Virus record (IMG/VR): IMGVR_UViG_2690316131_000019
Source of the DNA: a virus
Taxonomy: Duplodnaviria > Heunggongvirae > Uroviricota > Caudoviricetes
Length of the DNA: 12,426 nucleotides
Reading direction: 5' to 3' (one strand)
Part shown: positions 1 through 12,426 of the stretch, one piece after another
Position numbering within the stretch: position 1 is the stretch's first letter
How the letters are laid out: each line of letters begins with the position of its first letter
Program-made: the position numbers and the translations under genes
Notes under the pieces: generated by a model
What the model was told of the DNA's origin: nothing
The model's database searches: none
The model's input: the letters and a program-made list of their open reading frames with translations, nothing else

Positions 1-1890
1 GTGTTTACGGGAAAAAAATCGGCCCAGATCCGCGAAATTTTAATCAGCGAGTCAGCTTGGGAAGAAATGACCTGCTTATTCGCACCTTCCTTAGGCCAGG
101 CAAGCTATTTCCCACGTATATATAAAGTTGGAAAAATAATCAGTGAACGCGATAAATTTCGACGTATTTTGGTTGACTGGTGGTCGAGAGGCAATAAAAC
201 ACTGGATCCTGAGGATGCTGAAATTGCAGCGGATATCGTAATTAATAAAATTACTGGTGCTAAGGTTCCACAGGATTTTGTCAGCGTATTTTCTGTAAAA
301 GCCGCAGGTAGTACGAAAGAAAGAACATTAAATGTGCCTGATAGTCTTATCAGGGATTATCTCGAAAGTGATGTGAATTACGTTCTACAACGTCATATCC
401 GTGAAGCGGCAGCAGAAATTGAGTTGACGAGAACATTTGGCAAACGAACTATGACAGAGCGTCTGCAATTAATTGAGGACGAATATGACAGTCTGTTACG
501 GGAAGTGCCTGAAAAAATAAAGGCGAAATATGACGAAAGTGTGGCAAATCTGAAAGCACGTTATGAGAGCAATGGTGAAGTTGTTCCTCAGGGTAAACTC
601 GATTCATTAATGCGAAAGTACGAAAAGGAATTACGGAAAGAACAGTCCAGACTTTCAAAATCAAGAGCAAATGATCTCAGAGACATAACAGCATTACGCG
701 ATCGTCTTGTTGGTACATATGGTATGCCTGATGACCCGTCTTCGTTTTTTGTTCGTGCTGGCGCTTTTCTGCGGGATGTGAACTTCACGACCAAACTCGG
801 TGGAATGACAGTATCAGCTATTCCAGATCTGGCCAGAGGGGTTATGGTTAATGGTTTCCGTAACTCCATGAAAGGCTATGCTTCTCAGATATCCCAATCA
901 CCGGCATTTAAGGCCAGCAAAGAAGAGATGTTGAAGATGGGGATTGGATTGGAAACTGTACTACATTCACGTTCTCGTGCAATTGGTGATCTTGTTGACA
1001 GTTCTTCTAGGACAACAGCAGTCGAAGCAGGAATGGAGCGAATTACTGATGCCTTCGGCAAGCTGACACTCATGGATCGATTTAATGACATAAACAAATC
1101 CATGAACGGAATGCTCACGTCAGACGGTATTTTGTCTGGTGCGTTTTCTGCACGTCGCATGGCAAAACTCGGTATCAACGACAATATGGCTGCGCGTATT
1201 CGCAGTGAGTTCGAGAAACATGGTGAGGTAATTGATGGATGGCACATTGGTAACTTTGATAAATGGGACGATCAGTACGTTGCCGGAGTATTCCAGTCAG
1301 CGGTTCTGAAAGACGTTAATAACACTATCATCACCCCCGGTATTGGTGACACACCTTTATGGGCGAGTACTCCAATGGGGCGAACGATATTTCAGTTTAA
1401 ATCATTCACAACGGCTTCATACAACCGTGCGCTACTTGGTGGGTTACAGGAAGGAACTGCGCAATTTTATTATGGCACTGCATTTCAGATTGCTCTTGGC
1501 TCACTGGTCTATGCGCTTAAAGAAGCATCGAAAGGGAAAAATGTTGACTGGTCACCAGAGAAGCTGGTGCTTGAGGGTATAGATAGATCCGGTATTCTTG
1601 GGCCATTGATGGAATATAACAATATGGCTGAAAAGGCTACTGGTGGTGCTGTTGGGCTGGGGGCTTTATTTGGCACTGGCACACAGTCTAGGTATGCCAG
1701 TCGTGGATTCGTAGGATCTCTATTCGGACCGTCATTTGGTCTTGCGGATAGCATCATTGATGTGACCGCAGGAGTGTTGAATGGTGATGCCGGTGATCGT
1801 ATTGTGCATAATGTCCGAACCCTGATACCCGGCAATAACCTGTTCTGGATTGCGCCACTAATAAACCAGGTGGATCCGGTGATGCGGTGA
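1..1890 (+). CDS. Phage virion DNA-ejection / internal (DNA transfer) protein, probably 5'-truncated by the window edge
   Basis: Uninterrupted 629-codon frame running from base 1 to TGA at 1888-1890. Gly-rich hydrophobic C-terminal stretch (GGAVGLGALFGTGTQSRYASRGFVGSLFGPSFGLADSII) is typical of membrane-active ejection proteins. Sits immediately upstream of an immI-like region and the tailspike, as P22 gene 16/20 does. Product assignment rests on position and composition, not a recognised motif. Confidence 0.45.
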   Translation: MFTGKKSAQIREILISESAWEEMTCLFAPSLGQASYFPRIYKVGKIISERDKFRRILVDWWSRGNKTLDPEDAEIAADIVINKITGAKVPQDFVSVFSVKAAGSTKERTLNVPDSLIRDYLESDVNYVLQRHIREAAAEIELTRTFGKRTMTERLQLIEDEYDSLLREVPEKIKAKYDESVANLKARYESNGEVVPQGKLDSLMRKYEKELRKEQSRLSKSRANDLRDITALRDRLVGTYGMPDDPSSFFVRAGAFLRDVNFTTKLGGMTVSAIPDLARGVMVNGFRNSMKGYASQISQSPAFKASKEEMLKMGIGLETVLHSRSRAIGDLVDSSSRTTAVEAGMERITDAFGKLTLMDRFNDINKSMNGMLTSDGILSGAFSARRMAKLGINDNMAARIRSEFEKHGEVIDGWHIGNFDKWDDQYVAGVFQSAVLKDVNNTIITPGIGDTPLWASTPMGRTIFQFKSFTTASYNRALLGGLQEGTAQFYYGTAFQIALGSLVYALKEASKGKNVDWSPEKLVLEGIDRSGILGPLMEYNNMAEKATGGAVGLGALFGTGTQSRYASRGFVGSLFGPSFGLADSIIDVTAGVLNGDAGDRIVHNVRTLIPGNNLFWIAPLINQVDPVMR

Positions 1891-1901
1891 GTTAAACACC
1901 T

Positions 1902-2519
1902 TTAGCATGATTCAGGGGAAACCCCAATATTAAATATGAGTGTCTCCCCTGAATCAGCATAATAATGTAATATTATTGACTTACGTTGTTTTCTTGCTTC
2001 GTAGAATAAACGCTCTTGCGGCGATAATTTGTGAAAACTGCCGGATGCACAATATATGTTTTTTAACTTTTCGCGGGTTTCTTTTATTGTATCTTCTGAT
2101 ATGTATTTTAGGTATTTATCCGTATAGATGTTGCTACTATAAGAAATTAATGTTTTGCTGTTGTTGTGATGTATTGTATTTTTATCGTTGAAGTCTGTAT
2201 TTTTATTTACTGTCATTAGGTTTTTAATGATTACATGTAATACAATAGTCTCCCCATCATCAATTCCATATTTGATGTCATAGTCAGTATATTTATTTGT
2301 TATACCGTTTCCTGATAGCGGCACTATGTACTCTGAGAAAAATGAGTTTGCCGCGTGACTATCAAGAGCAATAGCAGTTTGTTTGTGGTAAAAATAAAAC
2401 AATATTGAGAGAGTCAAAATAATAGCGACGCCTAATGCAACCTTTAATATAGATATGGTTTTCAAAATATCGCTCCTTGTTGTAACATACATCAGTAATG
2501 TGGCGTTTTTCAATTGCAT
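1902..2519 (-). CDS. AT-rich membrane-anchored protein of unknown function, possible superinfection-exclusion-type moron
   Basis: 205-codon ORF at about 30% GC, much lower than flanking late genes. Strongly hydrophobic N-terminal segment (ILKTISILKVALGVAIILTLSILFYFY) followed by a polar Asn/Lys/Tyr-rich domain. Lies between the ejection gene and the mnt-like gene, where P22 carries sieA. No convincing Shine-Dalgarno at either candidate start (2519 or 2492), so the start is uncertain. Confidence 0.4.
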   Translation of the reverse strand: MQLKNATLLMYVTTRSDILKTISILKVALGVAIILTLSILFYFYHKQTAIALDSHAANSFFSEYIVPLSGNGITNKYTDYDIKYGIDDGETIVLHVIIKNLMTVNKNTDFNDKNTIHHNNSKTLISYSSNIYTDKYLKYISEDTIKETREKLKNIYCASGSFHKLSPQERLFYEARKQRKSIILHYYADSGETLIFNIGVSPESC

Positions 2520-2555
2520 TAAAGACGTGTAATATGTACACGCCTTTTGTTCTTC

Positions 2556-2987
2556 CTATTCAGGTATTTCAATTCCAAAACCATCTGCATCCCATGAGTT
2601 TTCACAGATGATGTAACCTAGTTCATTGAGCTTATTAAATGTTTTTTCAAAGATGATCTGGTAATCATTATCTGCAAGTGATTCCAGTTCAAGGTCATTA
2701 AGGTTTATATAAAAACTTGTATGTCCAAGTGTTATTTTCTTATTAATTTCATTAAAGGTTCTTTTGAAAATAATATTTGATATTTCATGTCGTGCATTGT
2801 TTGCAATGATTTTTGCTTCATAAGCAGAAATTACGTCATCTTCATGAATATCTTTCAGAAAGCTGGTGTCAAGACGTTGTACTATTTCAGCGTTCATTGA
2901 TCGCTTATTGGCTTTTGCAGAAATTTCTATTTTTTCTTTTACTTCGACGGGAAGTCTGATCCTTAGTTGTGGATCTTCTCTGCTCAT
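2556..2987 (-). CDS. mnt: Mnt-like ribbon-helix-helix repressor with an extended C-terminal domain
   Basis: N-terminal segment MSREDPQLRIRLPVEVKEKIEISAKANKRSMNAEIVQRL matches the Arc/Mnt RHH signature (recalled P22 Mnt: DDPHFNFRMPMEVREKLKFRAEANGRSMNSELLQIV). Preferred start is the ATG at 2987, preceded by GGTGAAG; the ORF track extends to 3017. Product is 143 aa, against about 82 aa for P22 Mnt. Confidence 0.65.
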   Translation of the reverse strand: MSREDPQLRIRLPVEVKEKIEISAKANKRSMNAEIVQRLDTSFLKDIHEDDVISAYEAKIIANNARHEISNIIFKRTFNEINKKITLGHTSFYINLNDLELESLADNDYQIIFEKTFNKLNELGYIICENSWDADGFGIEIPE

Positions 2988-3024
2988 GTTCTTCACCAAA
3001 TATTGAGTTACTTGCAATGATTGA

Positions 3025-3072
3025 AGTATGCCTCACCGTGTGCTTGACATCAATGACGCACGGTGTGACAAT
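3025..3072. promoter_or_regulatory. Divergent, overlapping sigma70 promoters (Pant-like on +, Pmnt-like on -) with CACGGTG/CACCGTG operator-like repeats
   Basis: Plus strand: TTGACA (3044-3049), 17-bp spacer, TGT-GACAAT extended -10 (3064-3072). Minus strand: TTGATG (rc of 3048-3053), 17 bp, CATACT (rc of 3025-3030). The 7-mer CACGGTG or its complement occurs at 3034-3040 (inverted), 3060-3066, 3083-3089 and 3288-3294. Confidence 0.45.
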
Positions 3073-3107
3073 TATTTTGCCCCACGGTGGGGCTAAGGAG
3101 ATATGAA

Positions 3108-3275
3108 ATGCAAAAAGCAAAAGAGATGTGTCAACGACGAGTTCGTTTTCCGGACGATGTGAAGTTAGCTATTGAAAGAAATGGCGAAAAAGAATGCCGA
3201 AAGTTCAATACAGAGATTATCTATCAGCTGAGGAAAGTGTATGGACTCACTGGTGAGAAGAATAGCGTGGCATAA
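3108..3275 (+). CDS. arc: Arc-like ribbon-helix-helix repressor
   Basis: 55-codon ORF with AGGAG (3096-3100) 7 nt before the ATG at 3108. Sequence QRRVRFPDDVKLAIERNGEKECRKFNTEIIYQLRKVYG has the Arc-type beta-strand/helix pattern (recalled P22 Arc: FNLRWPREVLDLVRKVAEENGRSVNSEIYQRV). Divergent from the mnt-like gene and directly upstream of the ant-like gene, as in P22 immI. Confidence 0.6.
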   Translation: MQKAKEMCQRRVRFPDDVKLAIERNGEKECRKFNTEIIYQLRKVYGLTGEKNSVA

Positions 3276-3347
3276 AACAGCGAAGCCCCACGGTGGCCAG
3301 ACCGTCAGGGCTTCAGTATCGTAAAACTACGTATAGGAATTAACGAC
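3272..3347 (-). ncRNA. sar: Candidate sar-like antisense RNA covering the ant ribosome-binding site
   Basis: Minus-strand promoter inside the 5' end of ant: TTGATA (rc of 3377-3382), 17-bp spacer, TATACT (rc of 3354-3359), predicting a start near 3347. Minus-strand terminator hairpin (stem 3282-3288 / 3308-3314) followed by GCUGUUUUAU in the arc-ant spacer. Predicted ~75-nt transcript is antisense to the ant SD (AGGAA 3335-3339); by recollection P22 sar is about 69 nt and similarly placed. Confidence 0.4.
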
Positions 3348-4286
3348 ATGACGAGTATAGCAACAGCAGTATCTACTATCAACGTGCCATTCCACGGCGC
3401 AGAGCTTTATGTTGTCAATCACAACGGCGAACCGTATACCCCAATGAAACCTATCGTTGAGGGAATGGGGCTAGACTGGAAATCTCAACATAAGAAGATT
3501 TCTCAACGCTTCTCGAAGGGTATGGTGGAAATCACCATACCTTCTGCCGGTGGGGGGCAAGCCATGATTTGTATGGCTTTACGAAAATTGGCAGCTTGGT
3601 TGAACAGCATCAGCCCTAACAAAGTCCGCCCTGAAATCCGCGACAAGGTAATCCAGTATCAGGAAGAGTGTGACGATGTGCTCTACGAGTACTGGACTAA
3701 AGGCCATGTGGTTAACCCACGCAAAGCTAAAAAGGCGTTGCCGGGTAAAATAACAACTGAACAGCAGGAAGCCATTAAACAACTCGTCATGAGTCGCGGT
3801 CAGTCTCTGCCAAAAGAAAAACAGGCTAAGGCGATGATCACCATGTGGTCGTCACTGAAATCTCATTTTGGCTGTTCGTACAAAGAAATTGGTGAAGATC
3901 AATTTGCCGAAGCGTTGTCTCTTGTTGCTCGGGTTCCGCTTGAAGGGGAGTATCTCCCTGCTGGATCTGCATCAGAGAATGATGAAGTGGCAGTCAAGAT
4001 GTTAGATGCGCTTCGTGAGGCAATTAAAACACAGACAAAATGTTATGGTTATCCATTGAAGCCAGGCTACCGCAGTCTGATTCATTCGCCGTCGGGTGTT
4101 CTCGGCCTGACGGAGAACTCACTGCTGATGAATCTGCTGAACCAGTTACAGGAAGACGGGCACGACGTATCGGGCGCGGCGGCGGAGCTGACCACCATGT
4201 TCTGCTACATCGTCGGTGTGAGCAAATGCCTGCGTGATATCCAGACGCACGCGGAGTACATCAACGACAAGGCTGGGTTCTTCTGA
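3348..4286 (+). CDS. ant: Phage antirepressor (P22 Ant-like: N-terminal Ant domain plus conserved C-terminal module)
   Basis: 312-codon ORF with AGGAA SD 8 nt upstream of the ATG. N-terminus (SIATAVSTINVPFHGAELYVVNHNGEPYTPMKPIVEGMGLDW) resembles P22 Ant-type antirepressor N-domains. Lies downstream of arc as in P22. The C-terminal ~78 aa are nearly identical to the C-terminus of the 5460..6170 product. Confidence 0.7.
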   Translation: MTSIATAVSTINVPFHGAELYVVNHNGEPYTPMKPIVEGMGLDWKSQHKKISQRFSKGMVEITIPSAGGGQAMICMALRKLAAWLNSISPNKVRPEIRDKVIQYQEECDDVLYEYWTKGHVVNPRKAKKALPGKITTEQQEAIKQLVMSRGQSLPKEKQAKAMITMWSSLKSHFGCSYKEIGEDQFAEALSLVARVPLEGEYLPAGSASENDEVAVKMLDALREAIKTQTKCYGYPLKPGYRSLIHSPSGVLGLTENSLLMNLLNQLQEDGHDVSGAAAELTTMFCYIVGVSKCLRDIQTHAEYINDKAGFF

Positions 4287-4304
4287 CGGGCGGCGGCACA
4301 GGGA
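4050..4304. repeat. Left arm of a ~255-bp inverted repeat (3' end of ant plus 18 bp past its stop)
   Basis: The reverse complement of 5444..5698 matches 4050..4304 with only a few mismatches by manual alignment, including the stop codon and the downstream TGACGGGCGGCGGCACAG. Confidence 0.85.
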
Positions 4305-4335
4305 CGTGCAAAACGAAACTAGCGTGACATGTCAC

Positions 4336-4360
4336 AGGCCGCTTTCGCGGCCTTGTTTTT
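4336..4360 (+). terminator. Rho-independent terminator downstream of ant
   Basis: Stem AGGCCGC (4336-4342), loop TTTC, stem GCGGCCT (4347-4353), then TGTTTTT. Immediately preceded by a perfect 12-bp palindrome GTGACATGTCAC (4324-4335). Confidence 0.6.
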
Positions 4361-4520
4361 AACGAATGCCACCGCCGCCTGGGCGGGAATCCGCAGAACG
4401 CCCACCGCAGCGTGAGCCGTCAGCAGCAGTGTCGCTGTCGTGCTGACAACGACCGGCAAAGGCCTGAGTTGAAGCTACCAGAGACAACAAAACGAACAGT
4501 GCAGCAAATGCTTTTTTCAT
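4359..4520 (-). CDS. Small predicted secreted peptide (53 aa precursor, about 31 aa mature, two Cys)
   Basis: ATG at 4520 gives MKKAFAALFVLLSLVASTQAFA-GRCQHDSDTAADGSRCGGRSADSRPGGGGIR, with a classical signal peptide and AXA cleavage site. SD is weak (GGAA) and the mature part is GC-rich and low-complexity, so coding status is uncertain. The ORF track's 88-aa version starts at 4625 with no SD. Confidence 0.3.
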   Translation of the reverse strand: MKKAFAALFVLLSLVASTQAFAGRCQHDSDTAADGSRCGGRSADSRPGGGGIR

Positions 4521-4612
4521 TGTGAAATTTCCATCTATAAGCCACCTCAATGTGGCGTCAATGAGTGTAGCACTGACTTTTGTTTCGTCCACAAAAAAGC
4601 CTGCGCTGCGGA

Positions 4613-5158
4613 CTATTCCTTCCATTTATCAGAAAAAAGATCTTCTTCTAAAGGCATTGGTTCTGTTTTTGTTTTCTCAAAGAATTGATAACTGATAGTG
4701 ATTGCTTCCTCTTTAAACTCTTCTTGCTCAGTTATGTTGTGAGCATCTGCGTCAACAAAAAACATAACCAGCGCATCACGATTGTGATTTACCGAATAAA
4801 CTAAAAAGCAATCACTTGTTGGTATGCATTTTACTTGTACAGACGCTATATTTTTCCATGCATCCCAAGATGATTTTTTACCAGTGTGTTTTTTATCACT
4901 ATCTTCTGGAATATAGTCTTGGTTATCGACATGAGTATGCCTGACATTTAGTTTAAGCATTTCTGTCGGACGAGCAAATGCAGCATCTTTACCAAGAGAT
5001 GGATGATATCCCGTTTTCCAATACTGGGCAAAGGCATCAGATACTTTCTTCAGCTCAAGATCAGATGCACAAAGGGCCGAGAAATTTTGCGTATGCAATA
5101 CTCGACCCTTATATCTGACAATTTGATTTTTATCATTCTGCGACGCAGACGAACTCAT
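4613..5158 (-). CDS. YafO-like toxin-domain protein (candidate ribosome-dependent mRNA interferase / abortive-infection effector)
   Basis: 181-codon ORF starting at the ATG at 5158 with AAGGAAA SD. The central region (GKDAAFARPTEMLKLNVRHTHV ... TSDCFLVYSVNHNRDALVMFFV) resembles the recalled conserved YafO blocks (GRDALYDDSF..FERVAHIHL ... DEAHLVYCQ..AWLLIAIL). AT-rich relative to the flanking repeats. Assignment is from memory, not a search. Confidence 0.4.
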   Translation of the reverse strand: MSSSASQNDKNQIVRYKGRVLHTQNFSALCASDLELKKVSDAFAQYWKTGYHPSLGKDAAFARPTEMLKLNVRHTHVDNQDYIPEDSDKKHTGKKSSWDAWKNIASVQVKCIPTSDCFLVYSVNHNRDALVMFFVDADAHNITEQEEFKEEAITISYQFFEKTKTEPMPLEEDLFSDKWKE

Positions 5159-5312
5159 AATTTTCCTTATTGTTACGAGAATCAAAGAAAGCGCGGGATA
5201 CGCGACTTGCGTGATCTTTTGTCATAGTAACTTTTACGTACTCTACGCTTCCATTGAAAGAACGTCTTGCGGCAGCTTGCGCTCTACGCATCTGCAATTT
5301 TTCGTTTCGCAT
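5133..5312 (-). CDS. Small basic ORF (59 aa) overlapping the start of the YafO-like gene; possible cognate partner or regulator
   Basis: ATG at 5312 is preceded by GAGGT with 6-nt spacing. Hand translation gives MRNEKLQMRRAQAAARRSFNGSVEYVKVTMTKDHASRVSRAFFDSRNNKENYEFVCVAE, ending 26 nt inside the downstream gene. It falls just below the 60-aa cutoff of the ORF track. No recognised family. Confidence 0.2.
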   Translation of the reverse strand: MRNEKLQMRRAQAAARRSFNGSVEYVKVTMTKDHASRVSRAFFDSRNNKENYEFVCVAE

Positions 5313-5443
5313 GACATTACCTCATATCTCATAAGTTCATTACACGGATTAATAAAAATGAAACCAATCCGTTTACCCTTGAGGTAATAGTACGCTATTC
5401 ACCCACAGTCTGCAATCTGTACAGAATTATTTAAAGGCACATC

Positions 5444-5698
5444 TCTGTGCCGCCGCCCGTCAGAAGAATCCTGCTTTGTCGTTGATGTACTCCGCGTGCG
5501 TCTGGATATCACGCAGGCATTTGCTCACACCGACGATGTAGCAGAACATGGTGGTCAGTTCCGCCGCCGCGCCCGATACGTCGTGCCCGTCGTCCTGTAA
5601 CTGGTTCAGCAGATTCATCAGCAGTGAGTTCTCCGTCAGGCCGAGAACACCAGACGGCGAGTGAATCAGGCTGCGGTAGCCGGGCTTCAGTGGGGCAC
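5444..5698. repeat. Right arm of the ~255-bp inverted repeat (3' end of the Bro-N antirepressor gene plus 16-18 bp past its stop)
   Basis: Reverse complement aligns with 4050..4304 at roughly 95% or better identity by eye. Confidence 0.85.
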
Positions 5699-6170
5699 TG
5701 TAGGTTTTGTTCTCTATCTTCATTGCCTGTATTACTGCTGACGCCGTGGCGTTGGCTACCTGGTCGGCAACCATCTTTATGCGTTCTTCCTGCGGGAGCG
5801 AGTTTTTAATGTAACTTCCGGTGCGGCGGATCTGAGGAAGAACCTCACCTGTAACCCATTTACGAAAGCGGTAGGGGATAGTGCCTGGTGTCACCGCATC
5901 GCGGCAGCGGAGGATCAGTGTGTAGAGGCCTGACTCGGAGATGATGTTGATCTCTTTTACTCGGCTGTCAAAAATTGCACGATGTTCATGCCCTATGTTG
6001 AACATAGACCTTTCATCATCATCCAGTTTTTCAAGTGATTGGGTGACGTTTTGGATACGCAGCGCACTACAAACGTCTTGGGCTACAAACCATGGTTGGC
6101 CATCGATAATGATGGAACGGATAGGGTTAACAGATTCAAATTTGAAGATGGCAGTTTGAGCATTAGCCAT
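5460..6170 (-). CDS. Antirepressor with Bro-N-type N-terminal domain and the shared Ant C-terminal module
   Basis: 236-codon ORF from the ATG at 6170, with GGAG 9 nt upstream; the ORF track extends to a GTG at 6185. N-terminus FKFESVNPIRSIIIDGQPWFVAQDVCSALRIQNVTQSLEKLDDDER is a typical Bro-N / phage antirepressor N-domain. The C-terminal 78 aa match the ant C-terminus. Confidence 0.7.
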   Translation of the reverse strand: MANAQTAIFKFESVNPIRSIIIDGQPWFVAQDVCSALRIQNVTQSLEKLDDDERSMFNIGHEHRAIFDSRVKEINIISESGLYTLILRCRDAVTPGTIPYRFRKWVTGEVLPQIRRTGSYIKNSLPQEERIKMVADQVANATASAVIQAMKIENKTYSAPLKPGYRSLIHSPSGVLGLTENSLLMNLLNQLQDDGHDVSGAAAELTTMFCYIVGVSKCLRDIQTHAEYINDKAGFF

Positions 6171-6321
6171 GGTGGTTATCTCCACTTAGTGATTTTAATC
6201 ACCACCGCAACGCCAATTACTGGTGGTGAACTGGACAAGGTTGGCGTACCGGCCTAAGTGGTACCGGCGTCCTTTCGGACCCCTGCCCAGCCCACCATAA
6301 TTCGGATATGGCTGTGCTTAA

Positions 6322-6354
6322 CGCATAAAAAAACCACGTCTGGCGTGGTATGCG
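6322..6354 (-). terminator. Rho-independent terminator for minus-strand transcription from the LexA-controlled gene
   Basis: On the minus strand: stem CCACG, loop CCAGA, stem CGTGG (6334-6348), followed by UUUUUUU (6327-6333). An outer CGCAT/ATGCG pairing (6322-6326 / 6350-6354) is also possible. Confidence 0.5.
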
Positions 6355-6485
6355 CCACTTAGTAACTCGGGACGCCAATCCCGGCACTGGATTTTGCCAG
6401 TACCCGATTACTATGGCACAAGAGGAGTGCGATGTAAATTTACCTCAAAGGTAAATATAAGCACTCCACTTGGTAATTGCAAACC

Positions 6486-6743
6486 TTATCTGGTTTGTTT
6501 TCGTAATTGTTCGGCACAATAGTCGAGATGTGTTTGCAGATCCTGCATAGACATCTGTGAGCTGGTGACGTAGTTAATCAGTGCAGTCAGTTCGGCAAGT
6601 GGGCCATCGACATTAAATCCATCCTTATCGAGATCCCGGAGTAATTTCATCAAGAGCGATCCCTCCACCAGTGATCTGACGCCTCCCGGCGTGTGAATCC
6701 TTTCGGTAAATCCGTCTTCCAGTGGATAGTGATACTGCTGCAT
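6486..6743 (-). CDS. Small stand-alone antirepressor-like protein (85 aa), a free copy of the Ant C-terminal module
   Basis: ATG at 6743 with GGAGAAG SD. The product (..HTPGGVRSLVEGSLLMKLLRDLDKDGFNVDGPLAELTALINYVTSSQMSMQDLQTHLDY..) aligns with the shared C-terminal module of the two larger antirepressors (HSPSGVLGLTENSLLMNLLNQLQEDGHDVSGAAAELTTMFCYIVGVSKCLRDIQTHAEY) at roughly 40-45% identity by eye. Confidence 0.55.
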   Translation of the reverse strand: MQQYHYPLEDGFTERIHTPGGVRSLVEGSLLMKLLRDLDKDGFNVDGPLAELTALINYVTSSQMSMQDLQTHLDYCAEQLRKQTR

Positions 6744-6762
6744 CTTATCTTCTCCATGCAAT

Positions 6763-6782
6763 AACTGTACAAATATACAGTA
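6763..6782. promoter_or_regulatory. LexA (SOS) box just upstream of the small antirepressor-like gene
   Basis: AACTGTACAAATATACAGTA matches the consensus TACTGT(AT)4ACAGTA; CTGT-N8-ACAG is intact at 6765-6780. It lies about 8 nt upstream of the SD of the minus-strand gene that starts at 6743. Confidence 0.6.
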
Positions 6783-6938
6783 TCAAATAATTTGTTTGCT
6801 ATCCAGCACGTTTTGCAAATCACCTGAAAGGTAATATCTGTGTGTATTGATGATGTTTCTATCCATATATGGTTCATTGGGTAATAAAATAGCCAGATAT
6901 GCGGCGCAACGGGTGCTGCGACTATCTGGAGATTTAGC

Positions 6939-9227
6939 ATGACGGTCTCAACCGAAGTTGACCACAACGAATACACAGGTAACGGTGTTACGACATCATT
7001 TCCGTATACCTTCAGGATTTTCCAGAAATCTGATCTGGTAGTACAAGTGGTTGACCTTGATGAAAATATCACTGTTCTTGCTCTTGATACTGATTACACA
7101 GTTACCGGGGCGGGAGGATATAACGGTGGTAATGTAATTCTGTCGAAGGTGTTGGCTAACGGTTATCTGATTTCTATATATCGAGAGCTACCGGTTACGC
7201 AGGAAACTGATTTGCGTAATCAGGGTAAGTTCTTTGCAGAAGTGCATGAGAACGCTTTTGATAAGCTAACGATGCTGATCCAGCAGGTTCGAAATTGGTT
7301 CAGTCTGGCGCTACGAAAGCCGTCGTTCGTGGCTAATTATTACGACGCGATGAATAACTATATTCGTAATCTTCGTGACCCATCTAGGCCGCAAGATGCA
7401 GCAACGAAAAATTATGTTGACGGGCTTGCAGAAACAAACCTGAGCAGAACGCTACGAACTCCCGAACCGATATCAACTTTGCCCGGCGTTGAGCAACGTA
7501 AGAATAAGATTGTTGCAATGGATGATTCAGGGAACCCACTCATGGTTCTCCCGGAATCAGGTTCTGCATCTGATGTTATGATCGAGTTAGCAAAGCCAAC
7601 AGGGGCTAGTTTGATTAATACTAAAGATGGAGAAAATCTACAACTTAAAATTAATAAAATACCTCCCCTTTATGCTGAGGAGTTTGGTGATCTTACTGGA
7701 TTTGATGTTACTGACATATTTCAACATGCTATTGATACTGCATCTGCTCAATGCCGTGAATTAAGAGTAAGGACGCAAATTATAAATGTTAGGCAACTCA
7801 AACTCCCTAACAATACTATTTTAAATCTAGGCGTTTGTACTTTAAGGCAAATATCTAATACAAATAAGCCATTAATCAGGAATGATGTATTTGGATATGC
7901 GGATAAAGTTCATACAAACTTAAATATTACCATTATTGATGGGATTCTTGATTTTAATGGTTCAAACCAGTCTGACACTACGGCAACAGGAGAAGTTAAT
8001 GTCGGCTGTGCATTTTTTGGGGTGAAAGGCCTTCATTTTCGTGGCTCAACAAAATTCATTAATGCCAGACGTTATAGTTTTTTTGCTGCAAATTGTGCAA
8101 ACATTACTTTTGATGATCCGGTTGTTGAAAACGACCCGGAAATACCAAGTAGTAATAAAGATGGCTTACATTTTTGCGGAAAAATTTACGGTATTTCAAT
8201 AAAAAGTATTTATGTTTATAACCCAGAAGATGATGCACTAGCTATAAATGCTGATGATGTAGATCATGGTGGGGAATGGACTCGCGCTAACATTACTGGA
8301 GCAATAGATAATGTTTGGGTTGGGCAAGTTCGTGTGGATGGTCCTTCATCGCATAACGGTGTGCGTTTGCTAAGTGCGTCCCCCAACACCCCTATTTCAA
8401 ATGTGAAAATTGATTCAATTGTAGGTAAAGTAGATAATTATTTTCTTAATATTCAACCATACGGTTTAGGTACTTCATCGGTATACCACAATATTGATAT
8501 CGGAATTATAGGAGGAATATATTCTGTCAGAACCAATCCTGCATTTACTCATGGCATGGTAAATATCTACACTATGAAGCCGAACCCAGCAGTTTTGAAT
8601 AATATTCATATTGGTCAGATTTTTCGTGATCAGGAAATTGGCGATGGACAGGATCGTCCGACTGTACAGTTATGTGTTGAAAACACTTCTGTTACATTTG
8701 ATAAAATTGTCGAGCAGAATTGTGCTAATGATGCTGTCGTTAGGGTAACGGAGATAGGACCTTCGGCTTTTATAACTCTAAACGAAGCATACAAAAAATC
8801 CACCCGAACCTTAACTCCTGGTGTGTATGGTTCCATCGTAATTGTAAGTAATGTTAACGACAATCAACTTGAACACCTTAAAATTGGATTCAATTCTGCA
8901 GATAGACTACGTCACGTTGTATTGGCAAGGTCTGTAAAAATTAAACGTTTAGATATGTTTAGTGATGGTTCAGCAGACAATATCCCTCTGTATCTTGAAT
9001 CATCCCAGGTAACTAATCTGAATTGGAATAGTAGTGTTACATCCACTTATCAATTTACTGCACACCGCTATACGCTTTCAGGTGAATCGTCTGCTGTAAT
9101 ATTTGAACGCCCTGCTGTTACAGGTGGGAGTACTGCAGAACGTCCAGTAAATGCAATAATTGGTGACAGTTTCTATGATACAACAACGAATACTCGTGTG
9201 AACTGGAATGGTAGTGCTTGGGTTTAA
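6939..9227 (+). CDS. Tailspike / tail fibre protein with conserved N-terminal particle-binding domain and C-terminal beta-helix receptor-binding (probable polysaccharide depolymerase) domain
   Basis: 762-codon ORF with GGAG SD. The N-terminal ~150 aa (EYTGNGVTTSFPYTFRIFQKSDLVVQVVD...DTDYTV) fit the T7 gp17 / epsilon15-type tailspike anchor pattern as recalled. The downstream part is AT-rich with repetitive N/G/I/V-rich segments typical of a right-handed beta-helix. Confidence 0.8.
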   Translation: MTVSTEVDHNEYTGNGVTTSFPYTFRIFQKSDLVVQVVDLDENITVLALDTDYTVTGAGGYNGGNVILSKVLANGYLISIYRELPVTQETDLRNQGKFFAEVHENAFDKLTMLIQQVRNWFSLALRKPSFVANYYDAMNNYIRNLRDPSRPQDAATKNYVDGLAETNLSRTLRTPEPISTLPGVEQRKNKIVAMDDSGNPLMVLPESGSASDVMIELAKPTGASLINTKDGENLQLKINKIPPLYAEEFGDLTGFDVTDIFQHAIDTASAQCRELRVRTQIINVRQLKLPNNTILNLGVCTLRQISNTNKPLIRNDVFGYADKVHTNLNITIIDGILDFNGSNQSDTTATGEVNVGCAFFGVKGLHFRGSTKFINARRYSFFAANCANITFDDPVVENDPEIPSSNKDGLHFCGKIYGISIKSIYVYNPEDDALAINADDVDHGGEWTRANITGAIDNVWVGQVRVDGPSSHNGVRLLSASPNTPISNVKIDSIVGKVDNYFLNIQPYGLGTSSVYHNIDIGIIGGIYSVRTNPAFTHGMVNIYTMKPNPAVLNNIHIGQIFRDQEIGDGQDRPTVQLCVENTSVTFDKIVEQNCANDAVVRVTEIGPSAFITLNEAYKKSTRTLTPGVYGSIVIVSNVNDNQLEHLKIGFNSADRLRHVVLARSVKIKRLDMFSDGSADNIPLYLESSQVTNLNWNSSVTSTYQFTAHRYTLSGESSAVIFERPAVTGGSTAERPVNAIIGDSFYDTTTNTRVNWNGSAWV

Positions 9228-9338
9228 TGTGTAAACAAAATAATCAAGCAAAAAGTGATTGTTAACCATATATGGGTTATTGTGTATGATGAACTTACCA
9301 ATAAGTGGGTTCATCATGCACGTTAAACGGTGGTTTTT

Positions 9339-9743
9339 ATGTCAGCTCAGCTAACCAGTGAGTCTTTAAATCAGTGGCTTAGTGCTAGTTCTCTGGTTGC
9401 AGTGATAGCAGGAGTTCCTCCTGAGGTTGCTTTAGGTGCCTTGGCTGGTGCGGTAATCTTTGTTACCTCTGCTGTCGAGTATCCGATCCGCCGACGAGTG
9501 CTCCTTTCTATGCTCAGCTTTCTTTGCGGCCTTCTCTTTTACAAACCAGCAGCATCAATTCTTATCGGCATAGCCAGCTTGATACCTACCATCACGCAGG
9601 ACTCTTTCGAGAAAGGGATTGTTTTCTCTGCTGGTGCATTCGTATCAGCAATTGTCGCAGTGCGTATTGGTATATGGCTTTATCACCGTTCCGATAATCC
9701 ACGAGAGTTAATTTCGGGGAGAAAAGACGATGGTAACGCATGA
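9339..9743 (+). CDS. Holin-like membrane protein (3-4 predicted TM segments)
   Basis: ATG at 9339 preceded by GGTGG with 6-nt spacing; the ORF track starts at a GTG at 9330. Several hydrophobic helices (VALGALAGAVIFVTSAV, LLSMLSFLCGLLFY, ASILIGIASLIPTI, IVFSAGAFVSAIVAV). Sits directly upstream of the endolysin. Confidence 0.45.
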   Translation: MSAQLTSESLNQWLSASSLVAVIAGVPPEVALGALAGAVIFVTSAVEYPIRRRVLLSMLSFLCGLLFYKPAASILIGIASLIPTITQDSFEKGIVFSAGAFVSAIVAVRIGIWLYHRSDNPRELISGRKDDGNA

Positions 9744-10038
9744 GCTTTTTTTGCTTATCACCAATGCAGTTATTTGTTCTGGAATAGCAATTCGTGTTGT
9801 CACATTCCGGCGTAACGGAGCTCAACATCGAAGATGGGGAGGGTGGCTTGCTTATTTCCTGATTGTTGCTGCGGCCAGTATTCCTGTTCGTGTCGTCTAT
9901 GCAATCTGGTTACGCACGCCAGTGGCTGTGGATTTATCTGAGGTCATTATCAATGCTGTCATGCTTGCCGCGGTTATTAAAACACGCGGTAACGTTGTTC
10001 AGATTTTCAAAATATCGAGGTCTAAACATGGAGATTAA
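9730..10038 (+). CDS. Holin-like membrane protein (second member, possible holin/antiholin pair)
   Basis: 102 codons; overlaps the previous gene by 14 nt and the endolysin start by 11 nt. Two to three hydrophobic helices and a charged C-terminus (KISRSKHGD). Confidence 0.45.
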
Positions 10039-10657
10039 ACAATTCCAGCGAGCTGCTGGTATTAGAGAGGAGCTGGCCGCACGCTGGTTCTCGCATATAA
10101 CTTCTGCGATGAAAGAGTTTGGTATCAGCAAACCAGAAGCTCAGGCAATGTTTATTGCTCAGGTTGGGCATGAGTCTGGGGGCTTCACCCGGTTGCAGGA
10201 AAATTTCAACTACAGCGTCAGCGGACTGGCTAACTTCGTTCGGGCTGGGCGTCTCACTCAGGGACAGGCTAATGCACTGGGTCGCCGTGCAGGCGAACCA
10301 CCATTGCCACTTGAGCGCCAGAGAGCGATTGCCAATCTGGTGTACAGCAAACGCATGGGGAACAATGCCCCCGGCGATGGCTGGAATTACCGAGGTCGCG
10401 GACTTATCCAGATTACCGGTTTGAATAACTATCGTGACTGCGGAAACAGCTTGAAAGTGGACTTGCTGGAGAGCCCTGAACTGCTGGCGCAGGACGAATA
10501 CGCGGCTCGTAGCGCGGCGTGGTTCTTTTCCAGCAAAGGATGCATGAAGTATACCGGTGATATTGCACGTGTAACTCTGATTATCAATGGTGGCCGGAAC
10601 GGCATTGATGACCGTCGCGCGCGGTACGTCACTGCCAGTAAGGTGCTGGCGGTATGA
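10028..10657 (+). CDS. Endolysin, glycoside hydrolase family 19 (chitinase-like) type
   Basis: ATG at 10028 with GAGG SD; the ORF track extends to 9863, but the upstream part overlaps the holin genes and has no SD. Carries the hallmark [20 protein letters not shown]...[12 protein letters not shown] motifs of GH19 phage endolysins. Its stop overlaps the Rz start as ATGA. Confidence 0.8.
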
Positions 10658-11136
10658 TCTGGGCATTCGCAAAAGCATACTGGAAACAGTTGGTTATCCT
10701 GGCGATGCTTGCTGTTCTGGTCATATCAGGAGTTGTAGCCTGGAATGCACACGGCAGTCGTCAGTACGACGCCGGGTATGCGCAGGCTAAGGAAGACCGC
10801 AAAGCTGAAGATGAGAGAATTCGTCAGCACTACGAACAGGAGAAAGCGACCAATGAACGTGAAGCTCAGCAGAGGATCGACCAGGCGCGCAATGATGCTC
10901 TTGATGCTGCCGCTCGCGCTGGCAGGTTGCAGCAACAGCTCGTTGCCATCCGTGAGCAGCTCAGGCAGTATAACGCCATTGTCGGCGCTGGGGCGTCAGC
11001 CGCAGATACCGGAGTTTTGCTTGCCGACGTGCTCAGCAAATCTCTCGAGAGAAACAGACAACTGGCAGAGTATGCTGACCGGGCAGCCGAAGCCGGAAGA
11101 GTCTGCGAAAAACAGTATGACACCCTGACAAGATAG
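10654..11136 (+). CDS. Rz: Rz-like i-spanin
   Basis: N-terminal TM anchor ([21 protein letters not shown]) followed by a charged Ala/Gln/Arg-rich coiled-coil periplasmic domain. Immediately follows the endolysin. Confidence 0.7.
10853..11128 (+). CDS. Rz1: Rz1-like o-spanin lipoprotein, embedded in the +1 frame of Rz
   Basis: ATG at 10853 with AGGAG 10 nt upstream. Signal peptide with lipobox ([13 protein letters not shown]) and a short Pro/Ser-rich mature part. Entirely contained within Rz. Confidence 0.65.
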   Translation: MNVKLSRGSTRRAMMLLMLPLALAGCSNSSLPSVSSSGSITPLSALGRQPQIPEFCLPTCSANLSRETDNWQSMLTGQPKPEESAKNSMTP

Positions 11137-11289
11137 CATGGCATTTTTCATGGTACTGATTTCCGGTGACGGTATATAAAACGGTACTAAAAAAATGAGG
11201 TTTTGGAAAAATGTTATCACTCAATTGGTTATGGCTTCCGTAAATAATTGAGTGGGAATGATTTTAATCCCTGCACTATGAATGAACAA

Positions 11290-11318
11290 AACCCTCTGTT
11301 ACTATAGAGGGTTTTTTA
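11290..11318. terminator. Bidirectional rho-independent terminator between the convergent Rz and downstream minus-strand genes
   Basis: Stem AACCCTCT (11290-11297), 8-nt loop, stem AGAGGGTT (11306-11313), then TTTTTTAT on the plus strand; the minus-strand reading is followed by UUGUU. Confidence 0.55.
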
Positions 11319-11355
11319 TCTTCAAGAATCATAGGCTTGAAGTTACTAACATCGA

Positions 11356-11895
11356 TTAATTAAACCAGCTGTCCGATTTGTTCTCTTCTGCTTTGCCCAC
11401 GCTTTTCATCAGATCGCGACCGCCTTCAGTCATATTTCTGTTGGCGTCAGCTTCAGATTGCACCACATCGGTTTGCGCAGCTTTGTGCTTCAGTTCCTGA
11501 TCGATAAATTCGTTTTCTCGCTTAACGCGGGCTTCTTCTTTTGCCAGCGCCAGTTTTTGTTTCTGAATCTCTAAGCTGCGTAGCTCATCTTCATAACTTT
11601 GATCGCGTTTTTTGTCCGCAGAGGCTTCGGCGTCCAGTTTATCCTGACGAGCTTTCTTATTTGCCGCTGCCGTTGCCGCTCTTTTGTTAGCGGCGGCCTG
11701 GGCATTTGCGCGACGTTGCTTCTCTTGCTGGATTTCCCTGTTGCGCTCCGCGACCCATTCGTCATGCTGCCTTTGCTCTTCATTTTTACCTTGCTGTTCA
11801 GCTTCTGCTACAGCAGAGAGTTGATCCTGCAATGATGAGGCGATAGCCGGATAGCTTAAGGAGGCCAAGATGGCGCAAAGAAAAACTTTCTTCAT
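11356..11895 (-). CDS. Secreted, highly charged coiled-coil-like protein of unknown function
   Basis: 179-codon ORF with a classical signal peptide (MKKVFLCAILASLSYPAIA-SS) followed by Lys/Glu/Ala/Gln-rich low-complexity sequence. Confidence 0.5.
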   Translation of the reverse strand: MKKVFLCAILASLSYPAIASSLQDQLSAVAEAEQQGKNEEQRQHDEWVAERNREIQQEKQRRANAQAAANKRAATAAANKKARQDKLDAEASADKKRDQSYEDELRSLEIQKQKLALAKEEARVKRENEFIDQELKHKAAQTDVVQSEADANRNMTEGGRDLMKSVGKAEENKSDSWFN

Positions 11896-11910
11896 GACTC
11901 CTCCTGATTA

Positions 11911-12426
11911 TTAGCTCTTTTCAGGACATTTAGTATTTGGCTGAATACGCGTTTCGTTATACGTTGTGGTAATAACAACGGCTAAACCTGTCGTAAACTG
12001 GCACTCTTTACCCACCTGGGTAGAGGTATACACTTTGGTGCCTTCCTTATATGTTAAAGAAACACCTTCCACTAAGGTTTTATCATTCACCATAGAACCC
12101 ACTGCCGCGCCTACAGCTCCGCCGCCAACTGCCCCTGCCGTCGTTCCGGAATTGCTGCCAGAACCGACGTTGTGGCCGATAACACCGCCAGCGACTGCGC
12201 CAATAAGCGCGCCGAAGGCTTGTGCGTTCCGTTTATTTTGGGAGTTGTCTACGGCAACTTTTGCGGGAAGAATGGAAATAATATTAACGGTTTTAGTTTC
12301 TTGTTTGGTATTCAGTTGATCGGTTTGATAAACATCGGCGGCATGATCGTCAGCATTTGACTGGCATCCTGCCAGAGTGAATGACGCTAACATTGCCACA
12401 GGCAGAAGACATTTTTTAAATTTCAT
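11911..12426 (-). CDS. Outer-membrane lipoprotein of the glycine-zipper (SlyB/Pcp, YcfJ-like) family
   Basis: Lipobox (LASFTLAGC) and a central Gly-zipper (GALIGAVAGGVIGHNVGSG...GAVGGGAVGAAVGS) closely resembling recalled E. coli YcfJ (GSVLGAVAGGVIGHQFGGG) and SlyB. The start codon is the last three bases of the window. Confidence 0.6.
   Translation of the reverse strand: MKFKKCLLPVAMLASFTLAGCQSNADDHAADVYQTDQLNTKQETKTVNIISILPAKVAVDNSQNKRNAQAFGALIGAVAGGVIGHNVGSGSNSGTTAGAVGGGAVGAAVGSMVNDKTLVEGVSLTYKEGTKVYTSTQVGKECQFTTGLAVVITTTYNETRIQPNTKCPEKS

Follow-up and report, generated by a model that had tools for sequence, protein, structure and literature searches.

A long Mnt-type repressor with an added C-terminal domain and three predicted operators in an immI-type cassette of an E. 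coli prophage

Background

Why is the Mnt-like repressor of an E. coli prophage 143 aa long, when Mnt of phage P22 has 83, and what might the added residues do? The gene that raises this question is found in a 12,426-nt stretch of Caudoviricetes DNA (IMG/VR record IMGVR_UViG_2690316131_000019), referred to here as the window. The window is a near-exact match to Escherichia phage TL-2011b, and the E. coli prophage with the repressor gene is a relative of that phage. The features of the locus are listed in Table 1.

Table 1. Features of the repressor gene and the adjoining cassette; positions are those of the window
Feature	Position	Strand	Detail or basis
Long mnt-type repressor gene	2556..2987	minus	143 aa + stop; ORF list, RefSeq, PHROG 1388
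Ribbon-helix-helix (RHH) DNA-binding domain, residues 2-46	2850..2984	minus	Pfam PF03869, PDB 1mnt, AF2 helices
Long helix (predicted), residues 55-87	2727..2825	minus	aligned with P22 Mnt 54-83; AF2; conservation profile
Acidic beta-alpha-beta-beta subdomain (predicted), residues 88-143	2559..2726	minus	AF2: strand 91-95, helix 106-123, strand 136-140
Inferred Pmnt	3025..3053	minus	-35 TTGATG (3053-3048), -10 CATACT (3030-3025)
Predicted operator O3	3030..3044		core CACCGTG at 3034-3040; fills the 17-bp Pmnt spacer
Pant-like promoter	3044..3072	plus	TTGACA, 17 nt, GACAAT; scan, 10/12 matches; conserved in alignment; laid out as in P22
Predicted operator O2	3055..3069		GACGCACGGTGTGAC; Pant spacer and -10; about -44 from inferred Pmnt start
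Predicted operator O1	3079..3093		GCCCCACGGTGGGGC; perfect 15-bp palindrome; about +1 to +15 of Pant
Arc-like small RHH gene (Arc55), 55 aa	3108..3275	plus	weak Pfam Arc and PHROG Arc-like matches
sar antisense RNA	3279..3346	minus	Rfam RF00262, 44.8 bits (gathering score 43), model 1-68/68
sar promoter	3382-3354	minus	TTGATA-17-TATACT; promoter scan; inside 5' end of ant
Antirepressor gene ant	3348..4286	plus	Pfam P22_AR_N, E 7.6e-45; PHROG 524 'anti-repressor Ant'

The repressor gene

RefSeq gives the protein as WP_000085730.1 ('Arc family DNA-binding protein', 143 aa), with coordinates identical to those of the open reading frame. The ATG at 2987 is the start of the gene, because 49 homologues show little or no variation in the first 13 residues read from it, MSREDPQLRIRLP. 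A TTG at 3017 would add ten residues and give a protein of 153 aa; it is ruled out by this invariance, and also by its location within the inferred promoter and leader. PHROG 1388 covers the protein from end to end (profile positions 1-143 on residues 1-143, E 5.1e-72) and is labelled 'unknown function'. The PHROG family and the RefSeq name already record the existence of this family; neither gives a function, and neither defines the C-terminal domain (CTD) described below.

The TL-2011b deposit (JQ011317, locus L001 of our set) has one extra G in codon 9 of the repressor gene (about 6006-6010, which is about 2961 in the window), where it reads AAGGGATC as against AAGGATC. The extra G breaks the frame, and a shorter 'hypothetical protein' is therefore annotated there. 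It is either a sequencing error or the mark of a pseudogene.

Directly downstream of the repressor, at 1902-2519 on the minus strand, is a membrane-protein gene (187-205 aa; PHROG 8033, unknown function) with no match in Pfam. In P22, the corresponding position next to mnt belongs to the superinfection-exclusion gene sieA.

Length and spread of the family

A search of 5.8 billion proteins by word index yielded 262 relatives. Among the best 120 of these, 115 are 140-155 aa long and are 58-69% identical to it over the full length; the source genera of the best 120 include Yersinia, Enterobacter, Salmonella, Citrobacter, Klebsiella, Proteus and Serratia. One cluster of relatives from Y. pestis is found on 557 contigs, and one from Enterobacter on 759. 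Cluster representatives at 50% identity were also searched exhaustively with a profile, and 394 clusters were found at E <= 1e-10; a CTD-only HMM detected the domain in 80 of the best 149 representatives, and the median length of these 80 is 141 aa. Relatives are encoded in at least 504 IMG/VR stretches, and the gene together with its control region is present in 36 of 5,426 complete E. coli genomes (at >=95% identity). IMG/VR searches with single distant proteins (P0126, P0145 and P0152) returned nothing useful. When the CTD profile was searched on its own against a large protein database, every match also carried an Arc RHH domain.

An earlier note on this DNA, made from the sequence alone, had described the protein as almost twice the expected length. 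This is true only in comparison with P22 Mnt; 143 aa is the norm in the repressor's own family. The note had also asked whether homologues would prove the length to be normal for a family with a known oligomerisation fold: the length is indeed the family norm, but the fold of the CTD is not a known oligomerisation fold. The note had offered a fusion as one explanation; a one-off fusion does not fit an architecture that is the norm of a broad family and a CTD that is found only behind Arc-type RHH domains. The immI switch of Enterobacterales prophages seems to occur more often with the long form of Mnt than without it.

The DNA-binding domain and alignment with P22 Mnt

The N-terminal part of the protein is an RHH domain. 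Pfam Arc (PF03869) matches residues 2-46 with 54.5 bits (cut-off 20.4; E 1.1e-14), PDB entry 1mnt matches residues 3-45 (E 3.5e-7), and AF2 predicts the two RHH helices at residues 14-26 and 31-46. For comparison, the sequence of P22 Mnt was taken from AF217253. BLASTP gives a colinear alignment of residues 1-86 of the repressor with P22 Mnt in its full length (residues 1-83; 32% identity, 59% positives, pairwise E 3e-14); similarity is weak in the helix part. PHROG 795, the family to which the mnt genes of P22 belong, matches residues 1-84. At the level of sequence, homology of the repressor's RHH domain with that of P22 Mnt is strongly supported.

P22 Mnt is reportedly a tetramer on its 17-bp operator, joined through a C-terminal helix (work of the Sauer and Kaptein laboratories). 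Given the colinear alignment, the predicted helix at residues 55-87 sits at the position of this tetramerisation helix, and it would correspond to it as its counterpart. According to the earlier note, some 90 residues for which P22 Mnt has no obvious counterpart follow the RHH segment. An RHH domain (PF03869) and an extra part do exist, but the count was too high; by BLASTP and PHROG 795, the part without a counterpart is about 57 residues (87-143). Likewise, residues 55-143 cannot all be regarded as extra, as about one third of them (helix 55-87) align with the tetramerisation helix.

The immI-type cassette

The repressor gene is divergent from the Arc55 gene, which is followed by ant. The sar RNA has a GC hairpin terminator at its end, as seen by folding. 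It overlaps the ribosome-binding site that serves the ATG at 3348. On this account 3348 is to be preferred as the start of ant to the RefSeq start, which corresponds to 3384 in the window. Since mnt, divergent promoters, Arc55, sar and ant are all present, and in the gene order known from P22, the region is a complete homologue of the P22 immI region. That the long repressor would be the equivalent of Mnt and would repress the arc-ant operon is well supported by these comparisons. The description 'Mnt-like repressor' is thus borne out by the Pfam Arc and 1mnt matches, the colinear alignment with Mnt, and the divergent arc and ant genes with sar.

The arrangement is widespread. Of 88 related loci, 86 have a divergent homologue of Arc55, and 118-130 nt separate it from the start of the repressor gene. 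Unlike in P22, the cassette here is also inserted in siphovirus and epsilon15-like prophages; in lambda-like prophages of Y. pestis and HK97-like prophages of Enterobacter, the three-gene cassette lies among the tail genes. In four distant members of the family (loci L091, L092, L097 and L099), the repressor gene is divergent from at least one small ORF, RHH-like in three of the four, and then a longer gene. The longer gene is of KilA-N type in L091, pRha in L092 and pRha/ANT in L097; in L099 it is unannotated. Two members have another setting, with an excisionase or early genes opposite them: the first is found in a Pseudomonas inovirus, the second on a contig with Mu-like genes.

The Pseudomonas phage is PfAC03, a filamentous Pf phage (OR801191; locus L002, 3929-4423). 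It encodes a homologue of 164 aa with 40% identity over residues 1-125, which occupies the repressor position opposite the excisionase; the three putative CAC-S-GTG operators and the overlapping -35 element are kept. The repressor of PfAC03 differs in type from the characterised repressors Pf4r and Pf5r of Pseudomonas Pf phages. These are 88-aa P2 C-like proteins, and are ruled out as members of the family.

Other features are found further downstream in the window. A 292-bp inverted repeat (91% complementary) is present at 4018-4309 and 5437-5728. It consists of the C-terminal roughly 80 codons common to ant and a convergent Bro-N antirepressor-like gene (5460-6185, minus strand), and the 1.1-kb segment enclosed by its arms could be inverted or recombined through it. 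The C-terminal module of ant is present a third time, as a diverged copy that stands alone at 6486-6761 on the minus strand. Between the repeat arms is a 190-aa ORF (4613-5185, minus strand) which matches Pfam YafO_toxin slightly above the cut-off (E 9e-6). Another YafO_toxin gene adjoins a distant homologue of the repressor (L099, 2116-2547).

Predicted operators and promoters

The motif CACSGTG occurs four times in the 12.4-kb window, where 1.1 occurrences are expected by chance, and all four are within 3034-3295. Three of them are in the 120-bp spacer between mnt and arc, with centres at 3037, 3062 and 3086, that is, 24-25 bp apart. The fourth (CACGGTG, 3289-3295) was considered as a distal operator and rejected; it is part of the sar terminator stem, and is absent there in other groups of loci. 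The distances of the three sites from the start of the repressor gene (about -102, -78 and -53) are constant in about 50 distinct loci, and O2 is almost invariant. The conserved block reads GCCyCACsGTGrGGCA ... TGTCACACCGTGCGTCATTGnnGTCAACCCCACsGTGGGGCATAAT.

Comparison of sequences strongly supports three putative operators, each a palindrome of 15-17 bp with the core CAC-S-GTG that is also found in the mnt operator of P22. The P22 operator, AGGTCCACCGTGGACCT, has its core (CCAC-S-GTGG) and its position in common with O1, as both lie over the start of Pant. The motif occurs once in the P22 region, whereas three operators are predicted here. All three palindromes are kept in the distant relatives L092, L097 and L098 and in the inovirus (L002), and the CATTGnTGTCAA element is also kept in L097 and L002. 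There is no Arc55 gene near the sites in the inovirus, and the sites there therefore most simply belong to the protein that combines RHH and CTD.

The two promoters lie back to back, with -35 hexamers that overlap by 2 bp. We infer Pmnt and the transcription starts from consensus: the pattern CATTGNTGTCAA...CATAAT is conserved in about 50 loci and in the distant relatives L002 and L097. In the window, Pmnt falls below the threshold of the promoter scan; its -10 hexamer here is CATACT instead of CATAAT.

The strand residues predicted to face the DNA are the same in both repressors of the cassette. They are Q7, R9 and R11 in the long repressor (strand sequence QLRIRLP) and Q9, R11 and R13 in Arc55 (QRRVRFP); Arc55 of related loci has Q, R/K and R. 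In P22 Mnt they are H, N and R. Because the DNA-facing residues are equal, the long repressor and Arc55 may compete for common operators, unlike Arc and Mnt of P22.

The C-terminal domain

When the full repressor is modelled by AF2 with the family alignment, a low-confidence linker (residues 47-54) is followed by a helix of 33 residues (55-87), a strand (91-95), a second helix (106-123) and a hairpin at the end (126-127 and 136-140). Residues 52-143 modelled alone, with 43 diverse sequences, reach a mean pLDDT of 94.7 and a pTM of 0.82. These values indicate that the 92 residues would form a single, autonomous, compact domain. Mnt is typically a short protein (about 83 aa) with a coiled-coil tail, and the model of the long repressor is different: the helix equivalent to the coiled coil is predicted within a compact monomeric alpha/beta domain (pTM 0.82), not as a free coiled coil, and is joined by an extra acidic unit of 57 residues with beta-alpha-beta-beta order.

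Across the 43 diverse members, strong conservation in the CTD is limited to A58, G88, L120, G124, Y125 and a hydrophobic pattern. No polar residue is conserved among them, and no His, Cys, Asp or Glu is found at a fixed position. The lack of conserved polar residues argues against a conserved small-molecule pocket; the conservation pattern looks structural, not pocket-like. The N-terminal half of the long helix has a stripe of alanines (A55, A58, A62 and A65), small residues with a/d-like spacing. The alignment suggests that the face of the beta-sheet without helix cover is polar and variable.

The acidity that the earlier note had seen at the C-terminus is real: the net charge is -5 over the last 15 residues and -10 over residues 88-143. 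It is not, however, a property of a mere tail. The last residues of the repressor form a predicted beta-strand and not a disordered tail, and the whole of 88-143 is acidic throughout the family: in the 43 diverse members its net charge ranges from -14 to -1, and the median is -9; elsewhere the family net charge is +2 (RHH) and +3 (long helix).

None of the 43 diverse CTDs matches a Pfam family, while all of them match PHROG 1388. A profile of the CTD found no genuine relative in the PDB. The matches that Foldseek returned among viral models were all weak, the best with E 4e-3, and the phage proteins matched are uncharacterised and 85-95 aa long. In the literature nothing was found on long Mnt or on the CTD. 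The suggestion of an added folded domain behind the RHH segment is upheld by the model of residues 52-143 alone. The profile and structure-prediction searches that had been proposed for this part of the protein thus produced a confident fold, but no Pfam or PDB relative, and no function that could be assigned.

Role of the C-terminal domain

We lean, at somewhat better than even, towards a Mnt-equivalent repressor of an immI-type cassette in which the CTD is an oligomerisation or cooperativity module for the three operators. In the lysogen, arc-ant would be kept silent by occupancy of O1 and O2, and that of O3 would limit the repressor's own synthesis. The CTD would consist of a long tetramerisation helix of Mnt type, buttressed by the acidic beta-alpha-beta-beta unit. 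It would join RHH dimers into tetramers on each palindrome, as P22 Mnt does, and would possibly link neighbouring operators 24-25 bp apart in a manner resembling lambda CI on OR1-OR3. That the CTD joins RHH dimers seems most likely because it holds the homologue of the Mnt tetramerisation helix, because the palindromes, at 15-17 bp, match in length the P22 operator that binds a tetramer, because the operator spacing calls for longer-range cooperativity through a flexible linker, and because conservation is structural rather than pocket-like. Against such a role, the model places helix 55-87 inside a monomeric globule, the predicted fold is not a known oligomerisation fold, and the sheet face without helix cover seems polar and variable. 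Arc55, with its equal DNA-facing residues, may also fill some of the operators.

The lambda OR region has three operators of roughly 17 bp between divergent promoters, with centres 24-25 bp apart. The resemblance to lambda is one of possible working and not of homology. Both repressors have an N-terminal DNA-binding domain and a C-terminal globular domain, and the operator geometry is alike; one operator lies in the repressor's own promoter and one is about -42 to -44 from it. The long repressor differs from CI in that it has an RHH and not a helix-turn-helix, has no peptidase S24 or RecA-cleavage domain, and would control an antirepressor operon where CI controls the lytic early operon. AmrZ, NikR and TraM likewise combine an RHH with a C-terminal (oligomerisation) domain; AmrZ matches the RHH of the long repressor both by sequence and by fold.

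Oligomerisation does not require residues 88-143 to be acidic throughout the family, and this acidity is a hint of some other role; the acidic surface could contact RNA polymerase from O2 or be a docking surface for a partner. It is conceivable, if on balance unlikely, that the CTD is a partner-binding or signal-receiving domain, with a phage or host protein or RNA polymerase docking on this surface. The repressor would then be inactivated and ant made inducible, or else repressor bound at O2 would activate Pmnt. The persistence of a median charge of -9 throughout the family would suit such a domain, as would a folded, autonomous CTD without known function, its weak structural matches to stand-alone uncharacterised phage proteins of 85-95 aa, and the distance of O2 from the inferred Pmnt start (about -44), which is typical of an activator. 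However, no candidate partner gene co-occurs consistently, as the genes downstream of the repressor vary between the loci examined, and no individual polar residue is conserved. The neighbouring antirepressors vary as well: P22_AR_N, Bro-N, KilA-N and pRha N-domains are all found beside related CTDs, which argues against specific binding of Ant by the CTD. These types are Pfam labels; single-linkage clustering by N-terminus merged the antirepressor genes into one cluster. It is improbable that the acidic CTD is a receiver through which a host or phage factor, or a stand-alone CTD-like protein of an incoming phage, switches the repressor off. If this were true, the antirepressor would be released, and thousands of enterobacterial prophages would have an SOS-independent route of induction.

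There is a precedent for a sensor in NikR, in which an RHH is combined with a ligand-binding tetramerisation domain. If the CTD sensed a small molecule in this way, ant expression, and hence induction, would be coupled to a metabolite or metal. We consider this very doubtful, as no His, Cys, Asp or Glu has a fixed position in the 43 diverse members and there is no match to a ligand-binding family of Pfam; a NikR-like C-terminal domain of ACT/ferredoxin type with conserved metal ligands was not found in the repressor. Weak Pfam matches to FitA-like_RHH, RHH_5 and HicB, the label 'partition protein ATPase' on PHROG 795 and 2685, and YafO-toxin-like genes in the window (4613-5185) and beside a distant homologue would be in keeping with a type II antitoxin or a ParG-like partition protein, the C-terminal part of which binds a toxin or a ParA ATPase. 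The match to FitA-like_RHH scores 22.8 against a cut-off of 27, however, and the repressor operon has no toxin or ParA gene in any of the loci examined. No ATPase gene for a ParG-type system was found in the window or in related loci, and toxin-binding tails are typically disordered, whereas the CTD is predicted to be folded. PHROG 795 is the P22 mnt family itself, so the label 'partition protein ATPase' is a mis-annotation. On gene context and sub-threshold scores we reject the antitoxin and ParG readings, to which we give next to no credence.

Significance

Antirepressor cassettes decide whether a prophage is silent, and mediate cross-talk between co-resident prophages. The long form of Mnt is common, and is found in E. 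coli as well as in Yersinia pestis, Enterobacter, Salmonella, Citrobacter and Proteus. From the position of its gene, a specialist would have predicted its overall role, the repression of ant in the manner of Mnt. Its CTD of 92 residues has neither a function nor a domain definition in databases, and no solved structure. The cassette is further distinguished by a predicted three-operator switch that is unusually well conserved. Definition of the CTD would lead to a Pfam-type entry and to a tractable model of a three-operator switch made from RHH parts; it would also show whether ant expression responds to anything beyond repressor concentration.

Follow-up and report, generated by a model that had tools for sequence, protein, structure and literature searches.

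Three predicted Mnt-type operators in a P22 immI-type control region of Escherichia coli and related prophages

From our analysis of a stretch of 12,426 nucleotides of prophage DNA (the window), we consider it quite probable that the region 3025-3295 is a control region of the P22 immI type with three Mnt-type operators (O1, O2 and O3), and that a fourth copy of the motif in the same region is not a conserved operator. The Arc and Mnt proteins of P22 are textbook models of DNA recognition by beta-sheet proteins, and, to our knowledge, the operators of P22 are the only Arc/Mnt operators to have been studied; our literature search found no binding or transcription results for any member of the Mnt-like family described here. 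This family occurs in at least 59 distinct loci of Enterobacterales prophages, in which the Mnt core appears to have been multiplied into a three-site array, the promoter pair rearranged, and the array paired with an Arc-like protein that lacks a P22-type operator. The features of the three-site family therefore constitute natural variation for testing how residues read bases and how an antirepressor switch could work with a single operator type. In practice the gain is modest: antirepressor control could be better annotated in the prophages of E. coli and in related ones.

The antirepressor module and its genes

The window is the right end of an E. coli prophage, with the integrase gene at 12375. 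Over the 821 bases around the control region it is 99.6% identical to Escherichia phage TL-2011b; among 5426 complete E. coli genomes, 36 have prophages that match it at 95-100% identity. Open reading frames and domain matches place a mnt-like gene and the arc-like and ant genes divergently around a common promoter region, with the same order and orientation of genes as annotated for P22 immI (NC_002371), and the module is accordingly annotated here as a putative P22-type immI antirepressor module.

The mnt-like repressor gene (2556-2987, minus strand; 143 aa) coincides with a RefSeq CDS at the same coordinates. Its product matches the Pfam Arc domain PF03869 at residues 2-46 (E 1.1e-14) and phrog_1388 over its full length, its RHH domain aligns with that of P22 Mnt without gaps, and the family profile matches the 1mnt and 1arq chains. 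The protein consists of an N-terminal RHH domain, with the arm and strand MSREDPQLRIRLP, followed by a C-terminal domain of about 100 aa without assigned function. In TL-2011b (L001), one extra C at about 4421, corresponding to window position 2960, causes a frameshift near codon 9 of the mnt-like gene, of which a 114-aa remnant is all that RefSeq annotates; this is either a sequencing error or a phage with a broken maintenance repressor.

The arc-like gene (3108-3275, plus strand) encodes 55 aa with the beta-strand CQRRVRFP. In hhalign, the Arc-like protein aligns with P22 Arc without gaps over residues 4-39, with a probability of 63% and an E of 7e-5. Its PHROG match is to family 228, ‘Arc-like repressor’ (E 3e-5); several of its homologues are named Arc family by NCBI, and a Pfam search gave no match at E <= 0.1. 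A PDB search was made with an input alignment that contained P22 Arc, and its outcome is hence not independent evidence.

Downstream, a sar-like antisense RNA (3279-3346, minus strand) was detected with Rfam RF00262 at 44.8 bits, against a gathering score of 43. Its sequence is complementary to the spacer between arc and ant and to the ribosome-binding site of ant, and its predicted fold has two hairpins with a U-tract after the second. The ant antirepressor gene (3348-4286, plus strand; 312 aa) carries the Pfam domain P22_AR_N (E 8e-45) and matches PHROG 524/245, ‘anti-repressor Ant’. Its start is annotated differently by RefSeq (PGAP), at GTG 3384, and by the TL-2011b annotation and P22 ant homology, at ATG 3348. 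A Psar-like promoter (3354-3382, minus strand; TTGATA, 17 bp, TATACT), scored by the promoter scan at 10/12 plus TG, has its hexamers (3382-3377 and 3359-3354) between these two candidate starts; its position equals that annotated for P22 Psar, which lies inside the first ant codons.

Promoters and operators

Two predicted promoters are directed away from the space between the mnt-like and arc-like genes. The Pant-like promoter (3044-3072, plus strand) has TTGACA at 3044-3049, a 17-bp spacer and a TG-extended GACAAT at 3067-3072; it was called by the scan (10/12 plus TG) and is kept in relatives. The predicted Pmnt-like promoter (3025-3053, minus strand) has TTGATG at 3053-3048, a 17-bp spacer and CATACT at 3030-3025. 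It matches the consensus at 8/12 positions only and was not called by the scan, but relatives across genera have CATAAT(T) at the place of its -10 element, next to an mnt 5' untranslated region that is not conserved; the Pmnt-like promoter is thus supported by the retention of CATAAT at the same place. The original prediction of two promoters therefore stands by scan for the plus strand and by conservation for the minus strand, and the overlap of the two -35 hexamers that it described is found at 3044-3053. Its description of the pair as face-to-face has to be reversed, since transcription proceeds outward from the pair, without overlap between the transcripts; the arrangement is back-to-back, i.e., divergent.

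The window has exactly four copies of the 7-mer CACGGTG or its complement, at 3034-3040 (minus strand), 3059-3065, 3083-3089 and 3289-3295, so that all four originally reported copies are present and all fall within the region. Four copies anywhere in the window were obtained in 7 of 200 shuffles, and three copies within 60 bp in none of 5000. The three promoter-proximal copies lie in sites of the 15-bp pattern G-N-C-N-CAC-S-GTG-N-G-N-C, whose centres in the window are 25 and 24 bp apart. O1 (3030-3044; GCCTCACCGTGTGCT) occupies the Pmnt spacer and reaches the Pant -35 hexamer; its flanks are degenerate in the lineage of the window, the consensus among relatives being GCCCCACSGTGGGGT. O2 (3055-3069; GACGCACGGTGTGAC) is within the Pant spacer and 2 bp away from the Pmnt -35 hexamer, and O3 (3079-3093; GCCCCACGGTGGGGC) is a perfect 15-bp palindrome. 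The flanks of O2 are GACG...TGAC, as against GCCC...GGGC for O1 and O3, and the TG-extended -10 element is an additional constraint on its right flank. As a side observation, the O1 flanks GCCT...TGCT (GCCC...GGGT in relatives) and the Arc-like strand CQRRVRFP (YQRKVRFP in relatives) are both restricted to the lineage of the window, i.e., the two changes co-occur in a single lineage.

The P22 Mnt operator as annotated (NC_002371; AGGTCCACGGTGGACCT, 14828-14844) begins 7-8 bp past the Pant -10 element, and it resembles O3 in having the nine-base core CCACGGTGG at the same distance after that element; only the outer bases differ, GGT in P22 and GCC here. O3 is thus the counterpart of the P22 Mnt operator in position and in sequence. 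A P22-type Arc operator (21 bp, located within the Pant spacer and containing TAGA half-sites) is absent from the window; where P22 has ATGATAGAAGCACTCTACTAT, the Pant spacer of the window holds O2, which bears no similarity to it. The operators had originally been held to differ from both P22 operators and possibly to represent a distinct specificity. The difference holds for the Arc operator, as no TAGA-type site is present, and is contradicted for the Mnt operator by the shared core; with only the outer bases differing, the proposal of a distinct specificity is not borne out.

We then compared the geometry of the two regions, with transcription starts inferred from the hexamers alone and assumed to lie about 7 nt past each -10 element; the predicted starts are then at about 3079 for Pant, about 3018 for Pmnt and about 3347 for Psar. 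On these starts, O3 is centred at about +7 of Pant and spans about +1 to +15 (P22 Mnt operator, about +8), O2 lies at about -17.5 of Pant (P22 Arc operator, about -20) and at about -44 of Pmnt (P22 Mnt operator, about -45), and O1 lies at about -19 of Pmnt (P22 Arc operator, about -17). The predicted starts are about 61 bp apart in the window and about 37 bp apart in P22, where either operator, the single Mnt one or the single Arc one, can act on both promoters. The difference of 24 bp is the same as the O2-O3 spacing, and three sites of the same kind would therefore fill the four positional roles.

Conservation of the three-site array

Mnt-like homologues are common in Enterobacterales (more than 260 clusters), and the arm and strand are invariant in 29 homologues of 58-69% overall identity. 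For the comparison of upstream regions, loci were chosen on the Mnt-like protein alone, 25 from species-representative genomes and 80 from IMG/VR; together with the window, these 106 loci gave 70 distinct upstream regions, of which 59 formed the main group. Besides IMG/VR, the source genera were Kluyvera, Yersinia, Citrobacter, Xenorhabdus, Pantoea, Morganella, Proteus, Raoultella, and others. Among the distinct regions of the main group, the CAC-S-GTG core was intact at O1 in 55 of 59, at O2 in all 59 and at O3 in 55 of 59, with the consensus sites GCCCCACSGTGGGGT, GACGCACGGTGTGAC and GCCYCACSGTGRGGC, respectively. The O2 15-mer was identical in 54 of 59 regions and its centre base was G in 58, while G and C at the centre were divided 37:18 at O1 and 40:15 at O3; such flips at O1 and O3 are what a palindromic protein site would lead one to expect. 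The O1-O2 distance was 25 bp in all regions but one (L078, 24 bp), and the O2-O3 distance was 24, 26 or 27 bp in the main group. The mnt leader and the stretch from the Pant -10 element to O3 had almost no information content. The retention of cores and spacing in 59 distinct loci, while the neighbouring sequence drifts, supports the prediction that the three promoter-proximal motifs act as operators of a repressor pair of the Arc/Mnt RHH type. The conservation expected for the CACGGTG repeats in related loci thus holds for the three promoter-proximal copies (59 loci) and not for the fourth.

Loci of Xenorhabdus and Serratia in which the Mnt-like protein is shorter and an Arc-like gene is missing nevertheless retain three CTCACSGTGAG sites, and two or three CACSGTG sites occur with more distant RHH pairs (Acinetobacter, Pseudorhodoferax, Giesbergeria, and Rhizobium). 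The core would therefore be a general operator core of the Mnt clade, whereas the three-site array appears to be the hallmark of this Mnt-like family.

Several loci bear signs of rearrangement within the array. In one IMG/VR locus (L071), O1 and O3 are fused into one site upstream of the mnt-like gene, and a deletion of about 51 bp has removed both -35 hexamers, O2 and the Pant -10 element; the deletion looks like recombination between repeated operators. Four further loci, of Xenorhabdus and one from IMG/VR (L007, L014, L015, and L096), have an O3 with an O2-type right flank and a second GACAAT, an apparent tandem duplication of about 26 bp (O2 and the -10 element). One of them, in Xenorhabdus bakwenae (L014), has an O3 15-mer that is an exact copy of O2.

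The fourth CACGGTG and the 12-bp repeat

The original prediction included a 12-bp direct repeat on either side of arc as a part of the system. The 12-mer GCCCCACGGTGG does occur before arc at 3079-3090, and its second copy is at 3285-3296, one base further on than first reported (3284-3295). The second copy and the fourth CACGGTG (3289-3295) are contained in the sar terminator hairpin (3282-3314; GAAGCCCCACGGTGGCCAGACCGTCAGGGCTTC), as had been suspected and as the Rfam match and the fold agree. From about 3271-3274 onward, the sar-ant block is homologous to 113 other E. coli genomes; the terminator and the second 12-mer therefore lie in a block of other ancestry than the operators. In P22 and most others the sar terminator has the variant GAAGCCCCAACTGCGGTAACAGTCAGGGCTTC. 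The terminator of E. coli A41 (GAAGCCCAACGGTGGCTAGACCGTCAGGGCTTC, variant GCCCAACGGTGG) matches 11 of the 12 bases of the 12-mer, in a locus where ant is controlled by a LexA-family protein and where the upstream region inspected beside the LexA-family regulator gene has no CACGGTG.

Base 3289 is polymorphic, being C in 11 of 17 near-identical IMG/VR loci (10 and the window) and A in the other 6. Among the 36 complete E. coli genomes with the module, 20 are identical over 3262-3316 (CAC) and 16 are not; all six of the latter that were checked have A at 3289 (AAC), and the cores of the three promoter sites are kept in genomes with this allele. The fourth copy was found in none of more than 55 more distant relatives, and sar scored above threshold in none of the eight distant relatives tested. 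The conserved +5 and +7 bases are missing from the right half of the fourth site, and the C allele of 3289 adds a G-U pair to the terminator stem. The most likely explanation of the second 12-mer and the fourth CACGGTG is coincidence, arising from a pre-existing terminator variant and one substitution. With its second copy in the sar-ant module, polymorphic at 3289 and unconserved, the direct repeat does not count among the conserved elements of the system. An exact 12-mer match within about 250 bp is nevertheless improbable under a uniform model, so the fourth site may have a weak auxiliary role.

Proposed control and alternative explanations

According to PMC11016777, the P22 system relies on repression of arc and ant by Mnt, on Arc to inhibit mnt and to moderate ant, and on the binding of sar to ant mRNA. 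By analogy, the two sigma-70 promoters of the window would run rightward from Pant into the arc-like and ant genes and leftward from Pmnt into the mnt-like gene. The Mnt-like RHH repressor would bind O1, O2 and O3 in the manner of P22 Mnt at its one operator, which has the same core; at O2 and O3 it would shut off arc-ant in the lysogen, and at O1 it would autoregulate the mnt-like gene. The Arc-like protein, made from Pant, would most likely feed back on the same array, and sar RNA from Psar would pair with the ant ribosome-binding region. We infer binding of the array by the Mnt-like protein with good support, because of the homology to P22 Mnt and its operator, the invariant reading head, and the arrays kept in loci without an Arc-like gene.

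It could be argued that the four copies form one operator set of new specificity in which the 12-mer pair around arc is functional, for instance because a repressor loops the DNA from O3 to the sar terminator, or forms a roadblock ahead of ant. The 12-mer identity is exact, a search with the operator pattern (up to two mismatches) finds 3285-3299 among six matches in the window where 1.48 are expected, and a multi-domain Mnt-like protein could bridge distant sites. We nevertheless regard a four-site set as unlikely: the specificity is not new, as the core equals that of the P22 Mnt operator, and the fourth site has an incomplete right half, is AAC in a large share of near-identical prophages, is missing from all other relatives and sits in a sar-ant module of different ancestry, where the G-U pair gained by the C allele offers an alternative reason for its presence. 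Far less credible is that the palindromes act in RNA, as 5' stem-loops or terminators, and not as protein-binding DNA. Although the arc-ant mRNA would begin with a 6-bp G+C hairpin formed by O3, and the fourth copy is demonstrably in an RNA terminator hairpin, O1 and O2 lie between the predicted starts, where neither promoter would transcribe them, O2 makes a poor hairpin, and the same core is annotated in P22 as an experimentally defined protein operator. A third alternative retains three DNA operators and divides them as in P22, with O2 bound by the Arc-like protein only and O1 and O3 by the Mnt-like protein only. O2 lies in the exact place of the P22 Arc operator, between the -35 and -10 elements of Pant, has flanks of its own, and is identical in 54 of 59 regions with a centre base that hardly flips (58:1). 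The middle site is, however, of the outer-site type in loci without an Arc-like gene, the O3 of Xenorhabdus bakwenae copies O2 exactly, O2 of a Citrobacter locus (L005) has an O3-type left flank beside an ordinary Arc-like protein, and the TG-extended -10 element also constrains the right flank of O2. A strict division of this kind is possible but rather doubtful.

A tentative proposal for the roles of the two proteins on the three-operator array is that both, having a Gln-Arg/Lys-Arg reading strand, read the same three sites, and that the switch works through competition, timing and oligomeric state and not through site discrimination. If true, the two operator specificities of P22 would have collapsed into one. 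In the alignment, the DNA-facing strand residues Q9, R11 and R13 of the Arc-like protein (K11 in most relatives) are equivalent to Q6, R8 and R10 of the Mnt-like protein, and this match is in favour of shared sites; in distant RHH pairs, too, there is a tendency for the partner to have a matching triad, and in two loci both proteins have Q-K-R. Nevertheless, the strand of phage L Mnt equals that of P22 Arc (PQFNLR), yet its upstream palindrome has a CCAC core, and the core therefore seems tied to the xR(D/E)DP arm. This arm accompanies the CCAC core in every Mnt relative examined and is lacking in the Arc-like protein, which may therefore read something else within the conserved block. O2 would be the best Arc-like candidate because of its place at that of the P22 Arc operator, its unusual invariance and its asymmetry.

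We also observed that the strand triad tracks the operator flank. From a comparison of phages L, SE1 and Gally (L113-L115), P22 (L002), O1-O3 of the window, and the loci L017, L019, L024, and L026, Q-N-R goes with AGA (AAGAC-CAC), H-N-R with GGT (AGGTC-CAC), Q-R-R with GCC (TGCCC-CAC) and Q-K-R with GGA or GAA (TGGAC-CAC, TGAAC-CAC), while the xR(D/E)DP arm and the CCAC core are constant across Mnt relatives. The AGA flank of Q-N-R is found in the P22 Arc half-site TAGA as well. Conceivably, this is a simple recognition code for the RHH clade, a possibility that is based on five groups only.

Comparison with P22 and other known systems

The module resembles P22 immI in its RHH repressors on either side of a divergent promoter pair, its sar by Rfam, its Psar in the first ant codons and its Ant with a P22_AR_N domain. 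It differs in several respects. P22 has one Mnt operator and one unrelated Arc operator where the window has three operators of the same core; the P22 promoters overlap almost completely (14793-14821 and 14798-14826), whereas only the -35 hexamers overlap in the window; and the strand triad is H-N-R in P22 Mnt and Q-R-R in the Mnt-like protein. The latter ends in an unrelated domain of about 100 aa in place of the short tetramerisation tail of P22 Mnt, and the P22 Mnt-type C-terminal coiled-coil tetramerisation domain (about residues 50-82) was looked for in it and is absent. Unlike in P22 immI, the block of the mnt-like gene, operators and arc-like gene differs in ancestry from the block of sar and ant.

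The Mnt proteins of the P22-like phages L, SE1, ST64T and Gally have the xR(D/E)DP arm and the RHH fold, as in the window, but are 82-83 aa long with the triad Q-N-R and the flank AGA. Upstream, phages L, SE1 and Gally have a palindrome with a CCACSGTGG core (AAGACCACCGTGGTCTT), at one site only, and phages L and SE1 have no arc, sar or ant, unlike the window. A further likeness is to the lambdoid operators OR1-3 between PR and PRM, where three spaced sites of the same kind lie across two divergent promoters, a layout that permits graded repression and autoregulation. The lambdoid sites are 17 bp long, differently spaced, unrelated in sequence and bound by helix-turn-helix repressors, so the likeness is one of logic and not of homology. 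In essence, the operator array is best seen as a known Mnt operator core in a widespread, predicted three-operator variant of P22 immI, and not as a new kind of system.

Follow-up and report, generated by a model that had tools for sequence, protein, structure and literature searches.

The spacer between an arc-like gene and the antirepressor gene ant, in the stretch of DNA analysed here (12,426 nucleotides, referred to below as the window), carries on its minus strand what is very probably a homologue of the sar antisense RNA of phage P22. It would form part of a P22-type immI module (mnt-like, arc-like, sar, ant) in a TL-2011b-like E. coli prophage, and from the sequence comparisons described below we put the probability of this reading at roughly 0.85. 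The evidence supports describing the locus as a so far unannotated gene of the sar RNA family, borderline by its Rfam score, in a divergent immI module.

The immI module and its prophage context

The region has the divergent mnt and arc-ant operons, the ribbon-helix-helix repressors and the P22_AR_N antirepressor of a P22-type immI module. Its protein-coding and plus-strand elements are as follows.

2987-2556, minus strand: mnt-like gene for a ribbon-helix-helix repressor, 143 aa (Pfam Arc domain, 1.2e-14)
3044-3072, plus strand: Pant, TTGACA / 17 bp / GACAAT, a strong promoter in the promoter scan
3080-3092, plus strand: Mnt-operator-like palindrome CCCCACGGTGGGG, just downstream of the Pant -10
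3108-3275, plus strand: arc-like gene, 55 aa (33% identity to P22 Arc over 40 aa)
3335-3338, plus strand: ant Shine-Dalgarno sequence AGGA, 9 nt upstream of the ATG at 3348, the predicted target of sar
3348-4286, plus strand: ant, antirepressor, 312 aa (Pfam P22_AR_N, 7.6e-45; PHROG anti-repressor Ant)

The Ant protein is 38% identical to P22 Ant. The repressors are just 32-33% identical to their P22 counterparts, the mnt-like protein (32%) having 143 residues against 83 for P22 Mnt. For the arc-like protein, searches of Pfam and PHROG gave no match; pairwise comparison with P22 Arc gives E = 4e-5, and the equivalent gene is annotated as an Arc-like repressor in NC_019445. The palindrome has the same core, CCACGGTGG, as the annotated P22 mnt operator, and is a putative operator. 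The arc-ant spacer is 72 bp long.

The module is flanked by a virion internal-protein gene on one side and a tail gene on the other, and the P22 'ant moron' is found at the corresponding position of the late operon, adjoining the tailspike gene. P22 itself is a Lederbergvirus, whereas the phage here is an E. coli prophage resembling TL-2011b. Escherichia phage TL-2011b matches bases 2900-3482 at 98% identity, and several STEC chromosomes contain an exact copy of a 191-nt core (3230-3420). No sar gene is annotated in the TL-2011b phage record or in the five annotated E. coli chromosome regions inspected, and a literature search on TL-2011b returned nothing about sar.

The predicted sar promoter

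The minus-strand promoter scan identified a promoter, Psar, within the beginning of ant.

3382-3377, minus strand: Psar -35 hexamer TTGATA, 5/6 consensus, opposite ant codons 10-12
3362-3354, minus strand: Psar extended -10 TGcTATACT, opposite ant codons 3-5

The two hexamers, TTGATA and TATACT (3359-3354), are separated by a 17-bp spacer and match the consensus at 10 of 12 positions, with the TG of the extended -10 at 3362-3361. The whole promoter is embedded antisense within codons 3-12 of ant, whose ATG is at 3348, and the predicted start at 3347 is 7 nt downstream of the -10. We infer that Psar is a putative sigma-70 promoter with an extended -10, starting at about 3347 and convergent with Pant.

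A match of 10/12 is not in itself rare in this region, where two such sites were found and 2.8 are expected in shuffled sequence, and the significance of Psar therefore comes from its position. Its score at the P22-homologous position is reached by just 0.06% of random positions in related loci. The -10 is the same hexamer, in the same ant codons (3-4), as in the annotated Psar of P22, where it likewise has a TG upstream, the extended element covering codons 3-5. The -35 differs. P22 Psar, which has been defined experimentally, has GTGTTA (3/6) at the equivalent place, weaker than the TTGATA (5/6) of the window, which is found identically in TL-2011b, in CUS-3 and in several IMG/VR loci.

The position was also compared across 35 distinct sar-like sequences, all located upstream of antirepressor-type genes and collected from a scan of IMG/VR for the lower-stem pattern GAAGCCCC...AGGGCTTC, together with E. 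coli and phage records. A promoter score of at least 8.5 is found at the homologous position in 28 of these 35 loci, compared with 2.5% of random positions. An antisense -10 of the form TGnTAnnnT is present in most of them, usually 6-7 nt before the base opposite ATG-1, despite the differing N-termini and domains of the Ant proteins. The version in the window, which CUS-3 and TL-2011b also have, is one of those nearest to consensus among the related loci. It is worth adding that the AGT-ATA codons of ant were considered as a sign of selection for TATACT; this argument is weak, as in this phage 25% of the Ile codons are ATA and 20% of the Ser codons are AGT.

The predicted RNA and its terminator

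The RNA predicted to start from Psar has the following parts.

3347, minus strand: predicted sar 5' end (G), the base directly 5' of the ant AUG, in register with P22
3347-3274, minus strand: predicted sar RNA, about 71-74 nt (about 73), from the Rfam match and the fold
3347-3318, minus strand: 5' stem-loop, nt 1-30 of the RNA, with outer stem GUCGU/ACGAU, by folding
3339-3335, minus strand: anti-Shine-Dalgarno UUCCU, in the apical part of the 5' stem-loop
3315-3281, minus strand: 3' terminator hairpin, 14 bp with one bulged G, by folding
3277-3274, minus strand: terminator U-tract UUUU, overlapping the arc stop codon TAA (3273-3275)

The position of the 5' end was assigned by register with the annotated 5' end of P22 sar (1591 in the P22 locus, where the ant ATG is at 1592). 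The predicted RNA is complementary along its whole length to the arc-ant spacer and the ant ribosome-binding site, and folds with an energy of -24.1 kcal/mol (z = -2.65). The terminator has a lower stem GAAGCCCU/GGGGCUUC, of which the last pair is U·G, with an additional closing U·G pair at the base; an upper stem ACGGU/ACCGU with the loop CUGGCC; and the single bulged G between the two. It is followed by GCUGUUUU. With its bulge, and with 4 nt between the stem and the U4, it is the weakest terminator of the comparative set. In the centroid structure the 5' hairpin is marginal, with just its five outer pairs left.

A simple terminator scan gave no minus-strand terminator at the sar locus, because the stem carries a bulge. 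The same simple scan also misses the annotated sar terminator and Psar of P22, so that its negative result is uninformative. On the plus strand, a T-run after the hairpin was looked for and none was found. The terminator is therefore one-directional, and sense transcription from Pant should read into ant. We infer that arc and ant are co-transcribed, and that the hairpin is no terminator for the sense strand.

The initial annotation had proposed a near-consensus antisense promoter in the first codons of ant, a minus-strand terminator in the arc-ant spacer and an RNA of about 75 nt complementary to the ant Shine-Dalgarno sequence. All three are recovered here: the promoter by the scan (TTGATA, 17 bp, TATACT, 10/12), the terminator as the bulged 14-bp hairpin and its U4, and the RNA as a predicted transcript from 3347 to about 3275, roughly 73 nt, which spans the Shine-Dalgarno sequence.

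Rfam assignment and comparison with P22 and CUS-3

The Rfam sar family (RF00262) matches the minus strand of the window at 3346-3279, scoring 44.8 bits where the gathering score is 43 (E = 1.4e-6), and the match is full length, covering model positions 1-68 of 68. The margin is 1.8 bits, and a close relative that differs by two substitutions in the terminator (locus L126) falls below the threshold. At this threshold, RF00262 detects 4 of the 13 sar-like loci tested, L126 being among those missed.

The RNA would lie antisense in the arc-ant intercistronic region, where it would cover the ant ribosome-binding site and begin one base ahead of the ATG. It agrees with P22 sar in position, in strand, in beginning one base ahead of the ant AUG and ending over the arc stop codon, in its two stem-loops, and in its complementarity to the ant Shine-Dalgarno sequence. 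The statement that the locus mirrors the P22 sar arrangement is thus well founded: promoter, start, two hairpins and 3' end are at equivalent positions, RF00262 matches above its threshold, and the flanking genes encode Mnt-, Arc- and Ant-like homologues, as they do in P22. The further statement that the sequences differ calls for correction. Overall identity to P22 sar is about 65%, and the -10 and the lower terminator stem (GAAGCCC/GGGCUUC) are identical in the two. These identities indicate a homologue of P22 sar, rather than a mere analogue.

The differences from P22 sar are mainly in the hairpins. The 5' hairpin of the window has a sequence of the CUS-3 type. In the terminator, the upper stem and loop are ACGGU-CUGGCC-ACCGU with the bulged G, where P22 has a CUGU/GCAG stem; the two upper stems differ by compensatory changes, so that pairing is kept. 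The RNA as a whole is predicted to be less stable than that of P22 (-24.1 against -29.5 kcal/mol).

CUS-3, a phage of E. coli K1 (CP000711), is closer in part. It has almost the same sequence in the 5' half of the RNA, in the promoter (TTGATA, 17 bp, TGcTATACT) and at the start of ant, and identity over the whole RNA is 80%. However, the terminator apex of CUS-3 is of the P22 type, a further ORF separates its arc gene from the hairpin, and its arc and operator set is not that of the window.

Conservation and covariation

When 30 of the comparative sequences were folded singly, all 30 gave the two-hairpin shape; 29 of these are complete, and one (L050) is cut at its 5' end. A motif complementary to the Shine-Dalgarno sequence is found at nt 6-15, within the 5' hairpin, in the 29 complete folded sequences. 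An alignment of 30 sequences using MAFFT and RNAalifold recovered the terminator alone. The 5' hairpin was missed because the 5' hairpins were misaligned, and an alignment guided by a covariance model was used instead. In this alignment, which is fitted to the model and so leans to the modelled structure, and in which many of the 35 loci are close relatives, 95.4% of the pair cells are standard pairs. Changes on both sides are seen in 10 of the 20 pairs. Values as high as these were reached in 0 of 500 shuffles, and slid controls pair at about 40%. The outer-stem pairs of the 5' hairpin (helices 1-2) covary across relatives. The seven lower pairs of the terminator are invariant by ascertainment, the loci having been selected by GAAGCCCC...AGGGCTTC.

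Could the conserved element be a relic, or act only in the sense strand, with the antisense promoter silent or irrelevant? In the sense-strand versions it would be an element for processing or stability of the arc-ant mRNA, or a conserved joint for mosaic recombination. The sense strand does fold into the complementary hairpin, leaving the AGGA of the ant Shine-Dalgarno sequence unpaired. A role as a joint would agree with the mosaic SCU-387, in which the base of the hairpin is the exact junction between a window-type arc and terminator and a 5' half and ant of the P22 type; with the 'boundary sequences' annotated at this place in the CUS-3 record; and, as would a sense-strand role, with the unchanged lower stem in modules that have unrelated arc and ant genes. 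These readings leave unexplained, however, the extended -10, whose distance from the ant AUG stays constant despite differing Ant N-termini, the U-tract on the antisense side alone, and the covariation in a 5' hairpin that starts exactly at the predicted start. Taken together, we consider the relic and sense-only readings very unlikely, and note that roles in the sense and antisense strands are not mutually exclusive.

The terminator and the Mnt-operator-like palindrome

The 12-mer GCCCCACGGTGG of the Mnt-operator-like palindrome (3079-3090) recurs in the sar terminator (3285-3296), which raises the question of whether the Mnt- or Arc-like repressor also uses the terminator DNA as an auxiliary operator, binding it through the CACGGTG at 3289-3295. 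About 0.09 matches of the 11-mer are expected in the window, and all four CAC[CG]GTG motifs in the 12.4 kb lie within 3034-3295, the other three being at 3034, 3059 and 3083. Other sar loci share at most 9 nt between terminator and upstream region. If the site were real, this fourth repressor site would link protein repression of Pant to the sar locus, whether through looping, a roadblock to read-through from arc into ant, or modulation of sar termination, and one 33-bp element would be RNA terminator, antisense target and operator.

The comparison with relatives, however, argues against this. Close relatives with the same operator have GCCCAACGGTGG in the terminator, and in IMG/VR the terminator allele is C in 11 contigs and A in 9. 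Since GCCCC is part of the conserved stem, the identity of the two 12-mers comes down to this single C/A polymorphism. Furthermore, the apical ACGGTGGCCAGACCGT also occurs in modules with an unrelated arc and with operators that have no CACSGTG. The match is probably coincidental, and an operator in the sar terminator is, in our view, very unlikely.

Proposed mechanism

In P22, sar represses the translation of ant (PMC12197685, PMC7968456, PMC2629481), and reviews of P22 give the mechanism as base pairing with the ant ribosome-binding site (PMC12197685, PMC7968456). The arrangement in the window suggests the same sequence of events. Psar would initiate antisense transcription at about 3347, and the intrinsic terminator in the arc-ant spacer would end the RNA at about 3275. 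The product, about 73 nt long, would fold into two stem-loops, the 5' one of which would present the anti-Shine-Dalgarno sequence. By homology with P22, this RNA would pair with the arc-ant mRNA made from Pant, over the ant ribosome-binding site, and so block translation of Ant. It would act as a post-transcriptional brake, on top of the transcriptional repression that the Arc- and Mnt-like proteins would exert at Pant.

It is also conceivable that transcriptional interference, by collision of polymerases or by promoter occlusion between Psar and Pant, outweighs the pairing of the RNA with the ribosome-binding site. Pant (3044-3072) and Psar (3382-3354) are convergent and about 268 bp apart, and Psar here, with 10/12 matches plus the TG, is nearer to consensus than the GTGTTA/TATACT of P22. 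In vitro work on P22 from 1987 reportedly described interference between Pant and Psar. Interference may contribute here. As the dominant effect it seems extremely unlikely: the RNA is predicted to end after about 73 nt, far short of Pant, so that few polymerases would travel towards Pant; the conserved fold presenting the anti-Shine-Dalgarno sequence points to a function at the level of RNA; and it is pairing with the ant ribosome-binding site that the P22 reviews name as the mechanism (PMC12197685, PMC7968456). Antisense pairing by a sar-type RNA is the preferred mechanism.

Two other small phage RNAs offer a useful comparison. The c4 RNA of P1 and P7 (RF01695) is, like sar, a small phage antisense RNA that blocks translation of an antirepressor at its ribosome-binding site. 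However, c4 is processed from the transcript of its own target and pairs in trans through short loop sequences, whereas sar is a fully complementary cis-antisense RNA with its own convergent promoter, and the two have no similarity in sequence or structure. The OOP RNA of lambdoid phages, which is cis-antisense to cII, resembles sar in being short (about 77 nt), constitutive and ended by a terminator, and in tuning a regulator of the lysis-lysogeny decision. It differs in overlapping the 3' end of its target and in acting through RNase III cleavage, as opposed to occlusion of the ribosome-binding site, and it is not homologous to sar.

The window also contains a C4 homologue, at 6302-6219 on the minus strand, upstream of a second antirepressor gene. 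There are therefore two antirepressor genes in the window, each with a different known antisense RNA upstream: sar in one case, and C4 with isrK in the other.

Extent of the sar family

The downstream genes in the comparative set encode proteins of several kinds. Among 28 of these proteins, Pfam identified P22_AR_N in 11, Bro-N in 7, ORF6N in 2, and Rha and KilA-N in 1 each. A scan of a genome collection for GAAGCCCTG...GGGGCTTC...TTT, which was not a taxonomic survey, gave at least 120 loci, mostly generic terminators. The first 100 of these were searched with the covariance model and eight matches were inspected. Among the matches listed, only two resembled true sar-type loci: one in Stutzerimonas nitrititolerans (L233), upstream of an Ant homologue, and one in Comamonas aquatilis (L222), before an ORF resembling the KilA-N class. 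These two examples are anecdotal.

The sar cassette appears to be portable, with a range from Enterobacteria to Stutzerimonas and Comamonas, and to precede structurally unrelated antirepressors (P22_AR_N, Bro-N, KilA-N, ORF6N and Rha). This extension of the family is more likely than an operator role for the sar terminator. Most sar copies of the wider family also appear to fall under the Rfam threshold. The results suggest that the sar family is broader than this threshold captures, and that it serves antirepressors of several folds.

Implications

The mechanism is already known from P22 sar, and the present locus extends known biology modestly. Its significance is mainly one of annotation: TL-2011b-like prophages, in Shiga-toxigenic and other E. 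coli, very probably have the whole of a P22-type immI switch, with the antisense RNA included. The presence in the window of two pairs of antirepressor and antisense RNA bears on the induction, or cross-induction, of such prophages.

Mosaic structure and repeated motifs in the immI module

Comparison of positions 3108-3420 of the window with 1379-1700 of L125, the corresponding locus of E. coli SCU-387, shows that L125 has a mosaic immI module, in which arc and the terminator are of the window type and the 5' half of sar and ant are of the P22 type. One type gives way to the other precisely at the terminator hairpin's 3' base (AGGGCTTC), and the conserved hairpin stem looks like a recombination joint.

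All four window copies of CAC[CG]GTG lie inside 262 bp (3034-3295), the expectation for the entire 12.4 kb being 1.1.

CAC[CG]GTG motifs
3034, 3059, 3083: around Pant, the predicted ant promoter; spacing 24-25 bp
3289: in the sar terminator

The Mnt-like and Arc-like repressors probably have the cores of their operators in the three motifs around Pant. An exact 12-mer, GCCCCACGGTGG, is found both in a Mnt-operator-like palindrome (3079-3090) and in the sar terminator (3285-3296). This match is probably coincidental, because the fourth C is replaced by A in relatives and the apex of the terminator is also found alongside unrelated operators.

The Mnt-like repressor itself (2556-2987, -) has 143 aa, whereas P22 Mnt has 83 aa. 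The pairwise alignment with P22 Mnt covers its first 86 residues only, leaving the C-terminal 57 residues without a counterpart in that protein.

Annotation of the ant start

In L126 (E. coli OkiPb01700), the RefSeq start of ant is a later ATG, at 1655, and the -10 region of the predicted sar promoter Psar is therefore left out of the annotated gene. The homologous ant start ATGACGAGTATAGC (about 1619) is intact, some 36 nt upstream of this ATG.

Sar-like elements with other antirepressor classes

Antirepressor genes of domain classes other than P22_AR_N, these being Bro-N, KilA-N, ORF6N and Rha, are also preceded by elements that resemble sar in having two hairpins and an antisense -10 of the form TGnTAnnnT.

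Loci with such elements
IMG/VR loci: L019, L030, L043, L047, L050, L063, L098, L104
Genome loci: L233, L222

Among the matches listed, the two genome loci take these elements to Stutzerimonas and Comamonas as well. At its gathering score, the Rfam sar model gave no match in 9 of the 13 such loci tested.

A second antirepressor module

A YafO-family toxin gene lies between the two antirepressor modules of the window, and TL-2011b, a related Escherichia phage, is annotated with the same layout.

5185-4613 (-): YafO-family toxin gene (Pfam YafO_toxin, 9.2e-6)
5312-5133 (-): small ORF, upstream of and overlapping the YafO-family gene

The second module (5460-6403, -) is predicted to be under antisense-RNA control.

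6403-6327 (-): isrK RNA (Rfam match, 63.5 bits)
6302-6219 (-): C4 RNA (Rfam match, 66 bits)
6185-5460 (-): antirepressor-like ORF of 241 aa, immediately downstream of isrK and C4

The TL-2011b homologue of this ORF is annotated as Bro-N domain-containing, and PHROGs 450 and 15539 are common to its C-terminal part and the sar-controlled Ant. Given isrK, C4 and an antirepressor-like ORF beside the sar-controlled Ant, the predicted P22-type and P1/Gifsy-type antirepressor switches are, as judged from sequence, side by side in one prophage.

Follow-up and report, generated by a model that had tools for sequence, protein, structure and literature searches.

Paralogous antirepressor genes with a common output domain probably account for the inverted repeat around an accessory gene slot in a phiV10/TL-2011b-like prophage

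The window analyzed here is a 12,426-nucleotide stretch of DNA (IMG/VR virus record IMGVR_UViG_2690316131_000019), and its host prophage is E. coli phiV10/TL-2011b-like, of the epsilon15 group (Uetakevirus). In this window a gene cassette lies between two long, near-identical arms in inverted orientation. The inverted repeat is probably a by-product of paralogous antirepressors that carry one output domain and stand around an ordinary moron slot. Because the arms encode the putative repressor-binding domain of these paralogues, the repeat is best read in this way, with no dedicated device.

An inverted-repeat search of the window returned a single long inverted repeat (4018–4309 and 5437–5728; 292 nt, 91% identity). 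Its near-identical core is 257 nt long (4053–4309 versus 5437–5693) and contains 12 mismatches, corresponding to 95.3% identity, with identical stretches of up to 83 nt. The runner-up in the window is only 28 nt at 75% identity, and the 257-nt repeat is therefore far beyond chance. A reading made from the sequence alone (the “sequence-only reading”) had proposed inverted repeats of ~255 bp built from the 3′ ends of two convergent antirepressor genes. Both this structure and the high identity of the arms were upheld, at the values given above for the core and for the full 292 nt; the 16–18 bp of repeat that it placed beyond the stop codons is corrected to 23 nt beyond each stop. GC content is ~0.58 in the arms versus ~0.35–0.41 in the cargo (0.38 for the cargo as a whole) and ~0.45–0.5 in neighbouring genes. 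The arms are as follows.

4053–4309, plus strand: left arm, the end of ant (234 nt including the stop codon) and 23 nt of downstream DNA; 95.3% identity with 5437–5693 read in reverse complement
5437–5693, minus strand: right arm, the end of the Bro-N antirepressor gene (234 nt including the stop codon) and 23 nt past the stop

The arms are the 3′ ends of two of the three antirepressor genes in the window.

3348–4286, plus strand: ant, a P22_AR_N N-terminal domain (Pfam, 7.6e-45) with an SPC32H-Ant-like C-terminal domain
5460–6170 (or to 6185), minus strand: Bro-N antirepressor gene, a Bro-N domain (Pfam, 3.9e-19) with an SPC32H-Ant-like C-terminal domain
6486–6743, minus strand: stand-alone 85-aa antirepressor, orthologue of SPC32H Ant and epsilon15 gp19 (full-length match to PDB 5D50_E, E 1.5e-45; phrog_450)

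The tails of both fused proteins were aligned to PDB 5D50_E (ant residues 231–307, E 6.5e-14; Bro-N residues 155–231, E 2.2e-13), and the 85-aa ORF represents the arm domain a third time, in diverged form. The SPC32H Rep-Ant antirepression system was reportedly described by Kim and Ryu in 2013 (J Virol) and by Kim et al. in 2016 (PNAS). SPC32H Ant (86 aa, PDB 5D50) binds the phage repressor Rep and disrupts the Rep tetramer (summarized in PMC9638917). In the related Uetakevirus vB_EcoP_ZX5, overexpression of the Bro-N anti-repressor promoted the lytic cycle (PMC9782041). The fused tails, at ~40% identity to SPC32H Ant, putatively bind Rep as well. The Rep gene lies outside the window.

One output domain, a homologue of the 86-aa Ant, is common to the three antirepressor genes: alone behind a LexA box (6486–6743), on Bro-N with P1-type c4/isrK control (5460–6170), and on P22_AR_N with a P22-type Arc/sar immI region (3348–4286). 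As in SPC32H, the 85-aa ORF matches Ant over its full length and has a LexA box ahead of it, and this fold-sized domain is also encoded by each of the two repeat arms. The window differs from SPC32H in that its two arm genes fuse the Ant domain behind Bro-N or P22_AR_N, and in that these fused genes are under antisense RNA (c4/isrK or sar), not LexA. Since the two fused genes are convergent and the domain is conserved, the domain reads as a 257-bp inverted repeat. The control elements assigned to the three genes are listed below.

2556–3017, minus strand: Arc-domain ORF (Pfam domain search)
3108–3275: Arc-like small ORF (PHROG-type match)
3279–3346, minus strand: sar antisense RNA of the P22 immI type, just upstream of ant (Rfam RF00262, 44.8 bits, gathering 43, E 5.5e-7)
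6219–6416, minus strand: control region of the P1 immI type, preceding the Bro-N gene (Rfam)
6219–6302, minus strand: C4 antisense RNA (Rfam, 66 bits, gathering 45)
6327–6403, minus strand: isrK-like RNA (Rfam, 63.5 bits, gathering 50)
6364–6416, minus strand: c4-a1b1 target (Rfam, 43.4 bits, below the gathering value of 46.7)
6765–6780: perfect LexA-box core CTGT-N8-ACAG, CTGTACAAATATACAG, ~20 nt ahead of the gene for the 85-aa Ant

The order of the P22 immI region (Arc-family repressors, sar, P22_AR_N antirepressor) was found at ant, and the P1 immI layout (C4 RNA and upstream target sites) was found ahead of the Bro-N antirepressor gene. The perfect LexA core is unique in the window by pattern search, and the same search found no LexA box ahead of the two fused antirepressor genes. 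Note that a lone LexA match, with ≤1 mismatch allowed, does not exceed chance expectation; it is the location of the core that carries the argument.

Similar arms could also have arisen if a recent duplication or gene conversion in this genome had given one gene a copy of the other's tail. The sharp step in identity at 4053 (from ~65% upstream to ~95% downstream) and the similarity that continues for 23 nt past the stops would suit such an event. However, arm identity is 95.57% within genomes and 95.59% between genomes, and the observed mean was reached in 39% of partner shuffles. The left arm of the window is closer to the right arms of other genomes (97.6%) than to its own (95.3%). The arms form a mixed pool across genomes, and there is no concerted evolution or within-genome homogenization. 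The coding part of the arms has 10 mismatches, of which 9 are silent and 1 changes an amino acid; this is accumulated synonymous change, and it indicates strong purifying selection on the arm domain. We regard a recent copying event as extremely improbable, and the reading as a by-product of paralogous genes is retained.

The slot is situated between the injection-protein ORF (1–1890) and the tailspike gene (6939–9227), an order that is unchanged in all related loci. The elements that the sequence-only reading had placed between the arms (a palindrome, a terminator, a signal-peptide ORF, a YafO-domain gene and a basic ORF) are present as it described them, and all genes between the arms are on the minus strand. 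From left to right, the features are as follows.

4324–4335: 12-bp palindrome GTGACATGTCAC beside the terminator (read in the sequence)
4336–4360: terminator AGGCCGC-TTTC-GCGGCCT (hairpin 4336–4353), then TGTTTTT (terminator scan)
4359–4520, minus strand: 53-aa signal-peptide or membrane-associated ORF (phrog_14503 “membrane associated protein”, 2.3e-40)
4593–4613, minus strand: terminator-like hairpin and T6 directly after the cargo stop codon (cargo 3′ ends compared across classes)
4613–5158, minus strand: cargo gene, 181 aa, distant YafO_toxin domain, putative toxin (Pfam PF13957, 26.3 bits, cut-off 25; phrog_1651)
5133–5312, minus strand: cargo gene, 59-aa basic ORF, putative antitoxin (ORF list; phrog_6685, function unknown)
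5373–5436, minus strand: R64, a conserved 64-nt stretch that separates the cargo from the Bro-N stop region; right limit of the variable cargo

Related prophages were compared for changes of cargo, and the cargo was found to vary: 11 cargo classes were counted in 94 related loci, with class counts approximate because many of the IMG/VR loci are derived from draft assemblies and are partly redundant. Complete E. coli genomes also carry differing annotated cargo at the slot, and slot-plus-flank DNA has matches in ~540 of 5,426 complete E. coli genomes. The variable part extends from ~4605/4615 to 5372 and is narrower than the arm-to-arm interval. Homology to loci with other cargo ends at 4397, 4604 or 4614, and resumes at 5372–5375 or 5418. 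Its left limit is the hairpin at 4593–4613. Relatives have this hairpin in perfect form (GCCCGC-N3-GCGGGC-T6); the copy in the window is degenerate (GTCCGC-AGC-GCAGGC) and escaped the terminator scan.

To the left of this limit, the block 4310–4604, which holds the 53-aa ORF, is 96–100% identical across nearly all loci of differing cargo, with 80% identity in the divergent locus L050. On this conservation the 53-aa ORF is assigned to the conserved left flank, not to the swapped cargo. The palindrome GTGACATGTCAC was found in 134 of 182 fetched loci and is single-copy in all but L144 (three copies); homology to phages without ant starts at ~4321–4323. The terminator at 4336–4360 sits where two transcription directions converge, and the phiV10 record annotates a terminator at the equivalent site. 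Its hairpin forms on both strands, a U-rich stretch is also 3′ on the minus strand, and the terminator is probably active in both directions.

To the right, R64 combines a promoter-like TTGCAG-17-TACTAT with a hairpin, the conserved palindrome TTACC-N5-GGTAA. R64 is conserved beside most cargo classes, has two main alleles and is restricted to this phiV10/epsilon15-like phage family. R64 may have promoter activity; its promoter-like sequence was not reported by the scan because it has only 7 of 12 consensus matches. The accessory (“moron”) slot would be transcribed leftward and would comprise, from right to left, R64, one or two payload ORFs and a conserved stem-loop terminator abutting the payload stop. 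It would continue leftward with the conserved gene for the 53-aa secreted or membrane peptide and then the terminator that is probably bidirectional.

Close homologues of the 181-aa cargo protein are named “YafO family toxin” in RefSeq. Comparison with K-12 YafO by BLASTP was not significant (E 0.38), and NCBIfam returned no match for this protein. The AF2 model was poor (pLDDT 59), and its top fold matches were HigB2/RelE toxins, none significant. The 59-aa ORF overlaps the start of the toxin-domain gene by 26 nt; it gave no alignment to K-12 YafN and no Pfam family above threshold. A YafN-type (Phd/YefM) antitoxin was considered for this ORF and rejected, as there is no YafN similarity. The cargo pair is a putative toxin-antitoxin with a distant YafO-type toxin. 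A role for the cargo in defence or exclusion, as suggested earlier, is not supported, given that no PADLOC or NCBIfam match was obtained and that the YafO assignment is marginal. Among 10 payload proteins from 8 of the 11 classes, PADLOC defence models gave no match, and a Pfam family above threshold was found for only 2 of 10 scanned (8 of 11 classes).

The sequence-only reading regarded the slot as defined by recombination between the antirepressor tails. The slot is real and its cargo varied, but its limits are R64 and the 4310–4604 block, not the arm ends. In its strong form, that model has the tails serve as homology arms: they delimit the slot, and cargo is swapped arm-to-arm. In keeping with this, the tails are 93–98% conserved across all loci and N-terminal modules, and cargo and N-terminal modules reassort freely, which calls for crossovers within the tail or close to it. 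The same tail is found on at least 8 N-terminal modules, one cargo adjoins 6–8 different N-terminal antirepressor modules, and the table of cargo class versus module is close to free association. The window itself is mosaic: its left part is 100% identical to loci L004 and L007 up to ~4100, its right part is ~100% identical to L077 and L180 from ~4400, and the junction falls in the arm/small-ORF region.

Arm-to-arm exchange is nevertheless unlikely as the process that defines the slot, since the class breakpoints lie at R64 and the small-ORF block, and each common cargo class was found both with and without the left arm. In phages without the left arm or ant, the left homology is the terminator/small-ORF block. 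Cargo is just as varied in phages with the right arm only and no ant, and exchange therefore does not depend on the inverted repeat. Of the proposed exchange through the tails, what stands is that they act as recombination joints, as indicated by the 6–8 modules and the mosaic. Around the moron slot preferred here, payloads would be exchanged by homologous recombination anywhere in the conserved flanks, that is, in the tails, R64 or the small-ORF/terminator block. We infer recombination as the mechanism of both cargo exchange and flipping. The near-shared boundaries of all cargo classes are not obviously explained by homologous recombination alone, and each payload must first have been acquired through illegitimate recombination or another mechanism.

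The earlier suggestion that the repeats could support inversion of the cassette is confirmed by rare natural cases, SCU-387 versus 2016C04-116 and L040 versus TL-2011b. Relative to 2016C04-116, SCU-387 carries the arm-cassette-arm block (1579 nt, 99.05% identity) in reverse orientation between collinear flanks. ETEC1749 is composite and has one inverted cargo. L040, a viral contig that is partly visible, is TL-2011b-like with a flipped cassette and a chimeric arm. Since the tails constitute 257 bp of ~95% identical inverted DNA, general recombination would occasionally flip the cassette. These inversions could instead be assembly artefacts produced by the repeat. L040 comes from a draft-derived viral contig that is cut 34 nt into the arm, and its inversion may reflect misassembly; a wrong path through the assembly graph would likewise yield a chimeric arm, and identical arm stretches, of the length seen in the window, could mislead short-k-mer assemblers. 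On the other hand, SCU-387 and ETEC1749 are RefSeq “complete genome” assemblies, and flips of a whole two-Bro unit occur independently in several records. Because the arms differ at ~5% of positions, ordinary reads can separate them. We consider it quite unlikely that the natural inversions are artefacts.

Inversion could also be functional, with each flip changing the antirepressor operon with which the cargo is co-transcribed and giving phase-variable expression. Both orientations are found in nature, and after a flip the cargo points in the same direction as ant instead of the Bro-N gene. However, ORF and domain searches of the region and its surroundings turned up neither an invertase gene nor any other gene for a site-specific recombinase, and the arms have neither a special crossover site nor homogenization. 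Flips are also rare: among the 36 complete E. coli genomes that carry this ant, 2 have R64 beside the ant arm, and no flip was seen among the 10 contexts listed for the exact toxin protein. The cargo appears to have its own promoter-like element and terminator. If, as it seems, the payload brings these expression signals with it, flipping is probably nearly neutral. An invertible switch is accordingly hard to credit, and rare inversion by general recombination between paralogous tails is preferred.

The slot has counterparts in known systems. The Mu G and P1 C segments are inverted by Hin/Gin/Cin-type invertases; like them, the window has a gene-bearing segment between inverted repeats, with both orientations in nature. 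It differs in having no invertase gene and in having arms that are 257-bp coding sequences, not short crossover sites; slot flips are rare, and the two orientations were seen in different genomes (consensus assemblies). PeSLs and boundary sequences are short promoter and stem-loop DNAs that bracket unrelated ORFs and for which shuffling by homologous recombination has been proposed. The PeSL “mobile regulatory cassettes” of T4-type phages are reportedly due to Arbiol et al. in 2010, and the “boundary sequences” of lambdoid phages are said to have been described by Clark et al. in 2001. R64 and the conserved terminator bracket payloads in the same manner, and the annotation of phage CUS-3 has a “boundary sequence” feature beside ant. 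Unlike the hyperplastic PeSL array of T4-type phages, the window has one slot, or two adjacent, in a temperate podophage. Defence hotspots of P2/P4 prophages and satellites were reportedly surveyed by Rousset et al. in 2022. The slot resembles these in its fixed site between conserved genes, its many alternative AT-rich genes and its toxin-antitoxin-like cargo, and differs in that 10 slot payloads (8 of 11 classes) had no PADLOC match.

The slot lies between late-operon genes, is variable in content and differs in base composition, as is characteristic of a moron, and it may be regarded as a family member comparable to the “ant moron” of P22-like phages. According to the available part of Villafane et al. 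2008 (PMC2629481), that moron, between gene 16 and tailspike gene 9, is in rapid flux, with ten types among sixteen genomes. Both loci lie between injection-protein and tailspike genes, and both have a Mnt/Arc/sar/ant immunity module with accessory genes. The window differs from the moron so described in being from an epsilon15/phiV10-like phage, in having three antirepressor genes with an SPC32H-type domain, and in holding its payload in a fixed promoter-like/terminator frame between two convergent antirepressor genes. The inverted repeat present in the window is not mentioned for the P22-like moron in that part of the paper.

A bolder reading is that tails, R64 and terminator form a family-wide flippable “expression socket”, in which orientation couples the payload to an induction pathway and the payloads, most of them without annotation, are new superinfection-exclusion or anti-phage genes. 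We consider this very unlikely. If it were true, unrelated payload ORFs would be swapped in at the same boundaries within a few nucleotides, and a flip would set the payload downstream of either the Bro-N gene (c4/isrK) or ant (Mnt/Arc/sar).

On the by-product reading, the striking repeat is the footprint of a common repressor-binding domain, and no special DNA device is needed. It would also be a naturally occurring case in which a repeat of 257 bp and 95% identity allows rare prophage inversion. The accessory hotspot of phiV10/TL-2011b-like prophages is now bounded to within a few nucleotides, and its at least 11 alternative payloads are a compact candidate list for anti-phage or lysogenic-conversion screens. 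Finally, one prophage would have three antirepressors with one output domain and three inputs (LexA, a P1-type c4 RNA and a P22-type Arc/sar region), a set that may be a useful case for the study of induction-signal integration.

A repeat search of the whole window returned a single long inverted repeat, with arms at 4018-4309 and 5437-5728 (292 nt, 91% identity); the runner-up was 28 nt long and 75% identical. By alignment and direct counting, the near-identical core spans 257 nt (4053-4309 versus 5437-5693) with 12 mismatches (95.3%), which confirms the sequence-only reading that ant and a Bro-N antirepressor gene end in near-identical, inverted sequence. Each gene contributes its final 234 nt, stop codon included, to the core (10 mismatches in this part), and the remaining 23 nt lie past the stop. 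Just one coding difference between the arms changes an amino acid (E/D). For ~35 nt upstream of 4053 the two genes can still be aligned, at only ~65% identity. Both were assigned by domain matches:

3348-4286, plus strand, left gene (ant), P22_AR_N domain
5460-6170, minus strand, right gene, Bro-N domain

Such a repeat might be attributed to recent intragenomic duplication. Across 34 distinct two-arm loci, however, arm identity averaged 95.57% within genomes versus 95.59% between genomes, and 39% of partner shuffles in a permutation test matched or beat the observed within-genome mean. Because there is no within-genome excess of identity, recent duplication is excluded. Concerted evolution of the two arms was rejected on the same values. 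The arms are draws from one well-mixed allele pool, their likeness upheld by selection at the protein level, and are not copies of each other.

In a PDB sequence search, both tails matched 5D50 chain E (“Anti-repressor protein”, 86 aa), at E = 2.2e-13 for residues 155-231 of the Bro-N protein and E = 6.5e-14 for residues 231-307 of ant. This chain, from the Rep-Ant complex of SPC32H (a Salmonella phage), was matched over its full length (E = 1.5e-45) by the product of an 85-aa ORF at 6486-6743 (minus strand), which is nearly identical to SPC32H Ant and represents the tail a third time, in diverged form. PHROGs places the tail and the 85-aa ORF in one grouping (phrog_450, 15539 and 1760). On these matches, the arms are predicted to encode the SPC32H Ant domain as the repressor-binding output domain common to two fusion antirepressors. 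The elements predicted to control the three genes are as follows (RNAs scored with Rfam):

2556-2987, Arc-family gene of a P22-type immI module (Arc-family gene, Arc-like ORF, sar, ant)
3108-3275, Arc-like ORF of the same module
3279-3346, minus strand, sar RNA just upstream of ant (44.8 bits; gathering score 43)
6219-6302, minus strand, C4 antisense RNA upstream of the Bro-N gene (66 bits)
6327-6403, minus strand, isrK-like RNA upstream of the Bro-N gene (63.5 bits)
6364-6416, minus strand, c4 a1b1 target upstream of the Bro-N gene (43.4 bits, slightly under the gathering score)
6765-6780, LexA-box core CTGTACAAATATACAG, the sole perfect match in the window, ~20 nt upstream of the 85-aa Ant gene

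With its LexA box, the 85-aa ORF looks like an SOS-inducible small antirepressor. From the domain matches and these control elements, a single prophage is predicted to carry three antirepressor genes that share one output domain and are subject to three types of control. For vB_EcoP_ZX5, a related Uetakevirus, overexpression of the Bro-N anti-repressor promoted lytic development (PMC9782041). The segment 6219-6416 (minus strand) amounts to a P1-type immI control region within a podophage prophage, and sar, flanked by the small Arc-like ORF and ant, completes the P22-type module. In loci with two Bro-type genes, the c4 control region is present on both sides and forms a larger, more diverged inverted repeat.

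All of the features that had been listed between the arms are present there:

4324-4335, palindrome GTGACATGTCAC, 12 bp, adjoining the terminator
4336-4360, terminator (terminator scan; hairpin 4336-4353 plus T-run), forming on both strands and annotated as a terminator in phiV10
4359-4520, minus strand, signal-peptide ORF of 53 aa (the small ORF)
4613-5158, minus strand, 181-aa ORF with a marginal YafO_toxin match (Pfam, 26.3 bits versus a cut-off of 25)
5133-5312, minus strand, basic 59-aa ORF overlapping the start of the 181-aa toxin-candidate gene

GC content is 0.35-0.41 in the cargo versus ~0.58 in the arms. Homology to loci with other cargo stops at 4397, 4604 or 4614 and restarts at 5372-5375 or 5418; the variable part therefore extends from ~4605/4615 to 5372 and is narrower than the arm-to-arm interval. 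Bordering it on the right is R64 (5373-5436), a conserved element of 64 nt that accompanies most cargo classes and has two main alleles. Following the direction in which the cargo is transcribed, R64 contains TTGCAG-17-TACTAT (TTGGCG-18-TAATAT in allele b) and then a palindrome, TTACC-N5-GGTAA; the ribosome-binding site of the payload and its start codon lie within the next few tens of bases. This putative promoter is weak (7/12 consensus matches) and a promoter scan of the window called nothing in R64; its prediction is based on conservation and not on consensus strength. A search across all phage records found no occurrence of R64 outside the phage family of the window, so the conserved frame of R64 and terminator is not itself mobile between families.

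At the left border, a stem-loop (GCCCGC-N3-GCGGGC-T6) abuts the last payload stop codon in nearly all cargo classes, followed leftward by the conserved small ORF and then the terminator at 4336-4360. This payload terminator (4593-4613, minus strand) carries two stem mutations in the window and in a 100%-identical relative (L077) and, since it is mutated, transcripts of the toxin pair may extend by read-through into the small ORF. The palindrome GTGACATGTCAC, which lengthens the terminator stem on the minus strand, was found in 134 of 182 fetched loci, in single copy except for one locus with three (L144). Its carriers include phages lacking ant, the Bro-N gene and cargo.

Loci for comparison were drawn from annotated loci in complete E. 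coli genomes and phage records, from 69 IMG/VR stretches containing an arm 39-mer, and from at least 120 IMG/VR stretches containing a k-mer of the small Ant gene. Note that sampling was thus seeded by arm and small-Ant k-mers, and that the IMG/VR loci are partly redundant and often derive from draft assemblies. Mapping window segments onto 166 loci distinguished three architectures:

I, ant at left, as in the window
II, a second Bro-type gene at left
III, left arm absent (phiV10 and many others), the late operon stopping directly at the terminator equivalent to 4336-4360

Cargo was found to vary between related prophages, as the sequence-only reading had anticipated, with 11 classes among 94 cassettes, although the class counts hinge on the clustering thresholds used.

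Cargo classes among 94 cassettes (counts dependent on clustering thresholds)
YafO-like pair, 17 loci
DUF4760, 15 loci
210-aa protein, 15 loci
146-aa and 55-aa pair, 11 loci
Longest ORF 108 aa, 10 loci
125-aa and 72-aa pair, 8 loci
DUF2335, 7 loci
288-aa membrane protein, 7 loci
Three further classes, rare

At least eight N-terminal modules are fused to the same tail (several Bro-N variants, P22_AR_N, AntA/AntB and ORF6N), and tabulating cargo class against N-terminal module gave near free association. The window itself is a mosaic, 100% identical to L004 and L007 until ~4100 and ~100% identical to L077 and L180 rightwards from ~4400. The sequence-only reading had also proposed, in its strong form, that recombination between the two tails defines cargo exchange. 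The variable cargo slot stands, but its boundaries are not set by the tails: the breakpoints (4397/4604/4614 and 5372-5375/5418) lie inside the arm interval, and each common cargo class occurs both with and without the left arm, so that single-arm phages carry every one of them too. Tail-defined exchange therefore fails. A second variable slot, empty in the window (junction 6485/6486), has the small Ant gene on one side and the c4 region on the other. In other genomes (L003 4650-5506, L008 5020-6113, L166 3130-4100) it is occupied by an ORF of 729 nt or by another YafO-family pair, which is oriented oppositely and has a toxin only 31% identical to the candidate in the window.

The repeat had been judged long enough to support inversion of the cassette. 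No E. coli genome spanned the junction of a chimeric query in which the YafO cassette was inverted; this query was blind to flips of other cargo. Using a cargo-independent query (the unique part of ant, the arm and the reverse complement of R64), the inverted junction was detected in 2 of the 36 complete genomes bearing the ant type of the window, which bears out that judgment. In SCU-387 (L182, NZ_CP051688), a clean 1579-nt arm-cassette-arm block is reversed relative to 2016C04-116 (L006) at 99.05% identity, and the flanks are collinear. In ETEC1749 (L181, NZ_CP122712.1, 5354-7410), inverted cargo of the 146/55-aa class beside ant abuts normally oriented YafO cargo; this slot therefore holds two convergent, tail-to-tail payloads. 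There, the YafO cargo is next to the Bro-N gene and the small-ORF/terminator block is absent.

L040, an IMG/VR piece of TL-2011b-type sequence, has the cassette flipped relative to arc-ant, and the arm on its ant side carries ant-type variants that give way to Bro-type ones close to the 3' end, the pattern expected of an intra-arm crossover. This flip may instead be an assembly error, because the piece ends inside the other arm. In two-Bro loci, the whole unit (c4 region-Bro-cassette-Bro-c4 region) occurs both ways with respect to the genes for injection protein and tailspike (flipped in L123, L102, L089 and L167 compared with L028, L108, L166 and L168); whole-unit and arm-to-arm flips are not always distinguishable, since Bro types reassort freely. 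Matches to a query joining the small ORF reverse complement, arm and Bro-N were rejected as arm-to-arm inversions, being ordinary two-Bro loci or whole-unit flips. The exact toxin protein was in the usual orientation in 10/10 contexts among those listed. Flips are real but rare. An invertible switch, in which the cassette would be turned as a regulatory device, is unlikely: no invertase is present, flipped forms are uncommon, and the cargo apparently has its own signals.

Family assignments for the payloads comprise YafO_toxin and DUF4760 (Pfam scan) and DUF2335 (RefSeq annotation of related loci). Neither PADLOC, run on 10 payload proteins, nor NCBIfam, run on four payload proteins, the small ORF, the 85-aa Ant and the second-slot toxin pair, gave a match, so no defence family can be assigned. 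The toxin candidate (181 aa) has 27 homologues in Enterobacterales, several of them named YafO family toxin or having a YafO_toxin Pfam match. BLASTP against E. coli K-12 YafO was not significant, that of the 59-aa partner against K-12 YafN gave no alignment, and a PDB sequence search with the toxin candidate returned nothing. An AF2 model built with 23 homologues had a mean pLDDT of 58.9 and a disordered conserved centre. Searched against the PDB with Foldseek, it gave no hit at E ≤ 0.001; HigB2/RelE toxins ranked top but were not significant. Given the marginal YafO evidence and the poor model, we regard the 181/59-aa genes as a putative toxin-antitoxin pair whose toxin would be distantly YafO/RelE-like, a likely but unproven assignment, and a defence or exclusion role of the payload as a hypothesis.

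The nearest phage records are TL-2011b and phiV10, genus Uetakevirus, of the epsilon15 group. The phiV10/epsilon15 att core is ATTGAGTGGGAATGATT (PMC9782041). An exact copy at 11247-11263, within a 28-nt imperfect inverted repeat (11207-11265), marks the prophage-chromosome junction. Host-like lipoprotein genes occupy 11356-12426, beyond the att core. A 187-aa ORF at 1902-2465 (minus strand; GC ~0.30), between injection-protein and Arc-family genes, encodes an N-terminal hydrophobic segment and belongs to phrog_8033, a group without assigned function. In P22, sieA occupies the equivalent position. This ORF may be a further lysogenic-conversion or exclusion gene.

No earlier account of the slot was found in literature on DUF4760 or on Uetakevirus with antirepressor or YafO. 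Conserved sequences surround shuffled ORFs in the PeSL cassettes of T4-type phages and in lambdoid “boundary sequences”, which the predicted promoter/stem-loop frame appears to resemble by analogy. The nearest described system is the “ant moron” of P22-like phages, which has gene 16 and the tailspike gene as its neighbours and is reported to change quickly, ten types having been counted among sixteen genomes (PMC2629481).

Our preferred explanation, held with good, though not full, confidence, combines three elements. A repressor-binding domain common to two convergent antirepressor genes would leave the repeat as its footprint, and payloads would be exchanged by homologous recombination within any conserved flank. 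The tails (257 bp, ~95% identical, inverted) would recombine now and then to flip the cassette, probably with close to neutral effect. The inter-arm segment would be the accessory-gene slot of this phage family, provided with conserved predicted expression signals.

Follow-up and report, generated by a model that had tools for sequence, protein, structure and literature searches.

Why would one prophage carry the same C-terminal unit on three different proteins? The stretch of DNA analysed here (the window; 12,426 nucleotides) belongs to an epsilon15-like (Uetakevirus, phiV10/TL-2011b-type) Escherichia coli prophage, of which it forms the late/accessory region. An initial annotation had proposed that three of its genes share one antirepressor module of ~70 residues, fused to larger scaffolds in genes A and B and free-standing in gene C. 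All three open reading frames are present (Table 1), and pairwise protein alignment bore out a common, homologous C-terminal unit of ~80 residues, measured at ~78–83. The copies of A and B align with 84 of 101 residues identical (E = 9e-51) and differ by a single residue across the last 78. The third copy is homologous to both, with 33/76 identities (43%, E = 3e-21) to A and 32/74 (43%, E = 2e-20) to B. Over the last 78 codons, A and B are separated by 9 synonymous and 1–2 non-synonymous differences, which we count as a signature of selection on both copies.

We found that the repeated unit is, by sequence homology and predicted fold, an already known protein: the antirepressor Ant encoded by Salmonella phage SPC32H. 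Ant is small and helical and lifts repression by breaking up the DNA-binding tetramer of the XRE-type repressor Rep. Ant and the Rep–Ant complex were reportedly described by Kim and Ryu in 2013 and by Kim et al. in 2016. PDB entry 5D50 holds the 86-residue SPC32H Ant crystallised with Rep. Gene C matches its chain 5D50_E ('Anti-repressor protein') at E = 1.5e-45 with ~87% identity, a profile of the module matches at E = 1.7e-48, and the module of A alone at E = 6.5e-14. AlphaFold2 (AF2) models of both module types share a helix layout and have 5D50 Ant as their only significant PDB fold match, with TM scores of 0.84–0.88 (87–88% identity) against the 5D50 chains for gene C and 0.68–0.75 for the A/B type. 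The gene A model has a pLDDT of 85.6, with 5D50 Ant as its best PDB fold match. Searches for Pfam or NCBIfam models of the module found none, and no relationship to P22_AR_C was detected (hhalign probability 0.4%). SPC32H Ant reportedly forms tetramers, each binding two Rep dimers (PMC9638917), and the fused modules may likewise bind Rep and tetramerise. The earlier proposal that the module is the repressor-binding unit thus gains support from homology.

Gene C is better read as a core gene than as a diverged derivative. Fused and free module types are 36–41% identical to each other in E. coli, in Enterobacter phage Tyrion and in Klebsiella, and fall in separate clades; they are old paralogues. 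Gene C, by homology the orthologue of SPC32H Ant and of epsilon15 gp19, occurs in 35/35 module-bearing phage records and on this evidence is a conserved core gene of epsilon15-like phages. It resembles SPC32H Ant in length (85 versus 86 residues), in lying upstream of the tailspike gene and being transcribed divergently from it, and in residing in an epsilon15-like phage. The A and B modules are significant homologues of SPC32H Ant in sequence and fold, but they differ in forming a C-terminal domain behind P22_AR_N or Bro-N, in belonging to the separate paralogue clade (36–43%), and in lacking a LexA box, with immI-type control instead.

Each gene appears to sit behind its own switch. Gene C is preceded by the sole perfect CTGT-N8-ACAG in the window. 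The CTGT and ACAG halves, at -37/-34, are kept in TL-2011b, phiV10, ZX5, three E. coli prophages and Tyrion; the spacer between them varies. The gene C frame could extend to a TTG at 6761, but ATG 6743 is the better-supported start because it lies 22 nt past the LexA box and agrees with the 258-nt gene annotated in RefSeq relatives.

Gene A belongs to a cassette of the P22 immI type. Its P22_AR_N domain is unambiguous (Pfam E = 7.6e-45), and its 38% identity to P22 Ant (E = 2e-37) is confined to residues 1–212; the P22_AR_C domain of P22 Ant (residues 200–272) was not found in gene A by Pfam search, and the SPC32H-type module stands in its place. The order of a Mnt-like gene, divergent promoter, Arc-like gene, sar over the ant start and Ant is shared with P22, as is the location, flanked by an internal virion protein gene and by the tailspike. 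The Mnt-like protein has an Arc domain (Pfam E = 1.2e-14) and is 32% identical to P22 Mnt over 88 residues (E = 3e-14), but it has 143 residues versus 83 in P22; its frame reaches back to a TTG at 3017, and RefSeq relatives list a 432-nt gene for an 'Arc family DNA-binding protein'. The Arc-like protein matches PHROG 228 ('Arc-like repressor', E = 1.8e-5) and is 33% identical to P22 Arc (E = 4e-5). The candidate promoter ahead of it has 10/12 consensus matches and lies where Pant does in P22. The sar RNA is a full-length match to Rfam RF00262 (44.8 bits; gathering score 43), and its hairpin is conserved with P22 together with the ant start region.

Gene B lies behind an RNA leader resembling P1/P7 immI and Gifsy-1 isrK-orf45-anrP. 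Shared with these are an IsrK-like sRNA bearing a1/b1 sites, a C4-like RNA, a2/b2 sites over the ribosome-binding site and a downstream antirepressor-type gene. The C4 RNA matches RF01695 over its full length, scoring 66 bits (gathering score 45; E = 2.6e-11); a match to RF03163 (c4-a1b1) reaches 43.4 bits, just under its gathering score of 46.7. In contrast to P1/P7 and Gifsy-1, there is no icd/orf45-type leader frame between C4 and gene B, and the product is a Bro-N plus SPC32H-type module rather than the Ant1/2 of P1. In Gifsy-1, IsrK controls translation of the downstream antirepressor gene (PMC4825925). The gene B frame could extend to a GTG at 6185, but ATG 6170 is better supported because it has a GGAG Shine-Dalgarno, overlapped by the C4 target. 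Together, these elements lend strong sequence-level support to the initial suggestion that the copies are deployed under different regulatory inputs.

Table 1. Features of the antirepressor region, with coordinates in the window.
Feature	Position	Strand	Remarks
Mnt-like ribbon-helix-helix repressor	2556..2987	-	143 aa from ATG; divergent from arc-like/ant operon
Pant-like sigma-70 promoter (TTGACA-17-GACAAT)	3044..3072	+	For arc-like gene and gene A; consensus match only
Arc-like small repressor	3108..3275	+	55 aa
sar-type antisense RNA	3279..3346	-	Opposite ribosome-binding region of gene A
Psar-like promoter (TTGATA-17-TATACT)	3382-3354	-	Consensus match only; ends 7 nt before sar RNA start
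Gene A	3348..4286	+	312 aa: P22_AR_N aa 12-121, P22 Ant-like middle to ~aa 212, Ant module
Ant module of gene A	aa 230-312, nt 4035-4283	+	5D50_E match, E 6.5e-14
Left arm, 292-nt inverted repeat	4018..4309		Gene A end plus 23 nt downstream
GC-rich hairpin AGGCCGCTTTCGCGGCCT, then T run	4336..4353		Where gene A and B operon converge
Variable cargo	4359..5312	-	Downstream of B, between repeat arms
Membrane-anchored small protein in cargo	4359-4625	-	
YafO-like toxin in cargo	4613-5185	-	Pfam YafO_toxin, E 9.2e-6
59-aa ORF in cargo	5133-5312	-	
Right arm, 292-nt inverted repeat	5437..5728		Gene B end plus 23 nt downstream
Gene B	5460..6170	-	236 aa from ATG 6170: Bro-N, linker, Ant module
Ant module of gene B	5463-5714	-	One residue off A's module
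Bro-N domain of gene B	5835-6122	-	Pfam E 3.9e-19
b2 target of C4 loop	6182-6189	-	Pairs with C4 nt 42-49; overlaps gene B GGAG Shine-Dalgarno
a2 target of C4 loop	6209-6217	-	Pairs with C4 nt 32-40 (complementarity search)
C4-type antisense RNA (P1/P7 immI type)	6219..6302	-	Rfam RF01695
IsrK-like sRNA/leader	6327..6416	-	Rfam RF01394 (isrK), 63.5 bits, gathering score 50
Terminator of IsrK-like sRNA	6333-6349	-	Terminator scan
b1 C4 target	6355-6362	-	Complementarity
a1 C4 target	6370-6379	-	Complementarity
Promoter-like site of IsrK-like leader	6438-6410	-	Consensus match only
Gene C	6486..6743	-	85 aa, free-standing Ant; divergent from tailspike gene
LexA (SOS) box CTGTACAAATATACAG	6765..6780		22 nt upstream of gene C ATG

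Related phages reveal which parts of the arrangement are constant. The closest, TL-2011b, matches 82% of the window at 95.7% identity and carries all three genes: gp42 is 93% identical to A, gp47 corresponds to C, and gp46, like the 'anti-repressor' ORF4 of ZX5, is 80% identical to B with a module identical to that of A. In ZX5 ORF4 it is the Bro-N part that diverges from B (~50% identity over the first ~70 residues). Among related E. coli prophages, locus B encodes a Bro-N, AntA or ORF6N N-domain before a module with 0–2 substitutions, and representative module proteins also show Rha and P22_AR_N scaffolds. Domain-shuffled phage regulators of the KilA-N/Bro-N/AntA/Rha/ORF6N kind were reportedly described by Iyer, Koonin and Aravind in 2002. 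The proteins here share their plan of an interchangeable putative DNA-binding N-domain and a variable C-domain, but the C-unit falls outside the catalogued Pfam C-domains (KilA-C/ANT, P22_AR_C, ORF6C, Bro-C). Database labels ('anti-repressor Ant', 'Bro-N domain-containing protein', 'hypothetical protein') link these proteins neither to each other nor to 5D50. At least 10 complete E. coli genomes keep the layout; many more have it with variant cargo or scaffolds.

The presumed partner follows the module. No Rep gene lies within the window, but a 194-residue TL-2011b protein matches 5D50_A (Repressor) at E = 6.6e-42; we infer from TL-2011b and other relatives that this phage has Rep too. The presumed Rep partner is only ~42% identical to that of SPC32H. 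A survey of 50,697 phage records placed the module in 35 of them, full-length Rep in 36 and both in 35. Shared ancestry confounds this co-occurrence, because every carrier is an epsilon15-like phage. Identity of the fused-type module (95/76/54%) tracks that of Rep (98/78/45%).

We therefore consider it likely that the Ant unit is carried three times, each copy behind a different switch: C through LexA, A through P22-type immI control and B through IsrK/C4. Several signals would then probably converge on one prophage repressor. Gene C would be the ancestral free-standing Ant, repressed by LexA and made upon DNA damage, constituting the SOS induction route. Gene A would be a P22 immI cassette that retains the N-terminal two-thirds of Ant and had the P22-type C-terminal domain replaced by the epsilon15-type module, and gene B a Bro-N fusion controlled by an RNA immunity leader of the P1/Gifsy type, with C4 loops predicted to pair over its Shine-Dalgarno. 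We infer when each gene would be expressed: if P22 and P1 are a guide, A and B would stay silent in an established lysogen and be switched on once the genome arrives in a cell without Mnt or C4, as in infection or superinfection, to serve as anti-immunity functions.

The copies could instead have different targets, as the initial annotation had allowed: C would inactivate the phage's own Rep, whereas A and B would either inactivate another target, for example the repressor that a co-resident or heteroimmune epsilon15-like prophage makes, in trans-acting cross-talk like that of the Gifsy phages, or bind a different surface of Rep. We regard this as unlikely. P22-type Ant is indeed an anti-immunity factor that acts on resident prophages, and the divergence of the two types in three lineages and separate clades implies that both were long retained. 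Cross-acting antirepressors are also documented in Salmonella (PMC3121763). However, distinct regulation suffices to explain the retention of paralogues, neither type is found in a phage that lacks a Rep homologue, the fused type diverges in step with Rep, and the polar and aromatic positions Y4, H17, S29, D41, E51, Y58 and H72 are invariant across types. Moreover, ZX5 ORF4 affects the lysogeny of its own phage: its overexpression favours lytic growth and lowered prophage counts from 1e9 to 1e6 (~1000-fold) and repressor transcripts by 75% (PMC9782041), an effect of the complete, GST-tagged Bro-N fusion that is not assignable to the module alone.

It is quite improbable that the module mainly tetramerises its carrier and leaves the activity, binding of DNA or another target, to a KilA-N/Bro-N-type N-domain. 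The tetrameric state of SPC32H Ant (PMC9638917) and the long C-terminal helix of the AF2 models (residues 46–80), typical of helical-bundle oligomers, fit such a role, and the 38% identity of gene A to P22 Ant over 212 residues places that part under selection as well. Yet unrelated N-domains interchange at locus B between the same leader and module, which is hard to square with an N-domain carrying the locus-specific function. The SPC32H module alone is a complete antirepressor, free-standing ~95-residue forms of the fused type exist, and the fusions conserve the non-helical N-terminal stretch (Y-x-x-P-L-x-x-G-Y...I-H-x-P-x-G-V) in addition to the helix. The constancy of the module amid these swaps, like the effect of ZX5 ORF4, favours the module as the repressor-binding part of proteins under separate control.

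The ends of A and B also form an inverted repeat whose arms are 91% complementary overall; the module-coding part is ~97% identical, and DNA identity runs 23 nt beyond the stop codons. It is highly improbable that recombination between immunity cassettes left one or both fused genes behind without function, with the repeat playing no role. In phiV10 the orthologue of B, module included, is broken into two open reading frames (p23 and p22), and the region is mosaic, its cargo differing between relatives, but here both frames are intact, the differences between the modules are mostly synonymous, the layout is conserved and regulatory RNAs stand intact upstream of each gene. The hairpin between the converging transcription units is a probable bidirectional terminator. 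The adjoining cargo matches PHROGs 1651, 3117 and 14503, and in related E. coli prophages it is replaced by other genes (DUF4760, DUF2335).

Aligning the three module-bearing genes of the window, here called A, B and C, indicated that one antirepressor unit is carried on three different scaffolds. In pairwise alignment, A and B have 84 of 101 C-terminal residues in common (E 9e-51), with the module of B differing from that of A by one residue. C is homologous yet diverged, at 43% identity to A and B over 74–76 residues (E 3e-21 and 2e-20, respectively). This matches the relationship proposed in the initial annotation, as do the scaffolds themselves: Pfam places P22_AR_N on A and Bro-N on B, and C is a free-standing protein of 85 residues. 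The shared module is longer than the ~70 residues first estimated, measuring 78–83. The ATG starts chosen for B and C are backed by ribosome-binding sites, upstream elements and the RefSeq annotation of relatives. The window itself covers the late/accessory region of an E. coli prophage of the epsilon15-like (Uetakevirus) type. The closest phage, TL-2011b, is 95.7% identical across 82% of the window length, and phiV10, ZX5 and HEMP4 align with the window from ~4321 onward.

Genes, RNA elements and repeats of the window, in order of position
Feature	Position	Strand	Remarks
Internal virion protein	1-1890	+	
205-aa membrane protein, function not recognised	1902-2519	-	no Pfam family
Mnt-like repressor	2556-2987	-	similarity to P22 Mnt, E 3e-14
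Arc-like repressor	3108-3275	+	similarity to P22 Arc, E 4e-5
sar RNA	3279-3346	-	full-length Rfam match, 44.8 bits (gathering score 43); ends at A start codon
Gene A (312 aa)	3348-4286	+	P22_AR_N + module
Inverted repeat, left arm	4018-4309		292 nt
Cargo block	4359-5312	-	convergent with A
Inverted repeat, right arm	5437-5728		292 nt
Gene B (236 aa)	5460-6170	-	Bro-N + module
RNA-rich leader of B	6182-6438		
Candidate C4 target b2	6189-6182		overlaps GGAG ribosome-binding site of B
Candidate C4 target a2	6217-6209		
C4 antisense RNA	6219-6302	-	Rfam RF01695, 66 bits (gathering score 45)
IsrK RNA	6327-6403	-	Rfam, 63.5 bits (gathering score 50)
Candidate C4 target b1	6362-6355		
Candidate C4 target a1	6379-6370		
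Gene C (85 aa)	6486-6743	-	module alone
Putative LexA box	6765-6780		only perfect CTGT-N8-ACAG in the window; 22 nt upstream of C ATG
Tailspike	6939-9227	+	
Holin, endolysin, spanin	after tailspike		
DUF5384-family protein, glycine-rich lipoprotein	11356-12426	-	two genes past the lysis cassette

A profile search of the PDB with the module matched one entry, the 86-residue 'Anti-repressor protein' in 5D50 chain E (E 1.7e-48). This entry is the Rep–Ant complex of Salmonella phage SPC32H, which is likewise epsilon15-like. Sequence searches of the PDB matched C to this Ant at E 1.5e-45 with ~87% identity, and the A module at E 6.5e-14. C also matches the size of the free-standing ~86-residue Ant, which A and B do not, the unit being C-terminal there, and SPC32H ant occupies the same position as C, just upstream of the tailspike gene. 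AlphaFold models, which are predicted and not solved structures, superposed on 5D50 Ant with TM scores of 0.84–0.88 and rmsd of 1.5–2.2 Å for C (pLDDT 80; chains G, E and H) and TM scores of 0.68–0.75 for the A/B type (pLDDT 85.6; chains G and H). Searching PDB folds with the A/B-type model returned nothing besides 5D50 Ant at E < 1, making 5D50 Ant the sole meaningful PDB fold match of both module models. Models of either type have helices at residues 12–15, 19–28 and 30–40 and a long helix from 46; the fold predicted for them, in common with 5D50 Ant, has a short N-terminal segment followed by two short helices and then one long helix at the C-terminus. According to secondary literature, SPC32H Ant is tetrameric, binding two dimers of Rep and disrupting the DNA-binding Rep tetramer (PMC9638917; bioRxiv 10.1101/2025.11.27.690993). 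The module has no Pfam or NCBIfam model, and PHROGs places it in family 450, labelled 'unknown function'. Remote homology to P22_AR_C, suggested by F-x-Y-I-x-G...T-H...I-N matches in a MAFFT alignment with the P22 Ant C-terminus, was rejected at the sequence level because hhalign of two module profiles against that C-terminus gave a probability of 0.4% and no module sequence matches PF10548, nor any other Pfam family convincingly.

The window stops short of the immunity region, and we sought the partner repressor in relatives instead. The 194-residue gp10 of TL-2011b is a full-length match to the 5D50 chain A Repressor (E 6.6e-42). Across a collection of 50,697 phage records, the module occurs in 35, a full-length Rep homologue in 36 and both in 35, such that every module-bearing record (35/35) has Rep and 35/36 Rep-bearing records have the module. 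Each of the carriers is an epsilon15-like phage, with E. coli, Salmonella, Enterobacter or Klebsiella as host. This co-occurrence, confounded by common ancestry, is consistent with a dedicated module–Rep pair. Modules of the fused type (A/B-like) and the free type (C-like) are 36–41% identical within each of E. coli, Enterobacter phage Tyrion and a Klebsiella phage, and each type is closer to itself across hosts than to the other type in one host. Judged by these comparisons, the two types are two old paralogue clades. The free type is found in all 35 records and is a core gene; the fused type is accessory. Fused-type identities of 95, 76 and 54% run alongside Rep identities of 98, 78 and 45%, a series limited to the three lineages that carry both types, too few to tell a common target from separate ones, and some polar positions are invariant across the two clades. 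Together, Rep co-occurrence, parallel divergence and the invariant polar positions favour the same family of targets for both clades, with the age of the paralogy leaving room for a different specificity of the fused one.

The three copies also appear to answer to different regulatory inputs, as had been supposed, with a LexA box at C, Mnt-like, Arc-like and sar elements at A, and IsrK and C4 RNAs at B. Gene A matches P22_AR_N (PF10547) at E 7.6e-45 and is 38% identical to P22 Ant over residues 1–212 (E 2e-37), diverging after ~212. Past this point P22 Ant has P22_AR_C, whereas A has the SPC32H-type module; in Pfam searches PF10548 was absent from A and its E. coli orthologues and matched P22 Ant at E 7.2e-31. 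The control cassette of A looks P22-like, comprising Mnt-like and Arc-like genes, sar and promoters: predicted Pant-like and Psar-like promoters occupy the P22 positions, and the sar hairpin and ant start region align with those of P22. On the simplest reading, a P22-type immI cassette was fitted to an epsilon15-type repressor by swapping the C-terminal target-binding domain. The sequence CCCCACGGTGG(GG) and related CACCGTG/CACGGTG half-sites, which are candidate operators of the Mnt-like and Arc-like proteins, recur around the Pant-like promoter (3040–3100) and also within the sar hairpin in the arc–ant spacer (3285–3300).

Gene B is a full-length profile match to Bro-N (PF02498, E 3.9e-19). 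Its leader follows the pattern of P1 immI and of Gifsy-1 isrK-anrP, in the latter of which IsrK governs translation of the antirepressor gene downstream (PMC4825925). Two adjacent C4 loops are complementary both to an upstream pair of sites (a1, b1) and to a downstream pair (a2, b2), and the Rfam c4-a1b1 target element scored 43.4 bits, slightly under its gathering score of 46.7. Single matches of 8–10 nt could be chance, and it is the duplicated, ordered pattern that argues for C4 targeting. There is no ORF, icd-type or other, between C4 and B. Where P1 immI encodes Ant1/Ant2, B instead joins Bro-N to the SPC32H-type module. ORF4 of phage ZX5 is 80% identical to B and has a module identical to that of A; the Rep proteins of ZX5 and TL-2011b are 98.5% identical. 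Overexpression of the whole ORF4 fusion lowered prophage counts from 1e9 to 1e6 PFU/mL and repressor transcripts by 75% (PMC9782041).

Gene C would be under SOS (LexA) control, as expected of an SPC32H-type Ant. CTGT/ACAG halves recur at the same offset, with a variable spacer, in TL-2011b, phiV10, ZX5, three E. coli prophages and Tyrion, and scanning the window revealed no LexA box near A or B. A terminator scan found no minus-strand terminator-like site between the C stop (6486) and the IsrK-like promoter/leader, and LexA-controlled C transcripts may therefore, speculatively, enter the IsrK/C4 leader. Such transcripts could possibly continue as far as B, coupling SOS to its expression.

Near-identity of the A and B modules is also evident in DNA. 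Their last 78 codons contain 9 synonymous and only 1–2 non-synonymous differences, and because identity runs through the module and 23 nt beyond both stop codons, the two copies constitute a 292-nt inverted repeat. To look for inversion of the cargo between the arms, 5,426 E. coli genomes were searched with a synthetic inverted-junction query, which none of them matched over its full length; in ETEC1749 and SCU-387, the A stop codon is followed by ~65 nt that in the window form B's downstream flank, which hints at exchange across the repeat. The repeat arms flank the variable cargo block, and in phages that lack gene A, alignment with the window starts only at ~4321, 11 nt beyond the end of the left arm. 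The cargo here consists of a 59-aa ORF, a YafO-like toxin (Pfam E 9.2e-6) that partly overlaps it, and a small protein with a membrane anchor; no YafN-type antitoxin was recognised. In relatives, the slot is filled by DUF4760, DUF2335 or other genes.

We surveyed scaffolds by a representative profile search combined with Pfam, and in E. coli genomes. Related E. coli prophages have the same locus layout with AntA or ORF6N replacing Bro-N at position B, and their modules differ by 0–2 residues. Among 1.84 billion representatives, only 61 clusters matched the module profile, and these include AntA, Bro-N, Rha and ORF6N fusions along with many free-standing forms. The fused-type module also occurs as free-standing proteins of ~95 residues whose first residues lie in the conserved linker MPAxxEAxK; a word-indexed search for homologues of the A/B module returned only short proteins. 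In phiV10 (4062–4741), two ORFs, p23 (Bro-N, 194 aa) and p22 (29 aa), make up the B orthologue, in which the module is matched in two pieces and which appears to be frameshifted. Two long representative proteins, P0157 (560 aa) and P0170 (2265 aa), gave partial module-profile matches in 7 and 2 stretches. Pfam matches in P0157 were sub-threshold and scattered only, and the module matches in both proteins are probably repetitive or low-complexity chance.

In the mechanism we consider most likely, A, B and C would each supply a unit of the Ant type to bind Rep and relieve repression. C would do so upon DNA damage. P22 and P1 are known for anti-immunity behaviour, and by analogy A and B would act as anti-immunity functions when the genome enters a cell in which Mnt or C4 RNA is not already present. 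That the fused modules bind Rep and form tetramers is an inference, as is the timing of expression. A more ambitious reading, which we consider unlikely, is a multi-input hub in which one tetramerising Rep-binding unit is wired to SOS (LexA), Mnt/Arc/sar and IsrK/C4. Here the A and B modules would be kept near-identical by exchange across the 292-nt repeat, possibly forming mixed tetramers, and the fused clade would differ from free Ant in specificity, recognising for instance the Rep variants of epsilon15-like prophages resident in the same cell. If true, the locus would be a phage–phage anti-immunity weapon whose N-terminal adaptors can be exchanged.

Existing knowledge already covers free Ant, the immunity circuits of P22 and P1, and the shuffling of domains in proteins of the Bro-N/AntA type, and the three-gene layout is present, unremarked, in TL-2011b and at least ten complete E. 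coli genomes. In the searchable literature, we found no description of the C-terminal unit of these fusions as the SPC32H Ant fold, nor of one phage placing the Ant unit under three canonical controls. Many phage proteins called 'antirepressor' (Bro-N, AntA, Rha, ORF6N, P22_AR_N) have an undefined repressor-binding part; for one such set, the C-terminal unit is now linked to a solved repressor–antirepressor complex, 5D50. The resulting assignment is testable: choice of the target would lie with the C-terminal domain, and N-terminal domains and upstream leaders would be interchangeable. An epsilon15-like phage would have taken over P22-type and P1-type immunity cassettes through replacement of the target-binding domain alone. 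The comparison also delimits a family (~60 clusters at 50% identity, covered by neither Pfam nor NCBIfam), whose carriers include EHEC-associated phages such as TL-2011b. In practice, prophage induction circuits of E. coli, Salmonella and Klebsiella should become easier to annotate well.

Elsewhere in the window, the 205-aa protein has a hydrophobic N-terminal segment and a GC content of 32%. It occupies the slot of P22 sieA, between the last injection-protein gene and mnt, and has no similarity to P22 SieA (E 0.12). PADLOC gave it a weak TIR-like match (E 0.005) and returned nothing significant for A, B or the cargo genes. The 205-aa protein may be a superinfection-exclusion or defence moron. 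Past the lysis cassette, RefSeq labels the TL-2011b glycine-rich lipoprotein 'DNA methyltransferase', which looks like a mis-annotation. The many matches of Stx-converting phages to the window probably fall in this terminal two-gene segment or in the lysis genes.

Follow-up and report, generated by a model that had tools for sequence, protein, structure and literature searches.

The locus studied here poses three linked questions: whether a YafO-like gene carried by a prophage encodes a genuine member of that toxin family, whether the small basic open reading frame (ORF) that overlaps its start is a real gene and its partner, and what such a pair would do in the bacterium that carries it. Our analysis covers a window of 12,426 nucleotides, by which we mean the whole stretch of viral DNA, and the source is a Uetakevirus-like (epsilon15/phiV10-type) prophage of E. 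coli. The two genes at the center of the question are encoded on the same strand:

4613-5158, minus strand: gene for a long-form YafO-family toxin of 181 aa, with the RelE/HigB BECR fold and the conserved tail MPLEEDLFSDKWKE.
5133-5312, minus strand: gene for a basic partner of 59 aa (PHROG 6685), a candidate antitoxin and/or repressor, which shares 26 nt with the start of the toxin gene.

By profile, conserved residues and fold, the effector is a true member of the YafO family. Its 181-aa form begins at an ATG (5158-5156) preceded by the Shine-Dalgarno (SD) sequence AAGGA (5168-5164), and this form is preferred to a 190-aa version of the same ORF that starts at an unconserved TTG. The protein matches the Pfam YafO_toxin model (PF13957) over residues 46-152 with 26.1-26.3 bits (E 8e-6 to 9e-6), which lies only a small margin above the gathering score of 25; the same model is matched at E<=0.01 by all 24 close relatives, which are found in Enterobacterales and share 46-98% identity. 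Because a pairwise BLASTP comparison of the window protein with K-12 YafO was not significant, profiles were needed to show the homology. An exhaustive search of 1.84 billion representatives with a profile of the 24 close relatives gave 70 cluster representatives at E<=1e-3, and these grade from long forms of 160-200 aa to canonical YafOs of 131-135 aa, the latter aligning over their full length to residues 19-159 of the window protein (E 5e-6 to 9e-4). Five residues (F43, G56, H76, Y121 and H140) are invariant in a 53-sequence alignment that includes K-12 YafO, and three more (D58, P64 and S115) are nearly so. A preliminary description of this DNA had seen a YafO-like central region in the protein, and the Pfam match above the gathering score together with the profile alignment to canonical YafOs confirms it.

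That description had also proposed searches with hidden Markov models and a structure prediction; besides the YafO profile match, these yielded a model of the RelE/HigB type. The AF2 model of the toxin has a pLDDT of 91.2 and a pTM of 0.86, falling to a pLDDT of 57 when only the 24 close sequences are given as input, and it displays the RelE/ParE-superfamily (BECR) fold. A Foldseek comparison of the model with the PDB was not significant (E 0.37), a sequence search of the PDB gave no match to the toxin, and NCBIfam, which holds no specific model for the toxin, matched neither it nor the partner nor the 53-aa ORF that lies downstream. The gene is under strong purifying selection, with a dN/dS of 0.07-0.13, and its product is mildly acidic (pI 5.8). 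In PGAP and RefSeq it carries the name 'type II toxin-antitoxin system YafO family toxin'.

At 181 aa the toxin is larger than a compact single domain of ~130 aa, and the alignment places the excess differently from what had been supposed. The preliminary description had assigned the protein about 50 extra residues at the N-terminus and about 40 acidic residues at the C-terminus, an impression that arose because the Pfam match is partial; it does not survive the alignment of the canonical YafOs to residues 19-159. Relative to these proteins the window toxin has three additions: a leader of ~17 aa, modeled with low confidence; an insertion of ~30-40 aa between beta3 and beta4, at about residues 78-117, which contains the conserved tryptophans W98 and W101; and a conserved acidic tail of ~20 aa after the last helix, which is confidently modeled. 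The tail carries the motif MPLxEDLFSDKW (F-x-x-K/x-W), which is retained by nearly all long forms and is absent from canonical YafOs. Insertion and tail are conserved in the ~59 long-form sequences of a 78-sequence alignment, and these proteins therefore constitute a separate long-form subfamily, with a median pI of 6.0 versus 7.9 in the short forms.

The 59-aa ORF is a real gene, as seen from its dN/dS of 0.20-0.30 against diverged copies and its strict co-occurrence with the toxin. It lies directly upstream of the toxin gene in all 43 of 43 viral (IMG/VR) loci, overlapping it by 17-26 nt, and is likewise directly upstream in a further set of loci (L003-L007). Its product is strongly basic (pI 10.0), its ATG follows an SD sequence (GAGG) at a distance of 7 nt, and its C-terminus, NYEFVC, is strictly conserved. 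The overlapping basic ORF with a good SD sequence that had been picked out by eye is in this way established as conserved and selected, even if PGAP sometimes leaves it uncalled. A short alternative-frame ORF (MRYEVMSCETKNCRC...) that begins before the partner gene and overlaps its start was rejected as a gene; its conservation is explained by that of the SD sequence and start region.

The partner belongs to no family to which a role has been given. PHROG 6685 is listed as of unknown function; NCBIfam and PADLOC gave no match, searches of Pfam (with the single sequence and with 19 sequences) and the PDB (including a profile search) gave only sub-threshold noise, and no recognizable DNA-binding or antitoxin domain was found in it by the Pfam and PDB searches. 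Every match in a collection of 5.8 billion proteins bears the name 'hypothetical protein'. The Pfam and NCBIfam models applied to the small neighbors of the toxin revealed no adjoining protein of the Phd/YafN, RelB or DinJ type, and the claim that such an antitoxin is absent was thus correct. No RNA family was matched when 4200-5600 was compared with Rfam at E<=1, which leaves a known RNA antitoxin of type I or type III unsupported. What the locus does present is the generic arrangement of a type II toxin-antitoxin (TA) system: two adjacent, co-oriented small genes that overlap and are inherited together.

This arrangement extends well beyond the close relatives. Across about ten unrelated contexts, an ORF of 52-71 aa, usually basic, stands upstream of every long-form homologue examined, and the 152-aa intermediate form (L061) likewise has a small ORF upstream. 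In these distant loci, where toxin identity has fallen to 20-46%, the spacing between partner and toxin ranges from an 8-nt overlap to a 15-nt gap. Eleven of the 12 directly upstream partners tabulated have a pI of 9.1-11.4, the exception being that of L058 (pI 4.7). The tabulated partners follow a loose pattern, in which a basic helix (R-x-x-A-A-x-R/Y-x4-G) is succeeded by V-x-V/M-T/S-K-x-x-A/S-R-x-S and then by a hydrophobic C-terminus. An hhalign comparison of the close-clade with the distant partners aligns 50 columns at E 1.5e-4 and a probability of 51%, making a common ancestry of the two groups plausible.

Comparison of diverged loci also defines the extent of the unit that is inherited. 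In sliding-identity comparisons with six diverged loci, nucleotide homology is confined to the stretch from ~5400 to ~4620, that is, from the promoter-proximal palindrome, a short way before the partner gene, as far as the stop codon of the toxin; in L036 and L047 the flanking sequence is no more similar than expected at random. Three elements upstream of the partner gene are relevant to its expression:

5373-5387, minus strand: palindrome TTACC-TCAAG-GGTAA, a putative operator, with conserved arms, abutting a -10-like hexamer.
5387-5415, minus strand: putative sigma-70 promoter, with a -35 hexamer TTGCAG (5415-5410), a 17-nt spacer and a -10 hexamer TACTAT (5392-5387).
5425-5451, minus strand: terminator-like hairpin GGCACA-GAGA-TGTGCC followed by TTTAAATAATT, located after the upstream Bro-N gene.

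The arms of the palindrome (TTACC-N5-GGTAA) are identical in nine of ten diverged loci, while its spacer varies (TCAAG, TTTTT, CCAAA or TTACG) and there is little conservation in the intergenic sequence around it. Conserved arms around a variable spacer are the usual signature of an operator, and we regard the palindrome as a putative one; L050 and L052 have different partners and also different palindromes. The putative promoter was read by eye and agrees with the consensus at 8 of 12 positions. A strict sigma-70 scan of 5313-5459 listed no promoter, and did not list this one because its threshold is 9 of 12. The -10 hexamer is TAATAT in most homologues versus TACTAT in the window. The hairpin after the Bro-N gene has a T-rich tail and shows compensatory stem changes across loci (GGCACA/TGTGCC versus GGCGCA/TGCGCC); being terminator-like, it would set the cassette apart as a separate transcription unit. 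A hairpin in the leader, in which AUUACCUCA would pair with the SD sequence UGAGGUAAU (-19.6 kcal/mol), was considered and is not claimed, its z-score being only -1.6 and one pair being broken in L037. From these comparisons, the ~800-bp cassette, running from ~5415 to 4613 on the minus strand, is a mobile and apparently autonomous two-gene unit carried as prophage cargo.

The closest known system is YafN-YafO of E. coli K-12. Profile, invariant residues and fold class all place the window toxin in the family of YafO, and in both systems a small partner is encoded upstream of the toxin, the order in yafN-yafO being antitoxin and then toxin (PMC11980606, Table 1). YafO arrests translation through mRNA cleavage (PMC7781912), which is the mode to be expected of the window toxin, although whether YafO itself depends on the ribosome is a matter of dispute (bioRxiv 10.1101/2021.07.08.451724). 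The differences are considerable. The toxin has 181 aa, with leader, tryptophan-containing insertion and tail, against 132 aa in YafO; the position held by a cognate Phd/YefM-type YafN, an acidic protein of 97 aa, is taken in the window by a basic orphan of 59 aa, different in both size and charge; and the cassette is phage-borne with its own palindrome as putative operator, whereas yafN-yafO resides in the SOS-regulated dinB operon of K-12. Since the YafN-type antitoxin is absent, we place the window toxin outside the YafN-YafO system. HigB/HigB2 and other ribosome-dependent mRNases of the RelE superfamily (structures 5mje, 7nbu, 6af3, 2a6q and 4q2u) share only 4-17% identity with the window protein, which has ~75 residues in its leader, insertion and tail beyond the shared core; HigB systems are moreover unlike the cassette in their reverse gene order and helix-turn-helix antitoxins.

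We propose, with moderate confidence, that the cassette is an autonomous, autoregulated type II TA-like module that would confer abortive infection, superinfection exclusion or addiction in a lysogen. Judged by its homology, the toxin would cleave mRNA and so halt translation, perhaps when associated with the ribosome, as has been reported for YafO. The 59-aa partner, always co-inherited with the toxin and presumably coupled to it in translation, would bind and neutralize it and, alone or in complex, would repress the operon through the TTACC-N5-GGTAA site at the promoter. The context suggests that toxin and partner would be held in balance in the lysogen, and that an infecting phage or the loss of the prophage could upset this balance through turnover of the partner or a shut-off of transcription; the freed RNase would then stop growth, with abortive infection, superinfection exclusion or prophage addiction as the outcome. 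The partner is thus cast as antidote and regulator of the toxin, which it probably is on the available sequence evidence, and its genomic context makes a use of the cassette in phage exclusion plausible. One feature fits less well with this model: a basic partner with a mildly acidic toxin inverts the common type II pattern, in which the antitoxin is acidic and the toxin basic.

The alternative that fares best, although we hold it to be unlikely, is that the basic protein acts as an omega-like transcriptional repressor and not as a neutralizer, the toxin being restrained at the level of transcription alone, in cis by its own C-terminal tail (conceptually as in CapRel), or by an unlinked factor. 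Such a division of labor is suggested by L052 and L053, in which a basic protein of 62 aa is followed by a separate acidic protein of 65 aa and then by the toxin (200 aa); the motif KTVRMTDEH of the basic protein resembles VKVTMTKDH of the window partner. Omega-epsilon-zeta and paaR-paaA-parE are three-gene TA systems in which the repressor and antitoxin functions reside on two proteins, and the gene order of L052 and L053 recalls them; the window cassette has two genes, and the proteins are not homologous. In the L052/L053 lineage the basic protein may be only a regulator, and neutralization could then fall to the acidic protein or to the tail of the toxin. The adjacency of the basic partner to the conserved palindrome is also in keeping with a repressor, and the acidic F-x-x-K-W tail, confidently modeled in long forms and missing in canonical YafOs, is a candidate for restraint in cis. 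Against this, the stop/start overlap found throughout the family points to co-translation in stoichiometric amounts, as is usual for proteins that bind each other, and the two-gene form is by far the commonest. A role in DNA binding only leaves the strictly conserved C-terminus of the partner unexplained.

The long-form additions invite a bolder reading, to which we give a rather small chance: that the long-form YafO and its basic partner constitute an unrecognized phage-borne abortive-infection family, with an unusual control, in which sensing or autoinhibition would fall to the tryptophan insertion and the F-x-x-K-W tail, and the partner, unlike a classical acidic antitoxin, would be a basic protein that either neutralizes an acidic RNase or anchors it on nucleic acid or on the ribosome.

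The proposed role of the cassette as a TA-like module with an exclusion or addiction function has to be judged against the place that it occupies. Over the region 4300-5460, identity to Escherichia phage TL-2011b (gp43-46) is 98.7%, and identity to chromosomal prophages reaches 99.6%; one end of the prophage adjoins yfgI/yfgH. The cassette sits in an accessory region that also contains Arc-like repressors and two antirepressor-like genes and is bounded by the ejection-protein gene (1-1890) on one side and the tailspike gene (6939-9227) on the other. Among 533 E. coli genomes with matching flanks, 60 have the cassette; phiV10 and phiv142-3 are without it, and in phiv142-3 other ORFs occupy the slot. 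The supposition that this is a prophage cargo slot was therefore well founded, the slot being variable among Uetakevirus-like prophages.

Distant homologues are found in equally diverse surroundings. One in a P2-like phage (L056) lies between the portal gene and gpA, an interval that is a defense hotspot in P2 (PMC9122126); another adjoins a T5orf172/ResIII gene (L058), and two more (L059 and L060) adjoin an N6_Mtase+Methylase_S gene. L054 is next to a cI-type repressor and AlpA, L051 is on a short contig, L003 and L006 are inside siphophage tail modules, and long-form homologues also occur at chromosomal sites. Prophages are known to carry TA-type exclusion modules in such hotspots, among them gop-beta-cII of P4 and the systems of the P2 old/tin locus (PMC9122126), and the window cassette resembles them as a small cargo cassette in a variable slot of a temperate phage, in the abortive infection proposed as its outcome, and in the occupation of the gpA-portal hotspot by the L056 homologue. 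It differs from them in that it is known from sequence and has no relationship to any tested system in PADLOC, the PADLOC-DB v2 models giving no match to the toxin, the 59-aa partner or the 53-aa ORF. A literature search on YafO with phage, defense or TL-2011b found no study of this cassette, only surveys that name orphan 'YafO' toxins in Pseudomonas prophages and tailocin clusters.

The same setting could be taken to indicate a less likely role, one that we consider very improbable, as an enzyme of the phage life cycle: an RNase for turnover of host or phage mRNA, for immI/antirepressor control or for counter-defense, with the small protein as its chaperone or specificity factor. The location of the cassette within the Arc/Ant (immI-like) region between ejection-protein and tailspike genes would accord with such a function, as would the presence of other members inside siphophage tail modules and the fact that the toxin is not basic, unlike most ribosome-binding RelE toxins. 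However, most related phages lack the cassette, which is therefore dispensable for the phage life cycle, and it moves as a unit with its own putative promoter and operator into unrelated contexts that include restriction-modification neighbors and the P2 hotspot.

The preliminary description had further noted an ORF with a signal peptide overlapping the toxin stop and had counted it as a possible member of the system. The overlap is limited to the maximal ORF of 88 aa (4359-4625), which is encoded on the same strand as the toxin; the signal peptide begins at MKK (4520), Met36 of this ORF, 92 nt past the toxin stop, and the resulting 53-aa form is the product annotated in RefSeq and TL-2011b (PHROG 14503). 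Since homology between loci ends at the toxin stop codon, we regard it as a separate cargo gene. A three-component system that includes this protein would draw on the same-strand overlap of the 88-aa ORF and on the fact that no strong terminator was detected between the two genes, and it can practically be dismissed, given the start of the signal peptide at Met36, the occurrence of the 53-aa gene in phiV10-like phages without the cassette, its position outside the homology block, and the unrelated genes found downstream of distant cassettes.

The system had been described as uncharacterized, which is apt for the partner, a protein of no known family, and less so for the toxin, which RefSeq and PGAP already name. 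What is new is the consistently linked, uncharacterized partner family and the definition of the long-form additions. As a concept the cassette is unsurprising, since it is well known both that antitoxins are swapped on toxins of the RelE superfamily and that prophage hotspots carry TA modules. As databases now stand, ~1% of complete E. coli genomes, and related enterobacterial prophages as well, contain a "YafO family toxin" that looks like an orphan; the pairing described here defines a candidate new family of antitoxins or regulators for it, together with a distinct long-form lineage of YafO. The self-contained ~800-bp cassette is compact and directly testable, and as YafO is among the least understood of the RelE-type toxins, with a disputed dependence on the ribosome and no solved structure returned by the PDB sequence search, a phage homologue with a confident structural model could help in understanding the family.

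The cargo segment of the window, 1127 nt in length, carries the 53-aa signal-peptide gene and the toxin cassette, and lies between the two arms of an inverted repeat. These arms are formed by the 3' ends of two antirepressor-like genes (3348-4286, plus strand; 5460-6185, minus strand) together with 23 nt past each stop codon, and their coding portion corresponds to a C-terminal domain of about 85 aa common to both genes (PHROG 450/15539). The features of this region are:

4018-4309 and 5437-5728: inverted repeat of 292 nt, arms 91% complementary
4336-4353, plus strand: AGGCCGC-TTTC-GCGGCCT and then a T-run, forming a strong terminator hairpin 3' of the plus-strand antirepressor gene
6486-6761, minus strand: stand-alone 91-aa ORF (PHROG 450, E 2e-47)

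The 91-aa ORF is a third copy of the antirepressor C-terminal domain found in the inverted repeat, and the sequence homologous to the hairpin is annotated as a terminator in phiV10. The repeat arms could be recombination anchors for exchange or inversion of the cargo.

Elsewhere in the window, a further ORF may be another exclusion gene:

1902-2519, minus strand: 205-aa ORF (PHROG 8033, unknown function)

It has a hydrophobic segment at its N-terminus, no match in the Pfam search and a weak ThsB/TIR-like match in PADLOC (E 0.005). The ejection-protein gene lies on one side of it and the Arc/Ant region on the other, the slot that holds sieA in P22.

Within the cassette, the leader of the partner mRNA has a possible pairing of its own:

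5316-5388, minus strand: AUUACCUCA with UGAGGUAAU, around an inner hairpin

The first of these elements overlaps the putative operator and the second is the Shine-Dalgarno sequence of the 59-aa partner gene, with which the first could pair in the modeled fold; the minimum free energy is -19.6 kcal/mol, with a z-score of only -1.6 and ambiguous conservation. Because the dS of the partner gene (5133-5312) is 2-5 times below that of the adjoining toxin gene (4613-5158) in the same locus pairs (0.37-0.90 versus 1.4-2.7), comparison of the sequences suggests either that the small gene is under additional constraint at the nucleotide level or that its history is mosaic. At one IMG/VR locus (L048, 3974-4339) the toxin ORF is shortened to 121 aa, through decay or an assembly error, with the partner gene intact; the toxin is full length in the other 42 viral copies.

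Other YafO loci differ in gene content or toxin length:

L052 2648-3603 and L053 2642-3603: three-gene variant in a tailspike-adjacent phage slot, distinct from that of the window
L064 915-1480 and L065 1813-2405: metagenomic YafOs of canonical length (132-134 aa)

The three-gene variant encodes a basic protein of 62-64 aa, then an acidic 65-aa protein (pI 4.05) and then a 200-aa long-form YafO, with a TTAACC-N5-GGTTAA palindrome upstream. ORFs of 55-65 aa also precede the canonical-length YafOs; these ORFs have no Pfam match and are not YafN/Phd-type antitoxins. Partners within PF13957 are therefore more diverse than the K-12 paradigm.

Follow-up and report, generated by a model that had tools for sequence, protein, structure and literature searches.

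A probable C4/IsrK-type RNA control region upstream of the Bro-N antirepressor gene in phiV10-like prophages of E. coli

We propose, with a probability that we put at close to nine in ten, that positions 6182-6485 of a 12,426-nucleotide stretch of viral DNA (hereafter the window) form the minus-strand RNA control region of an antirepressor operon, built like immI of phage P1. As judged from sequence comparison, the motif CCACTTAG that recurs in this region is the pairing loop of a C4-type antisense RNA together with its two target sites, one of which falls on the antirepressor gene's ribosome-binding site. The locus represents a known and not a new system, in a copy without annotation that resides in phiV10-like (Uetakevirus) E. 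coli prophages; the element that carries it is a phiV10-like podophage integrated beside guaA, and the RefSeq and phage GenBank records that we examined leave the stretch blank. The features on which the argument draws are, roughly in the order in which a minus-strand transcript would meet them:

6486-6743, minus strand: orf85, sharing 43% identity with the Bro-N antirepressor's C-terminal domain
6454-6482, minus strand: upstream promoter-like site TTGCAA-17-TATATT of putative function, its -10 and +1 overlapping the operator palindrome
6466-6473, minus strand: CCAAGUGG, imperfect fourth copy of the motif, not a C4 target
6424-6467, minus strand: hairpin directly after the orf85 stop codon, with the outer stem GGAGUGC/GCACUCC around the operator palindrome
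6440-6454, no strand: palindrome TTACC-N5-GGTAA, between and over both promoter-like sites
6410-6438, minus strand: promoter-like site TTTACA-17-CATAGT, its -10 preceded by TG; start predicted near 6403, where the IsrK model has its 5' end
6327-6403, minus strand: IsrK-like leader sRNA (Rfam RF01394), with two hairpins, a linker and an intrinsic terminator, carrying a1 and b1
6372-6378, minus strand: a1 = UUGGCGU, loop of IsrK hairpin 2
6355-6362, minus strand: b1 = CUAAGUGG, unpaired linker just 5' of the terminator
6327-6349, minus strand: intrinsic terminator of the IsrK-like RNA, stem-loop 6349-6333 plus U7, equivalent to the 3' hairpin of the Rfam isrK alignment
6219-6302, minus strand: C4-type antisense RNA (Rfam RF01695), with a long closing stem, two internal hairpins and a 3' tail ending in CACC-A-CCA
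6254-6261, minus strand: b' = CCACUUAG, loop of C4 hairpin 2, which is the inverted copy of the earlier note and switches with b1 and b2 in relatives
6241-6247, minus strand: a' = ACGCCAA, single-stranded segment 3' of C4 hairpin 2, complementary to UUGGCGU at a1 and a2
6210-6216, minus strand: a2 = UUGGCGU, just after C4
6189-6202, minus strand: palindrome GUGAUUAAAAUCAC in the spacer between a2 and b2, a small hairpin in the minimum free energy (MFE) fold, local to this sequence
6182-6189, minus strand: b2 = CUAAGUGG, overlapping the antirepressor Shine-Dalgarno (SD) sequence GGAG (6183-6180) by 2 nt, with the ATG at 6170-6168
5460-6170, minus strand: Bro-N antirepressor of 236 aa, the regulated gene (Pfam Bro-N, 3.7e-19; PHROG 130 'anti-repressor Ant', 2.9e-55)

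Two Rfam models match at full length, adjacent to each other and on the strand of the antirepressor gene: isrK with 63.5 bits (gathering score 50) and C4 with 66.0 bits (gathering score 45, model positions 1-87 of 87, E = 2.6e-11). The c4-a1b1 model RF03163, which overlaps isrK, falls slightly short of its gathering score (43.4 versus 46.7 bits). A small RNA had been one of three options raised in the earlier note, and it is borne out by two RNAs, one an IsrK-like sRNA and the other of the C4 antisense type, each of which exceeds its gathering score; the minus-strand terminator described there is equally real, consisting of the stem-loop and U-tract that end the IsrK-like RNA. The MFE fold of 6302-6219 (-43.6 kcal/mol) reproduces the C4 consensus, with a long closing stem around two hairpins and a single-stranded segment after hairpin 2, and this fold is kept when the RNA is folded in a 244-nt context (z = -4.9). 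Across 64 relatives, all five base pairs of hairpin 1 show compensatory changes. RNAalifold recovered only the two inner hairpins, the MAFFT alignment misplacing the 3' strand of the outer stem, and a crude test found the full three-helix MFE structure in 51 of 84 C4 pattern hits, some of which are probably not C4. The sequence also hints at tRNA-like maturation, in that the closing stem is followed by A-CCA (6224-6221). In P1, c4 is excised from the leader transcript by RNase P as a stable RNA of about 77 nt.

The motif itself is found exactly on the plus strand at 6182-6189 and 6355-6362, with its reverse complement at 6254-6261, as had been reported from the sequence. From base composition, the 12.4-kb window should hold about 0.36 exact copies, both strands counted, and the 304-nt stretch 0.009, as against three observed within 180 nt, and the clustering is not due to chance. 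When one mismatch is allowed, the count is unremarkable (8 observed versus 6.9 expected), and the imperfect fourth copy CCACTTGG, at 6466-6473 on the plus strand, therefore has no statistical weight of its own. As a C4 target this fourth copy was rejected: it is unchanged in L016 and phiV10, whose loops differ, and its duplex with C4 (-12.4 kcal/mol) does not differ from that of shuffled sequences (-9.7 +/- 3.1 kcal/mol). A second triplet, which the earlier note had missed, consists of ACGCCAA on the plus strand at 6210 and 6372 and TTGGCGT on the same strand at 6241.

The two triplets provide a C4 RNA with matching surfaces on either side of itself. The segment a' (6247-6241) pairs with a1 (6378-6372) and with a2 (6216-6210), and the loop b' (6261-6254) pairs with b1 (6362-6355) and with b2 (6189-6182), the last of these on an SD located 9 nt before the ATG. 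The duplex of C4 with a1 and b1 has a predicted energy of -33.7 kcal/mol, compared with -20.5 +/- 3.7 for shuffled targets, and that with a2 and b2 -30.3 kcal/mol, compared with -17.3 +/- 3.6; both lie about 3.5 standard deviations below the shuffled targets. The palindrome in the spacer between a2 and b2 had been described as GTGATT-T-AATCAC at 6190-6202; it does exist, but with a 2-nt spacer and one base further out, as GTGATT-TT-AATCAC at 6189-6202. As a conserved spacer hairpin it was discarded, being absent from phiV10 and L016, and hairpins in this spacer are not a feature of the family (mean z of -0.25 over 55 loci, with no family-wide excess of structure).

Covariation across homologues had been suggested as a check, and we find that the loop and both of its targets covary, in near-identical prophages as well as family-wide. 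Among the near-identical prophages, the b loop and its target read CCACUUAG/CUAAGUGG in the window, CCUACUAG/CUAGUAGG in L016 and CCUUUUAG/CUAAAAGG in phiV10. The a target and a' come in two variants among relatives, UUGGCGU/ACGCCAA and UUGGUCU/AGACCAA, with a1, a2 and a' switching together, and the two segments are reassorted independently, EcPF40 combining the b of the window with the other a. In a wider set of 100 viral loci with about 90 different loops, a complement of at least 7 nt to the locus's own loop is present upstream in 63% and downstream in 77%, compared with about 5% when the loops of other loci are used as a control, and these sites lie at fixed distances (approximately 95-105 nt upstream and 48-57 nt downstream). 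TTGGC precedes b1 by 7-12 nt in 48 of 51 loci (background 5%) and b2 by 12-32 nt in 58 of 63 (background 6%). Directly after b2, an SD and start codon (GGAG plus ATG) follow in 57 of 63 loci, and the genes behind b2 are of antirepressor type (Rha, Bro-N, KilA-N, P22_AR) or small leader ORFs. Wobble-compatible substitutions (50 versus 18 at b1, 56 versus 24 at b2) point in the direction of RNA pairing but are confounded by the SD consensus and carry little weight.

Upstream of the RNA genes, the promoter-like site at 6438-6410 has a -10 and an upstream TG that are identical in all eight aligned relatives, and a -35 that is kept in seven, phiV10 having a 3-nt deletion there. The second, upstream promoter-like site retains the TTG of its -35 and the TAT of its -10 in relatives with a different upstream flank. 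The palindrome that lies between and over these two sites had escaped the earlier note as a recurring operator-like sequence. In the 13E0780 prophage, which is 97% identical to the window over the aligned ~10.5 kb of 12.4 kb, TTACC-N5-GGTAA (with at most one mismatch) occurs at 16 sites, compared with 0.86 expected, and none of 100 shuffles reaches 16; two of the sites fall in the interval that separates the repressor gene from the cro-like gene, and two more just past the repressor gene. Within the window itself there are three (5373, 6440 and 6820), and among eight relatives the half-sites of the operator palindrome are invariant and its spacer variable. These patterns make it most likely that the main CI-like repressor of the prophage has one of its operators in the palindrome at 6440-6454, so that the RNA module would be under protein control as well; as an alternative, the palindrome may act as an RNA or DNA hairpin. 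The 7-bp stem reported around it, GGAGTGC (6424-6430) with GCACTCC (6461-6467), was correctly identified, and as RNA the hairpin 6424-6467 is stable (-24.8 kcal/mol, z = -3.5). We do not regard the outer stem as a conserved RNA element, its 5' arm being lost wherever orf85 is absent, nor the hairpin as a canonical terminator, as it has no U-tract.

A different view of the motif, and one that the earlier note had put forward, is that the CCACTTAG copies are DNA operators for a phage protein, with two direct copies and one inverted copy bracketing the promoter region of the antirepressor. The three-way covariation by itself would also fit a protein operator of changing specificity, as three exact, clustered copies that change together in relatives are what a change in protein specificity would produce, and a genuine operator-like palindrome lies nearby. 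However, we prefer RNA pairing because the inverted copy falls precisely on the loop of a covariation-supported hairpin inside the 66-bit C4 match, because b2 runs into the SD (the downstream copy does so in more than 90% of loci, which suits control of translation and not of transcription), and because related systems provide experimental precedent. The diversity of about 90 different loops, the occurrence of different motifs between near-identical flanking genes with no evident co-varying DNA-binding protein, and the restriction of the motif to this one place in the window, compared with the 16 occurrences of the real operator motif across the related prophage, also argue against such operators, which we consider highly improbable. 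What stands of the suggestion is a probable protein operator in this stretch, at the inner palindrome instead of at the motif copies, which are RNA-RNA pairing sites.

Another of the options raised before, which we consider very unlikely, is that the stretch holds no RNA genes of its own and serves the LexA-controlled orf85 only as a structured 3' UTR with its terminator. Read-through from the LexA-controlled promoter would indeed turn the whole stretch into 3' UTR, and a stable hairpin (-24.8 kcal/mol, z = -3.5) stands right at the stop codon with an intrinsic terminator about 140 nt further on; yet the operator, promoter-like site, IsrK, C4, a2/b2 and antirepressor occur together in the absence of orf85 and behind unrelated upstream DNA in AST20, MINF9A and L085b, where the hairpin has lost its 5' arm, and the conserved -10 (TG-n-CATAGT in 8/8 relatives) and -35 (TTTACA in 7/8) predict a +1 that coincides with base 1 of the Rfam IsrK model. 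At most the hairpin directly after the stop codon may belong to a 3' UTR of orf85, and the RNA module has conserved promoter-like sites of its own, also in prophages that lack the upstream gene. The least probable explanation, bordering on the negligible, is that the region encodes a small protein from a 56-aa ORF (6387-6217), an open frame that does exist and whose equivalent was flagged by other annotators (the phiV10 record reads 'similar to hypothetical protein SF0880'), but that RefSeq leaves uncalled. Its GTG start lies inside an IsrK hairpin, and the frame then crosses both the intrinsic terminator and all of C4. Within the frame, indels of lengths not divisible by three separate close relatives (e.g. 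GGGG--TCC versus GGGGCACC), and the variation tracks base-pair covariation and not codon structure.

For the RNA control region that we favor, the demonstrated part of the mechanism consists of the Rfam matches, the complementarities and the three-way covariation; promoter use, transcript ends, processing, repression and decoy action are inferred. Transcription would start near 6403 from the promoter at 6438-6410, and the intrinsic terminator (6349-6327) would stop most transcripts to give an IsrK-like sRNA of about 77 nt that exposes a1 (UUGGCGU) and b1 (CUAAGUGG). Read-through transcripts would contain the tRNA-like C4 RNA (6302-6219), probably cut out as in P1 and displaying a' (ACGCCAA) and b' (CCACUUAG), and would continue into a2 and b2, the latter over the SD of the Bro-N antirepressor. 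If P1 and P7 are a guide, pairing of C4 with a2 and b2 would block ribosome binding, and no antirepressor would be made in the lysogen. The leader sites a1 and b1 would compete with a2 and b2 for the same C4 surfaces, such that an excess of the IsrK-like RNA may titrate C4 and turn on antirepressor translation, as measured for Gifsy-1 IsrK. Pairing with the nascent leader may in addition favor termination, as in P4 and N15.

A C4/IsrK module of this kind would explain how a Bro-N antirepressor gene can sit in a lysogen without inducing it, and from it one can predict which related prophages would not respond to one another's control RNAs. Overexpression of ORF4 (Bro-N) of the related phage ZX5 drove lysogens towards lysis in a study that makes no mention of control by RNA (PMC9782041); it is the sole experimental paper on the antirepressor of these phages that we found. 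Among 5,426 complete E. coli genomes, 455 contain similar DNA, as do 244 phage records, most of which come from Shiga-toxin-converting phages. Because the element is common, its correct annotation bears on prophage induction in pathogenic E. coli, even though the locus reveals no new principle.

It is possible, though we consider it doubtful, that the locus constitutes a three-input gate for prophage induction, undescribed for phiV10/epsilon15-like phages, which would combine the repressor operator, the LexA-controlled orf85 and a reassorted RNA code. The main-repressor operator would lie over the +1 of one promoter and be centered at approximately -44 of the IsrK/C4 promoter, where bound repressor could block upstream read-in and might spare or even stimulate synthesis of the anti-antirepressor RNAs. 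LexA would control orf85, a free-standing copy of the antirepressor C-terminal domain, through the LexA box at 6765-6780 ahead of this gene; searches of Pfam and NCBIfam with orf85 returned nothing useful, and PHROGs only a family of unknown function shared with the C-terminus of Ant. The two-segment (a, b) RNA code would be the third input, reassorted among otherwise near-identical E. coli prophages. If this is true, the code would give rise to numerous immunity types that are blind to one another, and the short IsrK-like RNA would set the threshold by acting as a decoy.

The closest known system is immI of P1 and P7 (c4, icd, ant1/2). P1 has two promoters, P51a and P51b, one of them controlled by C1 through Op51, and its c4 is matured by RNase P. 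As in the present locus, where processing is predicted, a processed and structured RNA derives from the leader of the antirepressor operon, and c4 and the RNA described here belong to the same Rfam family. In both, a' and b' are complementary to a1/b1 upstream and a2/b2 downstream, with the downstream pair on a ribosome-binding site, and specificity variants differ only at the pairing sites, as in the heteroimmunity of P1 and P7. The operon is also under the main repressor (for P1 see PMC8201110), which the operator palindrome predicts for the present one. P1 differs in that its b2 lies on the leader gene icd, coupled to ant, whereas that of the present locus is placed on the SD of the antirepressor gene itself; in that its operators are of the C1 type, compared with the lambdoid TTACC-N5-GGTAA type here; and in that it is a plasmid prophage and not a phiV10-like podophage next to guaA. 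For immI of P1 and P7 see Citron & Schuster 1990 and 1992, as cited in PMC8546580 and PMC3632133; synthesis of Ant is repressed by c4 of P1 (PMC8546580).

The isrK-STnc1160/orf45-anrP operon of Gifsy-1 in Salmonella shares with the window an IsrK sRNA that has a promoter to itself and ends at a leaky terminator (predicted signals in our case), followed by a processed RNA with complementarity to IsrK (its processing likewise predicted here) and an antirepressor-like gene. In Gifsy-1, IsrK supplied in trans raised translation of anrP 139-fold (Hershko-Shalev et al. 2016, PMC4825925), and IsrK is followed downstream by a processed RNA, STnc1160; this IsrK is also the only one known to bind Hfq and to activate antirepressor translation in trans (PMC4825925). 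Activation there proceeds via translation of a 45-codon ORF (orf45) coupled to anrP, whereas in the present locus no ORF reaches the start of ant, the longest ORF across C4 ending 46 nt before the ATG. There is no coupled leader ORF like icd of P1 or orf45 of Gifsy-1, and therefore the Gifsy-1 mechanism is not transferable step by step. The two loci also differ upstream, where isrK is preceded by the AntQ antiterminator and the present RNA module by a LexA-controlled paralogue of the Ant C-terminal domain. IsrK and C4 have been recognized as structural homologues of seqA and CI of P4, with similar systems in P1, P7 and N15 (PMC3632133). In the seqA-CI RNA-seqC system of P4 and the CA RNA-antA/B/C system of N15 (Ravin et al. 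1999, as summarized in PMC3632133 and PMC4825925), a small processed RNA likewise pairs on both sides of itself in its own transcript, but the outcome reported in those summaries is premature termination of transcription, whereas the location of the downstream site on the SD points here primarily to translational occlusion. The sar RNA of P22 immI is an antisense RNA that limits antirepressor synthesis, as C4 is predicted to do here, and a sar Rfam match is present in the same window, adjoining a P22-type ant gene; sar is, however, a true cis-antisense transcript from the opposite strand, whereas C4 is encoded on the strand of its own target and acts through short loop complementarity.

The repeated motif in the stretch 6182-6485 is an RNA pairing code. 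CCACTTAG is found by a search of the window exactly on the plus strand at 6182 and 6355 and as its reverse complement at 6254, so that the direct and inverted copies recorded in the earlier note are present, with three copies within 180 nt against approximately 0.36 exact matches expected from base composition for the whole window and both strands. The functional parts all read from the minus strand, as do both flanking genes. An Rfam scan of the window returned two adjacent full-length matches above the curated thresholds, isrK and C4 antisense RNA, which bears out the small RNA that had been listed among three options; the narrower model RF03163 ('a1, b1 targets of C4') aligns at 6416-6364 with 43.4 bits, just below its threshold of 46.7. 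The C4 recognition segments a' and b' and their targets are named after P1 usage.

Features of the module and its surroundings (window coordinates; pairing segments in RNA sense)
6765-6780, LexA box CTGT-N8-ACAG ahead of orf85
6743-6486, minus strand, orf85, upstream gene of 85 aa, behind the LexA box
6482-6454, minus strand, promoter-like TTGCAA-17-TATATT, with -10 and start region overlapping the putative operator
6440-6454, inner palindrome TTACC-TCAAA-GGTAA, one member of a recurring set
6438-6410, minus strand, promoter-like TTTACA-17-CATAGT with TG upstream, predicted start near 6403, where the IsrK model begins
6403-6327, minus strand, isrK (RF01394), 63.5 bits against a threshold of 50
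6378-6372, a1, UUGGCGU, complementary to a', loop of IsrK hairpin 2
6362-6355, b1, CUAAGUGG, complement of b', unpaired linker of the IsrK-like RNA just 5' of the terminator
6302-6219, minus strand, C4 antisense RNA (RF01695), 66.0 bits against a threshold of 45
6261-6254, b', CCACUUAG, loop of C4 hairpin 2
6247-6241, a', ACGCCAA, single-stranded segment 3' of C4 hairpin 2
6216-6210, a2, UUGGCGU, complementary to a', directly after C4
6189-6182, b2, CUAAGUGG, complement of b', overlapping the Shine-Dalgarno GGAG by two bases
6170-5460, minus strand, Bro-N antirepressor gene directly downstream (Pfam 3.7e-19; PHROG 'anti-repressor Ant' 2.9e-55)

The Shine-Dalgarno GGAG that b2 overlaps occupies 6183-6180, 9 nt ahead of the antirepressor ATG. 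Targets run a then b and C4 runs b' then a', the order that antiparallel pairing requires, and the predicted duplexes reach -33.7 kcal/mol for C4:a1b1 (shuffled targets, -20.5 +/- 3.7) and -30.3 kcal/mol for C4:a2b2 (-17.3 +/- 3.6). On its own, C4 adopts the fold typical of the family (-43.6 kcal/mol) and retains it in a 244-nt context (z = -4.9) in which b1 is unpaired and a1 lies inside a hairpin loop. The second triplet (a', a1, a2) had been missed by the earlier note, while its minus-strand terminator is confirmed as a stem-loop at 6349-6333 followed by U7. A further pairing is seen in the 244-nt fold (6353-6320), between GCGCAUA ahead of the terminator stem and UAUGCGU beyond the U-tract; in transcripts that read through, it would lengthen the terminator hairpin over the U-run. 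Relatives conserve the flanking bases.

Covariation across homologues had been proposed as a check, and loop and targets do switch as sets, both in relatives and family-wide. When the window is aligned with phiV10, the viral contig L016 and four prophages of E. coli, very little differs in the background, yet the pairing sites change together.

Pairing sites of the b set in close relatives
Window: b' CCACUUAG; b1 / b2 CUAAGUGG / CUAAGUGG
L016: b' CCUACUAG; b1 / b2 CUAGUAGG / CUAGUAG
phiV10, ECJXMCRH7 and AST20: b' CCUUUUAG; b1 / b2 CUAAAAGG / CUAAAAGG
MINF_9A: b' CCUUUGUAG; b1 / b2 CUACAGAGG / CUACAAAGG

The single b1 difference in MINF_9A yields a G-U pair. The a set changes from UUGGCGU/ACGCCAA to UUGGUCU/AGACCAA in EcPF40 and MINF_9A, and EcPF40 combines the window's b with the alternative a, so that a and b segments reassort independently. 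The further copy reported at 6466 exists as the imperfect CCACTTGG; with one mismatch allowed, 8 copies are found against 6.9 expected, which is ordinary and leaves this copy without support of its own. As a C4 target we rejected it, since 6466-6473 still reads CCAAGUGG in L016 and phiV10 despite their different loops and its predicted duplex is no stronger than those of shuffled sequences.

A search of IMG/VR with hairpin 2 and the conserved GCCAACC as pattern matched at least 120 stretches, with approximately 90 different loop sequences among the matches listed. For 100 non-redundant loci among these listed matches, a complement of at least 7 nt to the locus's own loop occurs upstream in 63 (5.6% with loops of other loci) and downstream in 77 (4.7%); measured from hairpin 2, the sites lie approximately 95-105 nt away on the upstream side and 48-57 nt away on the downstream side. 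Likewise among the listed matches, a Shine-Dalgarno and start codon directly continue the downstream site in 57/63 loci, and TTGGC stands 7-12 nt ahead of b1 in 48/51 and 12-32 nt ahead of b2 in 58/63, against a background of 5-6%. C4 scored above threshold in all 16 of these loci scanned with Rfam, and isrK or c4-a1b1 in several; the first gene 3' of b2, in 48 cases, is Rha (9), Bro-N (7), P22-antirepressor-type (3), KilA-N (2) or otherwise a small ORF. The window thus has the family's standard layout.

These patterns bear on the other explanations of the stretch. That it is merely the 3' UTR of orf85, as had been suggested, is very unlikely, because the module also occurs without orf85 and there keeps its own promoter-like site. 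Protein operators at the CCACTTAG copies, also suggested earlier, are a fainter prospect still: the motif sits in a hairpin loop, its downstream copy is fused to the Shine-Dalgarno, approximately 90 specificities (among the matches listed) have no evident co-varying protein, and the motif is absent elsewhere in the window. Least probable of the three is a small protein from the ORF 6387-6217, which spans the terminator and carries non-triplet indels in relatives, with variation that tracks base pairs.

The inner palindrome at 6440-6454 is likely an operator of the prophage's main repressor. The closest complete-genome relative, a prophage of E. coli 13E0780 between guaA and yfgI, is 100% identical to the window over 6150-6500 and 94-97% elsewhere where aligned; it contains 16 sites of TTACC-N5-GGTAA with at most one mismatch (0.86 expected), two of them between the CI-like repressor and cro-like genes and two just past the repressor gene. 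In eight relatives the half-sites of 6440-6454 are invariant and the spacer variable. Promoter-like sites lie on either side, and the palindrome is centred near -44 relative to that at 6438-6410, whose -10 is identical in 8/8 relatives and whose -35 hexamer is changed in phiV10 only (3-nt deletion). Similar sites occur at 5373-5387 (TTACC-CTTGA-GGTAA), between the Bro-N gene and the minus-strand ORF that follows it (5312-5133), and at 6820-6834 (TCACC-TGAAA-GGTAA), upstream of the LexA-box promoter region; in 13E0780 the latter keeps its half-sites with a different spacer. The left part of the window matches 13E0780 at 97% identity and the right part at 94%, and most of the tailspike gene (6939-9227) has no match (region 7421-9262), as expected for a swapped receptor-binding domain.

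Two further structures had been noticed. The 7-bp stem GGAGTGC (6424-6430)/GCACTCC (6461-6467) is real and, immediately past the stop codon of orf85, forms a stable hairpin (-24.8 kcal/mol, z -3.5); it has no U-tract, its 5' arm is missing in relatives without orf85, and it may be incidental or else protect the end of the orf85 mRNA. The palindrome beside the Shine-Dalgarno exists as GTGATT-TT-AATCAC, at 6189-6202, one base from where it had been placed, and in the 244-nt context forms a small hairpin between a2 and b2; it is not kept in phiV10 and L016, and spacer hairpins are no family trait. A G-rich run is frequent in these spacers (6209-6201 in the window, GCGGUGGUG; many loci) and resembles the 5' strand of the C4 closing stem; with the C4 3' strand (CACCACC) it could form an alternative structure in the unprocessed transcript.

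Orf85 (region 6486-6780) shares 43% identity over 74 aa with residues 155-228 of the Bro-N antirepressor, with both proteins matching PHROG 450. It appears to be a free-standing copy of the antirepressor C-terminal domain under SOS control, and is possibly a small antirepressor itself. Of two places on the IMG/VR contig L085 (3157-3443 and 6743-6318), one has the complete operator-IsrK-C4-ant module, and the second has orf85 and the promoter region but stops 27 nt into IsrK. This one contig suggests that orf85 can be separated from the module, with recombination at the 5' end of IsrK.

A second antirepressor module, P22-type, lies 2 kb away at 2556-4286:
2556-3017, minus strand, Arc/Mnt-like gene
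3087-3275, plus strand, small ORF
3346-3279, minus strand, sar antisense RNA match, 44.8 bits against 43
3348-4286, plus strand, P22_AR_N antirepressor

The prophage hence has two antirepressors, each with its own, different kind of antisense RNA. Their genes have nearly the same C-terminal coding region, and a 292-nt inverted repeat (arms 4018-4309 and 5437-5728, 91% complementary) encloses 1.1 kb that include a YafO-family toxin gene along with small ORFs, which makes it seem possible that the two arms recombine or drive an inversion.

Among 5,426 complete E. coli genomes, 455 contain similar DNA, as do 244 phage records, the majority of them from Stx-converting phages. What is new is modest, namely this instance: RefSeq leaves it without annotation, and so does the phiV10 record, where just a 'putative terminator' and a spurious ORF similarity are listed. 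Nor does the experimental work on the Bro-N antirepressor of ZX5, a related phage, mention an RNA layer (PMC9782041). The kind is well known from P1/P7 c4, P4 seqA-CI-seqC, N15 CA RNA and Gifsy-1 IsrK-STnc1160, and IsrK-C4 pairs in lambdoid prophages were recorded in 2013 (PMC3632133).

The analysis itself shows the two RNA family matches, the complementarities with their place on the Shine-Dalgarno, and the covariation; how the module works is drawn from published relatives. By analogy with P1/P7, C4 would be excised from read-through transcripts and pair with a2/b2, blocking ribosome binding, so that no antirepressor would be made in the lysogen; this is the P1/P7 mechanism for which Citron and Schuster are cited in PMC3632133 and PMC8546580 (see also PMC12197685). 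As in published relatives, a1/b1 on an abundant short IsrK-like RNA would vie for the same C4 surfaces, and an excess of that RNA should therefore turn translation on. In Gifsy-1, IsrK in trans raises anrP translation 139-fold, and it is followed downstream by STnc1160, a processed RNA with complementarity in common with it (PMC4825925). In P4, pairing of this kind leads to premature termination (PMC4825925), and a structurally similar system is reported in N15 (PMC3632133); since b1 is directly ahead of the terminator, termination may contribute here as well. Unlike in P1 and Gifsy-1, no leader ORF in the window extends to the antirepressor start, and control would be exerted at the antirepressor's own Shine-Dalgarno.

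Follow-up and report, generated by a model that had tools for sequence, protein, structure and literature searches.

A strong predicted LexA operator at a small antirepressor promoter of a Uetakevirus prophage in E. coli

The window analyzed here, a DNA stretch of 12,426 nt, covers the right arm of a phiV10/epsilon15-type (Uetakevirus) prophage integrated in E. coli. Its attR core, together with the host genes that flank it, confirms that the element is an integrated prophage. The features of the locus are as follows:

2556 to 3017, minus strand: Arc-family regulator in the Mnt position (Pfam Arc, 1.2e-14; 'Arc family DNA-binding protein' in strain 13E0780)
3109 to 3276, plus strand: Arc-like ORF of 55 aa, divergent from the Arc-family regulator
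3279 to 3346, minus strand: sar-type antisense RNA (Rfam RF00262, 44.8 bits vs a gathering score of 43), on the strand opposite the P22-type ant leader
3348 to 4286, plus strand: third antirepressor gene, P22-type ant (Pfam P22_AR_N, 7.6e-45), with an Ant-like C-terminal domain
5460 to 6170, minus strand: second antirepressor gene, Bro-N ant (Pfam Bro-N, 3.9e-19), with ATG at 6170 and a GGAG Shine-Dalgarno sequence
6219 to 6302, minus strand: C4-type antisense RNA (Rfam RF01695, 66 bits vs a gathering score of 45), just upstream of Bro-N ant
6327 to 6403, minus strand: isrK-like small RNA (Rfam RF01394, 63.5 bits vs a gathering score of 50)
6440 to 6482, minus strand: promoter-like TTGCAA-17-TATATT (6482-6454), with a perfect TTACC-N5-GGTAA palindrome (6440-6454) abutting the -10
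6486 to 6743, minus strand: ant, encoding a small antirepressor of 85 aa, orthologue of SPC32H Ant (stop codon TAA, 6486-6488)
6752 to 6755, minus strand: Shine-Dalgarno sequence GGAG of ant, at 8 nt from the ATG and invariant in alignment A1
6763 to 6782, minus strand: predicted LexA operator (SOS box), minus-strand letters TACTGTATATTTGTACAGTT
6777 to 6785, minus strand: putative extended -10 of the ant promoter, TG-a-TACTGT, from conservation and analogy with phage 186
6800 to 6805, minus strand: putative -35 of the ant promoter, TGGATA, separated from the -10 by 17 bp
6820 to 6834, no strand: Rep-operator-like palindrome TCACC-N5-GGTAA (pattern search), between the ant promoter and the tail-fibre gene
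6939 to 9227, plus strand: tail-fibre (tailspike) gene, divergent from ant and carrying a tail-fibre annotation in phiV10 and ZX5
11247 to 11263, plus strand: attR core ATTGAGTGGGAATGATT, an exact match to the published attP/attB core of ZX5, phiV10 and epsilon15
11356 to 12426, after attR: host genes yfgI and yfgH, from the annotation of strain 13E0780

The start of ant proposed by the ORF finder, TTG at 6761, was rejected because the ATG and its Shine-Dalgarno sequence are kept in all relatives and the crystallised homologue has 86 aa. Using phmmer, the ant product was matched to PDB 5D50 chain E, 'Anti-repressor protein' (E 1.5e-45), with residues 2-84 aligning with residues 3-85 of 5D50_E, and alignment with SPC32H Ant revealed ~85% identity. 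The product also matches phrog_450 (4e-47), which is labelled 'unknown function' in PHROGs, and most records call the gene 'hypothetical protein'. A Pfam search of the small Ant assigned no family, with a single sub-threshold match to DUF724, and the P22_AR_N domain was absent. The gene order is that of SPC32H ant and epsilon15 gp19, with ant divergent from the tail-fibre gene. Judged by these sequence comparisons, the small ant is the orthologue of SPC32H ant. The gene is present on more than 80 near-identical IMG/VR contigs, and in the phage collection the Ant domain was confined to Uetakevirus-type records.

Upstream of ant lies the 20-mer AACTGTACAAATATACAGTA (6763-6782), a single copy in the window; further copies within two mismatches were found neither in the window nor in 200 shuffles. 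A pattern search identified the same 20 bp as the sole perfect CTGT-N8-ACAG in the window. LexA scoring was carried out with a symmetrised weight matrix derived from 24 E. coli LexA boxes, which yields the textbook LexA consensus TACTGTATATATATACAGTA. With this matrix, the box obtained 22.8-23.5 bits and a heterology index of 4.07, ranking among the recA, sulA and uvrB boxes by score and heterology index. The runner-up LexA-like site in the window reached 8.0 bits, and the best site per shuffled window (n=200) averaged 10.1 bits with a maximum of 18.9. A related 41-kb prophage, analyzed in its entirety, has one strong LexA site (24.6 bits; next 11.8), and so does epsilon15 (27.6 bits; next 10.1). 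On the minus strand, the order of elements is TACTGTATATTTGTACAGTT-ATTGCAT-GGAGAAGATAAG-ATG, with 7 nt from the end of the box to the Shine-Dalgarno GGAG (6755-6752) and 19 nt to the ant ATG (6743).

The box has the same position in eight Uetakeviruses (alignment A1), in five prophages of other genera, and in all 77 IMG/VR loci that include upstream DNA, the relatives returned by the IMG/VR scan all being 98-100% identical; a scan of genome contigs returned five loci. Across these relatives, the CTGT/ACAG half-sites are fixed and the centre is variable. The box-bearing elements come from E. coli, Salmonella, Enterobacter, Klebsiella, Citrobacter, Erwinia, Pseudocitrobacter and Scandinavium. 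The variant present in the window, with centre ATATTTGT, is rare (2/80) and scores ~3 bits below the common one; the box of the 13E0780 prophage is identical to that of the window. In the box region, SPC32N differs from SPC32H solely by a change of ACAG to AAAG within the box, equivalent to G6767T on the plus strand of the window, and this mutation reportedly renders Ant constitutive. The first-pass annotation had described a near-consensus LexA box immediately upstream of the Shine-Dalgarno sequence, on the promoter of a stand-alone antirepressor-like gene. Its placement was accurate, and the uniqueness, the weight-matrix score and the perfect half-sites of the box, along with the orthology to SPC32H Ant and the conserved position, bear out both the site and its assignment to this gene. 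By its letters and their conservation, 6763-6782 is very probably a real and strong LexA operator at the promoter of the small antirepressor gene.

The promoter of ant (P_ant) appears to overlap the operator. The sequence TG-n-TACTGT is invariant in alignment A1, in five prophages of other genera, and in 76 of the 77 IMG/VR loci, and the -10 hexamer within it (6782-6777) doubles as the left LexA half-site. Further upstream, CTGGA-A at fixed spacing is invariant in the aligned phages (8/8) and present in five prophages. This pattern points to P_ant being TGGATA-17-TGnTACTGT, a layout like that of p95 of phage 186, and the exact hexamers given here are the probable ones in view of that conservation and analogy. 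A simple sigma-70 consensus scan called no promoter at the LexA box because TACTGT fits only three of the six consensus positions. Other hexamers at P_ant, namely TATATT within the box, TACAGT, and a TTGATA -35, were dropped because their partner hexamers were poor or unconserved in A1. Transcription would start near 6770 and would probably end at the isrK-like terminator (6349-6333), the first intrinsic terminator downstream of ant in the terminator scan, which detected none between ant and the isrK-like RNA.

The gene for Rep of this lineage is not part of the window. The gene that occupies its place in the closely related 13E0780 prophage encodes a protein with 42% identity to SPC32H Rep (2e-53), which has HTH_3 and YdaS-like HTH matches and lacks a Peptidase_S24 match. 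Rep is thus only 42% identical to its SPC32H counterpart, compared with ~85% for Ant, which makes the pairing of Ant with Rep in this lineage a presumed one. The motif TTACC-N5-GGTAA occurs three times in the window vs 0.21 expected; it is annotated as a repressor site throughout epsilon15 and is also found in the rep-cro intergenic region of a related prophage. The epsilon15 site orthologous to 6820-6834 is annotated as protein_bind 'repressor', and ATTACC..GGTAAT is kept at this site in alignment A1. From its motif, the palindrome at 6440-6454 is a putative Rep-binding site as well, and 5373-5387 is a further candidate. In 42 of the 77 IMG/VR relatives, the palindrome at 6440-6454 has a counterpart no more than 100 nt beyond ant, 33 of the 77 also having a promoter-like pattern there, and in these relatives the half-sites are kept and the N5 centre varies.

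Both larger Ants possess a C-terminal domain ~40% identical to the small Ant (alignment A2), which matches phrog_450 at residues 158-239 of the Bro-N Ant and residues 230-310 of the P22-type Ant. The loop CCACUUAG of the C4-type RNA is complementary to ACUAAGUGG, a sequence that sits at the ribosome-binding site of Bro-N ant (6190-6182) and within the isrK-like RNA (6363-6355). The ZX5 orthologue of the Bro-N Ant has a C-domain 98.8% identical to that in the window, and its overexpression reduced lysogeny ~1000-fold (ZX5 paper). That paper, the sole experimental one found on an E. coli member, attributes antirepression to the Bro-N protein and nowhere mentions LexA or the small ant. It also reports 1e9 PFU from ZX5 lysogens with mitomycin C, and phiV10-species prophages are inducible by a DNA-damaging microcin, both in indirect agreement with SOS control. 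In the P22-type module, the Arc-family regulator (2556-3017) is divergent from the P22-type ant; a Pant-like promoter is found at 3044-3072, and a promoter-like TTGATA-17-TATACT (3382-3354, minus strand) lies just upstream of the sar-type RNA. This module contains no LexA box, and the pattern search revealed no Rep-operator-like site in it. The coexistence of a Mnt/Arc-controlled Ant with the small one, as claimed in the first-pass annotation, is thus supported by the Arc-family gene, the Arc-like 55-aa ORF, the sar RNA and the P22_AR_N Ant; its count of antirepressors was one short, as the Bro-N-type Ant had been overlooked.

We consider an SPC32H-like LexA-P_ant-Ant-Rep switch of a Uetakevirus prophage to be the best explanation of the locus and put its probability at about 0.9. 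In the lysogen, LexA would occupy the -10/start-site region of P_ant (TGGATA-17-TGaTACTGT) and keep ant off, and Rep, which has two HTH domains and lacks an S24 domain for self-cleavage, would shut many phage promoters via ATTACC-N5-GGTAAT. Upon DNA damage, active RecA would lead to self-cleavage of LexA and transcription of ant. Ant would then bind Rep and break up its DNA-binding tetramer, resulting in lytic growth. The steps of LexA repression and of Ant action on Rep are carried over from the literature on the orthologue: as summarised in reviews, SPC32H Ant is SOS/LexA-controlled and inactivates the lytic repressor via protein-protein contact, and the Ant tetramer breaks up the Rep tetramer.

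AT-rich intergenic regions do contain palindromes, and the phage's own operators are also palindromic, with a 5-bp centre, so the 20-mer might be a chance AT-rich inverted repeat or an operator for a phage protein instead of a LexA site. This appears extremely unlikely, given its perfect half-sites at 8-bp spacing and its ~23 bits vs a shuffled maximum of 18.9 (n=200), the invariance of these half-sites across genera while the centre drifts, the dissimilarity of the motif to the Rep operator ATTACC-N5-GGTAAT, and its near-identity to the LexA site of 186 p95. It also seems very unlikely that the main target of the box is late transcription or the divergent tail-fibre gene. Although it is located within the 195-bp divergent intergenic region (6744-6938), it is 157 bp away from the tail-fibre ATG vs 19 bp from the ant ATG and overlaps the conserved TGnTACTGT that faces ant; moreover, the tail-fibre side has a Rep-operator-like site of its own (6820-6834).

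As to the neighbouring antirepressors, the LexA-small Ant and Mnt/Arc-Ant modules had initially been read as two independent induction inputs. Both modules are present and apparently intact, and the P22-type module has promoters, sar RNA and Arc-family genes of its own and lacks a Rep-operator-like site. However, no known signal lifts Mnt-type repression in a lysogen, and P22 ant mutants are still SOS-inducible, so the Mnt-controlled Ant is dispensable for SOS induction in P22. A third Ant is present besides, and the Rep-operator-like site on the promoter of the Bro-N cassette makes this cassette more likely to act downstream of Rep than independently. Two independent inputs are therefore improbable, and that part of the initial reading is not upheld. 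A layered network, in which the LexA-controlled small Ant is the trigger only, would extend the LexA-Ant-Rep switch and is a tentative possibility. Here, loss of Rep would turn on the 6482-6454 promoter and hence the isrK-like/C4-like/Bro-N ant cassette, the Bro-N Ant would lock the switch or act in trans on other Uetakevirus prophages, and the P22-type Ant would act at infection. Such layering would fit an Ant domain that is common to three genes and, in the phage collection, restricted to Uetakevirus-type records, as well as the excess of TTACC-N5-GGTAA, with one copy abutting a promoter-like -10 and the same motif serving as the annotated epsilon15 repressor site and recurring between rep and cro. 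It would likewise fit the run from ant to the isrK-like RNA without a terminator, and the ~1000-fold lower lysogeny upon overexpression of the ZX5 Bro-N Ant, an effect exerted against Rep of this lineage. On the other hand, Rep binding at 6440-6454 is a prediction, the isrK-like terminator and the C4-type RNA should hold Bro-N ant largely off, and 35 of the 77 relatives lack the operator after ant and retain the LexA-ant unit. At least 18 of these 35 have a plain terminator there. The missing operator in these LexA-ant relatives indicates that the Bro-N cassette is accessory.

A full three-tier antirepressor network, based on three copies of one Rep-binding domain and triggered by the LexA-controlled small Ant, is rather doubtful. 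Its tier 1 may be the LexA-controlled free domain (6486-6743), its tier 2 the Bro-N fusion (5460-6482), placed behind a Rep-operated promoter, the isrK-like terminator and the C4-type RNA and freed only after Rep falls, and its tier 3 the P22_AR_N fusion (2556-4286), which may act at infection under Arc-family and sar control. If true, tier 2 would provide positive feedback or induce heteroimmune Uetakevirus prophages in trans. The three-antirepressor layout may be the only undescribed part of the locus, as no description of it was found in the searchable literature.

The preferred reading, in which LexA controls the small ant and Ant acts on Rep, would assign the SOS input of phiV10-type E. 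coli prophages to a 20-bp site and an 85-aa gene; these prophages are very common and include residents of O157 and other STEC strains. Correct annotation of ant could aid in predicting which drugs and bacteriocins induce these prophages, and in engineering non-inducible or non-lysogenising phiV10/SPC32H reporter phages. The LexA-ant result is a confirmation; a new testable question is raised only by the stacked three-antirepressor arrangement.

Among known systems, the closest is that of Salmonella phage SPC32H, which belongs to the same genus, Uetakevirus, and whose Ant is ~85% identical and of equal length. In SPC32H, ant and the tail-fibre/tailspike gene are likewise divergently oriented, the LexA box is equally far from the ATG and aligns column for column with that of the window, and the TGGATA and TGnTACTGT elements are shared, with a Rep-type operator nearby. 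The differences are that the host here is E. coli and that Rep of the lineage is just 42% identical. In addition, the end of the virion operon directly follows ant in SPC32H and epsilon15, whereas ~4.6 kb separate the two in the window. This stretch contains two more Ant genes, three small RNAs, the Arc-family pair and a YafO-like toxin gene.

Phage 186 offers a second parallel. Its p95 is a LexA-repressed promoter in which the TACTGT half-site is the -10, as proposed for the window; in the 186 record, the -10 of p95 spans 29044-29049 and its LexA site 29044-29063, and the latter matches the window's box at 17 of 20 positions. Tum of 186 acts on a repressor that is not subject to RecA cleavage and inactivates it, which is also the role proposed for the small Ant. 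Tum, however, has a DinI-like part, comes from a P2-like myovirus, and is unrelated in sequence to the small Ant (BLASTP 18 bits, E 0.02 in a single comparison). By this analogy, the small Ant would work like Tum without being a member of the Tum family, and the likeness to Tum and Gifsy-type antirepressors drawn in the first-pass annotation is thus a functional one that does not extend to homology with Tum. Gifsy-1/Gifsy-3 (GfoA, GfhA) and Fels-2 follow the same logic in other phage types, and their antirepressors are said to be structurally distinct from the SPC32H class. In the Gifsy and Fels-2 prophages, LexA restrains a small antirepressor that works on the repressor through protein contact and is able to do so in trans (Lemire et al. 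2011, PMC3121763).

Other immunity regions resemble the neighbouring modules and not the small ant. P22 immI (mnt, arc, sar, ant) corresponds to the module at 2556-4286, except that the C-terminal part of the latter is the Uetakevirus Ant domain and not Pfam P22_AR_C. P1 immI (C1-controlled c4 RNA-icd-ant) and Gifsy-1 isrK-orf45-anrP resemble the cassette at 5460-6482, which like them combines isrK-like and C4-type RNAs, a Bro-N Ant and an operator-like promoter, its regulation being predicted from these motifs; the isrK, C4 and Bro-N trio has also been reported in APSE phages. The switch of the window itself matches the SPC32H switch that has already been worked out, and its identification is correct, not new.

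The 20-mer AACTGTACAAATATACAGTA occurs once in the window, at 6763-6782, which is also the only place where the pattern CTGT-N8-ACAG is found without mismatch. It sits just upstream of the Shine-Dalgarno sequence of the small gene ant, as the first-pass annotation had claimed, and the minus strand from box to start codon reads TACTGTATATTTGTACAGTT ATTGCAT GGAGAAGATAAG ATG.

6755-6752, minus strand: Shine-Dalgarno GGAG of ant, read from the sequence
6743 (ATG) to 6486-6488 (stop), minus strand: ant, 85 codons, read from the sequence

The site was scored, as that annotation had proposed, with a LexA weight matrix, here a symmetrised one built from 24 E. coli LexA boxes, which returns the textbook consensus. 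At 22.8-23.5 bits and a heterology index of 4.07, the box ranks with those of recA, sulA, and uvrB, and the runner-up LexA-like site in the window scored 8.0 bits. In 200 shuffled windows, the top site averaged 10.1 bits with a maximum of 18.9. The near-consensus LexA box is thus real and far beyond chance. Its centre in the window, ATATTTGT, is a rare variant (2 of 80 IMG/VR loci, and also E. coli strain 13E0780) and lies approximately 3 bits below the common ATAAATAT form; this weaker box might let ant leak slightly more and raise spontaneous induction.

We aligned the intergenic stretch between ant and the tail-fibre gene in the window with its counterparts in phiV10, SPC32H, SPC32N, epsilon15, Tyrion, BUCT554, and BUCT711. 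The box occupies the same columns in all eight sequences, and its CTGT half-site is kept in seven of them (ATGT in BUCT711). The ACAG half-site is invariant apart from SPC32N, which reads AAAG. This single base within the box is all that separates SPC32N from SPC32H in the aligned region, and the change costs approximately 7 bits in the matrix. ACAG to AAAG is reportedly the mutation that makes Ant constitutive in the SPC32H study. The box was also present at the same distance from the ATG in five prophages from Citrobacter (two species), Candidatus Erwinia dacicola, Pseudocitrobacter, and Scandinavium, with four different versions of the 8-bp centre. Among 80 IMG/VR contigs, 77 carry it at that place (24.6-27.7 bits), and of the remaining three, at least two (L018 and L060) break off just upstream of the gene; variation among these loci is found in the box centre and one base just upstream of the box. 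Whole-sequence scans of the related prophage (41.3 kb, identical box) and of epsilon15 each gave this one strong LexA site, so the phage circuit appears to have a single entry point for LexA.

A simple consensus scan found no promoter at the box. Directly upstream of and into the box, T-G, one free base (A, C or T), and TACTGT are invariant in the alignment and the five prophages, and TG-n-TACTGT is present in 76 of 77 IMG/VR loci. This would fit the extended -10 pattern TGnTAnnnT, the putative hexamer being the left half-site of the box. CTGGA-A (TGGATA, 6805-6800), which lies 17 bp farther upstream, is invariant in the alignment as well. The GenBank annotation of coliphage 186 p95, with a -10 at 29044-29049 and a LexA site at 29044-29063, has exactly this layout, and its LexA site (TACTGTATGTTTATACAGTA) agrees with the box of the window at 17 of 20 positions. 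Based on the conserved elements and the 186 layout, we assign the ant promoter, P_ant, to 6805-6777 and the transcription start to about 6770; LexA would then cover roughly -12 to +8. A terminator scan of the window revealed none downstream of ant ahead of the one at 6349-6333.

The 85-aa product (small Ant) has one match in the Protein Data Bank, 5D50 chain E ('Anti-repressor protein', 86 aa; E 1.5e-45, residues 2-84), which is the Ant of SPC32H. The SPC32H gene (KC911856) is found at the equivalent place and likewise diverges from the tailspike gene, and the two proteins share about 85% identity; this supports the reading of the small gene as a stand-alone antirepressor. A review places Kim and Ryu 2013 among the cases in which an antirepressor is produced after LexA self-cleavage, and describes such antirepressors as inhibiting the lytic repressor by protein-protein contact. 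The Pfam search assigned small Ant to no family, PHROGs places it in phrog_450 ('unknown function'), and nearly every E. coli phage and RefSeq record examined lists the orthologue as a 'hypothetical protein'. There is an annotation gap here, in that the orthologue of a crystallised and functionally characterised antirepressor has been left unnamed.

Identity across the region is 93-96% with the Escherichia phages HEMP4, phiv142-3, ZX5, and phiV10 and approximately 79% with the Salmonella phages SPC32H, SPN1S, and epsilon15; every relative among them with a genus assigned in the records examined is a Uetakevirus. The best matches in complete E. coli genomes are prophages between guaA and yfgI. 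The phage part of the window closes with holin, endolysin, and Rz genes, followed by an attachment site and the host genes yfgI and yfgH.

11247-11263: att core ATTGAGTGGGAATGATT, exact match, after the lysis genes

The window is therefore the right arm of an integrated prophage, and the integrase and repressor are at the opposite prophage end, beyond the window. In the closely related prophage of strain 13E0780 (identical box), used as a stand-in, a 194-aa protein encoded at the SPC32H rep position is 42% identical (2e-53) to Rep, the repressor on which Ant acts in SPC32H. A domain search of this protein gave HTH matches and no S24 peptidase domain, a composition that fits a putative repressor needing an antirepressor, not RecA-stimulated self-cleavage. 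All seven annotated 'repressor' sites in the epsilon15 record read ATTACC-N5-GGTAAT, a motif that also fills the space between rep and cro in the 13E0780 prophage. The core TTACC-N5-GGTAA was observed three times in the window (one with mismatch) versus 0.21 expected.

6820-6834: Rep-operator-like site flanked by P_ant and the tail-fibre gene; its epsilon15 orthologue is annotated
6440-6454: Rep-operator-like site, perfect palindrome, adjoining the -10 of a promoter-like site that comes shortly after ant
5373-5387: Rep-operator-like site upstream of the YafO-like gene

In SPC32H and epsilon15, nothing separates the end of the virion operon from ant, whereas the two are about 4.6 kb apart in the window. 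This segment holds a complete P22-type immI region (2556-4286) and a second module (5460-6482) that begins right at the ant stop codon.

2556-3017, minus strand: Arc-family gene (Pfam)
3044-3072: Pant-like promoter
3109-3276: Arc-like 55-aa ORF
3279-3346, minus strand: sar-family antisense RNA, own promoter at 3382-3354
3348-4286: Ant with P22_AR_N domain (Pfam)
4336-4353: terminator after the P22_AR_N Ant
4359-4625: 88-aa ORF overlapping the YafO-like gene (phrog_3117/14503, 'membrane associated protein')
4613-5185: YafO-family toxin-like gene (Pfam 9e-6, just over cutoff)
5460-6170: Bro-N Ant
6219-6302: C4-family antisense RNA
6327-6403: isrK-family RNA with terminator
6482-6454, minus strand: promoter-like TTGCAA-17-TATATT, its -10 abutting the palindrome at 6440-6454

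A 205-aa ORF (1902-2519, minus strand; phrog_8033, function not known; no Pfam match) separates the last virion gene from the Arc-family gene, and no YafN-type antitoxin was recognisable beside the YafO-like gene (4359-5185). The isrK- and C4-family RNAs form a tandem pair ahead of the Bro-N ant gene (6219-6403). The C4 RNA has a loop, CCACUUAG, that is complementary to ACUAAGUGG at the ribosome-binding site of that gene (6190-6182), following the same logic as P1 c4, and ACUAAGUGG recurs within the isrK-like RNA (6363-6355). The isrK, C4, and Bro-N trio has been reported in APSE phages.

The two large Ants share a nearly identical C-terminal domain of 80 aa, which is about 40% identical to small Ant over the whole length of the latter. 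At tblastn sensitivity, this domain was detected in the phage collection only in records also found as relatives of this Uetakevirus region. It forms the C-terminal third of the P22_AR_N Ant, which suggests that a domain swap redirected a P22-type Ant towards the Rep of a Uetakevirus. The 3' ends of the large ant genes form a 292-nt inverted repeat (4018-4309 and 5437-5728, 91% complementary), suggestive of recent gene conversion; it runs about 23 nt beyond each stop codon and brackets 1.1 kb with the YafO-like gene and the 88-aa ORF, a segment that could invert by recombination. In ZX5, whose Bro-N Ant C-domain is 98.8% identical to that of the window, Bro-N Ant overexpression cut lysogen numbers about 1000-fold, and mitomycin C gave free phage up to 1e9 PFU; the paper mentions neither LexA nor the small gene, and this study of lysogeny control overlooked small ant. 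In phiV10, the Bro-N Ant (6177-6856) matches the C-domain of the window in two pieces, carries the annotation of two ORFs (p23 and p22), and is probably disrupted; the small LexA-controlled ant (p24) is intact. A Rep-type operator lies within 100 nt after ant in 42 of 77 IMG/VR relatives, 33 of the 77 having a promoter-like pattern as well, and in the window this layout leads to the isrK-like RNA. The commonest sequences among the other 35 have a plain strong terminator (AAAGGCCGCAAGAGCGGCCT) directly after ant. This split indicates a conserved core consisting of the LexA-ant unit, with the remaining modules as accessories.

The best explanation, to which we give a probability of about 90%, is that the SPC32H switch operates in a relative from E. 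coli. LexA would repress P_ant; DNA damage would remove LexA, the Ant then produced would disassemble Rep, and the Rep-operated promoters would open. That the box is a chance palindrome or a phage operator is extremely improbable in view of its score, the conservation of its half-sites, and its unlikeness to the Rep motif. That the box serves the tail-fibre gene and not ant is very improbable, as this would match neither the distances nor the orientation of the conserved elements.

The first-pass annotation had further proposed two independent induction inputs, a LexA-controlled small Ant and an Mnt/Arc-controlled Ant. As stated this is not supported and appears unlikely, since the P22-type Ant is dispensable for SOS induction in P22 and a third Ant is present. 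A layered arrangement, tentative as it is, would be compatible with the SPC32H-type switch: the Bro-N cassette would be freed only after Rep falls and would then reinforce or spread the signal, in line with the operator-like site on its promoter.

The SPC32H-type switch finds circumstantial support in the induction of phiV10-type prophages by DNA-damaging agents. Its novelty is low, as the locus adds a new E. coli member, so far unannotated, to a type of switch known in detail from this genus. The interest lies mainly in the annotation gap and in the three-antirepressor arrangement; no description of three antirepressors with one common domain was found in the literature searched. Compared to the SPC32H Ant family, the locus shows all computationally testable features (homology, box, position, and genus), the Rep feature being compared in the sister prophage only. 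The likeness to 186 Tum raised in the first-pass annotation extends to the mode of action and the promoter layout, not to family membership.
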